From NCBI RefSeq assembly GCF_018350175.1, contig NC_058368.1:34040001-34104000 (forward strand): a stretch of DNA of 64,000 bases. The letters run 5' to 3'. Shown in pieces: positions 1 to 64,000 of this stretch. The notes beneath the pieces are model-generated. The model saw only the letters and a list, made by a program, of their open reading frames with translations, had not been told where the DNA came from and did no database searches. Source of the stretch: Felis catus. Its lineage: Eukaryota. A program made the position numbers and the translations under genes. Within the stretch, counting starts at the first letter, position 1; the number at the start of each line of letters is the position of its first letter.

Positions 1-186
1 ACTTGCAAAGAGCACATGAATACTCAATAACTAACATATCCTGATATATATCACTTTCTTTTTTCATTTTTAGGTCGTTCCAAAACAGACCAGTTGTGAG
101 ATCTGGTTGCATTTCTTTCGTAGAGTTATTTGACGTGTAGTCTTCTCTCCTCCTACAGCATTTGTTTCCTTCATGCAGTGGAGTGC

Positions 187-308
187 TGCTATGGACTCAA
201 TGTTTGTTTCCTCTCAAAATTCATAGACTGAAACCTATTCTTCAGTATGATGATTTTGGGAGAAGACTAGGGCATAAGGCTAGATAGAGCTCTTTTAGAA
301 TGGGATTC
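187..308 (+). mobile_element. MaLR LTR (MLT1A/MST-like), 5' part
   Basis: TGCTATGGACTCAATGTTTGTTTCCTCTCAAAATTCAT...ATGGGATT resembles the MLT1A/MST LTR start. Confidence 0.7.
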
Positions 309-312
309 ATGA

Positions 313-517
313 GGGCGCCTGGTTGGCTCAGTCAGTTAAGCATCTTGACTGTTGGTTTCAGCTCAGGTCATGATTTCACAGTTTGTGGATCAAATCCGGC
401 ATTGGGCTCTGCACCGACAGTGCAGAACCTGCTTGGGATTCTCTGTCTCCTTCCCTTTCTGCACCTCCCTGTTCATGCTCTCTCAGTCTATCTCAAAAAT
501 AAATTAACATTAAAAAA
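313..517 (+). mobile_element. Can-SINE (SINEC_Fc-like)
   Basis: GGGCGCCTGGTTGGCTCAGTCAGTTAAG head, CT-rich segment, AAAAATAAA tail. Confidence 0.92.
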
Positions 518-610
518 CATGATATGATAATAATTTCACCAAAATATACTGTATATTATAATAGTTATATGCATCATTAGCAAAAGTATTTCTTTTTAAG
601 TTAATTTAGT

Positions 611-634
611 ACACACACACACACACACACACAC
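611..634. repeat. (AC)n microsatellite
   Basis: About 12 AC units. Confidence 0.95.
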
Positions 635-701
635 ATTGTGTTTCTTTTGTACTTTATGTCCCAGTATATTAATATTAAATGATCTTTTCTCTGTAAATAC
701 T

Positions 702-832
702 TACCTTAGTCCTTTTGGGCTATTTTAACAAGCTTTGATAGACTAGATGTTTATAAACAGAAATTTATTTTTTACAGTTCTGGAGGCTGACAAAAAGTCC
801 AAAATCCAGCAACCTGCAGATTTAGTGTTTGA
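702..832 (-). mobile_element. MaLR LTR (MLT1A/MST-like), 3' part
   Basis: CTTAGTCC...AGAAATTTATTTTTTACAGTTCTGGAGGCTG...AAGTCCAAAATC is the reverse complement of an MLT/MST LTR 3' half. Confidence 0.75.
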
Positions 833-905
<73 letters not shown>

Positions 906-1027
906 CCTAAGCAATGTCTACACTCAGCACAGAACCCGATTTAGGGCTGGATCCCACAACCCTGGGATCATGACCTGAGCCAAAATCAGGAGTCAGATGT
1001 TCAACTGACTGAGCCACCGAGGCACCC
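833..1027 (-). mobile_element. Can-SINE lacking its A-tail, with expanded (GA)n
   Basis: About 70 bp of (GA)n, then ...TGACTGAGCCACCGAGGCACCC (reverse-complement head). Confidence 0.9.
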
Positions 1028-1891
1028 TTAGTATCATGTTTCTTAAGGGAAATATATTTCTGCCATACTTTTTCCACTTAAATTAAAAATCAAGTAAAAT
1101 AAAACAAGTATAAAAATTGACTATTTTAACGTTTATGCATTCATTTCCCATAAAAATGGAAACATTTATTAATACATGCCTTCAGGTAATGCTGAGTAAG
1201 TTTCTAACTGAAAACATGCATGTATTTGAAGCCATATTTATATATATGGAGATGTTTTCTCCTTATAAGAGACTATCTTTTTTTTGTTAATCCAACACTT
1301 ATGCATGTATATGTACATATGTGCATTTTGTTTAAGTTATAAGTCACATTTTGTTCAAGAGCTCACTAGTATAGATGGAAATTTTAAGCAAAGTTTGCAT
1401 TACATATGGTACTGAAGATGTGATTAGTAGACATAAAAATCAAAGTAATAGAGACTGAGGAGAGTAGTTAAGTGAACTTAGAAAATTAGAAAGTAAGCAC
1501 AAGGAGCTATTAATTTGCAGGCATTTAAAGAAAATACTCTATTTCAAAGTATTTGCTACAATTGAATTATCTTACACACACACATGCATACATATATTTT
1601 TTCTTGGATGATTTCAGTTAGGTCTTATACTCAATCTTACTGGCATATGAACCCATCTCTTACACCAAATTTAGTTTATTTATGAACCATAATACAGAAC
1701 ACAACATTTTAATTCATTCATATTTATCTTGTTTTACTCTTCTAGAATACGCTTTTTATTTGCCCCATGTCATTCGCCATAGCAATTTTTTGCCATCTGG
1801 GTATTTTATATTTTGAAGTTTTTTGGGTTTGGGGGGTTTTGTTGTTGTTTTGTTTTGTTTTGTTTTGTTTTGTTTGTTTGTTTTGACAATC

Positions 1892-4071
1892 TGTATTTGT
1901 TTCCTAGGTCTGCTGTAACAAAACACTACTAATTGGGTGGCTTCAAAAAACACAGGAATTTATTCTGTCACAGTTCTAGAGGCTAGAAGTCCAAAATTAA
2001 AGTATTAGCCGGGCCATGCTGTCCTAGCTCTAGGTGAGGATTCTTCTTTGCCTGTTCCTAGCTTTTGGTGGTTGCCAGCAGTTCTAGACATGTCACTCCC
2101 ATTTCTGCTTCCATGGCCATATGGTATTCTCCCTTGTATGACCATCTCTGTGTCTTGTTTCTCTTCTTATGAAGACAGCAGTCATGGGATTTAGACCCAC
2201 CCTAATATTAACTTACCTGACTTCATCTTAAGTAACTATGTCTTTAAAGACCCTGTTTCCAAATAAGGTCACATTCTGATTTTCCATGAGGACATGAATT
2301 GTGGAGGAGCAGTATTCAACCCAGTCTATCCTTTGAACCCCCCAATTCACACGCATCCCATTTACAAAATCCATCCACCTCCTCCCGCTATCATCCACAC
2401 ATCTCAAACCTTTCTAGCAGGACTCTAAGTCCCAAATCAAATCTAAATATCAACTAAGAAAGTCTCACATCTCAGCAACTAAATCAGGTGTAGGGGAGAA
2501 TCTGGGTATGGTCCCTCCTGGGCAACCTTCCTCTTCTTTCACAGACCTATCACACTAGAAAAGAAATTACCTGTTTCCAAAATACAATGATGGAACAAGC
2601 ACAGGGTAGACATTCTTATTCTTAGAGGGTGAAAATGAAAGGAACAAAGGGGTTAGTAGTCAAGGAAGTTGGCAACGCATGGGGCAAATTCCATTAGGTT
2701 TCAAGGCCTGAAAGTAATTGCGTGCTCACTCCTTTAAGCTTTCTTGACTCTCTGGGGCAGTAACCCACCCTTCCTGGTCCCTGTATCTGTGGCTGTACTT
2801 TAGAGTGATTTTTCCTTCATTTTGTCTCATCTCTGTCTCTTTCAGTCCACATTAGCAGCGTGATGTAAAATTCTCAAAAACTTTGACTTCTGGATGTTGA
2901 GGGGATCCACACCATTAGACAAGAGTGTTCTCCACAGACCTTTCCTCAGTAACCTTATCTCTACTCCTGACTTCTCTTATGATGGTTGATTGGAGTCATA
3001 GATAACACCCTAATCACTACAGCAAAAGACTGTCCAGCCACACCTTTGTCCTTGTTTCCAGAACATGCGATTTGATAGTGAATTTTCCAAATCAATTGTT
3101 GGTTTCTTTTTGCTTAAAAGTTCATTCCTTAGTTGATCTCTTTGCTCTCACATTTTACTATAGCCAGAAAGGAGAAACCAGCTCACACCTACTACACTTT
3201 GCTGGAAAGCATTTCAGCTAAATATCCAAATTCATCAAGGACAAGTTCTACTTTTCACCCAACAATTTGGCCAAGTTTCCTGCCACTTCATAACAAGCAT
3301 TGCCTTCCAGTGTCCAATAACATTTCCACCTGAAACCTTATGAGAAGCACCTTTAACATTCATATTTCTGTCTACATTCTGCTATTGAGGATAAAGCCAC
3401 ACGTATATCCTCAAACATGATAGAAACTTCCTCTATAGTTAGCCTTACTTCTTACTGAGCTCGGAGGAGAATCATTAAATTAAGTTTTTTAATGTCTGTA
3501 TTTCTTCCAATAGTCTCTTCAAGGCAATCCAGGCTTTTAAAAACCATGCATATTAAAACCCTCCCAGCTTATTCCCATTACCCTGTTCCACAGTCACTTC
3601 CACATATTTACATATTTGTTCCAACAGCATATCACTTCTGGATACCAAAATCAGTATCAGAGGGCTGCCTTAACAAGAGCCATAGTAGGTGGCCTAAAAT
3701 GACAGGAAATTATTCTCTCCCAGTTCTGAAGGCCAGAAGTCCAAAATCAAGGTATAAGCAGGAATGTGCTCTCTCATGGCTCTCGAGGAGGATCTTTCCT
3801 TGCCTCTAGCTACTTTACTTCTGGTCATTGCCAGCAATCCTAGACAAAACACTCCAATCTCTACTTCCACCTTCGCATGGCATTTTCTCTACACGACTGT
3901 CTCTGTGTCTCAGTTTTCTTACAAGAACATCATACATTGGATCGGGGCCCACTCTAATCCAGTATGACTTCATCTAAAGTAATTAGATTTGCAAGGACCC
4001 TCTTTCCAAATAAGGTCATATTCTGATGTTCCCGGTGGACATATGGGGGTCAATACCCAACCCAATGCACA
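1892..4071 (-). mobile_element. Full-structure MaLR element (MLT1B/C-like LTR-internal-LTR)
   Basis: Direct-repeat LTRs at about 1892-2328 and 3653-4071 share GAAGTCCAAAAT and TTTCCAAATAAGGTCA-ATTCTGAT. The ~1.3 kb internal region ends GATACCAAAATC. Confidence 0.85.
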
Positions 4072-7000
4072 GCCTATACCTGTCTTTTTTTTTTCCTCCA
4101 ATTTCAATTAAATATATTTTTCTGAACAAAAGGATTCTATACCTTATATGACTCTGGTAATATTATTTAAAAATATATGATATACTTTGAATATATCTAA
4201 AATATGTTAGATAGTGATTGCTGAGTTTGAATTATTATCAAGGGAATGTAGAGTGCCTTTTACATAGTAAAATGGTCAGTGGGTAGAAAAAAGTGCAATT
4301 TCTGGTAGGACTGAAAATTTAAGAGAATTGTGCCAAATGCAAAAAAGACAAATGCACTTGGTAACAAAATAAGAACAAATGAAGGTTGTAGACTATAAAC
4401 TTTGGCAAATGTCTTTGTCAAAAACTAGATCATCTCTTCAGAATTTTAAATTGAACATAGTAACAAGGTGACTTATAGATTATTTTTTTCTGTAAACCAA
4501 TATTCTCTATTCTCTTTTCTGTGCTAATATCACAATAGGCATCATTTAAACATGTGCTTGAGGCAGACTTATTTTCAGGTGTTTCCATCTGTTGTGGGAA
4601 TATACTTGAAGAATAGAAGAGAAACATACACAAATTAAACACAAAGCCAGGGGAGAAAAGGAAAAAAAAATGAGAGAAAACATCTGCAGGGAAACAGTGT
4701 GGAAAAATGTTTGAGCTGCCTGTTATTAACTACTCAACCTGTTTTACATTGGAATCCTGCATAATTACATTCTAGGGGAGGGGCAAACAACAGATGTTGA
4801 ATAAAGGTTGAAAATAAGAAAATGAGACTATTTGAAAAATAAAGCTACTTTGCTCACCAACAGGCCTTTTTTTTTTTTTTGGCATGACTTTTAGATAGCA
4901 ATTGATTTCATATATTCACTATGCATTTAGATGCACACAAAGCATTCTTTTTTTGTCTAAGAAACTGATCAATTATACACATCCATATATGCCCAAGTTA
5001 GAGGTGCTTAAAAAGCAAAACAAAAATAAAAACAAAATGCAGCATTTCTTTATAACAATAACATTTACAGTTATGTGTTGGATAAAAAAAAGAGTTGAAA
5101 TTGTTTCAGAAATATATATATTTCTTATTACTAAAATCAATACGCTTTTAACAATTGACGGTTTCTAGGGGATTGAGTAAACAGCTAAATTTCAAACAGT
5201 TTGTTGTTTCGAGCTCCAGACAATACACATCAAAATTTCACTAGCAGTGAAAACTTTTATTAGAGCCTTGTTCTCTAGGGATATTAAAGAATAGACAGTC
5301 TGCAACTTTGATTTTGGTGGCCTGATTTTTTACATATTCTACCCACTACTACAGAAAGGTTTTTTATTTTATTTAGGATAAATGAATCCATCATCGCAGG
5401 AGTATTTTTCCCATTGACCTAGGCATTCTTATAGTTACTTTGCATTGTTTCTATCTCCTCTAAATGGAAATACGCCCCCAAAGTAATTTTCTTCCCATCA
5501 CACTAAGTTTTATGCACCTGGGGAAATACAAATGACCGTATCTGTCAGGGATTGATCAATCTAAAGGATTTTCATATAAAAATTTCAATCAATAGAGAAG
5601 GATTCATGATTCAATTGGCCCTTTTTTCCCATTTGGTTTTTCTATTTGTTAACTAAAAATATTTTATTTTTCAAGCATTCCCGACTTTGCTTTCCTTTGC
5701 TATCCTCACCCTACACACCATCACAACTAGACTTCAGTCTGTTGACCTACTTCCTCCAGGTGAGCAATTTCTTCATCTGCTGGCTTTCTTCTCTGTGATC
5801 CGAATTTTACTTGTTACATGATGACACTCATAAGACTATCCACACATAAATTCAGAATGTGTAGACTTTATTCCTTTAAAGGAAAATAGAATAGTAAATA
5901 AGTAATTTATTCTATTTTATTTGCATCGCTACTTTTCAATATTTCAGGAAAAGCTGTGTAAGGTTAAGGGTTGCAAAGAGAATCTACATATTCATTTATA
6001 TCAGGGTTTGTTTTTTTCACATTTATAGTTCTTAAATGAGTGTAAGTGGTCCAATTCTTAATTGCTTAATGTAAAAAATCACCACTTGTACAAATTTCAC
6101 TTCAGAGTTAGTGCTAGGGAAATGCTAAGGAAGAAATTGGTGGAATAGAGGGCTGATATAGGAGAAGGGGATTGGTTATTTTCCTTGAATGTTAGTTGTT
6201 GGTATAGAAGAAGGTACATCACTGTTGAGTTCTGAAGAAGAAACTGTTTCACCTGAGAAATTGGGTCCACAAATTCTTCTTTCACTTTGGACAGGCAATT
6301 ACATTCCAAATTAGATGTGTTATTTTATGGAAATATATTAAAGGCTTCTTTACACATTACTTTGTAAAATCGGTACATATCACCCTAATACAGATTCCTA
6401 AAGGTAGGGCAGAACCAAGTTCATGTCAATTGCAACAGCTAGTGAAGCTCAAAATTAAAATCCCCTGAACTCGATAAATTTTGTCAATATGTTTTAATTT
6501 GGAAGTATGCTCTACATGTGACTCACATAATCTAGGAAAACACATTGAAATTTGAAATAACTGGATGGATTAAGTGAAAGACAGAAATAAGTACATATCT
6601 CAGGTGAAATTTTAGCTCATTTCATGATATTCTTCTAACTCTGGGTTGTATATAGTCCAAGTCTGAGTCATTTGAATGCTTTTGAGAGATTTCATTGGTT
6701 TCTCAGTAGTTTAATCTCTATACAAGGGAAACAAGCCAGTGGAGAAAATTAATATATCAAGTTGTCGCTGTGGTTGAAAAATACACATGTATGTTACAGT
6801 AATCTATTACTGTTATATTTATTTGTGTTGCTTTACTCAAGCCAAGAAAAGAGAAGAGGTTGCATTATTTCTAGATGGAAATGAATGGAAATTGGAGGGA
6901 AATACAAGAAAAGGCCTCAAACAGTGTTGCAGTGAGGAAATTTTTACTTATTTCCAATTTGGGGGAGTAAGGTGGAAAGTTTGACAGCATGAGTGCATGT

Positions 7001-8694
7001 ACATACACATATACTGACACATCTATATAAAATCATCCTTGTCACCCTTAAATAGTTGTGATTTCACACTTACTAAATTATAATCGATTGGGAAAAAGAG
7101 TTTTATTTATCAATTCTTATTTTCAACTTCAATGGAAGAATTAAATTTAAGGGTAAAATTTATAGCAAAAAAAAAGCATTTTGGCCTTTAGAATGTAAAT
7201 GTCTGCACATTATTTTATGTGTCCCTAAAAATCTCTCTCTTAATCTGACACTGACACTCTGCTCATGTGCACATGCATGCTTCTGGTGAATGTACATGTG
7301 TGTGCATGTGTACACCTGTGCTTCACCATGACTGTCTATTAACTTGAAACACTGGGCCCTCTGGGAGCTATCGCTGAGCATCAGGAAACCCAAAAGCTGT
7401 TGTAAGGCGGGTTAGGTCTTTATTTTATTTCCATTAAATAGTTCCAGAGGATTTTTGTCCTTAGGCAAGGCTCCTTCCATTCATTTCCATTTGGTATGGG
7501 AATGTATTTTTCATCATGTGTACAAAGGGTGCTTATATAAGGAAATGAGTGCATGCCTTTTTAGTTGTATTCCTTTGTTGATAGTTACCTGATGTATTGG
7601 AAGCTGTCATTTTAAAACATATATTGCCTTCACTTAAAATATTAAGATAGTGAAGCTTATGAATATTTTCCATCAACATATATGCTACAATAAAAGTCTT
7701 CAATTTAAAACTCTGTTACTGGAGCTCATTGAATATAATATTTTCTTATTTTTGTACATATGTATTTCTTTGATTTTTAAAATAGTAGAATGATTATATG
7801 TAATATAATAATTTCATGCATGTGTGTGTTGTAAAATAATCATAATAACTTTAGCTTTTTGTTGAAATCACCGTTATCTCTCAACTATATGGTTCGTATA
7901 GATACAACCTTTATGTTTATGGATAATAAGTAGATCAATGAGTTACATATGTTAGACTATGACCTTTTAAAATAAATGGTTAATCTTACAATGAATCATT
8001 TATATTGGAATTTTATGCAGAATTATGTGCAGATATATATGTTTTTAATCGTAAAAGCATCATTCCCAATAGATAAGAAGTTTCAATTGCCAAGTACTTC
8101 TAACTTAATAATTTTTCTATTTTGCAATACTTACCACAGTGACCTTATTTACAATATTAATTAACTAGGTAATTTTCTGTTGTGATCATGCATGTTTTTT
8201 ATCAATTCAATGAAGAAACACAAATACATATTTTATTAGAAATTTGCCAGATCAAATAGTTATATTTCATTCCATTTTGCATTACACCTTGGGTTTTAAT
8301 ATTAGATAATTTTAGATCAAGGAACATAACCATCAAGTCACCTAAAAATTTAAGGTTAAAGTGACACTTTCTCAAATTCAAGTTGTTCTCTCTTTTGAGC
8401 AGACACATTGTGATCCCAAGTATATGTCCACTAGCATGTTCCACATCCTCCAATTGACCTAGGTAACAATTACAGCCTTCTAAAGGAATTTTAGGGTTCA
8501 GTTAGATGATTGCTACCATTTTCCTAAAGATTACGGAAATATTTGCTGGAACAGAAAGTATACAAATTCTACTTGTTAGAATCTAAGTTTACTGTTTTTG
8601 TTTTTTGTTTTTTTTTAATGACAGAACTGCCTAAATAATTTACTTGGGGCAGATTACAGAGGGTTTTGAACACGAGGCTGAGTAGTTCAGATTA

Positions 8695-9129
8695 TAGCAG
8701 TCCCCCTTATCCACAGTTTTATTTTCCATGGTTTCAGTTACCTGAAGCGAACCTCATGGTCCAGAAACAGATGACCCTCCTCTGACATCTCATCAGATGG
8801 TCAATAGTAGCCTATGTCACGTCATAGTGTCTACATCATTCACCTCACTTCATCTAATCATATAGATATTCTATCACTTCACATTATTGCAAGAAGGGTA
8901 TATTCAATACAATTTTTATTACAGTATATTGTTATAATTGCATTATATTACTATTAGATATTGTTAATCTCTTAGTGTACCTAATTTATAAAATAAACCT
9001 TTTTAAAAACAAACTTTATTGTAGGTATGAATGTATAGGAAATAACATAGTGTATGTAGGACTTGGTGCTATTCGTGGCATCCACTGGGGGTCTCGGACC
9101 GTATCTGTATGGGAAAGGGAGGATGACTG
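8695..9129. mobile_element. Tigger-family MITE (MER44-like)
   Basis: Ends TAGCAGTCCCCCTTATCC and GGGAAAGGGAGGATGACTG form degenerate terminal inverted repeats, with TA on both flanks. Confidence 0.8.
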
Positions 9130-9385
9130 TATAACCTTTTTCAGGAATGACCATGGAAATTGTTAGGCAGCTCCTCAAAAATAGCTTTGGCAACACAAAG
9201 GATCACTTCTTCTGAAATTGAACATACATATTCTTGGGGGGGGAAATCAAATATAGCATGCCTGAATTTAAAAAAGACTGTCTCAATGAATTCAATGAAT
9301 TCTCCTTGTGATATCAATATGAATTTCCAATTAGATTAGATTTAGATTGCAAGCCTGAAAATAAAATAAGTTTTCATATATTTAT

Positions 9386-9619
9386 TTATTTTTTTTTTTT
9401 TTTTAAATTTTTTTTTCAACGTTTATTTATTTTGGGGACAGAGAGAGACAGAGCATGAACGGGGGAGGGGCAGAGAGAGAGGGAGACACAGAATCGGAAA
9501 CAGGCTCCAGGCTCTGAGCCATCAGCCCAGAGCCTGACGCGGGGCTCGAACTCACGGGCCGCGAGATCGTGACCTGGCTGAAGTCGGACGCTTAACCGAC
9601 TGCGCCACCCAGGCGCCCC
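9386..9619 (-). mobile_element. Young Can-SINE (SINEC_Fc)
   Basis: CpG-rich body and long T tract; target-site duplication (TSD) AAGTTTTCATATATTTAT at 9368-9385 and 9620-9637. Confidence 0.97.
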
Positions 9620-10404
9620 AAGTTTTCATATATTTATATTTATTTCCCCGTTAATATTACTCATGGGGACTACACTTCACTTTTATCATCTGTTCTTTGC
9701 TCCAGGTATGACTGATTATCAATTAAATCATAGAAAGTACTCTCCAAGATAAGAAAGTATTTAAAACATCACTGTAGACACCTTTTGATGTTAATACTGC
9801 ATTATGGATAGATAAGCCTTCATATCCTTTAAAAATACATTTTTATCTTTGCTGTGATTCAAGGATAGCCTTCTCCAATAGCTTTTGACTCTCGGTTTGA
9901 TTACATAGCAGGGTGATATAGAGGGACACATCTCCTATCTTACAATATATGAATTTCGAGACCTCTTTTCCCAATTTCTCCATTGCTTCAGTGTGCTTTA
10001 ATGATTACAAAATATTAAAGCTGTTACAGAAAAATGGCTTGTCATTGCCAGTAAAATCCATTACAAGAAACACTTTTGTATATTTACTCTAGAACATAGT
10101 ATTGAGTGTATTGATTTTGCTTAAATTTTCATTCTTGGGATGACCCAATCATACAGGATAAAAAAACATCAGCTTCCAATAAACTTAAAGCACACTAAAG
10201 GTAATAAGAACAGAATGGTTTCAGAGAAGTAATTCCAAGAACAGGCTTTATTTAAATTGTTATTTCTCTTTCCTTTCCTACTCTTTATGTATTTTAAACT
10301 ATCTATAATATAGTAGCAATAATTGTTGAGCAGCTTGGTAGTAGGAGTTGTTTTAATAAAATCAAAGCCAAATTGTTTTGGTTCAAACTATTGGTATATT
10401 ACTC

Positions 10405-10467
10405 TTTTTTTTAATTTTTTAATTTTATTTATTTTTGAGAAAGAGCATGAGCAGGGGCGGGGCAGAC

Positions 10468-10511
<44 letters not shown>

Positions 10512-10634
10512 CCCAAGCAGGCTCTGCACTGTCAGCACGGAGCTTGAGGGACTTGAGTTCACTAACCGCAAGATCATGACCTGAGCTGAAACCAAGAGTC
10601 GGATGCTAATCCAACTGAGCCACCCAGGCGCCCC
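10405..10634 (-). mobile_element. Can-SINE
   Basis: TTTATTTATTTTTGAGA, (GA)n, ...GAGCCACCCAGGCGCCCC; degenerate TSD GGTRTATTA. Confidence 0.93.
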
Positions 10635-12216
10635 TCGGTGTATTAATCTAAAGTTACCTTTGGGACACTATCAATCTGAATAGTACTTTCAGACAAACTT
10701 CATTTCACAGAAGGCATTTTTGGTGAAAAATACATATTTATTATCATTTGTGTGTGTGTATGCATGCACATCAAGAACATTTACCTTTGGTTCACTTTTA
10801 AGTTGTAATATATGCAATATTTGTAGGAATCATTTATAGAGAAGTATAGTTTCATATATATTTCCCATTCATATATGTCCATAAATACATTTTGTATTGC
10901 ATCTTTCTTTAAAAACATTATGTTTTTAAAAAGTCCTGAACTGATCTGCTCTTTTGGAACCGTGTCCAACTAATTTAAGGTAAGTGAATCGAAACTTTGG
11001 ATCTATCTCTAGAGTAGAGCCCTATGAATTTTATGAAAAGCTTTCAGAGACTAGAATGTTATTGAAAATATGAAAACACAAAAATCTTTCTTAAAAAATT
11101 TATCTTTTGGGACTCCCAAATCCTGTTGGCAGGTGTTGATCACTAAATAATAAGCTAGAGAGGATTAGTTGCATCTGAATTAACTCTGTTTTCTGAGAAT
11201 GTTAAAAATGACACCCAGCTCTGTGTACTTGTCTCTAGCAATTGAAAACAAGTGCTAGAAATGAGATGAACAACGGGATTTGAACTGTACACAGATATAT
11301 ATCCCAATAGAAATCAGATAGCAAGCCTGAGAGAAAAATGCTCATGAGACTATCTTCCTTGCTTCTTGCAAGGAGTTCAGCTTAACAGGCATGTTTTCAT
11401 TGACCTTCCTTACAGGATTAGCACTTTGCTGGGAGGATGCCTTGAATTTTGGATGTATTCATCCATGTCATCAAAAATGGTGTCATTATCTGAGATGGGG
11501 TTAGCTAACAGAGGCAATAAAAACAGAAGAAAACATCGTCTTTAAAGATGAAGAATAGTAGCATATTTAAATAGTATTGGGCCTGAAATTCGGAGTAGTG
11601 TTTAAGTTGTTATAATTTTAAATTTGTCCTTGTAAACCAAACGTCTTTCACTAACTATTTCATGCCAGAGCTAGGTTTATCGCTGTATATAAATCAGGTT
11701 CTTTTTGGAAGTTGCATTAACCCTTTCAAGACTCTAAAATTACAGGGATTTATTAATGAATTCACATGTGATGATAGCTATCAGATAAAGTACAAGATAT
11801 AGACGCAGCTAACTTAAACTAAAACAGAGAAACTGGCACGTTTGACACAACAATGAAGTAGAATCAAAAAAGGACAAAAGGAGAAACCCAGGAGTGAAGG
11901 AAAAAAAAACCTATAGATGCTGAGGTGTGGGTTTTCAGGATACTTGCTGTTTTCTTTAATTTAAAAGTATAAAGAGGTGACTATTTAAATCTAGACTTTA
12001 ATTTCAATAAAGGTGCCACTGATCTAAAAAAAACCCTAAGGGGAAATATTCTGACCTCTGTGTTTACATATATATCCCAGACAGGTTTATTTATCTTATT
12101 TTAAATTATAATAAATAAATAATAATATGGAACTCTATAGGTTATCAATAATAAATAGAGAACTTTAGATTTTTATATAAGCATGGTATCTAACAGACAG
12201 ATATGATGTTACTTCA

Positions 12217-12318
12217 TTTTTTTTTTTTAAGTAAGCTCTAGGGCCAAAGTGAGGCTTGAAGTCATGACCCTGAGATCAAGAGTCACGTTCTCCACTGACT
12301 GAGCCAGCCAGGTGCCCC
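12217..12318 (-). mobile_element. Short tRNA-derived carnivore SINE without the (CT)n segment
   Basis: Reverse complement reads GGGGCACCTGGCTGGCTCAGTCAGTGGAG...TTCAAGCC...GAGCTTACTT followed by poly-A. Confidence 0.85.
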
Positions 12319-14359
12319 AGATCTCATGGAACTTTAAATCCTGTATAATTCACAGTGAAAGAGAGCCATTTTGCATAACATTGTTTAGGTCCTGGGATCA
12401 TTCTGAAAGCTAACCCCACAACCTCATAAATGAATGAGGAGGTTTTTTGTTTGTTTGTTTGTTTGTTTCAATTTTTTATTTAAATTCTAGTTTGAATGAT
12501 TTTGAAATAAGTAAATTATAAGGAATAGTCTCTTCTATTGTAGATTACCAATAGTATTAGATGCCTTTTTAATTTACTCTTCTTTTACATCAATGGCAGC
12601 TTTCAGGTGTAAATAATGAATGTGTTCTGTGTGCTCAAGGAATAGAGCATGAAAGAATGAAAGAATGGAACACAGTATCGGTACCTTGATCCTCAAGGTG
12701 TGTAAGGATCTCATTGAGGCAAATGGATTAAAAAACAATGAGTTACGAAGCAATGCTGGTATATATAATTCAGTGGAAAAATGTGGCATTATCTTCATCC
12801 TAAACAGGAATGCTTATCTTGGACATTTTCAGGAATTTCCTGTAGAAATTTATTCTTCATATCCGGAACCAACTTTGAAAAGTTTCTGAGATTCCTCATC
12901 TACCTTATTTGTGGTCATTCTCCTTAGCTTGTAAAATTATTTATTACCTCTCTCCTAGACACCAAACAGATCTTCTTTCTTCCAAACCTTTCCTTTTCTG
13001 GCGTTCTCAAAGAATCCTTTAATCTTTCAGATGTGCTCATATGCAATCTTATGGTTGGGTAATAATAATAGTAAATTAGAGAAAGAGTGAAGACAGATAA
13101 TCTAGATGTAAGAAGAAGAAATATTTTTAATGCAGAATTATAAAATACAGGATTTATCCTATTAATATAAAATACCAGTTGAGTCAACATGCATTAAGAC
13201 TTTCTCTAGTTTATAAGGAGTAGGATGAGATGTTAGCAGAATGGGGTCACAATGGGGTCTGAATGACTATGCCAGTGAATCATGTCATGTCCTATTGTGC
13301 TCTGCTGGAGATATCCTGGTGGGGACCAAAACTCTATATATCTGTTTCCAGAAATAATGCTGATTTGAATGCTGCTTGCCCTGTGGCTCATCTCAGTTTT
13401 GTATGTTAATAAGTGCTGTCTAATACCTTTTTGATCAAGCACGTATTTTAAAAATCTTCTGAGACATAGGACATTCAAATACCTATAATTTGAGGGCTCA
13501 TTGTCTGCTTCATTATTTATTATTATTATTATTATTCAGAGCCTTTCTATTCTCTTTTAAATCCTAGTCAATGTTCTGTACATTAATAATTTATTTTTTG
13601 GTATTGCCACATATGTCCTTTGACTCCTAAAGTGGTCTTTTACTATCTTGTGAAATGCACAGTCCTGTGTGGTTACTGTTTCACTTTCTAACCCTTTCAC
13701 CTGGATCATCCTCTTCCTGCTCTCTACTTTTTTTGAAACTCATCATCCTTTGAATTTTAGATCAAGCACTATGACTAGTACAAAGCCTTTCACAATATTG
13801 TAGTCAACACTTTTCTCTGTATTTCTGTTGCTTGACACTCATGTAACATAATTCAAAATGTAATTGATCAGGAGTTATTTGCCCTAGCTGATTTTAAACC
13901 TAGTTTCTAGTTTCCAGTCAGAGTGGAAATGCCTTAGTGAAGAAATAAATTCTTACAGACTGGAGAATTTTAGAAGTGGATACACATAGGTTTGTTTATG
14001 ACAAACTTTTACTTGATACATTACTGTTATACAACATTCTATTCAAGATGACTTTGCTTGAAAACCTCCAATGCCTAAGCACAAAGTTTGTGTTTGATTC
14101 GTTCTTACCTTGTGAATTCTTGAGTACAGCTTCTTCAAACTAACCACCGAACTGTACATATCTAATGCTGTCACTGAATTTGAGCTGTTATTACTCTCGT
14201 GGTGCATTTGAGTTGTATTGTTTTTCTTTGAGTAGCTCTGTCAGAGTCCCTCACTCACAAAAAAAAAAAAAAAAAAAAATGCAAACTTTGTTTCATTAGT
14301 ATAGTATCAAGTTTCAGAGCCAGTTCTTATCAACATACCAGTTAAGAAAGAGATGGCCT

Positions 14360-14584
14360 GGGGCGTCTGAGTGGCTCAGTGGGTTAAGCCTGCAAACTTT
14401 TGGGACTTCGGCTCAGGTCATGACCTCACAGTTCGTGAGTTCATGCCCCATGTTGGGCTCTTTGCTGTCAGTGCAGAGGCTGCTTGGGATCCTCTGTCTC
14501 CTTCTCTCTCTGTCCCTCCCTCATTTGTGCTCACTCTCTCTTTCTCTCTCAAAAATAAATAAACATTAAGAAAAGGAGCAAAGA
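14360..14584 (+). mobile_element. Can-SINE
   Basis: Head and tail present; TSD AAGAAAGAGATGGCC at 14344-14358 and 14585-14599. Confidence 0.95.
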
Positions 14585-17500
14585 AAGAAAGAGATGGCCC
14601 CATTTATCTGTGCCTTCACTTTAAGCATCTGCTGCTGCCCCAGGTGATGATGGCTGCACCTACAGATTGGGGAAGGGGAGGGACAGCTAAAATATGACCG
14701 TTAATCTCAGGGCAGTGCACTATGGGACACAATTATATTTGTGCTATAGATTCCCAATGCATGGTTTAGATTCTCACTTATAAGATATTCTTGATACTTC
14801 CATATCAAATTTCCTTATATCCTTTGGCTTTCATTCTTTAAGTTTCCGTTTAATTTAAGTTTTCTACATCTTAGAGCATTACCTATATGTGGTCAATATA
14901 TATGCCAGAAAATTCACTCTGGTAGACATGTTGTTCTGTCCAAAGGGTCACAAACACTTAAAACCATCCCTGAAGGCATGCAGGTGCACTGAATAGTATG
15001 TGCAAATGCTCCCAGTGCCCCACATAGCCAGCTGCAATTGGATTCGGTTGACTATGATATAGGCCAGTGGTTTCTGGTGTCTGAATGCAGCCGTGGCAAT
15101 ACATTCGGAAGCATTGTGCAATGCAGGTGCATGCTACAGGATTGCTGCTTCAAAGCTGCCATGGTTTGACTACTTGATAGTATTATAATAACTTCCACTT
15201 CAAAATGTGCTTTCCACCTATCAAAAGCAGCTAGAATGGCATTTCACAACTGAAGGAAAACCTGGAAGCCTGATTGGCAGTGGATCAACCTAAAAATATA
15301 TGCGTTTCTCTCTCAGTGTTTTTATTACGTGAACTGTGTGTCCAAATTCTGCTTCCTGATGGCCAGTTGTTAGGACAAAATGCAAGTTTCTGGACTCGTA
15401 ACCTGCAGTTGATTCATGGTGTCACTGCCAATGTATAAACAGACATCCTCACGAAATGAGCATATCAGCGTACGTAACACGATTCATGGTCCTGTTGACA
15501 TTAGCAAAACAAAAGAAGCTGCCTCTCTCTGTCTCAAAATAATACATAGATGTTAAAAAAATAAAAACAAAACAAAACAAAAAAAGAAGCAACAGCACAT
15601 CCCACAGGTGTATTTGTGTGTTAGTTCCTTGATCAGTAAAACATTAGATCCCCGTACACAAGAAACACAGCAAATACAATGCGGTAGATGAAAGATCACT
15701 CAGTGATCTTAGTGGTTGGTTCTCTGATGCCACATTTTCCCTAACTCCTTCCTTGTCTTCCCTGCACAAGGATGTACCAACCTTATTAAAAAATTGTGCT
15801 AAAATTAAGCCTGGCAGTCATGTGAACACTGGCAGAAAAAAAAAAGCGTGTGATAAAATTGTAATATATTCTTTTTCTTTCTTATCTGACACAGAAAAAA
15901 AAAGTTTTGAGACAAGTTTCCAACACTGTCTCTAGAAATAATATCGAGAGTGAAATTTTACCCCTCTCGTAGTCAGATAGACTGAAATCAGAAGGTTTAT
16001 TTTTAATTAATCGGCTAGTAAATGAGACATAGAAATCATAAATGGAAATAATTTGAATGAATATAGATAAGGTGCCATTTATACAGAATGATTCACCCCA
16101 TCATGATAACAAGTGTAAGGGGTTTATAGGATGGTAAAGGAAAGTAAGTGAATAATCATCAACCGCCAAAAAAAGAAAGAATTGTTTATGTTAGCAAAGT
16201 GTCAGTTCACAGGATCTTGTGAATTATGTCAACTCACTGAAAGGAAAATTTAATCACAGATTTGTTGGACTGTATTCTGATGAGGTTTCTATTTTAGCAT
16301 TGATACTTTTTATCTGATACGTTAGAATATATTTGGATTAAATCGGAATTTGTTGCACTCATAAGGAAGTGTGTGTGCATGTGCGAAATTGAGTGTGTGT
16401 GCTGAAGAACAGAAAAAGACAGCGAAAACAAGCTGTTCTCATACCAGCAAAACCTTTCAGTAGGAAACTGATACACAGAAACTGCCAAAGGTCTTGGTTT
16501 GTCATTGTTTTTTGGTAGATAATCTGTGATGGCTTCCTAGTTTAGATTCCGTAGAGTTAATCTCCCAAACACCAGTGCCAGCCATAAATAGAGATGGGTC
16601 CCTGCTCTCTGCTTTTCCAGACAGCTAATTAGGTGTTATGAAAGCTTACGTTGGTGAAAGAAGGTAAATTAGAAATAAAAAAGAAAAACGAGAACAAATA
16701 AAAAATGGACTTCCATTTATAGAGTTGTCTACTTGGAAACAACTCTAATTTTAAGATGCTGCTAGAAACCACCACTCTAAGGGAAGAAAGCTATTCCTAT
16801 TTAAAGCTGTTTACAAAGCAGAAATAAAGCCATTTTATTGACAGTCAAAAAGCAGAGAAAACTCTCTCACTTGCCCTTCCCCCATGGCCACAGCATTTTA
16901 GAACTTCCTCATTGACTCTCTGACTTGTGGAGTTTGGTTTTCGGATTTCTGTGACACCTTTATTTCTTCATTATAAAAAATTAAATCTAAAAACAAATTA
17001 AATCTGAAGCATATCTGAAATTCTTATGCTAGAAACTATATGCATGTTTTCATACAATTATCTGGGCTCTGGAGGCAGCAGTCACATGGAAACTGAGGGG
17101 AGGAAATCCTTTTATGTTTTCTAATATTTCCGTAAGTAGTTACAAATCAGTTGCCAAGCATCTCTCTTTGGGTAGTGTGCTATAGTGCTTTGAAGACAGG
17201 GAAGGTAAGCTTGATTCTGGTTTGTGATAAATTCTGGCCTGAGAGGTGAGAGAGACTAGAATAAAGGGGTAGATGTACTCCGGAGTAGGAAATTTTATGG
17301 GGGCTGGCTTCTTGACAAGTTCCCTTAGTAATGAACACCACCGAGTCATGATACGCAAGGATTGTTTCCCCTGACTCTTCCCAAAATAATCATGTTTAGC
17401 GAATGCGCCCTTAATCTTTATTAGTTCCTACTGGTTTAAATAGTGCTTTGGCTTCAAATTATAATCTTATACATAGTAATGTTTGGTACCTTTTACCTAT

Positions 17501-18200
17501 CCTTGAGATGGCTCTGCACCCCTATTGATAAAGTGACATCACAATGTTTAAATCACATTGTAAACATGAAGTTATGGAAAGCTTTATGGAAGATGGCTAA
17601 AACCCAATAATTTAAGGGCAGGTAGTTTGATGTTTTACCTAAATATTTTTTTTTCCTTGCAGGATGTAACTTCCACAATGACAGCTCCTTTGAAGGTGTA
17701 TTTTTGCACCAAACGGTTGCTTGCCTACTATCGCTAAGATTAAGTTATTAAACTGCTTAGTCTAGGTTAAAAAGAAAGCTTTCAGACATGTCAGCTAATA
17801 TGAATATGCAGATTTCAGACATCTTTATGTCTAAATCAATTTGAATTATATAAAGTTCTAAAATCAGAGGTAGTCAAGTTGTTGATCCAATCACGGATTT
17901 TGCACCAATAATTGTAGGGCAAAGGGAAAGATTAAAATGTTATTAGAGATTGATTTATACCTACCTATGTACATTATACATGTAATGCTTTATATAAAAA
18001 TGTGTACATATATATGTGCGTTTTATATGTATGTATGTTATCTCCTAAATTATGAATATAGAACATTCCTGTGCATTTCATTTTTTCATCTGTATTTCTC
18101 TTATGGCAATAACTGCTAGTAAATTTTCAGGAATGCATTGGCTATACATTTCAGTTTTAAAATTTTGTTTGGACTATATCCTGGAGAAAGGTCAAATTTA

Positions 18201-18238
18201 ACACACACACACACACACACACACAGATAAAGATCTCT

Positions 18239-18269
<31 letters not shown>
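18201..18269. repeat. Inverted microsatellite pair (AC)12...(GT)14
   Basis: Directly visible, with a spacer of about 15 nt. Confidence 0.95.
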
Positions 18270-21007
18270 GCTTGTTGTGCAGCTGCATTGCAAGTACTAT
18301 AATCATTTGTGTGACTTTATATCTTTTGCAAAAATATATAAATTAAGATGGAAAATTAAAGTAATTAAGATGACTATGTTTAGATTCCTCTTTTTGAGAG
18401 CTTGTGTAATACTCAGATGTGTCTATAAGAGCATAGAAAATAATTCTTAATACTAAACAAGTACTTAAATTTATCAGGTTGTCACATGATCCTTCAAGGA
18501 ATCATACATTTTAAAAATGTGACACTGTAACCCTTCCCTGCAGGCAGAATTGCCCAGAGTTCCAGCTGTTGGACTTCAGAATAGTTTTCTCTTTGTAATA
18601 TAAGCATGCTTATCTGTCAGTTTCTCATCTGCACACCATTTGGATTATGATATCTTTCTTGGCCAAGGGTGCATTTGTGAAAGGGTAATCATGTTATATT
18701 GAGGAAATCATTAAATGAGGGTAAATAATTTCTTTGTAATCTCACATTAGTCCAAAAGAAAAAAAGTGAATCTTGGACTAGGATCAATTACTTTTACTTC
18801 TACCCAGTGTCTCTGAGTTTGGTTTCTGATACAGATATCTAATCTATGCAAATAGTGGCTGTCTATATAATTTGCTTCTTTTTCAGTTCTGTTGTATATA
18901 ATTTGACATATCTATTCTGGGTTCCATTTTCCCTATGGTACAGGCAGAAGTTTCATGATTTACCTTTGTAGCTCTAGATCTTGAGAAAATGCCCCACACT
19001 ATTATTTTATAATAAGAATACTTAGTGTACTGAGGGGATCTTAAAAATACATAGGAGAAGGTATACATGACAGGAATCCTTCCGTACAGCTCCTCTTCCC
19101 TCCCATCTCTCTCCCTCCACTTAGCTTTCTTTCCTTCTTCTCTCCTTTTTTCTTCTTTGTTTTTCATTTTGTCTACTTTCTATGTCTGTGTGGTCATTCG
19201 TTATATACTACCTATGTCTCTTTTTTTGTACCTACCTATTCATCTATTTATTTATGTTCCTTCAGAAATAATTTCACTTTCTCATAAATTCTTTCTTATT
19301 TGACCCTTGGCAATTATAGTTCACTTTTTGCTCATGGTTTCTGCTGCTTGTACAAAAGTGTCCATTAGATTTTCTTCACTGTCTGGGAACCGCTGTGATC
19401 AAAATTACAGTCTAATCAGAAGGTGAACAGCTTATAATGTATCATGATCAATACTTAGAATTTGCTCCTTAGGTTGGGACATGAAGGAGTGGAGTAAACA
19501 GCTGCAGATTTTTCAGCTGTGAAGTGCAAACAATCATTTCATGTTGATGGTTTCAAATTCAAGGTCGATTTATACCTTCATACATCTGCATTATTCTCTT
19601 TTACTCCCTTTTAAAATTCATATTGAATTTATTCAGTGCTAGGCCATCCAAATTGACTGATATTGAAGGCCAGTCAATATTGGAATATAAAACTATGTTA
19701 GCATATTTCGAAGAGAGTGCATTGGTTGTAAATGAATTTTTTAGAAGTCATGGCTCTAAAAGCTACAAAAGTATTATCTAATGAAATAGACAGTATTCTA
19801 CTATATTTGTGGAGGACAAAATTGGTTGAATGAAATCATACGTATTTTCTTTCTAACACAAACAGACACAGATGTAAAGGTGATTTTTATGATTCCCATG
19901 CAGAATAGGTAGAGAAAACAGATACCTGATATGAAAATTTTCTAATATCCATTTGTTTTCAAATTTCTGTTTGACTTTAAATCCATACAGGAAGGCTTCC
20001 TAGAAAATGTATAATGCTAGATTTTTCTGCTGCTGTTTGTGTCCGTCTAACAATCTTCCAAGAAACAGATAGTATTTGAGTCTATAGGTATGAGTACTTG
20101 AGTTCACTATTCTTGCCTGCATTACATAATAAAATTAATATATTTCATTCATTCATATGGAAATATATTTTTGAAAACACGACAAAATTAAAATACAGGC
20201 AAGCTACCTGAATACATTTTTAACATTTCACCAATATGAATGACACGTATTATGAAAAACCACAATATTTTTATTCTGTCAAGACACTATTCTAACTTCT
20301 TTCGAGAAAAAAATTAATCTCATAAGAAATTCTTTTATCCTAAAACCTTTTGAGATAAATCAAGTTGTAGTTTATGTTTTCTTTTTTGGATAAGGAATTA
20401 TTTATATGTTTTAAATATGAACTCAGATTTTACATGTGACTTTGAATAGTAACTGTATAAATGTATCAGGGCTATTAAATATGGTACTTTCTATTTTAAG
20501 TATCTTCCATGTGGCCTTTTTTTCCCTTGCACAGGACACTATGAATTTGTAGAGATCCTCTCACATCAATTAAATGGCTGTCCCAAGGGTTGCTAAATGT
20601 GTGGGGAATTCTAGTCCCATCACACAGAGGTGAAGTGTAAATATCCTCTCCTGGAAAAAAAAAAAAAAAGGTCCTTGATTTAAAAAGAACCATTAAATAT
20701 AAGGGGAAACAATCATTTGTAGATGAAAGTGACAACTGGGAAGAGGTATTTCAGTTATAGTTCAAAATATTGGGGCAGTGGAATTATGCAGCTATCGTCA
20801 TTATGAAGGAATTTTCTTTCATATTTTCTGTTCGGCATCTTTGAAAGAGAGATCATTAAAGACTGCTTTATTTAGATTCTCTGTATGCCTATTGGCAAAA
20901 GAGAAAAGCAAACATTTTCACAGAAGACATTATCGTGGAAAACAGGAAATCATGAGTTGTCATTCATCTGAACTCTGTTGACTAAACCCATTTTCACCTA
21001 CTTACAC

Positions 21008-21008
<1 letters not shown>

Positions 21009-21044
<36 letters not shown>
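21009..21044 (+). repeat. Poly-A run (36 nt)
   Basis: Homopolymer with no SINE body upstream. Confidence 0.95.
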
Positions 21045-21046
<2 letters not shown>

Positions 21047-21698
21047 GAAGTGAAGAAAACTGATTGCATGATCCATACCCATATCTAATAAAATAGGAAT
21101 GTGCACTTTTTGACAAGTTTATTCATAACATATTCTGATAGAAAATTCCATTTGCTCCCTCAGTAGGAAAGGTAGGCTTTTAAAGGAAACCTTTTATTTC
21201 ATGACTGTCACCAAAATAACAATTACAAGCAAAATAGGGATAAAACATGAAAAAAAAAAGCAGCTTAGGGCTTGTTATGGAAGTATGTGATCTAGTTTTT
21301 GCCCCATTATTTGATTTGAAAAATTAATCCTGGTAATCCTTTTTGAAGTTCACTGTTGCCAGGATGGGTTATACAGAACAAAGACTAACTGATATCTCCA
21401 GGAGGTTAGTTTACAGTGATGTTCTATTCCACTGAGAATGATTCTCCAATGGCCACTTTTTACTTCTTCCCAGGCTATGGGAATTCATTAATATCTAGAG
21501 AATAGACTTAAATAAAACCATTGTCTCAACCAGCAGGTTTATGCAACCATCCTGAAATGTTTTAATTATTGTTTTCTTTTCCTTTTTAATTAAGAGACCA
21601 GAGGTCAAACAAGCCCACTGAGAGCTGATCGCAGCCTCAGTAGAAATTTAAAAGCAACCCTAATGATTGGATTTGCTGTTTTCTCTTTTGTTTTGCAG

Positions 21699-22381
21699 AA
21701 CCAGAAGAGTGCGTTAATTGCACAGATGAATGCCGAGTGCTTGGTCATTCTGACAGGTGTTGGATGCCACAGTTCCCTGCAGCCAATCAGGCTGAAAATG
21801 CAGATTACCGCACAAATCTCTTTGTACCCACAGTTGAAGCTAATGTTGAGACTGAGACTTACGAAACTGTGAATCCCACCGGGAAAAAGACTTTTTGTAC
21901 ATTTGGAAAAGACAAGCGAGAGCACACTATTCTCATTGCCAATGTTAAACCTTATTTAAAAGCCAAACGTGCCCTGAGCCCTCTCCTCCAAGAGGTCCCC
22001 TCAGCATCAAGCAGCCCAACGAAGGCATGCATCGAGCCTTGCACCTCAACAAAAGGCTCTCTGGATGGTTGCGAAGCGAAACCAGGAGGCCTGGCCGAAG
22101 CAAGCAGCCAGTACTTGCCCACTGACAGTCAGTATCTGTCACCCAGTAAGCAACCGAGAGACCCTCCATTCATGGCTCCCGATCAGATGGCAAGGGTCTT
22201 TGCAGATGTGCATTCTAGAGCCAGCCGGGATTCCAGCGAGATGGGTGCTGTTCTTGAACAGCTTGACCACCCCAACAGGGATCTGGGCAGAGAATCGGTG
22301 GATGCAGAGGAAGTCGTGAGAGAGATTGATAAGCTTTTGCAGGACTGCCGGGGAAATGACCCTGTGGCTGTGAGAAAGTGA
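21699..22381 (+). CDS. PCDH17: Protocadherin-17, terminal coding exon (cytoplasmic tail)
   Basis: Polypyrimidine tract and TTTTGCAG end at 21698. The phase-1 frame reads (E)PEECVNCTDECRVLGHSDRCWMP...KKTFCTFGK...REIDKLLQDCRGNDPVAVRK*, which I recognise as the PCDH17 C-terminus. CM2 motif at 21719-21769, WIRS motif FCTFGK at 21893-21910, TGA at 22379-22381. The ORF-track start at 21737 is an internal GTG (Val). Confidence 0.96.
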
Positions 22382-25300
22382 GGGAAAAAAAAAAAAAAAA
22401 AGCATTGGCATTTTCTTGTGTCTTCTGTTAATTTAAAAATGATCCCTCCTGGTGACAACCCATTTCACAGGGACGAAGAAAGACCAATGCTGCTTTAAGG
22501 CTTTTAGTGAACATCTGAAGTGCCCACAAGTATGTTCTTTTCACTGCTGTTTCTTTTTCAGAGATAACAATGGTTTTGTTTTGACCAAACTTATATTAGG
22601 ACAGAATTAATGATGCCGAAAGAGAAAAGAAAATGAGAGAAGAAAAAGGAAAGAAGACAAAGGAGGATGAGGAGGCGAGTTACCTTTTGACAATCTGTTA
22701 GGAAGGTATGCAGCGTGAGAGTTGAAGTATTTCTGATCACTCTGAGACTGTCCTCCGTGATTTATGCTGACTTAACTGTTTACCTATAAACCCCATACAA
22801 AGCAGGGTCATAATTTGTGATCTGTGGTGGATTTCTAGCCGTCATCACAGGCTTCTACTTAAAGTCCCGAAAAGACCTTGCAGTAGTCCAAGCTACCCCA
22901 AACATTAACACATATTTGTGGTAAACATTTCTGTACAAAGTTACCTGCCACACATATAAACACAAAGGACATTCCATATCATCAGTCAAAAAAAATTAAA
23001 AAAAAAAAAAACTTGGTCATTTGTAAGACACTTCATGTCGTATAAAAGTTAAATGTAAAAAGATATAGTCCATTTTGTCCTGCACACACATAGACTAATT
23101 CACGTCATTAAAGGAGAAGAAATTTTTTTAAAAGCTTAAAATGCCTCTTCAGCATTTTAGTGTCCAACAAACATATAAATAATGATGGATATGTTTTAAA
23201 TTTGACCTGAAGAATAGTTACTATTGAATGATAATATTCGGAGGAAATGAACACGATCAATATATTTCATTCGTTTCTGGACACTAAAATAGCTCAGGAA
23301 AGTGAAAATGTCTTAGACATCACAAATCACATGACCATTTAAATGTGCAAATGTAAGAAGATTCAATGTGTTTACATCAAATGACATATTTTTATTGATT
23401 TATTGCAGATTCAGTGCATATGAGCCAAATTGTTGAGTGTATAAGAGCTATATTGTGTATTTTATTAAATTAATATATAGTTGTGTTGCAAAAATATTTG
23501 GGCTTATATTGTAAATGGCAAGTGTTGCCTCGGTAGCTGTCGAACTCTATGAGTTTTGTTTTTTCCTGCTTCCTTTTCCGCATGGAATGTGGGAAGCAGT
23601 GCCTCAGAGCAAAGTCTCTTGTTTAATGTATAGTCTACCAAGTACTACAGTACATAATCTGTTCAAAATGTGTTTGAGTGAGCTGATGGAGCTAACTGAA
23701 AGGTCAAAAAATACATCCGTCAGTCATGGTTACGTGCAAGTCCTTGTAGAAGCTTTTATTAAAGTCACGCTAAGTCACAAGAATTACATGTGTACCAATA
23801 CCTGAAACTTGTTCACGTTTTTCCAATAACATACAGCTTCTGCCTATGTAGATATCATAACGTTGATTGGTTCTCAAAAGTATCTTACGTGGTTCAAGAT
23901 GTGTGTTCCCATTATATTTCAAAACCATGAAAAATGCTTTAATGCATGTGTGGTATCAGCAAAGGTTACTTGCATTGTGTAGTGTTTTTCAAGAGGTCTG
24001 GGTCTTAGCAAAATGTTTTTTTTCCTTTTTCTCAGTACTTTTCTGCCTCCTTTTATTGGCGTCCTTCGAGAACAATACACCTTCTATTCCTTCCTTTGGT
24101 TACACCTTTTCTTGTGACATTTAGCAGGTTTCAAACTTACTTCCATATGAGGCTAGGAAACCTCAAATTTCAGGAATTGGGAAAAACAAAATTAGCACTT
24201 GCAGAAGTAGCAGCAGATGGGAAAATGCCTTGATTGACATTTTCCTTCAGCGTCGAAAATTTTTGGCATTTTACAGCTTCATGACAAACAGTTTCCAGCC
24301 CATACCTTACAAAATGTGGTGCTGAGTTAAATAAAGGCTGTTTGTGCACTGGAGCAGAAAAATGCATTATTTGCAAACTGGTGGAGAATTCTGTGCCTTC
24401 TTTTCTGGCCACCAAGCCAGTGTAGAAACAGCATAAATGTCATAAAACCATTATATTAAAAACAAAAACAAAAGCAAAAACAAACAATGAACTGAATTAA
24501 GTTTTGTAATTTTAAACCTCAAAAAATTCAACTGAAAATATTTCCGTCAAATGCCGTCAAGATTTTAGACTGTACCTCGTTTGCAAAGCCGCTGTGAAAA
24601 GGGAAGAGCGGACAACTCCCATCAGCCTTATTCTCTCGAGAACTGGATTTGGTTCCTAGTAACAGCCTTTCCAAAGCTCTACTCTTGGTTTTTATTATTC
24701 ATAAATGTTTAAATTAGCAAAGAAGGGATCTTGTACATGTGAAACCTAATCGACTCTCTATATTTTGGACAATTTATGTATCTGAAATGTGTTGTCTCTG
24801 TTATATGATGTTATTTTTTGCCAGGAGACTACAGGTTGATTTAGCTTGATAGCTGAAATTTGATGGAAAACTAATTTCCATTTAGTCTTACCAAGTGTCG
24901 CTTCTCTCTTACTAGACAGATAGCCGCGTAGTTCAATCTAAGGCAGTATGTAAATGAGATCAACAAAGAGAGTAGGGTTTATTTTTAAAACATTCTTAAC
25001 GCTGAGTAACCAGTTGTTCAATTTATTATATGTCTGAAGACATTAAAACACTATAAGATTTTAAGAATTGGTTGTGCCAATGTGTGAGGGATTTACCTTT
25101 AGGCTCTCTGTCACCAGTGATTTACTAGTGTTAGCTGTTTAACACATTATCTGTATTTAGTAGTGATTATTTATTTACAAGTTGGTGGTAATTTCAGCAG
25201 TCAGGACTCTAAGCTCTTATAGTTGAGTTGAGGGAATCTCACCTTTATTCATTTGGCTGGCGGCTGCCTTTATCACAGACCTCTGGTGCTCGGCTTCCAA

Positions 25301-26420
25301 GGAAGTCAATGAGATGCCAAAATCACCCCGCTATAGAGCCACTTGCTTTAAGGGGTGATGCATGATCCAACAGTGATGTTTCAAGGGGTTTCAGCATAAT
25401 TCAGAATGTGGAAAAATTGTCTTAATTCACATCCTCCAAATACCAACCCCTCAAAAAAATCCCACACATTCAAAAAGAATAATTTGATAATACTTTGTCT
25501 TTTAGGTCCTTAAATAACTGAAGTGAAGCACAGACTAAGAATTTATAGAAATTTTTGTAAGAAAGTCAAAAAGTTCTAAAAATTGTTTACCGATGAACTA
25601 AAAAAAATCAGTAACGAAAAAACCTTTTCATTAAATGTTAATGATAAAAGATCTTTTCATGAAAGTTCAAAGTAGTGAGAATCAGTGTTAGTTATACCTA
25701 TACCAAAGTAAACATTAAAGAGACATATCATGCAATTTTAAAGAATGCTTTCATATTACTTCTTAACCTTACATACGTATCCTTATTGCAGTCAATATAC
25801 AAAGATTGGCTCACTACTCCATGAATTAATTGAATTCCTAGTTGGGAAATTGACTCTGTTTCATTTTCCTGAGATTTTGTAAAACATGACTTCCCTTTAA
25901 AGGATTTAGGCAGTGCTCAATTTAAAAAATGACACCAGAAAAAAAGTCATGTAGTAATAGGGCAGTATGCTTTATTAGAACTAGGTTAAAAGCTGTTTGT
26001 TGCCTAATGGAGTAGAAGTTGCTGAGGTCAACAAGTAGACTGAGGTCTGGCATAATATATGCCCACTCATTATTGTCTAATTATATTCTTTTGACAACAG
26101 ACAGCATTTATCACAGCATTAATTCAAATGAGAGTTTTGGCTATCAAGATGTGTTGATTTGAAACATAATTGAATGAGACCTGATTAAAGTCTGACTTTC
26201 CTGGCCCCAGTGTTTTGCAGGTTGGCTATTCCCATTCATCAGCCCCATCACTCCATAAGGTTCTTAGCTGCACCAAGCGATTGGTGAACAAGGACAACAA
26301 CAACAAAAGCAGCATACATTGTATGGATTTATCTCAACGCTATTGTTTAATGGCTGTGTTTAATGTGACCTATCTGGAAAATGAGGACTCCGAATAAAAA
26401 GCTATTACTAATAGCGGTGT
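22382..26420 (+). other. PCDH17: PCDH17 long 3'UTR (3' end approximate)
   Basis: Follows the stop codon, AU-rich, no recognisable transposon. AATAAA at 26393-26398 is followed by GGTGTTG; an L2 fragment appears at about 26870. Confidence 0.7.
26393..26398 (+). terminator. Probable distal polyadenylation signal
   Basis: AATAAA with a GT-rich stretch about 20 nt downstream, near the end of the transposon-free block. Confidence 0.6.
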
Positions 26421-26871
26421 TGCCTTCCCTTGAATTCATTAACACAGAGGTGATGTGCTATACACTGTGTACCACAGGGACACTGATCGTGATTATTTTG
26501 GAAAGCAACTGTGGTATGACAACTGTTTTGACAGTTATTTGTTTGCCGGTAAAATAAGATTTTTGAAAAATCTCTTTGACAGTAATCTCACTGGGTTCTC
26601 GACAGGAATGGGTTAACCATCTTTCAGATAACTTTGCTACTTTGGCTAGTCAGCTGGTTACCACAGAGTCATAGCCTAGATGCTTGTGGCTTCTAATTTT
26701 TACAGTTGGTTTGAAATTAATTTGGGGCAAGAACCGAAAGGATTTCGGAAAAAGTCCCTTTTAAAAACCATCTCATAATCTCACATGATGGGTGAAAACA
26801 CATATTTATAAATAGCATTTTAAAGTCAATATATACTTACCATGGCATTGTAAAATAAGAAGCCTCTCTTT

Positions 26872-26995
26872 CTACTCATTCAACAAACATCGACTGAGTT
26901 CCTACAGTGTGTCTGCCCTGGGCTACTATGCTCCAGAAGCAGACAGTAAACGAAGGAGTGGCCCCTGGGTCACAGTCTTGTGAGTTAAAACAGAT
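26872..26995 (-). mobile_element. L2 3'-end fragment
   Basis: CTCATTCAACAAACATCGACTGAGTTCCTACAGTGTG resembles the reverse-complement L2 terminus. Confidence 0.65.
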
Positions 26996-28066
26996 GGGTA
27001 AGTTCTAATGCACCTTGCTCTTTATAACTTGGATGTAGTTGTTTGCATTTCTCCCTAGTTTCTCCACATATTCCTTATTTCTACCGTCTCATTCTCCGTG
27101 AATGACATCTCCTAAATTAAAAAGAAAAACACAATAATCTGCCCAATTGGATTTTTCTTTTAATTTTCTTCTGACAGCATAATACATATCAAAAAGGGTG
27201 CACAGCTTGTCCACATCTCAGATCTTTATGGTTTTAGGCTTATTGGGATAGACTAAATGGCTTACCTATTCTTTCCTTTGCTCATTTATTTGTTGAATTC
27301 TGTTTCTTTCATTGAGCACCACTGAAGTGTTATACAAGGACCCTAAGTTACAAAGAACGAAGCCAATTACAATATGTTGCCTTCAGGGTACTTGTACTTT
27401 GTGCCTAGGTGGCATAGACTACCATAGGAATTGACCTTATGATGCCTTGACATTACCTTTTCATAACGACAATCATTTCTCTTTTAACGAATCACAGAAT
27501 CCCTACGCCTACCATGCCGTTCATTGCTTTCAAGTGTGAGCGGAGAGCAACCTGTCAATTGACTCACCAGTCTAACCAGGGTTGAGGGACCAGAGTCATT
27601 CAGATGAAGAATCCTGTCTGGCTATATGCCGCAATTAGAAGAGAGTCAGGAATGGGGCACATAATATAGGCTTCTTCCACGCCGCTAAAGTATCAAGTCC
27701 TCAAACTGTTATGCTTTTTAAAGTAAATGTGCCCACAAAATACAATTATTTGACACTTGTTGAGAACAATGCTTTGTAGGATATAAAGAGAATGAATTCT
27801 TAAAGGTCACTATAGCATCAATATAGCACACAGAAATTGATCAGCGAGTTAATGGACCATCCTCAAACTCTTTATTACATGTTTTGGGAGATTCTTGCAC
27901 ATGGTTCACCAATCCTTTTCTGTTAATTTTAGACATGAATGGTACTGAATATCCCATTGGACATTAGGGATTATATTCTCAGTATTCTCAAAAGAGGGTG
28001 CAGCTTCTTTTACTGTTTCAGAGAGAATAATCAAATACTTCAGAGAGTTATCAAAAAGTAACTTTA

Positions 28067-28262
28067 GGGGCACCTGGGTGGCTCAGACAGTTAAGCATCC
28101 TACTCTTGGTTTTGGCTCTGGTCATGATCTCACAGTTTGTGGGTTCAAGCCCCACATTGGGCTCTGTGCTGAGTGCAGAGGCTGCTTGGGATTCTCTCTC
28201 ACTCTCTCTCTGCCCCTTCTGCTCTCTCTCTCTCTCTCTCAAAATAAATAAATAAAATTTGA
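28067..28262 (+). mobile_element. Can-SINE
   Basis: GGGGCACCTGGGTGGCTCAG head, (CT)n, AAAATAAATAAA tail. Confidence 0.95.
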
Positions 28263-28809
28263 AAAAAAACTTCATTTATTAAAACTACTTTAAGTGGTAA
28301 TGAGTATCTTACAAGGACTAATTAAAAAAGGGAAGATTTCAGTGACGTTTTACAGATTTTATATCATAGAAGTTGACTTCTCACTCATTCGGTCAAGATA
28401 TGTATTCCCCTTTTTGTCTTACAAGTAAAAGATTTCACTTTGAGAGGAACGTTTCCCTCAAACTTTCCTCCCTCAAACATTCGCTCCCTTTTTTTCTTAT
28501 ACATATTACATTACCTATAGCATTTTTATCAACTAAGTTGTGATTATGACTTATATTTTAAAATCCACTTCCTGAAGTAATGTTACTCAGTCAAATTATT
28601 TCATATATTTTCAAAGATTGCTGAAAACAAACAAAACCAAGTTTGGAATTCTCATTGTTTACCTTATACAGATTATCATTATATTTTGTTTAAAATATTG
28701 GTATTCAATACTACTTATGTGAAAATCACGCTTGCTTTCCTAAGGGTTTACAGGATCGGGCAAGGCAAATAAAAGAATAATTACACAAGCCTAAATTAAT
28801 ACTGATAAA

Positions 28810-28990
28810 TTCTGTTTCCAATTCACAGAGCACTTTCACAAATCTATAGGACATTAAGGAATTAAGGATTCTGTAACTCAGAATGGTAAAAGGACTTATC
28901 CAATGGCAATTCGCTCAGAGGCTTAAACCCACACCGAAACCAAAAGTACAGTTCTGCTGTTCCAGATTTTGTGCATGCTGCAATCCTGCC
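28810..28990 (-). mobile_element. MIR fragment
   Basis: AGCACTTTCACA...AACTCAGAATGGTAAAAGGACTTATCCAATGG resembles the MIR core. Confidence 0.5.
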
Positions 28991-29829
28991 CTAACATCTT
29001 TCCTTTTTAGTATCTTAAGGTTATGGTCTGAAAAAATTAAATTATGCCGGCAATATGCCTTCTCCTTTAAATTGGCAGTCATATAATTTAGATAGTGTCT
29101 ATGTTAATAGTTCATAATAGTATTAAATAATTTGAAAAGTAGGGAATCGGGATTATAGTCTCCAAAAAAACAAAAAGATATCATAGAAATCATGCCATTC
29201 TTAATATTGCTCTCAAGTTTTTGTTACTGTCTGTAAAAAGGTTTCATAACATTGGTGGTATGTTCTCCAAAATATTCTGGAGAAATATGCAATATTAATT
29301 TTTCTCGAACTTGGTAGTCTCACCTAGAAACAATCACAGAGGCTTTACTGCATTCCTTTGTATCATGAAGTTTTGTATATGCTAAGCCAATAAGACTACT
29401 TATTGGTTTCTTATAAATAATTCCATAAACTATTAATCTTGATGTGAAATTTTTAATACAACACCCACGAATATGGATTAATATGCATGTATAAAGGTAT
29501 CAGAGTCAACTAACTTCAAAAGCCAGTATCACAAAACAAAGGTGAGAAGGAATTTAAGCGGTAACAATATGGCAAAGTGATGAACACCTATTTTTTTTTA
29601 TTTATGTCTTGCCACATCCACATTCAATAGAATATTGTATCATTGGTTTCTTCAGTGACCAGATGAAAAAGTGAGGTTGCAATTGCTAAAAGAGTCATTT
29701 TCAGGCTGGTTAATCGAAAGTGAAGTTGTTCTGATTCTGCCTGGATTATTTTATCAAAATGTTTCACATCTCTCTTTACAATTTACAGAAAACCAACTTT
29801 ATTCTCAAGAGGTCCAGAAATAAATTTTT

Positions 29830-30038
29830 ATTTTATTTATTTTATTTTTCAATGTTTATTATTTGAGAGAGAGAAAGAGAGAGAGAAAACAGGGGAAGGG
29901 CAGAGAAAGAGAGGGACAGAAGATCCAAAACAGACTGTTGAGAGCAGAGAGCCCGATGTGGGGCTCAAACTCAGGAGCCATGAGATCATGACCTGAGCTG
30001 AAGTCAGATGCTCAACCGACTGAGCCACCCACATGCCT
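29830..30038 (-). mobile_element. Can-SINE
   Basis: TSD AGAAATAAATTTT at 29816 and 30041. Confidence 0.94.
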
Positions 30039-31020
30039 AGAGAAATAAATTTTAACTTCCCTTTACCACTAATCAGCTATTTTACATTTTGAAAATCTAA
30101 ATTCAAATACATGTGATGTAATATTCATTGGCTTTATTGATCTGCTGAATATTTCGGTATTACCTCTTTAGCATTATTAAAACATTTTCATACTATTCTT
30201 TCTTGCATTGCAGTTGAGAGACTACATCTTTAAGGTAATAGTTTGCTTTGAGATAACATTGTTAAGCTTTCATCCTCTCCTTTTTAACATTAGATTTTTG
30301 TCTATATTTGTAGTATCAAACATTCAATATTAATCTGCTGTCTTACATGTGATTGTTCGCTTATTTTCATCATAATTTCGTAATTTTCTCTCAATCTATT
30401 ATTTAGTCTTTTTCATCTATTTTCCATTAAATGTATATATATACATCTCCATGGCTATGGACCAATTATGGAGTAGTGAATAACTACTTCAAGTAGAATG
30501 TGTCCAAGCTGCTTTTATTAACCTATAAGAAAACTGATAATATTTTTTAGATGTAACCTACATGGAGTGTTAAAATTGACAAAATGCAAAATGCATACTA
30601 AAATATAACAGAAGTATGAACAGGATGCAGAATCTTACTTAAAAATCTTTATGCAAGACTGCCAAGCTATTTCATTGAAAGGTTGAAAAAGAGATAGAAA
30701 GTGAATAATCTTATGCTATTATTATTAATTCCTATACGTTATGAAATCCTCATTTTAACATCTCATGTGAAATGTTTGGCTTTGACTGAAGATAAGAAAA
30801 GACCGTTACCTCTGAGATTATATGTCTATGATTTCTCAATCTGCATTTATTCCCCACTTACCTCTGATATTTAACTATTATACATATTTCATCATTTCTT
30901 TCATTTTGGATAAGTACTAGAATTTACTTTCTGTTCAATGTCCAAGAGGAGGAAAGGAAATAAATGAATTGGTCAAACGTGGCTTCTCTGGTGATTTTCC
31001 GCCTTAGAATGTGACATCCC

Positions 31021-31700
31021 AATTCAATTCAACACTGATTTGCGGAGCATGTATTGTGTTTTCGAATACAATTGAGCATACAGATATTAACAAAGGATAG
31101 TCTCTGTCTCTATGGAATTTAAGATATACTAGGAAATGAAGATATTTACACAAATACAGATTTTAGTTGGTAAACGAGTGAGGTCAGGGGAAGGAATCGG
31201 AGAAGCTTCTTGGAGAGAACAGCATTTGAACTGAGCATTTAAGGGGCACCTGGGTGGCTCAGTTGGTTGCACATCCGACTTCAGCTCAGGTCATGATCTC
31301 GTGAGTTCAAGCCCCGTGATGGGCTCTCTGCTGACAGCTCAAAGCCTGGGGCTTGCTTCAGATTCTGTAACTCTGTCTCTCTCTGCTGCTCCAGTCTCTC
31401 TCTCTCTCTCTCTCAAAAATAAATAAACATTAAAAAAAAAATTAAAAAAATGCAAACTCTGAATTGAGCATTTAAGGTGGGAACGGCTTTTGGCAGGAAA
31501 ATCCATTCGTTGCAGTGTGTGCAAAAACACACATAAATAAAGTCTGGATTTTCTGATTAGAAAGTTAGAAGTGTTGGGAAGGTGGGTTAGGTCGCACTGA
31601 GAATTGTAGTGAATGCTGAGTTTAGGAGATGCCACGTGAATGCCTAGTCCAAGGAAGAAGAGGCTCGAAGCCACCTGAATTAGGTTCACCAGCTGGGAGA
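31021..31700 (-). mobile_element. L2 fragment interrupted by a SINE
   Basis: ATTCAATTCAACAC...GTCTCTGTCTCTATGGAATTTA...GCATTTGAACTGAG, typical antisense L2 3' region. Confidence 0.6.
31243..31460 (+). mobile_element. Can-SINE
   Basis: TSD GAAYTGAGCATTTAA at 31228-31242 and 31461-31475. Confidence 0.94.
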
Positions 31701-32269
31701 GTTCTGTGAAAGGCCTGCCAAGTAGAAAGCGAATTTAGGAAAATAACACTGGGACAGCTTGCTGCTGCCTGGTGATCCATTCTTTATAAGATGCTGCCTA
31801 ATAGCACCTTGTTCTTGGGGCACATCCAACTATTTAGCGGCAATGCCAACTTTGCTGAATCTTGCAATTCTCAGCTTCAAGCCCTCAGCAGAGTATTTAT
31901 GTGTATATTTCCAACTTCCCAGAAATAATTCTTCCTTTGAAATCTGTAATCATGTTTGAAGGTTTGGGAGGCAAAAAGAGTCAGAAGAGAAAGACGAAGA
32001 TTAAGAGCATGGGTGATATCATCCCCCGGAAAAGTGTTTTTTTCACGTGTCCAAATTCTCCAGGCATCTCCTGGTTATTGCAGTATGAATGCTGTGAGGC
32101 AGAATAATTCTATTCCTAAGAATTTTTGTCTACGTCTGTTGTCCCAGGAACCCCCAGGGCTGATCTAAGTATCCTATCTTATTGCTTCCATAATGTTCTA
32201 TGCATATCAGTAGAGGAATGTATAATTATTGATTATTTAGACACTGAAATAGGAAATCATGACTTAGAT

Positions 32270-32472
32270 TAGTGCTTCCCAACTGGGGGCAGTTTTGTCT
32301 CCCATGGACATTTGGCAATATCTAGATACGGTTTGGGTTGTCAGGAGGTAAGGGAGTAGGGTTGCTATGGTTGCTTACCAGCCACCAATATCCTGTTTTG
32401 CACATTACAGACTTCCACAGCAAAGATTTACCCCATAAAAAATGACAGTAATGCCCAGGTTGAGAACTCCTG
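32270..32472. mobile_element. hAT-Charlie MITE (MER20-like)
   Basis: GGACATTTGGCAATATCTAGA...GTTGAGAACTCCTG; degenerate 8-bp TSD ACTTAGAT/CCTTAGAG. Confidence 0.8.
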
Positions 32473-33546
32473 CCTTAGAGAGAAAGGATGCAGTTAAGAA
32501 AAGAGGAGTGAACAACATTAGGCTTTGCATAATGGGTACTGAAAACTAAATGGATTGACAAGTCTTCTCCCATAGTTTTAAGGAAAATCCTGGAAAGTCT
32601 TCTGAATTACTTAGCATAAGGACTTACGTTCAACTTTTTGTGGGTCTAGTCTGCTCTGGAGGGTGGCAGCGGTGGTGTCTTTTTCCAGATGAAAGAATGA
32701 TCTCAGATTCTAATCAATACCAATAACACATATATTGGGAGAATTTCCATGGAATGAAAGGAAAGGCGTTTCTTGGGATAGCTGTTTACTTTACTCCTCC
32801 TGAAGCAGCCTGAAGCTGATTTCCTAAGAAGGACAGGCAAAACAAAATCCCCTAGCTGGGAAGGGAGAGAAAGAGTCTGCCTCTGGGACCATCTTGAGGA
32901 TCTAGTCTACTGTTGCCTTACAGGTCCATTGGCATGATCAACTTATCCTCTAGCCTCAAGTCGCCTGTCCTTAATGTGTATGTAGAATCTTCTATCACGG
33001 CACTGGGAGTTGGGGGGAGCCTGGTACTAGAAAAGGTGATGATGGGAGGGGGTGGCAGATCAAGGGATGGCAGGGTTCTAGAAGCTGGGTGACCATAAAT
33101 ATGCTTGGATGCTGTAGAATGAATGTCGCTATTGATCTCTTAGGCATCTTCCTACCATAAATACTGATTTTAATTCTTTCAAAGTAATATGCGGAATGCC
33201 AAAAAATGTCAGACTGACTTTCTAAATGAGGTGAGGGGAAGGTTAGAGCAAATGGTTCCTTAAAAGTTTTATTTCTCTTGACACATTCTGTTTTACCCAT
33301 CTGTAATGCAAGGTGGGCGGTTCCAATGCACATTTTATGAATTTGAACTTGAAATGACTCTGGTTTAAAAATAATAATGATAATGTGTTGAAAGGGTGAC
33401 AGGAACTCCAGTGGCAAAGTTGAAAGTCTGCACATTGACAGGCCAATTAATGTAAATAGTAATTACCATAGCCAATCCACATTTGAGATATTATTTGGTA
33501 TAACTTGCCTAGATGTGCCTTACGTGTGTTGAAAAATAAGGTTATT

Positions 33547-33757
33547 GGGGCGTCTGGGTGTCTCAGTCGGTTAAGCGTCCAACTCTTGATTTCAGCTCAG
33601 GTCATGATCTCAAGGTTTGTGAGATCGAGCCCTGCATCCAGCTCTGCTCTGACAGCCCAAAGCCTACTTAGGATTCTCTCTCTCTCTCTCTCTCTCTCTG
33701 CCTCTCCCTCACTCTCTCTCTCCCTCAATATAAATAAATAAACATTAAAAATTTAAA
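33547..33757 (+). mobile_element. Can-SINE
   Basis: Head, (CT)n and tail; TSD AAAATAAGGTTATT/AAAATACAGTTATT. Confidence 0.94.
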
Positions 33758-35199
33758 AAAATACAGTTATTATACACTGTAGTGAATGCTGGCGCTACCA
33801 ACGGACCAGGAACGTGCTGGAAACCACTCGAAAGACAGAATAGAAAACCACAACCACACCCCCCGCCCCCCACCACCCAGGAGACTTCCTTCCAGTGGAA
33901 ACTCAGTCACCAACTCAGCTCATATACAAACTTGCTGTGTTTTATTTATGCTGGAATCTCTCCATATTAAAAAGCAATATAATTGCTGAAATACCACTAC
34001 TGTTCAAGCTAATTTACTTCCTAATGGTCTATTTGCATAGTGGAATTTGCATTTTATTTCACAGCAAATGTTATAACTCCACCTGCCCTATTTTAGATAA
34101 AACACCAAAACCAAGAGATAAAATAGAAACCGTTAAAGGAGAGAATGAATATAAGAACCGTCTCACTCATCCATCCTTGCCTGGCAACACTGAACCCAGC
34201 AGCCAGAAGAGGACATGAGAAATCCTGATATTTTCTAACCTCACAGCTAGTGTACTGGCTTTCTGTTTCAATCTTCTCTCTCTGTGTCTTTGCTGCTGCA
34301 GTTCAATAAAGGTAATTTCCACAGGTGACACTGAACCATACAGAGTTCATTTTGAGGCTATATTCATTTTGAGAAATGTTAAAGACAAGTGAGGAGTTAC
34401 ATGCAGACGTGGAATGTCTTTCCAAACTTCGACAACGCTCCTGGTTGTTTGACTTATATTGGCCTCAGACACACAGGGGATGCAAACTTACACCACAGCC
34501 TAATATAACAAAGCACTGCCTTCTGACCCCATTCTGTGATCCAGAGCCTGAAATTTGGGAATATATTTTCCTTTCCTCATTGAAGCACACGCATCTTTAT
34601 GTATATAAATATATTCTTTTTTTCATGCTTCAAGGTTCATATCCTAGGGTGACAGCTGCCATTTTAAAGGTGACTCATTACAGTCATTTAGAGAGTCCCC
34701 TAACAGATGGATAGGACTTTGTTTCCCAGGGAACACTGACAGGTTACAATTCTCAACAGCTTTTAATCATTTCAGCAAACTATACACATCTGTCAATTAC
34801 CCTATTTGGTAACGTTAATAATACAGCAATCTGAGGGTGACAAAGTGCTGGGTTTAAAAAAGAAATTATTCCATAACATTTTTACATAAAGAGAAAAATG
34901 TAGGCCAAAATATATTCAATAGCTTATTTTTTAATCTGTAGGAAAAGACTCCTTTTATTTTCCATAATAAATTTCATATTGATGTTATTATTCAGAAGAA
35001 TCCTTAAGAGCTTCATAAATAAAAGCATTAGGGAGAAAACAATGAACATATGAAGAATAAAACAGAAAAAAAAAGATTTTAAAGCACGTAATTAAGCAAA
35101 GTCGTTTTTCTCTTTGAAAACTTTAATCATTGCATAATAAAGGTTCCCAGATGAGTGAAAATGGAACTATTTCCAGTTACAAATGTACAGAAAGGAATA

Positions 35200-35660
35200 G
35201 AGGATGGTAGTTAAAGTCAAGGGCTGAGCAGGTGAACTGCCTCAATTAGAGCCATAACTCTCTTCCATGACTCTAGCTACGTGACCTTATATCAGGAGTG
35301 GGCAAACAATAGCCTTTGAGCCAAATCCATCCCTCCAGCTTAGTTTTGTAAATAAAGATTTATTGGAAGCCAGGCACACTAACTCATTTCCGTATCGTCT
35401 ATGGCTGTTTTGCAGTACAACAGCAGAGTTGTGTGGTTAGGAATACACTGTATGTCCCACAAAACAGAAAATCTTTACTCTCTGGCCCTTTCCAGAGGGT
35501 ATTTGCCAGTGCCTGAATTATGTAACCACTATATATTTCAGTTTCTCCATCTGTAAAATGGGAATCAATGAGACAATTGTAAAGAAATAAATGAGATGTT
35601 ACATAGAAAGCTTAGAAGCACTTTGGACACATAGTAAACTCTCAATGAATGCCACCCATT
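35200..35660 (+). mobile_element. MIR split by a MER58A-like insertion
   Basis: CTAGCTACGTGACCTT precedes the insert and TCAGTTTCTCCATCTGTAAAATGGG follows it. Confidence 0.75.
35293..35515. mobile_element. hAT-Charlie MITE (MER58A-like)
   Basis: Terminal inverted repeats CAGGAGTGGGCAAAC and ATTTGCCAGTGCCTG; internal TTTTGTAAATAAAGATTTATTGGAA. Confidence 0.85.
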
Positions 35661-36013
35661 GTTGCAATGGACTCTTCCTGGTACTATAAATCCACCCACG
35701 CATAACCACAATAGAGTCTGAAAATCTTCCTGAAGGTCTTTGTCAGACGAATTATTCTAAAACAAAACACAACAACAACAATAACAAAGCAGTTCGAGGG
35801 TTTCCTGTTTATTGTAGTTTCCCCGCCATTACAGGCAACCATATTTCTCGCACATGAATAGCAAGCAAGCCACTTAACCACTCACCACTACTCCACCAGA
35901 ACCCTGGACTCCTTTACCTTGTTTGCTATGAGCTTTCAGAAGTATGTAGTCCATGGTCAAATGCTTCTCAGTAAAGTTAAACAAGTGGCAGCTGGCACCA
36001 TACAGCTCTCTTA

Positions 36014-36169
36014 TAATGAAAACATGAGGTGGCTGCCATTACACAGTCCTGCACTAATGAGAACAGTGGGAGGCTAGCATTACAATGGTCTAATGAAAAC
36101 AGGAAATGGCTGGCATTAAATTGGTATAATAAAAACAGGAGGTGGCTAGCATTACACTGGTAGAATAAA
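36014..36169. repeat. Degenerate 36-bp tandem repeat, about 4.2 copies
   Basis: Units start at 36014, 36055, 36091, 36127 and (partial) 36163; consensus approximately TAATGAAAACAGGAGGTGGCTAGCATTACACTGGTA. Confidence 0.9.
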
Positions 36170-36975
36170 TAAATTAAGACATGTCAGGACGCCCCAATCT
36201 CATCTCCATTATATATGACCATGGTACCCACAATTTAGACCAGATCCACTCCCAGTCAAACCAGTGTGGGATGGAAATAAGACTTGTTTTTTTCATACTG
36301 TGCTTCAAAAGTTTCTTCTGTTTCAATTTGTGTTTCCCTTAGGCTAATGCAAGCGTGTTGTAAAATAACGATATAATTTACATTGAGATCTTTTTTTTCC
36401 CCTCTTAATTCCAAAAAAAAGTAACATACTTTCTGACTCAGAAGAAGATGGCTAGAATAAAAGCCAACAATTCAAAAGGAGTTTCTAATTTAGTCCTTGC
36501 CTTTTCCTCTCCTTTCTCTTCTAAGTATCCAATGGTGACTAAAGACGCAGAGTTGCATAAAACACACTAAAAAGAAGCACAGAAACAAAATCAAACGCAG
36601 TAGAGAAAAAAAAAAAAGAACACAATCCATCATTTAACTAATGGATTCCTCCCCCCCCCCAACTCCAGAACAAAAGGTAGGGATTTCTCATATATTGAGT
36701 GACATAAAAACTATATATATATTAGTATAGATGTGTACATCTTGTGTACATCTCTCACACAATAGATTTACAAGAACTTTACGTTTTATTCTACATCACA
36801 GAGCCAGCTGTATCTGATTCATCCTGGTCTTTTTAATCTGGGCTGAAAACAGAGCAAGTTGGCACAGTTCAAGGTCAGCACATTAAGACAGCACATCTAT
36901 CCTCTATCACTCAGTGCTCCAACACCCATGAAAAAAACACCTACGTTAGTAACTGTAAAAAAAAAAAAAATGTTT

Positions 36976-37166
36976 GGGACGCCTGGGTGGCTCAGTCGGT
37001 TAAGCATCTGACTTGGCTCAGGTCATGATCTCCGGGTTTATGAGTTCCAGCGCCTCACCAGGCTCTGTGCTAACAGCATGGATGTGGACAGGAGCCCACT
37101 TCGGTGTCTCTATCCTTCTCTCTCTCAGCCCCTTCCCACCTGTCTCTTTAAAATAAATAAAGATTA
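36976..37166 (+). mobile_element. Older Can-SINE (host of a nested insertion)
   Basis: GGGACGCCTGGGTGGCTCAG head; outer TSD AAAATGTTT recurs at about 37413. Confidence 0.9.
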
Positions 37167-37385
37167 GGGGCGCCTGGGTGGCTTGGTTGGTTTTGCGTCC
37201 GACTTTAGCCCAGGTCATGATTTCACGGTCCGTGAGTTTGAGCCCCGCATCAGGCTCTGTGCTGACAGCTCAGAGCCTGGAGCCTGTTTCCGATTCTGTG
37301 TCTCCCTCTCTCTCTGCCTCTCCCCGTTCATGTTCTGTCTCTCTCTGTCTCAAAAATAAATAAACGTTAAAAAATTTTTTTTAAA
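37167..37385 (+). mobile_element. Younger Can-SINE inserted in the tail of the previous SINE
   Basis: TSD AAATAAAGAYTA at 37155-37166 and 37386-37397. Confidence 0.93.
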
Positions 37386-39368
37386 AAATAAAGACTAAAA
37401 AATTAAAAAAATAAAATGTTTGATTTTAAAAACATATATATGAATGTTGTACATATAACATATATGTTCATATATACATATGTATACATGTTATATAGAC
37501 AGCATTCATATATATTTACATACACTTACAATGATTTCAGAGGAGAACAATACCAGACAAACTTTTATGCAAAGGATGGTGTTTCTGCAGGTTCACCTAC
37601 ACTGAAAGTTTTAGCTTCCCTGTGTAGACAACAAAGGGAAACATTCTGGTCAGGTAGTCAGGTGATAAAATAGCAGTGTGATTCAAATAAAGTAAAAATA
37701 TTGATAATAAAATAAAAGCTTTGAATCTAGTTTTATACATTGACATTTAGTTTTCTTTGCGCCATAATTTTTATTAGTCTTCTCTAAGACTTCTGAATTA
37801 GCTTAACGAACAAATCCAAATTCATGATCTAATATATACTGAAGAAGCAAGTAAGTGGAGAGAGAAGATAATCCTATGCTATTGCTACCATATTTTTGTA
37901 TTTATGTATGATTCGCTTTTACTTCCTGAACACGCCCTTATAAGAAATGACCAAAACTAATATTATTAAATTTAAAATAATCGTGGACAAAAAAGTCAGT
38001 TAACATTCTTTATTAATTGTTTTCAAAGAGGTGGAATTTATAATGTAAAAGAAGTCATTTCTGCCACATGTTTAAAGCCAGAATTAAATCTAAGATGTGC
38101 TGAACGTTAATACATGTGTTGCGTAAAATCTGTTGCTGGGCTTGCATGGGATTCACAGACATGGCTTAATCGAGACACAAAGTGATGTGTGCCATGCATT
38201 CAAAATTAGCACCTGGCCCAGGGCCACTAAATTTGGCATCCCAAGAACTGATTCTATCCTCTGCCAAGTTTCTGCAGAGACTAGACTCACTGAATTCTGA
38301 ATCACAGCCTCTAATTTCCCCTTCAACAGACTCTCTTTGAATTGTGGGATGGGAGAAACTTGCAAGTGAACATAAAAATTGAATGTGAAATATAGAACTC
38401 TCCAACGAAGAACATTCTAGATAAAAGATGGATACAGAACATGAAATATTTCCAATTAATCAACTGTAATGTGGACAGCTTACTAGCCAGCTCACCCTGC
38501 GTTCAATTTGTTTGTTTCTTACACAAACAGAGAGCACACTACAGACTGCCCGCACTGCCAAACTCCAAAGAAATACTTGAGAGCTTATGAATTTTGCATA
38601 CCATAAATTTCCTTGACAGGTCTCATCACATTGTAAGCAATATTTTTTATTAGACAACTTTGTGGAAGAAATGGCATTTTGCCCTAATATCAAACTAACC
38701 AATTCTGTCATGGTTGGCATCTTCATTACATTATTAAATACATCAGTCAATACCACCTGGTGTGATTGAGGCTTGTTATGTAACTCAGATGGTTGTTAAA
38801 AACTCTGTAGTGGTGGTGGTTGTTGTCATCGTTAAATCGACAGGCAGAAAATATTTGATTGAAATTTCAGAAAAAATATGTATCACCACTGCAGCTATTT
38901 CTGATTCAAAATAATGAATTGACCTTTTCTCAGATTATGCCCCAAATCATTTTATGGGTGTGTTCCAGTGAAAGTACGATGTGAATATTTGATTCTACGG
39001 GATTTCAGCTTTGCGTAGCATACTGCGACCCAGGAAACCTAGCACCTGAGAATTCCAAGGGGATCACAACTGAATGAGGTGGCAAATGTGAGAGGAACTT
39101 GAAAAGGCTTGCTTTGAATTGAAAAGAGGGAGGGTAAAAACACTTAAGGAAGAGGCGATTTAATAGAAGAAAAAGGAATCATTCTTTAGTTTTTTTTTTT
39201 TTAATAACTCTAAAGAAAGAGCTTCGTAACTTTTCTCAGAGGTCAATATGGTAATTTTTAAATAGGTAGAAATAATGCTAAGGGAGAGAAAACTCAAAGA
39301 AACAAATTGCAAGTGTTTAGCTTCCTCTTCTCTCAAAGCTCATTAAGAGAGTTTGAAATGCCTAATAA

Positions 39369-39588
39369 GGGGCGCCTGGGTGGCTCAGCCAGTGGAGCCT
39401 CCTACTTGGGCTTGTGTCGTGATCTGGCAGTTCCTGGGTTCAAGCTCTGCGTTGAGCTCTGTGCTGACAGCTCAGAGCCTGGAGCCTGCTTCGGATTCTG
39501 TATCTCCCTCTCTCTCTGCCTCTCCCCAGCTTGCACTCTGTCTCTCTCTCTCAAAAATAAATAAACATTAATTTTTTTAAAAAAATAC
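39369..39588 (+). mobile_element. Can-SINE
   Basis: TSD ATGCCTAATAA at 39358-39368 and 39589-39599. Confidence 0.94.
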
Positions 39589-39814
39589 ATGCCTAATAAA
39601 GCAACGGCAAAGGATCAAGTTAAATTTCCACTGGCAAAGTCAGCATTATTTAAAAAAATATATATCAGTATCTAATCTGGAAAAAGCAATTTAATTTCTG
39701 ATTTTCCCCAAATCCTGAAACCTAATGCCTTATCCCATTGTTTTTCAAAGAAAAGTCAAATATTCTTACAGTCTTATCCGGAAACAGCAAAACTTCCATG
39801 AGAAATTTATTTTT

Positions 39815-40028
39815 TTTTAATTTTTTTTTCAACGTTTATTTATTTTTGGGACAGAGAGAGACAGAGCATGAACGGGGGAGGGGCAGAGAGGGAGACACAG
39901 AATCGGAAACAGGCTCCAGGCTCCGAGCCATCAGCCCAGAGCCCGACGCAGGGCTCGAACTCACGGACCGCGAGATCGTGACCTGGCTGAAGTCGGACGC
40001 TTAACCGACTGCGCCACCCAGGCACCCC
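39815..40028 (-). mobile_element. Young Can-SINE (SINEC_Fc)
   Basis: Nearly identical to the 9386 copy; TSD GAAATTTATTTTT at 39802-39814 and 40029-40041. Confidence 0.97.
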
Positions 40029-43000
40029 GAAATTTATTTTTGATATACCTGAACTCTTAGGATTCCACAAGAAGAAATCTTGGTAATAGACCACATTGAA
40101 ACAATTTATATCTGACTCACTTGAAATAAAAATGAAAAGTTGGTGGAAGATTCCTTAATCCAAACGGAACCTGACTATCACCATGCACTTTCAACAGTAC
40201 TTTGTAAAGGATATCAAGTGTAAAAAAATCTTCTGAAAATGTAAAATATTTAGGTTTAAGAGATACACATATTTTAATACTTCTACTCAATAAACATAGT
40301 TCTTTTATTTAAGATCAAATTATTCTTAAAAAAAATAAATGCCTCAATGTATATATGCCTGTAAGGCGAATCTCAAGTTTAAAAAATTTAAAAATGACCA
40401 CCTGAGAAAACTAATCCCCTGGAAAGATTCCCCTTTAATTCTTACAACGCTCTTATCTCTGCCAACAGAAAACCCTTGCTGAACCCTGGGAGAGGGGAAG
40501 AAGGGGTTGTGTCACAAGTAATTATCAGAGCTCCCACACCTTACCTGACAAAAACAGACTGTGTGTTATTGCACATTTAAATATCACCAATAAACTCTAC
40601 TGAATACTTTGGTAACGTCAGGGTCATTTACTAGAAAGCTCATATACTATAATCTCATTAAAAGACTTTCGTTGTCTTTATCCCATTTCAGTTTCTTGGC
40701 TTAAGCTTTTTCTCGGGAAACTATCCCTGTTCAGTTTTCATCACTCTTTCATCTTTCAGAGATCTCAGGAAATAATAACTAAACTTGACATGCAGTTCAT
40801 AATTTAATATTAAATACCTGAGAATATACTGAATCCACATTTGGGAGATCAGTTGAAGGTATGAATGGTCCATTCGATGCTGGATCTCCCAGTAACTAGA
40901 TTATGTTAAGAACACAGTAAAAAGGGGTTTAAAAGTAAAGTTTCAAAGTAAGTTTTATGTTTGGTATTTTTTAAAGGGTCAAATTGATTATGAGGAGAAT
41001 AAAATAATTATTGGATCTCCTCACAAATACGTTTTGTGTTCATAATATTTTTATTTTGAATGATGTACAAAGGGGTGCGATATTCAATTTTATGTGTAAA
41101 TTCCATGTGATAGCTATGTATCTATCATCTCTCCATCATCTGTCTCTGTCCCATTTGTTCGCTAGTGAATGCCAACTAATGCAAGTGGTGTACCACAATA
41201 TTATCAATGCTCAGGACCAATTTGTTTACTAGTAGTTAGGTTTGGGACAGTTGAGAACCAGACTGGGACATGTAATCTGAGTTAATTTTGTGTCCAAGGC
41301 ATGTACAAGTTGATTCTCCCAAACGTCTTCATCGAAAGAGTTGCCACGGAAAGTAACTACCTCGCTGTTTTAAAATTTAAGTAGAAGTCAGTAAACAAAT
41401 GGAGGGATAGAGAAATTGGTGTTAAGAAGGGAATTCTCGAAAAGGGAAGGAGTACATACGAATCCAGGATGACTGAAAGATTGTGACTTGGTTACAAAAT
41501 TATATTAGTAGGAAACTTTACACTATGATGATTGAATGCTGTCAAAACGTACCAGCCTATTGAATGAGTTTTTGGCAAGTACATTGTAGAGGAAGTTTTC
41601 TCAATATTTCCTTGCAATATCTCTACCTCCTTAAAGTAGAACATACCTAAAAGTCGTCAGTTGTCAACAAATTATTTGCATCATTGCATTAGTTAATTGT
41701 GTCCAAGAATCAATGCAAAACTAGGTATGAATTTCATACGTTGAAAGTTCTTGACTGAATAAAAAAGAGGAAATCTAGAAATTATATCCAAACAGGAGTG
41801 CAAATCAAATAAAACTCAAGTTAACCACAATTAATTTAAGACGGTGAATGATTGTGTTTTGTTGAAACTAAACTGCCATTTGAAACGTGAATAAGAATAT
41901 GACACAATGCTCTGTTTAGGGATTGATTGCAGGTGGTTTCAAGTTAGGCATTGCTAAACTACTGTGCATCTTATAATGACACAAATCTCCTACCACTTTC
42001 CTCTTCTAGAACTATTGTAAAACATTCATTAGTACACATACCCTGATGTCTTTTGTAATGAATGCTTTATTTACATATTAATTGTCTCTATTCGTTTCTC
42101 TTTAGCTTACTGCAATATAGTGTGGTATAGGTCTTAACTAAATGACTAAAATTTTTATGATTTAAGAAATGAAAACGTACACTTTGAAAGCTCTGGTAGA
42201 GAATATTCTGACACTCAAGGATATATCTGCATATCGCAGAGAACATATGGGCCCTGATTAAGAGAAACTTCTACTATAGAAAGATTTTTTTACTGTGCTT
42301 ATTTATTATCCTAAGACTTTTTAGTCCAAATTCTTTTTGTTCTCCTTATCTTGGGCCTCATATTTTTTTTTCCTCCAGAATATATGCATTCGATTTTGAA
42401 ATGGCAAAAGGATGTGCCATAGAAACATAATGAAACACATGGTCCAACATTAGTAATTGATTTTATAAATATAAGTAGAGTTTATGCCCTTATACACAAC
42501 TCATTTGTAAAAAGCTAATCATTGCCATCCAGGGAATTTCCACCACATGGCAATGAGTTTAGGTGACACGATAGTCTCCCAAATGAAAAAGGTCAATGAG
42601 ATAAGGCATTGCTTAACAAATCTTTAAATTTCTCCATTTTGGCAAAGTTTCTAACAAGGAAGCAAGAAGTGGCATTGAAGTGTCTCATTCTCACCTTGAT
42701 GAGCCCTTAAAATGTAATTTACTGTTGCTCTCAATTACTATATATTATACAAGTGATGACTATTTTTGGCTTACAGCAGCCTCACAATCAAATGATGAAG
42801 AATAAATGTAATGATCGGTTCTTTTTTAACAGAAATCTAGTGTTAAAGCAAAAAAGATATTTAGACTAATCTGTACGACTCCCACTTGGAGTTTTAATAA
42901 ACTGCCAAAACAATGTGCTAAAACCAGAGTAAAAGAGTTATTCCAAGAAGACAGATATTTTTCCCAAGGAAAATCAGTGATTTCCTTCAAAAGGAAGTGA

Positions 43001-43944
43001 TAATTTGGTATGTTTCCAAATGTGTTATTTGTATTAATTATCTAGATTCTAGAAGGTCTTATTTCACATCGCTAAGAAACTTTGCAACCAGCAATGAATT
43101 CAAATGTTCTGAGTATGGCAAGCATTTGATAATATACTTTGATTGTAAATACGTTTTCTGAAGTTCTATCACATGTGCCATATATATATCTCATGATATA
43201 TATGTATGTACATACATTGGTTGTTTAGGGTCTACATGGTGGCCAAAAGCAAAACAACAAAACAAAGCAAACTAACTGAAAAACATTGGCAGGAAAGATG
43301 ATACATATGGATGTGGGTGGCAGTGTTTGAACAACAGATCTGGTCGTCCCTAAGGGAATATTTTAGGGAAAAAAAATATTTATACCAAACTAGTGCATTG
43401 TGTTACATTGCATGAGGGTTTCTACCAAATATTTGTGTGCTATCAAAATGATAACCTTTGCCATATTTGGCTTGGTGCCTTTAGATCTCAATTATGAGAC
43501 AGAATTTTAGATGTTGCCTTGCTCTCTCTTTGTCTTACACGTTTAAAATTTTGTTTCTCTTTTACAGAGTTAGTTTAAAAATATTGAGTTTGAATTATTT
43601 ACGTATATATTGAACAACATGAATAACTCTCTGTATTGATTTCACCAGGCCCATCATTTGGACTAAAAACAAACAAGCAGAACCAATATATTTGAGATTC
43701 ACTATGTAATAATATTATTTTTCTTAATTTTTAAAAACTAAACAAACTCACAGAGAGAATATGACATAATTCATAAAGAGTCTCAGGGTTTACTTGCCTA
43801 TAATTAAAATACTAATTAGGCAGAAAATTCTGAGGAACAATTGTGCTCTACTTTTGTTTCTTGTAGGCCCCTGTTTTGGCCCTTCCTCATTTCAGTTTTT
43901 CAACTCTTTGTACAATTGTGGAGATTTCTTCATTCAGAAGGTCA

Positions 43945-44830
43945 TGCATTTATTCCATCACTGTTTACATTAAACCTACTAACTGTCAGACACTGTTTTA
44001 AGTCTCTGGGATAAAACTGTGAACAACACAGACAAAACCCTTCTTTATGCAGTTTAGATTGTAACATGCCCCAGGTTAAATAATCAAGTAAACAGTGCAG
44101 ATACTTTCAGATGGTGATATATGCCATGAAGATAATAAAATGGGTGATGTAATGAAGAGTAATTTGGGGGATGGGGTTACTATATTACACAACTGATGAA
44201 GTCAGGCCTCTCAGAGAAGGCAGTATTTGAGCTATAATCAAAGGAAAGAGAAAGAAAAACTAAGACATAATCCAGGACAAGAATGTTTCTTTTGAGGTGA
44301 GAACAAGATTGGCTAAGTTAGAAAAAACAAATTAAACTAATGAATGGAAGTTAGTGAGCAAGGAGGCAACTAATAAAAGACATAATCTTCGAAACAGTAA
44401 CCAGACCAAATTCTTAAAAATGATTCTAATTTAATTTAATTAAAATTATAAAAAGATCATTCTTTTATGAGGTGAATGATTTATTTGGCATTGAGAATAT
44501 AAATAGAGACATTGCTCTATAGGCTACTGGAGATCCATGAGAGAAGTGATCATAGCCCAGATTAGAGGAATGTTGGATAGACTGAGAGACACAGACAGAT
44601 TTGAGATCTATTATGAACATATAACTGATGGGCAGGTGGGTGAAAGGAAGAGAAAATCATGAAGCAAAGAAGACAAAAAGATTCAAAGATAATTTTCAGG
44701 TTTTTAGTGAATAACAGTAGACTGCTGTATTTTCTGCAGTGGGGAAAATAAAGAGAGACAGGATTAGGTCATGGGTAGTAAGAGTTTTCAACATGTTACT
44801 TTTGAATTCCATGTTGAATTATTAAATTTA
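43945..44830 (-). mobile_element. L2 fragment
   Basis: CATTTATTCC...TGTCAGACACTGTTTTAAGTCTCTGGGATAAAACTGTGAACAACACAGACAAAACCC...GGCCTCTCAGAGAAGG. Confidence 0.8.
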
Positions 44831-45216
44831 GCCCAGTAGAGACAGTTTAAACGGACCAATTTTCAATAATGAAGTAGAGAATGTTATCAGAGTGCCACCC
44901 TCCCCAAAATAGCAGCAGATTTAGATGGAAAAATAACCTCGAATTTCCCAATGCTATTTAAATTATACAAAACTTTACACTTCTGAATGCTATTTAACAT
45001 TTTCTGAAACATTGAAAAAGTATCTAATTAAAACCTATCACTAAATCCCCACCCCCAAATGGCTACAGTTTTACTCATAAATATCCATATAAAGAAATTC
45101 CAAAGAAAATCTTGAGAAGCAATAAGATAAGATGTAATGACTAAAAAACACTAAAGTGGTTTTTATTCAAGGATTGTGAGGATGATTCAACATTAGGAGA
45201 TCCTGTAATATAATCT

Positions 45217-45428
45217 TTTTTTGTTTAAAATGTTTCCTTATTTATTTTGAGAGAGAGACCACGTGCACACACATGCAAGCAAGCGAGTTGCAGAGGAGAG
45301 AGAACGCCAAGCAGGCTCTACACTCAGCATGGAGCCAGACGCGGGGCTCGATCTCAAGACCACGAGATCATGACCTGAGCCAAAATCGAGAGTCCGACAC
45401 GTAACCGACTGAGCCATCCAGGCACCTC
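45217..45428 (-). mobile_element. Can-SINE
   Basis: TSD AATATAATCT at 45207-45216 and 45431-45440. Confidence 0.92.
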
Positions 45429-45802
45429 ACAATATAATCTACTTTCATAATGGATACAGGAGAAGAAGCAGTATCAACTCCTTAAAAACTGCAAATATAT
45501 TCAACAAAATTTAGTATCCTTTCCTAATTTTAAAATGTTCATATGATGGATGGAGAATACTTAATAATCTAAAATTGAGCCATGGGAGTTTTCCTACTAA
45601 AGTCAACAAAACAGAATCCCGGTATGTCCATTCCTACTTAAAATTATATTTGATGTATGATCAAATGCAAGCATAAAAATAATCATCTAGACATATAAGA
45701 ATTACAAGGGAAAAGGTAAATTGTTTGTGTTTGCAGAGGGCATAATACCTAACCTAGAGATACTAAAAGATAAAAGAAAACATTAAAAAAAAACAAAAAC
45801 AG

Positions 45803-46017
45803 GGGGCGCCTGGGTGGCTCTATAGGTTGAGCGTCCAACTTCGGCTCAGGTCATGATCTCCTGGTTTGTGAGTTTGAGCCCCACGTCGGGGCTCAGAGCC
45901 TGGACAGCTCAGAGCCTGGAGCCTGCTTCAGATTCTGTGTCCTCCCCCCCCAACCTCCCCCCCATTTGTGCTCTGTCTCTCTCTGTCTTTCAAAAATGAA
46001 TAAACTTTTAAAAAATT
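45803..46017 (+). mobile_element. Can-SINE
   Basis: Head and tail; TSD AAACAAAAACA. Confidence 0.93.
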
Positions 46018-46986
46018 AAAACAAAAACAAAAACAAAATTAATATACAAAATAAAATCATTTAGTAAATATGCATAAAATAAATGAAAATTGGGAGACAT
46101 AACAGGAGAACTCATTTGTAAATGTAAAAAAAAAGGATAGAATACTTCAAAATAAACTAAGAAATGTAGGAAAACTCTAGGAGGAAAAAATACTTGGAAT
46201 ACTTATAATATTTCTAAAAGATATAAAAATACTTGGAGTACTAGAAATACTTTTGAAAGACATAAAAGAAGACTTGAACCAACTGGAAAGAATACACCAT
46301 GTTCTTTGATGGGGCAACTCAGTTTCATAAAAATTTCCATTCTACCAAGTTAATACTAAATTTAATGCAATACCAATGCTTTTACTATTTTTTTAACATG
46401 TAAGACATTAATTCTATAGTCCAAATGGAAAAAAAAATTTTTTGTCTTAACTCTAAGAACTGAAAGAGTTTGGATGCTATGCTATACTTGATGCACTGAG
46501 ATCGCTAGATCCTAGATCTTAGTTTCAAAAAACCATTCCTACCTGAAGGAATCAGGGCTTCTTGATGAAGGATTTAGATCCATGTGAAGTCATTCCTCTT
46601 GACCAACTTCAGGACAATTTAAATTTTGAGAAGAATCATGGATTCCAGTAATTAGTGTAACATATTGCATAAATGAAGTCCATGAGACCACAGTGATATG
46701 AAAAAAAAAAAAGAGAAAGAAAAAAATAGCTACTATTAGAGGTGTAACTATCACACTAGCTTTGAAAATCAGTAACTATGTTAAAAGAATTAAGCATTTA
46801 CCCATTCCCATCTTTTTATTTTTTTTTTAATTTTAATGAGTAACCAGTTTACCCCCAAGGTATCAGGGAAACATGTATCTACAGAAGAACACCAACAGAT
46901 AAAGAAGAAATGATAAAATTAAAGAAATTCTACAATTTGCAATGAAATGATTCATTCAAGCAAGAATCATTAAAAGATACTTCTAC

Positions 46987-47200
46987 GGGGCACCTGGGTA
47001 GCTCAGTTGGTTAAGCATCTGACTCTTGATTTTGGCTCAGGTCACGATCTCACTGTTTTGTGGGTTTGAGCCTTGCATTGAGCTCTGTGCTGACCACACA
47101 GAGACTGCTTGGGATTCTCCCTCTCTCTCTCCCCCTCCCTGTGCTTGCACTCTCTTGTCTCTCAAAATAAATATAAACTTTAATTTAAACAATAAAAATA
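46987..47200 (+). mobile_element. Can-SINE
   Basis: GGGGCACCTGGGTAGCTCAG head and A-rich tail. Confidence 0.92.
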
Positions 47201-48514
47201 AAATATATTTCTACAATGAAAAACACCATCTTTCAGATTAGTTGCTACTTGCAAAGGAGAAAAATATCTTCTCAATAGTGATCTTCTGGTCACAACCTTA
47301 AAGAAGTGATCAAACTTAACATCACTTAGTGAAACAATCTGATGTCATGTGCCTCCTGATAAATATAATATAAAGAGTCCAGAATTATGTATGATATATT
47401 CTTACCCGAATTCTTTATTTGGATTTAAAATAAGATCTCAAGACTAACACTCACTTTACAGAAAATGCCAGGGATATAAAAACAGATTCAATGAAGCCAT
47501 AAAAAAAAATAGATAAATTCAGCATATGGGATATTTAAAGGTAACTGGCTTGGTCTTTTTAAAATTCAATACCCTGCAAAAAAAATCTTAGTGAGGATTT
47601 CTGTCAAAGAGAGGCCAAAAAGACATAATAATCAAATTCAATGTGATTATGTTTTGGATTTCATGTATATTTAGAATTAAATGTTAAGATGTCAACAATT
47701 TATTTTTGAACGTTTCAAGATAGGGATGATAGATAGTAGATAGATAGATATTAGTGAAACAATGTAAAATGTTAATCAGTAAATATAAGGACGTGGTGTT
47801 TCATATACTATTATTTGAAATTTTTTCTATTTCAAAAATTTTAGGATTTGAAGTGGGAGGAAACAGAGGAGACATTGAGGCTGGAGATGAGAAACAAGGG
47901 TCATCAAACAATATCAGCAAGCCATGACTTGGAGTTACCAACACAGTACCTGAATTCCCATGCATTATGAAGGCTCCTCTTGTATTTATTTCATGAATAA
48001 ACAACATTTCTCCTTTTTCTTTAGAGAAACCAGTAACCTTGGGAACTTTCAGACAAAGGCAAAAAGGGCTGTAATTTCTCCTTCAAAACTGGATCTTAGC
48101 GAAACAGTGCACTGAGAAAGACAACAATCTGGTAAATAAAAACAGTTTATGATTAACAAAATACCTATATTATTCACTTTCCCTAAAAAATATAGATCTT
48201 TTAAAGGAATTTGGAACACTATGAAGGGGGTCTATTTATGCCACTAAAGTGGTGACTTAAAAATGAACATTAGGTGTTAACGCTTTCCAGGGAATTGAAA
48301 ATAATTGGTATTTTTGAATAAACTTGTATAGCATTTAAAGTTTATAAAATGGTTTTGCACAAACATATTTGTTGGCATAGGAAGAATAGACATGTGATGC
48401 ATGTGCTTAAAGCCTAATATTCTTGTAATAAGAATGTTTGTCCTCCTAACCCTCCAGCTGTCCTGCATCTCTTTTCTAAACATTCTATTTCTCTAATATT
48501 ATGATATAAAACAG

Positions 48515-48790
48515 TAAATGCTAAGTAAAGGTTTACCGTGTATTGGGCACTGTTTTAAGTGCTTTATAATTTTTCAGCTATTTATTCCTTATAATATTCC
48601 TATGTAGTTATGTATGATTATTACCTTAACTGTATCAATGAATAAAATGATACGAATAAAATAAGCTTTAAAATAGTTTAGAGCTTCTATAACTTGCTCA
48701 AGGATATATAAATAGTAAGGGTGAAAGCACAATTTGAATCTAACCAGTGAAACTGAGGACGTCACATTCTGAACCACTGTTTTAGCACCT
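48515..48790 (-). mobile_element. MIR
   Basis: GGCACTGTTTTAAGTGCTTTA...TAACTTGCTCAAGG...ATTTGAATC. Confidence 0.7.
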
Positions 48791-49909
48791 TTATGGAAGG
48801 AGAGGCAATAAAGGATTAGCTTTATGATAACCAGGTTAGACTAACAGGCCACAAAAAGGAGAAATGATAAATAAGATGGCCATGTTTGGGTTTGGAACAG
48901 ATTCCAATCAGATTCTCTGCTTGAAGGAACAAAAGTGGAGAATTGAGAAGAACCCACAGGCAGCATAACTGAGCCCTCTGAACTCAAGTTGGAGAGTTGC
49001 CATGGCCAGTGCCATTTTGCTACTTTCTACTGCGATGGACCAGTGTGTCATATACACAAAAGAGGAGATTGTTGTCACTCCTCATCAGAAGATTAAATCT
49101 GTCAGACCTTGGAGTCCTGAGGACCTTGGTGGCAGTCTCTAAAGTAACCAGAGGAGTTGGTAGCCATCTTGCTTCACGGAGATTTTGGAAAACAGGAGTT
49201 CACAGTTCAGGGGAGACTTCCAAAAATTTTTATTCCTTGCAATCACTGTATTTTGCATTTGAAATTGAGATTCAGAGTTGTGGTGGTCCTTTAAAATTAG
49301 TAGTAAAGTAGGGTCGGAAATACTGGGGAAGTAGGTACGATTGGAAATACTCTTCAGTTTTATCCTCTTTTCTTTCGCTGAAATAAGTATAATACATAAT
49401 AAAGTTTGTATATGGTCCATTAACATTTCTCTGTCTTTTAAAATTATGTCCAGAATGTAGAAAGCAAATCTGAAGAGCTCAGGATTATCAGGCTACCTTT
49501 TTTTCAATAACAGAATGTGTGTTTACCACTTACCGTTTTGCAATAATCACTTCATCTCCACTTTGCCTGTGTAGACACAGCCAGCATTAACTTTTATGGG
49601 GTGTGAAATCAAGCAAACTGGAACTAATTGAAATGTTAGTCAACACTGTACTCAAATTGAATAAAGCAAGATTAATACGGCTCAGGTAATAATTGAAATA
49701 CACATCTCATTCCAGATAATCTCCTCTTCAAAGTAATCAGTATTTTCTATGTCATAAGACATGGGGAACAAATATATTTATGTATGTATATATGAATGTC
49801 TGTATCACCTATCTCTCTATAGATGTCCATATTTATGTGTATAAATATATTATCTAAGAATCTGACTATACCAAAGGCATATAGTACCGTGGAAAAATAG
49901 TATAACCTA

Positions 49910-50120
49910 ATGTGAATATGGCTTTTGAGTCAGAAAGATTTGGGTTCAAGCCTTAACTGTGTGACTTTTGGCAATTCATTGTCTACAAAATAAAGTTAGT
50001 GATATCTATTTCAGAGCTTAAATAATTACTATACGGTACTTAATACGATGTTCAACGAGACAATGAACTCAATGTATGGTGCAACATGAAGAACACAAAG
50101 CAGTGACCCAGTCAAATAAA
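49910..50120 (+). mobile_element. MIR fragment
   Basis: GGCTTTTGAGTCAGAAAGATTTGGGTTCAAGCC...TGTGTGACTTTTGGCAA. Confidence 0.65.
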
Positions 50121-50214
50121 ACATGTAAGCCTGTATCTATGAAAATACATTCAGTTACCCTACTTATCATACCTCATTTCCTCATTTCCTTGTCTGGGCA
50201 TGGTCAGGCCAATG

Positions 50215-50428
50215 TAGCAGTTCTCAATGGGGGACAATTTTGCATCTCAAGGGACACTTGGTAATAACATTTTTGGATTGTGGTGATGTGAGGAAAGGGG
50301 TCGTTACTTACATCTAGTGGCTAGAAGCCAGAGATAATGCTAAATATGCTACAATACCCAGGATATCTGCACACAACAAATAATTATCTGGTCCAAAATG
50401 TCCATAGCACACACACTGAGAAACCCTG
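50215..50428. mobile_element. hAT-Charlie MITE (MER20-like)
   Basis: TAGCAGTTCTCAATGGGGGACAATTTTGC...TGAGAAACCCTG. Confidence 0.8.
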
Positions 50429-51039
50429 GGTCAATCTCATGTATTTAGAAATTTAAAATGATCATATTTATCATCAGTCAATAATCCCATATTGAGTGTC
50501 TACTACATCTCAGATGAGTATTGACAGTACTCTCGTTTACAACGGGAAGGCAGGGCTCTTTTCCTCGTGGTGATTATAATTTAATTTCTCTGTTACTTTT
50601 TTTTCTGTCTCTTGTGTCCTCAAATAGTCTCAGATTAGATCCATATTTTCAGAATTTCCAGGAAGTCATTTGTGACCTCTCCAATATTCACTAATATTCT
50701 CTCCTCCAGGTGGCCACAGAACTAGTGGATGGTATCACTTCAGTACCTACTTCTCTACCCCCATCGATTGTTCTCACTAATTGTCTTTTGTACATTTTAT
50801 CTCCACAAAAAATCTTAAATAGGAATCGCAGCTCTTTCTTAAAATCCTCATTTACTGATTAATTTATACAGTACGTATAAATTCTCCATTCGTGCACTTA
50901 GATGTGCAAAAATCTTTTTTCCCTCCAACTCAAGTAAATTTTTATAGTTAGCCATTACATCTGGTAATGACAAAAATTAATGTCACTCATTCAGGATAAT
51001 TTCAACTGCTTGAGAGTTTCTCGAGTTGTTTCAGGATGA

Positions 51040-51430
51040 ATTTGATCAACAACAGCCCCACACCTTCTGAGCCTGTCTCTAGGAAGTGGTCTCCATTCTG
51101 GGATATGTATCTGGCCTGAGGAGTAGATGTCTGGGCACTTGATGGTTTCCTTATCTCAGCCAAAAGGACAGTCTGCTAGTTTAGGAAACATTCAGCCACA
51201 AAAGAGAGGGCTCTTCTTGTTCCCCATCAAGGAGCAGGGAGATCCCATGAGGCTGTGCTGCGCCCACTGTATCCTCCTGTGCCATGGGTGTCCCTTCTCC
51301 ATGCGTGGGTGGTGACATGATCTCTTCTCAGGGACACTCCCCAGCACCTGCCTATGTGATTTACTTTCCCTTCAAATTCTCTTTTATTTGAAATGATTTT
51401 CAAATGGCCTAGATGTGTCTTACGTGTGTG
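51040..51430. mobile_element. Possible ancient LTR fragment (family unresolved)
   Basis: GC-elevated ~400-bp block in an AT-rich background with LTR-like composition only. Confidence 0.3.
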
Positions 51431-51873
51431 GGAAGGGGTAGAGGATCGGTAGCAAATATTTGTTCTGCCTCTTTCCTACTCTTTTTCTACATCTGAAGTG
51501 CAATTTTTTAAGTCTAAAGTCAGAAAATGTATATGGTCTACCTTGACAGCCTGCCTCTAAGCAATGGATAGAACCCAGAGTAATCAGAAGCACGGGAAAA
51601 ATCCGATCTTCAAATATTCCACAATGCCCTTTCCAGCACAATATAACAACTCTATTATACCTATGCCCTCGATTCTTCCTCTCTCCAATTATTCAGGCCA
51701 TTAGTTGCTGTGTTTTACCTTTGGAGCTTTTTATATACCTGGAATTATCAGTTTGTCTTTCTTCCTTCAAAACTGATTTTAATGTACATTCATCTGTGCA
51801 GGACATTGTGCATGAATTATTTCACATCTAATGAAAGCAATGGATAATTTTGCATTTAAAGTGAAAGTCTCCT

Positions 51874-52072
51874 GGGGCGACTGGGTTGCTCAGTCTGTTT
51901 AGCGCCAGACTTTGGCCCGGGCCATGATCTCACAGCTCCTTAGTTGGAGCCCTGCATCTGAGACGGCATCAGAGCTTGGAGCCTGCTTCTGATCCTGTGT
52001 CTCCCTCTCTCTCTGCCCCTCCTCGCTCATGCTCTCTCTCTCTCCCAAAAATAAATAAACATGAAAAAAAAA
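51874..52072 (+). mobile_element. Can-SINE
   Basis: Perfect TSD TTAAAGTGAAAGTCTCCT at 51856-51873 and 52073-52090. Confidence 0.95.
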
Positions 52073-55000
52073 TTAAAGTGAAAGTCTCCTTTAGTTTCTT
52101 TGTTTTTTCCAGATTGTAAATTTCTAAAATCAGAATTGTTATCTAATTACACAGTAGCAGTTAGCACACTGTGGGAATATAGTAATTAGTTGATGGTCAT
52201 GTGTATAATATATACAAGCATTTATACTTCTAACATAGTCTGTTTTGCCAAATAAGAAAACACTTGAATTAATTTAATATGCATATTTAATACAGTTTAG
52301 GTAATGTTGTGGTTTCTTTGTAAGTGTTCACTACTGAAGATGAATATGAAGGCATGATGACGACAGTTCTCTTATTTGCATATGTACTTTATGGACCCAT
52401 TCAGCATCCTCACTACACCCATTTGAGGGTGTCATAAATAATTGAGTACTACTCTGAATCCTTCATCCCTTTGTACAATCAATTTCATTTTCCTTTGCTT
52501 GCTGGGATAGTACCAATCGCCCATCTTTGCACCTCCAAACAAACCAATCCAATCTTCTGCAATTTTTCACCTAAAGCAAGTCATGAAGCAGCCCGAAAAA
52601 TGAAATCTTCCTGTTAATGTCATCATCTGCATAGCTATTAGTATTCCAGTACATCATTGCATGAGAGAATGAGAGAAGGAGTAACATCATATTTTATTCA
52701 ATCAAGAAACAATCAGTGTCAAAAGCCTGATGTCCAAACCTAACCTTTTAATTATAGCTCCCTTCCATATGGGATTGTACTGTGAGGTACAAAGGCTTAT
52801 CCTTCAATAAAAACAAAGAAAGCTTGCAGAATACAGGAGAAAACCACCACAGAACCACCTTTGAATACAAGAATGGAAATTATGTGAGTGTTTCTCCAGG
52901 GAAACTTTGGTCCTGCACACTCCGGAAATCAAATATTTCTATGAGTGTTCACTGAGGATGTGATTGCCTGTTTTACTGCTAGATTAGGTCAATGCTGCTA
53001 TTGCAATCTGGTATCACTTTACCAGCAAGGCAATTTCACACAATTAATTTCTTTCTTTAAAGGAAGCAATAAAGGACAGGCAATTGGAAACCTTACAACT
53101 TATAACTAACATCCTTTACTAACTGGTGCACACATCTGCAAATGCAAATATCCTCCTTTTTGTATGCTTACACACGTTCCTTCGTTCATTTATTTTAAAT
53201 TCATTTATATTTATATTATAAATGAATTCATTTAAATGACAATGAGTTTTCCCAGATTCTTTGTCAACTTCCTGTAAAACAAGCAAACGAACAAACACAC
53301 ATACAACAGCAACAATAAAATAGTGTGGGGAGAGCAGAGAGCTCAGACTGACTCAGATTTCAAATTCCTCTAAGGTACTTGTGCAATCTTTGGGGATTTA
53401 AGAGTGGATTGTAATATATGAAGGAGGAAAAAAAGTAAAGCACCATAAAGTAACATAGTGTCAAGACAGAATCTCATATCTAATTCATGGCTTGGCAAAC
53501 ATTGTATGCATTGATTTCATAATTATTTTCTGTGCTTTTTTTTTTTATGTTAAAAGGCCACTTTCAGTTTTTCCAAACTAAAGTTTAAAGTGCTGTAAAG
53601 TATAACATAAGCTCTCTTTTTTTCTTATGTGGACATACTTTGCTTTTTGGACATCCTTTTACTGTCAATACTTACATCTGTTGTTTAAAAAGCTATTCGT
53701 GGTGCAATTGCTTTTTAAATGCAAACCCATATGTGTGATCTCTAGAGGAACTGGTAAATTTCACCAAATGGGCATTCCTAAATTACATGCCATCTGTAGC
53801 TAGTGAAGAGAGGACTAAACCTGCTCAGCTGTGATTTTGCACCAATGTTTCCATCATTTTGATTGGCTCTAGGGAAATCATCCGTTTTTGGCATGAACTT
53901 TTCTAACCCCAACAGGTTATTATGGTCTGCTTGAGTTGCATTGGCTCAACGAATATTATATTTTCGGCACATGTTACACCTCATTTGGCTTTTTGCTTTG
54001 GTTTCCTTACCACATTTTACCATTATGGCTTAAAATTTCTTTTCCTTTCCTTTTTTTTTTTTTTAAGGTTTCAAACTAGTAAGGAGATGGTAAAGGTAAT
54101 TCTATTGCCTACATAAGGCTGTTTAAAGAAAAACAAATAAGCCCCCAGACTGCACATTTCAACAGTTGAATCACTTTAGCAAAAATTACCACATTATATA
54201 ACTGAGGCTAAAAGATCATGTTAGAAAAAAATATTAAGCAGAGAGTAATCCATAGTACACATTTTTTTTCCAGTGTTTCCCTGAAAATAAAGAAGGGATA
54301 TTCTTTTTTTTTTCAGTTTACAAATACCATTTTTCACTATTAATTTCTTTTCTAGCCAAAGGCTGTTTAGGCTTCTATATATTAAATGATATAAAGTCCC
54401 CAAACAACACCGTACAGTGAAACACTCAACCGACATTCTAGGTATTCTTTCAATGATTGTTGTTGAATTTTTACCTATAAAATAATTCAAAGTTGAAGAT
54501 TACTGTCACATAGGATTTATCCTAATGGTCTCACTTTTTCCCTCTTGCTTTTAACTGATCTTAACATTTTTGTAAAGATGTTGAAATATGAACAAAGTCA
54601 AAACATGAGCAAGATGTATATTATGACTGTGTGTCACAATAATATGCAGGATAGTCACAGGACGTTTTCTGCTCCTTTCTGCGGTCATTCCCAAGTATTC
54701 CCTTCTGGGCCCCCTTAAATAAGAACAGATGAGTGGCTTTTGTGCAGATGAGAGAAGTGTCCTGTGGCAGAAAATACAGGCAGTAGGAAGCTTAGCATGG
54801 AACACAGTGAGAAATGTCAACCCCAGAAATGTGGAAAAGAAATGGATTGAAACTTACACTTGTAATCAATATGGCTGGATAATATGTAAGAGAAATAGAG
54901 AAGACAGGAAGGAGACTGGATCAATAGTCAAGGAATAAAAAACTGGCATAAAGGGTCGGGAGAAATGCAAGCGTGAGATTCAACACTACTTAGAAGCATG

Positions 55001-56592
55001 CCATTTCTCTGGCGTCCTTTTGAAATTCTAGTCTTTGACCCTCTCTTTGAACCTCCCAGTTTTCAAAGGATATCTATCCAGGGTCAGTGCAGAGAACTGG
55101 CTGACCAGGACTGCAACAGAGTAATAGAATATGAAGAAAAATTCTAGATTTAAAATTTTTAAACTAAAAAAAAGTTGGCACTATTAATTGTGCCAGAAAC
55201 ACAGATCAAAATAGACTTTGACCTTTACGTCTTTATTTCCATCATTACATAGAGTGTCACCAATATATTGAATAACACTACAGTCAACTCTTGTACGATT
55301 TTAAAAATCATGGTATAAATTGTGTAGGAATATTTTGGTGAAATTTTGTCTGAGAATTGGCAGGAAGAACAAGCAAACATTTCCAGGATGTGTGGAAGGA
55401 AAAGTTATAGTCCATGACCTCTTTCTTTTAGCTACAAGTAATAGGTCAATGACATACGGTCACTTTTCAATCAGGAAATCCTGGGTTTGTAATGTAATCA
55501 AAGCCACTGGAATTTGTGTTGGAAATTTGAGATCTTATAGCAATAATTAGCAAATCCTGCAATTTAGGTATCGCCATGTATTATTAATTTGCCTACTGAA
55601 AAACTCACCCTTATATTGCCCATATATTAAGCAGAAATCATCAAGTAGAAGAAAGTATATAGGTTATTCCCAACTGTTACCTTCAAAGATTCTTAAATTA
55701 TCTCCCACATAACCTTGTTAACGGGACAGCCATATTTTCGTAAGCACACTCACACCCACACGTAAGAGAAATATTATAGTATTTGTCTGACTTAAATTGT
55801 GTTGAAGCTGGATATGTAGAGGTGATATACTCTTGGCTAAAGAGAAAACAGAATACAGAAATATGGAGAGCAAGGGTGTAATGGTAAAGAATCCCATGGG
55901 AGAAATGCAGGAAAGAGAGAGAAGCAGGACTTTGCCCCTTTGATCACACATCACCTAGCTGACCTCCCAGGATCAGAGCCATGGAGAGGGAAGAAAAAGA
56001 GGGAAAGAGGGTGATAACATTATTCTGTTTTTTGAAATATATTATATGCTGTGACACCAATGGCCAGAATTTTGTGTACGTCTGTTTTACAATCTCTAAC
56101 TACAGACAGCCCCTCAAAAATAGTTTCATATATCCAAATAAGCAGCAAGCATAAGAATTGCTAACTAGGATAGAGGAGGTGAAGTCATCAATTTGTTTAC
56201 TTTCTTGCATAAAGGAAATTATGAGTATAATAGTAACCACTTAAAATGTTTGGCCTTCTTTGGAAGGCTCTTGGAAGATTCAAATTTGAGAAAGTATTAT
56301 TGAAAAAACAGAGTGATCCAAGGGAAAGAACCCTTTATTCTTGTTCTTTTTTTTTCCTGTATCTAGTGTCCACTGTCTCTTTGGTTTGATACTATGGCCA
56401 TTTTTATTGTTAGAAAGTCTCAATTGCAAGAGAAAAGAGTGTGCTGTGCATGCTATCCTAGACACAAAGAAACACAAATATAAATTTCTATGCGGTGTGT
56501 GTTTGTGTGTGTATTTGCATGATGAGGGCTTAAAATATGCTTTGCACACTATTAGTTTCCTGAAGTAGAATCGCTAGAACTTGTCATAATAA

Positions 56593-56597
<5 letters not shown>

Positions 56598-56641
<44 letters not shown>
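56598..56641. repeat. (AT)n microsatellite
   Basis: About 21 AT units. Confidence 0.95.
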
Positions 56642-56644
<3 letters not shown>

Positions 56645-56727
56645 GTCCTTTTCAAATCTATAGTGGCAGGATTATATCTGGAAAATTACTTTCTGTCTGG
56701 GAATAAGTTATTAAAAATAATACCAAA

Positions 56728-56948
56728 GGGGGGCCAGGGTGGCTCTGTTGGTTAAGCATCTGACTCTTTATTTTGGCTCTGGTCATGCTCTCACAGCTCA
56801 TGGGTTCGAGACCCTGTTGGGCTCTGCGCTAGTAACGTGGAGGCTGCTTGGGATTCTGTCTCTCTCCGTCTCTCTCTGCCCCTTCCTGCTTGCTCTCACT
56901 CTCTCTTTCTCTCAAAAATAAATAAATAAACTTTAAAAAATAAAAATA
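56728..56948 (+). mobile_element. Can-SINE
   Basis: Head, (CT)n, AAAAATAAATAAATAAA tail. Confidence 0.92.
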
Positions 56949-58044
56949 AAAATAATATGAAAAATTGAAAAGTACTCAGAGAAAAGTAATCAGGATATCG
57001 AAAGAATACAAATCTATCTTTTGTGACCAATGGCTGAAGAAGGAGGTTTGGATGGATGAGGTGAGACTAAACATTAAGCTATTGTCAGTATTTGGAGGAT
57101 GTAGACGAAGAACACTGTTTTATGTTGCTCCATTGGATAAACTTAACAACAAAAAGAAGACAATACATGGAAACCTATTTTATTTATTGTATGTGAGACA
57201 TTTATGACATTCGAAATTGTCCAAAGACAGAATAAGTTGCCAGTCAACAAAGGTGTTTTAAACTAGGGATATTTTGTTAAACTTATTTAAATATGAATGA
57301 AGAGATGTAATAAATTAAATTTGAGACCTTTTCTAAGCCTGAGAGACTATGATCCTATCATGGAGCCACAGAATCAGCATTATTTTGGGGGTGTCTTTCT
57401 TTGATTCCTTACATCCCCTACAAGTATATCTTATACAATAGACTCTTTGACGGAAGCGAGTGTGAGTGGGCTATGGAACAAAAGTTTATAGTTTATTGTT
57501 TTATCTCACATATTATAGATTTTCTGACAGAAATATTTGAAAGATTGCACTTGAATCATAAAATTGAAATATGTATATTTTTCAAAAGTCAAAGCCAGAA
57601 TTTGATGAACAATGAAGTTTTTAATATTTTAGCAAACATAGTGTAAATATTTTTTCTTGTAAAGTGAGCTGAATTCAGTATTAAATTCTTTCCAAGGAAT
57701 GTAATTTTTATCTAGGCCATTCTTAAATGTGTTAAGAAAAATATTTGGATTTCTAAAGAATCTCCCTGCCCATGTGTTTCCATCATGATATGCATTATGG
57801 TACTCACAGAGGTTTTTTTCCCATTATTTTTCCTTATTATTCTTACAGAAATATTTATCTTTGCTGTCCAGGATAGAGGATTGTTATTATCTGCAGCTGC
57901 AGGCTCCTAATGATTGACATTTTAAGGCTATTATATAACACTAGTCCATAAATATACTGCATTTTACTTCAAAATTAAAAATACATTAGCCTAGAAACAG
58001 AAATTGTACAAACACTTATTATAGGATATGTAAAAAGCAAACAA

Positions 58045-58260
58045 CAGTGTTCTGCATCAGGCTCACGCCGGCTTGTACCAGCTGGTGAGAGAGTTGATTT
58101 GGTACATTTTGTCCCAACTTCGTGTTCAGTGGCTTCCTACTGGAAGTTTGAAATTAGTCACTGCGGAAGTATTTACACCATGGAAATAGGCAAATGTTAT
58201 AAACCAGGGCTTTTTATCCTGTTAAAATTCAGTTATTAAACATTTACTGACACATTGCTG
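58045..58260. mobile_element. hAT-Blackjack MITE (MER63A-like)
   Basis: AGTATTTACACCATGGAAATAGGCAAATG...AAACATTTACTGACACATTGCTG matches my recall of MER63. Confidence 0.75.
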
Positions 58261-58899
58261 CTAAACTTAATCATATAATGAGAGATGTTTATATATTGAA
58301 GTTTATATCCCAAGCAATAATATTGTCACATTTTAATTATATTCTACTTATTGACAACAACACACTGTCTGTTTGTAAATTGAGCTATTTATTATGTGAC
58401 TTATCTAAATTAATTAAGGATTTTGTTTCGTCATTCTTCTGTTTATTTGCTAGGATTATATTTAAAGCTTTAAATTATATACAATGCTATCAGAGAAAAT
58501 AAGTTAAATATAAGTGAGATAATGTAAATAAAGACAAAATTCAGGTAGAACATAATAAGGCAAAGCCAGTCAATTCTGGTTATACTCAGGAGAGAGGCTA
58601 CATTTCCCAAAGGAAAGAGTACATATGTGAAGAGGGTAAATTACCATATATTTATTTTAAAAATGACCATCAACCTTATTTAAGAAATCTCACACCTCAG
58701 CTGTATGTAGTAGAGAATCCCATCTGTGTCCACCAAAGCAAATTCAAAGTATGTATTCATATCTTGAGAATTTATGGAATAAACTAACTAGAAGTATTTT
58801 GGTATTTCTCTCCCTGAAAGAAAAGTCTTCCTAAGAGAAATAGGTAAGTTAGAAAACCTAGCAGAATAGCCGAAGTGGGTTCATCAAAGAGGAGTAATT

Positions 58900-59165
58900 A
58901 TTTTATTTTTATTTTTTTCTACTTTTTAAAAAATTATTTTATTATATTGTTTTATTTTATTTCATTTCATTTGAGGGAGAGAGAGAGAGAGAGAGAGAGA
59001 TCATATGCAGCAGGGGAGGAGCAGAGGGAGAGAGACAGACCCTTAAGCAACTTCCACACTCAGCACAAAGCCCAACGCGGGCTCGATCTCATGAACTATG
59101 AGATCATGATCAGAGCCGAAATCAAGAGGTGGACGCTCTCAACCGACTGAGCCACATCGGTGCCC
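58900..59165 (-). mobile_element. Can-SINE
   Basis: TSD AGGAGTAATT at 58890-58899 and 59170-59179. Confidence 0.92.
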
Positions 59166-59895
59166 AAAAAGGAGTAATTTTAAATACAATATAGTTTATC
59201 TAGCACTCAGATTTGTCTCTGAACCCACAGTTGAATCCACCAGTAAGACCTGAGAAAACAGTTGTCACTGGAATTTAGAAATAGTGTAGAGGAAAGCAGC
59301 ATAGCTTTCAGAATCCTGGGCAGACCAGATGAAAAAAGAAAGTGTTCCCCTCTCCTCAGAATAATAACCGAACAAAACTGAAACCAGGAGGATGCACATG
59401 TATGAGAGAGAGCACTCTGTGAACAGGTGACAAGTAAATGTACTTTCTTAGGAGTGAATTTAAAACTTTGTTAAATCCCCAGATGCTGGACATAGCAGGT
59501 TAGGTCCTGCAGTAAGTGAGGAACAAGAGGCAATGAAATGAAGGTTACAGTGACATGGCAACACATATCTCAGTGAGAAGCAGCAGGCAACATTTGTTGG
59601 CATTTTTTATCAGTTATCCAATTTTATTGATTAACATGCTAGCGATATAAGCAGTGAGTTTCAAATTTATTTGATTAAATCACTATGGTCAGTGAAATAA
59701 AAAAAAAAAGTAAAAACAAATCAGAAACAAAATAATGAATTTACTGAATGTTTTCACCTTTAGCAACTAGGATGCCACGGATGCCAACAAATTACGCAAA
59801 TCCTTACTGTTCCCTTTTCAATCAGATAAGGAAGGAAGACATGGTCATCAGGAATGATAGCCACTGTGCTCATAGTTGAAGCTCCAAACAAACAA

Positions 59896-59896
<1 letters not shown>

Positions 59897-59929
<33 letters not shown>
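59897..59929. repeat. (TG)n microsatellite
   Basis: About 16 units. Confidence 0.95.
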
Positions 59930-59932
<3 letters not shown>

Positions 59933-61049
59933 CTCACAGGAATATTGGTTTCATAATTGCTTTTGTGATTAATCTAGATATGAGTAATTATTGCTAATCA
60001 CATTTTAAAAATACACATCACATATAAAAGATAAATGAATAAATGTATTACATAGATATATAAAATAAAGTTTAGCATATTATTCTACAGTGAGTTAGCA
60101 GGAGATCATTATTCAGTGCTACTATGGATAAGGAGAATTTTTCATCTTACGTTTTCTTGGTGAACATTTTCTTTGGAAGGAAGGAAGAGTCAAAGATGAA
60201 AAACTCATATTTCTATCTCTGTGGCTGTCTCTTGAGACAGAGGCAAAAGGAAGCAATAGAAACAGAACATTTATACTTTACAAAAGAAGAATTTAAAAGC
60301 CTTATTTTGTTATCTGGAAAATTGAAAAGACACCAGGGTGTAAGTGAAAACAAAGAATGTAAAGAACAAACATACGAAGGATTGCATGATATGCTATCCT
60401 TTGGCTCTTTTCTCTCTTATTTTTGTGTCTGTGTGTGTGTGCGTGCGCGCACACGCACAGGCGTGTGTGTGTGTGTATTTTGTTTGCTTGCTTTTATATC
60501 TTGGGGCGCATCAGGTAAAATTAGATCTGAACTACAAAGTGTGGGCAAATACAAAGATACATATATAACGTTTTTCTCCCTGCTTGTCACAGGCTGAATA
60601 AGGGCTGTTCCTTGGAGACTTTCTCTACCTAGTTTCTTCAGCCTAGTGTCAAAAAGGATAATTCTTAAACATAATGCTGAGCTTGAAATCTGTAACTGTG
60701 CTAAATTTTGCTTTGCTCTCCTAGATGCTAAGGACCTGTGCAGTACTTGCAAGGAGGACTATGACTTACAGCTTACTATTGTCTCATATTCATTAAGGTA
60801 TCACAGGTATGATTTAAGTATACCTCAAGTTTTATTTTGCTTTCTGTTGTCTTTTTTTCCAGGTCTAGGGTATAAAATAATCTTCAATAAGAAGTGATCC
60901 AAATTTTATTCATCCTCAAAAAAAATAAAATTTTAAAATATATTTAAACTTTGAGATGTTGTTGAGTATTTTATTTGTACTACTAACATGAGAATGCATT
61001 AAAAGACTTCAGAAAAAGTAGTTGAGCTCAATGTAGTTGAAGCTCTTTA

Positions 61050-61133
61050 TGTTTTTATTTTTCTATTTAAAAATAATTAAATTTTATTTTTGAGAGAGAG
61101 AGGGGTGGGGAGAGAAAGAGCACACATGGGAGG

Positions 61134-61171
<38 letters not shown>

Positions 61172-61306
61172 GAGAGAGAAGCCCAAGCAGGCACTCTGTT
61201 GTCAGCACAGAGCCCAATATGGGGCTGAATCCATGAACCGTGAGAGCATGACCTGAACCGAAACCAAAAGTTGGAGGCTTAACCGACTGAACTACCCAGG
61301 TGCCCC
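61050..61306 (-). mobile_element. Can-SINE
   Basis: (GA)n then ...CTACCCAGGTGCCCC; degenerate TSD AATGYAGTT. Confidence 0.92.
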
Positions 61307-61320
61307 AATGCAGTTACAGG

Positions 61321-61975
61321 TTTTTAATTAAAACTTATTTTTTAAGAGATTTTAGGTTCACAGCAAAAGTGAGGGGGAGGTGCAAAGATACCCCATACAC
61401 TCCCTGCCCCACATGTGTAGATCCTCTCCACCACCACTATCCACCACCAGATGGTACATTTTTTTGCAACTGATGAACCTACACTGACATATCATCATCA
61501 CCAAAGTCCATGAGTTTAAATTGCAGCTCACTTTTGGTGTTGCACTTTCAATGGGTTTTGACAAATGTATAATGACACGTGACCATCATTATGTTGTCCT
61601 ATGGAGTATTTCACCCTACAAATCATCTGTGCTCTTCCTGTCCATCCTCCTCCTTCCCAACTACTGGCAACCTGTATCCTCTCACACTGTGTCCATAGTT
61701 TTGCCTTTTCCAGAATGTCATATAGTTGAAATCATACACTATGTAACTATTTTCAGGTTGGCTTCTTTCACATAGTAATATGCATTTAGGTGTTCTCTAT
61801 GTCTTGTCATGGCTTGATAGCTTATATACCTTTAGCGCTGAATAATATTCCAATGTCTGGGTGTATCACAATTTATTTGTCTATTCACATTATTATATTA
61901 TATTATAATCGCAATTATAATTAAAGCTGCTATAACCAGCCAAGTGCAGGTTTTTGTGTTACAAAAACTGTATTT
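61321..61975 (-). mobile_element. L1 3' end (L1MB-like)
   Basis: TTTTAGGTTCACAGCAAAA...GATGAACCTACACTGACATATCAT...TTTTGCCTTTTCCAGAATGTCATATAGTTG. Confidence 0.85.
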
Positions 61976-62187
61976 TGGAATACAGTTATAATTGAAGTAT
62001 CAAAAAATCAGCCAAGTAGCTTGGCTTTGTTATAGCAAACAGCCAATTTGAATGACTTAAAATATGTGTACATTTAAACTTTTATAATTTTCCTTTTGTC
62101 TGTACAAGGAAAATGATTGCCAAAAAATAGTGATTATTTATTTAAAGTGTATGTATAGACTCACTATATTTACTGAATAGTTATAAG

Positions 62188-62267
62188 CTCTTCTCTCTTT
62201 CTCTTTATCTCTCCCTTTCTCCCTCCCTCTCCTTCTTTTCTTTCCTTTTCTTTTTCTTTCTTTCTTT

Positions 62268-62322
<55 letters not shown>

Positions 62323-62335
62323 CTTTCTTCTTTCC
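62188..62335. repeat. (TTTC)n and polypyrimidine tract
   Basis: About 150 bp of almost pure pyrimidine with a TTTC core. Confidence 0.95.
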
Positions 62336-64000
62336 TAACAAAAGCGACTTGAAGAGAAATGTTTTGTTACATTTTCAATTTTTAAAAGATCATGTGGATT
62401 CAATATTAGCTTTTTCTTGGCTTGTTTCTTCATTTCAACTTTCTCTGCCCATTGGTTGTTAGAAGTCTCCCAATTTAACAAAAAATAGTGAAACATGACA
62501 AATAGCCCATCATATTTGAATATTTGAACAACCACTGGCATTATTCCAGTGAGTAATTCATGATTCAATAGAGAGGGCTAAAGGCCACAAGCACATGTAT
62601 TTTTCTCTAATATGACTATTTGTTTCCTAAGATATGTAAAATACAAAGAAATGATTTATTTTTCATCTTGTTTTCCCAGAAAGCCCATTGAGGGTCACTA
62701 ACACATTCATTAGTATCTTTATTACTCCTGATTAAAAAAATAATACGTGTGCATTTGGGAAAACTGACATGTAAAAAATTATAAAAGGATTATTCTATCT
62801 ATAAAAAAATCCAACATTAAAACAGTGTTATGTTTTCTTGCTCTACTCTCTTGATTCCTTCCCATTTTCTACTTATTTCTATGTTCTGAGCACTCCTGAC
62901 TAAGGCACAATTTGATCTGTGTAAAGTCTGACTCCTGCCTTATTTTAGTTGAGCTTTGGGTTAATTTCACTGTTTAATTTTCACATTAAAATATTATCTT
63001 AAGGGAAAGCCACTGCTATCTAAACTGAACCAAAGACACTTGTTTGCTTCTGAGGGTTGGAACACAGGGGAGAGTCAGTTACCAACTCAGGTAACACCTT
63101 CTCTGGAAGGTGGTTGTCTTTCCTAGAGTTTCTGTTGTTACAAGGAGAAGGGTCCAAAAGTATGGCAAAGTATAAAAGGTCTTTTACAAGCTAGTCTAAC
63201 ATTTATGCTTCCAGATTTATGTTCCACAGTTTCCAATAGGTACCTTGCAATTCAGTCTTGTTACTCTTCTAGAGAATGATGGTGTTGTTTTTTTTTTTTC
63301 CCCAACATTGTACCCTACACCATTATTTCCCACCTATTGCTTCAGTGAATTCAAAAGGGATGCTGTATGATCCTTTCCATAGTTATATTCCAGTCTACAG
63401 CAGAGTTGCCTGAAAAAGAAAAAAAAATGACTTGTCATTGAGGAGTCACATCATAAATATCTGTAAAATGAATGAAAAGTAGCATGATACAATAGTCTTA
63501 AAAGGGTTTCCTGATTTCCCCAAGTGGGGTGGTTTCCAAATATCTTTTTCCAGTATTACTTGGTGTAAACCTCTGTTACAGAATTATTATATTTTATCAT
63601 AATCACCGATGTTCCTTTTCTCTCTCAAATAATATTCTGAATTCTTTGGGTCTGAGACTTCAGTGGGTGTCAAGGCCATGAGGTAGTGAAGTAAGTAATG
63701 GCAGAAACAGAGAAGATATATCTCTTCAGTTCAGTTTAAGGCAGGTGTGGCTTTCCCTTAAGATAACACTTTAATGTGTTCCATCAGAATGAAAATTAAA
63801 AAGTGATATTAACCCAAACAGTTCAACTGGAATAGGGTGGGACTCATACTTTACACATTAACTGGAGATACTAAAGTACCTATTCTGTAATAGCATGACT
63901 TGGTAAGCAATTAGATACAGAGGAAAAAATCTAGGAGTATTCCATAGTTTTTGACTTTCGGTGACTATCTGTGAGAACATAAATTTAAGAAGACAACTAT

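Follow-up and report, generated by a model that had tools for sequence, protein, structure and literature searches.

An exon-like 33-nt stretch in intron 3 of felid PCDH17 that is unannotated in the protein records examined

Introduction

The locus described here raises the question of whether a 33-nt stretch of intron 3 is used as a short exon of PCDH17, whose terminal exon carries CM2 and a WIRS-like motif. According to PMC7339444, from which part of this motif naming is taken, the cytoplasmic tail of PCDH17 recruits WAVE complex and conveys the signal for axon extension and repulsion. A regulated insert beside CM2 could therefore serve to test how the tail works. The original prediction, made from the letters of the DNA, proposed a frame-preserving and possibly neural cassette exon that adds 11 residues just before CM2. 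If true, the proposal would add a further short cassette exon to an intron in which one cassette is already annotated. The analysis below indicates that the candidate sequence is real and that its proposed use as an exon is unsupported.

Results

The gene and its third intron

The window, the whole 64,000-nt stretch of felid DNA that was analyzed, contains an open frame (21701-22381) that a protein search matched at 100% identity to the C-terminal part of Lynx and Panthera PCDH17, which identifies the gene as felid PCDH17. The landmarks are as follows; bare numbers are window positions.

C1:34040001-34104000, the window, by sequence position
C1:33969081-33971681, PCDH17 exon 1
C1:34003613-34003783, PCDH17 exon 3
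21699..22381, plus strand, coding part of the PCDH17 terminal exon, with CM2 and the WIRS-like FCTFGK

Exon 3 ends as CAA G/GTGAGT, with its donor at C1:34003784 (L015:1672), and the acceptor of the terminal exon lies at 21698/21699. Intron 3 is thus 57,914 nt long, and 4,003 nt separate the candidate from the end of the intron. The acceptor of exon 3 is a tandem CAG-TAG (near L015:1497-1500), which accounts for pairs of isoforms that differ by one residue (QSSSTF versus QSSTF) in many species. Intron 3 also contains dispersed short repeats at 9362-9635, 10396-10645 and 14357-14574, which are presumably carnivore SINE-like, and a run of 36 A at about 21009-21044.

Signals and frame of the candidate

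The branch-point consensus is yUnAy, and two sites resembling it precede the candidate acceptor.

17627-17631, plus strand, second branch-point-like site, by sequence
17634..17638, plus strand, branch-point-like yUnAy, TTTAC, with its A at -26 from the acceptor
17646..17662, plus strand, polypyrimidine tract T9-CCTTGCAG and CAG acceptor, ending at 17662
17663..17695, plus strand, candidate 33-nt phase 1-1 cassette that would add GCNFHNDSSFE, by sequence signals and frame
17696..17701, plus strand, weak donor of the candidate, GTGTAT (after AAG), by sequence
17747..17752, plus strand, ATTAAA overlapping the read-through stop at 17749-17751, by sequence

All of the signals named in the original prediction, namely TTTAC, the T9 acceptor, the 33-nt length and the donor, are present where they were placed, and the 35 nt upstream of the acceptor are free of AG. 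The identification of PCDH17, the position in the intron, the phase and the frame were likewise right, as judged from the Lynx and Panthera matches, the exon mapping and the translation. Positions 17665-17694 translate without a stop as CNFHNDSSFE. The prediction presupposed an upstream exon ending in G, as exon 3 does, so the first codon of the candidate would be GGA. The last G of the candidate would rebuild the Glu codon of the terminal exon, and the predicted protein would read PLEQ-GCNFHNDSSFE-EPEEC. The frame would be kept equally after the 84-nt cassette described below, whose last base is G as well. The first usable GT downstream of the candidate acceptor is exactly in frame, and read-through of the donor leaves 29 stop-free codons after the acceptor.

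The donor had been called moderate, with a mismatch at +4/+5. The mismatch is there, and the site is weak, at 5.4 bits on a crude weight matrix compared with 11.6 and 12.1 bits for real PCDH17 donors. It has 5 of 9 matches to the U1 consensus, and the donors of exons 2 and 3 have 7 of 9.

Protein records across the exon 3 junction

A set of 434 proteins was gathered. It covers the best 120 of 747 matches of one search and, for the seven largest clusters considered (226, 345, 55, 28, 71, 52 and 24 members), 15 members each; clustering at 90% can hide an 11-residue insert. The end of PCDH17 exon 3 is matched by 261 of these records; the remaining 173 either lack that end, being fragments of the terminal exon, paralogs or unrelated members of clusters, or did not fit the pattern. 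Among the matches listed, which include mammals, birds, reptiles and one fish, the 11-residue insert occurs in 0 of the 261. Exon 3 is joined directly to the terminal exon in 103 records and through a 28-residue insert in 139; inserts of 25 residues (three records, all reptile) and 33 residues (two, both from the bat Myotis daubentonii) also occur, and 14 records end otherwise. The seven felid records have an insert of either 0 or 28 residues, and the candidate insert is absent from these and from the one meerkat record. None of the 14 alternative ends matches the read-through peptide of the candidate. An alternative end from elephant (P0167) shares VTS with another frame of the candidate; the rest differs, and the resemblance was treated as chance.

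The best ungapped match to CNFHNDSSFE in a sliding comparison with the 434 proteins had 5 of 10 identities, and none of the 59 matches from a search of 50% clusters contained the candidate insert. A 41-residue frame through the candidate returned four candidates, none with an E value of 10 or below, a threshold that an 11-residue match could not reach. All 17 of the hand-picked proteins from assembled runs that cross the junction join directly, in assemblies of a kind that drops minor forms. A metagenome pattern scan for the candidate gave 0 matches; a protein-led metagenome scan gave two distant loci with 63-64% identity, preceded by 185 and 1672 bases of sequence, that are useless for judging mammalian conservation.

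In the lists used, RefSeq numbers the isoforms in order of decreasing length, and in Papio anubis isoform X2 (1186) is followed by X3 (1159), leaving no slot for a +11 form. Gap-free series without such a slot were found as X1-X7 in Hipposideros armiger, X1-X4 in Sorex fumeus and two Saccopteryx, and X1-X3 in Papio anubis, Macaca fascicularis, Cavia and two Rhinolophus. These series, together with the rarer intron elements that could be mapped back, reduce the concern over an incomplete protein sample.

Annotated elements of the intron

The following alternative elements of intron 3 have counterparts in the annotation of some mammal.

5676..5759, plus strand, annotated 84-nt cassette, 28 residues, between CM1 and CM2 (100% identical by tblastn to isoform X2 of Panthera pardus)
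L021:5550-5582 (C1:34039249 onward), just before the window, felid counterpart of the alternative last exon of two Saccopteryx (isoform X4)
21595-21698, plus strand, upstream alternative acceptor region of the terminal exon

The 84-nt cassette is carried by human (P0309), mouse (P0162), rat (P0150) and Panthera records and encodes a conserved, rather hydrophobic segment; no study of its function surfaced in literature searches aimed at other PCDH17 questions. The felid counterpart of the Saccopteryx last exon has a TAG acceptor and 9 of 10 identical residues followed by a stop; its use would truncate the tail ahead of CM2 and WIRS. The alternative acceptor region is annotated as used in Myotis daubentonii, where it adds 33 residues in frame, and in Hipposideros, where the frame is shifted; in the felid, splicing to the acceptor at 21594 would lengthen the exon by 104 nt and put it out of frame. 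By tblastn, other intron elements that are annotated in one mammal or another can be placed on felid DNA, none of them at the candidate. The reptile 25-residue insert (P0237, P0352 and P0355, from snakes and alligator) had no match in the searched parts of the felid intron. Intron 3 has lineage-specific elements that include 28 residues in mammals, 25 in reptiles and short alternative ends in bats, elephant and loris, and it seems that mammals and reptiles each acquired cassettes of their own in the CM1-CM2 linker. The 33-nt candidate is unannotated in the records examined, and the annotated cassette of the intron is a different, 84-nt exon.

Exon-likeness and chance

Splice sites were scored with a crude position-weight matrix rather than with MaxEntScan. 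On this scale the candidate acceptor reaches 13.7 bits, compared with 13.0 and 15.0 bits for real PCDH17 acceptors, and at least this score is reached by 5 of the 1333 AG sites in window positions 1-21600. The donor score is equaled or exceeded at 59 of 1093 GT sites. The summed score of 19.1 is the highest among in-frame, stop-free elements of 12-60 nt when both strands are read over 57,850 intron bases (the next is 17.8), and the maximum in 125,850 control bases, antisense and downstream, which overlap the antisense part of the intron scan, is 16.1. However, when the sense intron was simulated 60 times with an order-3 Markov model, 28% of the simulated introns contained an equal summed score at least once, with 0.35 elements as good as the candidate per intron; the fraction was 7% when both sites had to match separately, at thresholds chosen afterwards. 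The matrix judges real use poorly: the annotated 84-nt cassette failed its relaxed cut-offs. The candidate is thus unusually exon-like for its neighborhood, yet no more so than elements that would turn up if the long introns of a whole genome were read.

The second-best short in-frame element is a 30-nt stretch at C1:34016432-34016461 (plus strand, L019:2733-2762) with an acceptor of 10.2 bits and a donor of 7.6 bits, and no matching 10-residue insert was present among the protein records examined. CpG density did not single out the candidate site. Positions 17500-17850 match only themselves in the genome, in a search that skips common words and from which old repeats would escape.

Discussion

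The candidate is probably a skipped pseudo-exon, a reading to which we assign a probability of about 0.55. Its acceptor is strong but its donor weak, and the spliceosome would normally pass over it, splicing exon 3, or the 84-nt cassette, straight to the terminal exon. A donor mismatched at +4/+5 on an exon of 33 nt would prevent exon definition, so inclusion would be at most noise. In favor of a pseudo-exon we count the absence of the insert from all 261 records, the gap-free isoform series, the weak donor and the chance rate of 0.35 per intron. Against it we count the top score in the intron, above that of 126 kb of controls, the branch-like site at -26, the 35 AG-free nucleotides and the YGCY motifs, as well as the incomplete protein sample and a matrix that judges real use poorly.

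The YGCY motifs lie downstream of the donor.

17718..17757, plus strand, four YGCY (MBNL-type) motifs, 23-59 nt after the candidate donor

As many YGCY motifs occur in 45 of 11,505 intron windows (0.4%), a figure from one of 12 motif-by-side tests that was noticed after the fact. PMC12064062 describes downstream YGCY as the position where MBNL promotes inclusion. The cluster is the sole regulatory hint at the candidate, and its position would point to MBNL-rich tissues, not specifically to neurons. A less probable but serious alternative is that the candidate is a young cassette of cats or carnivores with low inclusion, switched by MBNL through these motifs after its weak donor and adding its residues before CM2 in few transcripts. 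An architecture more exon-like than that of the controls is consistent with such a cassette, as are the downstream position of the motifs and an intron that is already a source of lineage-specific cassettes and last exons. The missing insert in the felid and meerkat records argues against it, as does the after-the-fact notice of the cluster.

It is unlikely that the candidate is a short PCDH17 exon that is conserved in mammals, regulated by tissue and missed by catalogues, and that would tune the tail between CM1 and CM2. Its symmetric phase, stop-free frame and strong acceptor would suit such an exon, and it sits in the linker where the 84-nt cassette inserts. However, the human, mouse and rat records that hold the 84-nt cassette are among the 261 without the candidate insert. 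No UGC lies between the branch point and the candidate acceptor, the sole UGC being at -5 within the acceptor's own TGCAG, and neither GCATG nor ACTAA, nor the typical but not obligatory RBFOX motif TGCATG, occurs within 300 nt. According to bioRxiv 2024.09.17.613571, UGC is found in 74-79% of SRRM3/4 targets and is not required, and 5' splice-site strength is the feature that tracks microexon inclusion. At 33 nt the candidate is outside the 3-27-nt class of SRRM3/4-dependent neural microexons, as delimited in bioRxiv 10.64898/2026.05.02.722430, and within the micro-exon limit of at most 51 nt used in PMC4317164. The latter states that for human internal exons of 22-51 nt annotation "appears to be nearly complete" and that the flanks of symmetric alternative micro-exons are conserved.

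Literature searches found no paper on the candidate exon or on a PCDH17 microexon. A PCDH17 splicing event was absent from the searched parts of the supplements of PMC4317164 (files 2-5 of 5), PMC8437376 (where PCDH17 appears only in expression-module rows), PMC5989265 (12 of 15 files), PMC5630039 (11 of 27), PMC8187152 (3 of 4) and PMC6886504 (7 of 9), each partly covered. Similarly long odds apply to an uncatalogued, mammal-conserved 33-nt exon under MBNL control that would place 11 Cys-containing residues before CM2 and, with the 84-nt cassette, allow up to four versions of the linker. The evidence on a used, possibly neural exon is indirect; it offers no positive support and leans against such use, short of refuting it.

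Least probable is an alternative last exon, in which the strong acceptor would be used without the weak donor and the frame would run to the stop at 17749-17751, giving a tail without CM2 and WIRS: the open codons after the acceptor, the short alternative ends annotated in intron 3 of several species and the listing of Pcdh17, for a different event type, among SAM68-dependent last-exon events in PMC6909182 are in keeping with it, but its peptide matches none of the 14 alternative-end records and ATTAAA is common in A+T-rich introns.

Among known systems, the candidate shares its setting with the 84-nt cassette (Panthera pardus X2, human partial KAI2569544.1, mouse XP_006518969.1), which has the same intron, the same phase 1-1 and the same position between CM1 and CM2. 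The cassette, however, lies 12 kb upstream, is conserved and is found in more than half of the records, and the two sequences are unrelated. The reptile 75-nt insert (Erythrolamprus, Thamnophis and Alligator) likewise preserves the frame at the same junction, but encodes an unrelated peptide. With the 33-nt microexon of Snap23, which is regulated by MBNL, QKI and RBFOX2 according to PMC12064062, the candidate shares its length and YGCY motifs in the downstream intron; the Snap23 microexon was shown experimentally and has QKI and RBFOX2 motifs, whereas the candidate is a prediction from sequence and has neither motif. Shortness, frame preservation and a long AG-free zone are shared with SRRM3/4-dependent neural microexons, from which the candidate differs in its greater length and in lacking UGC between branch point and acceptor. 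Finally, like the pseudo-exons (cryptic exons) of long introns, the candidate has plausible sites at exon-like spacing and is absent from annotated transcripts; it differs from them in that it outscores local controls and keeps the reading frame.
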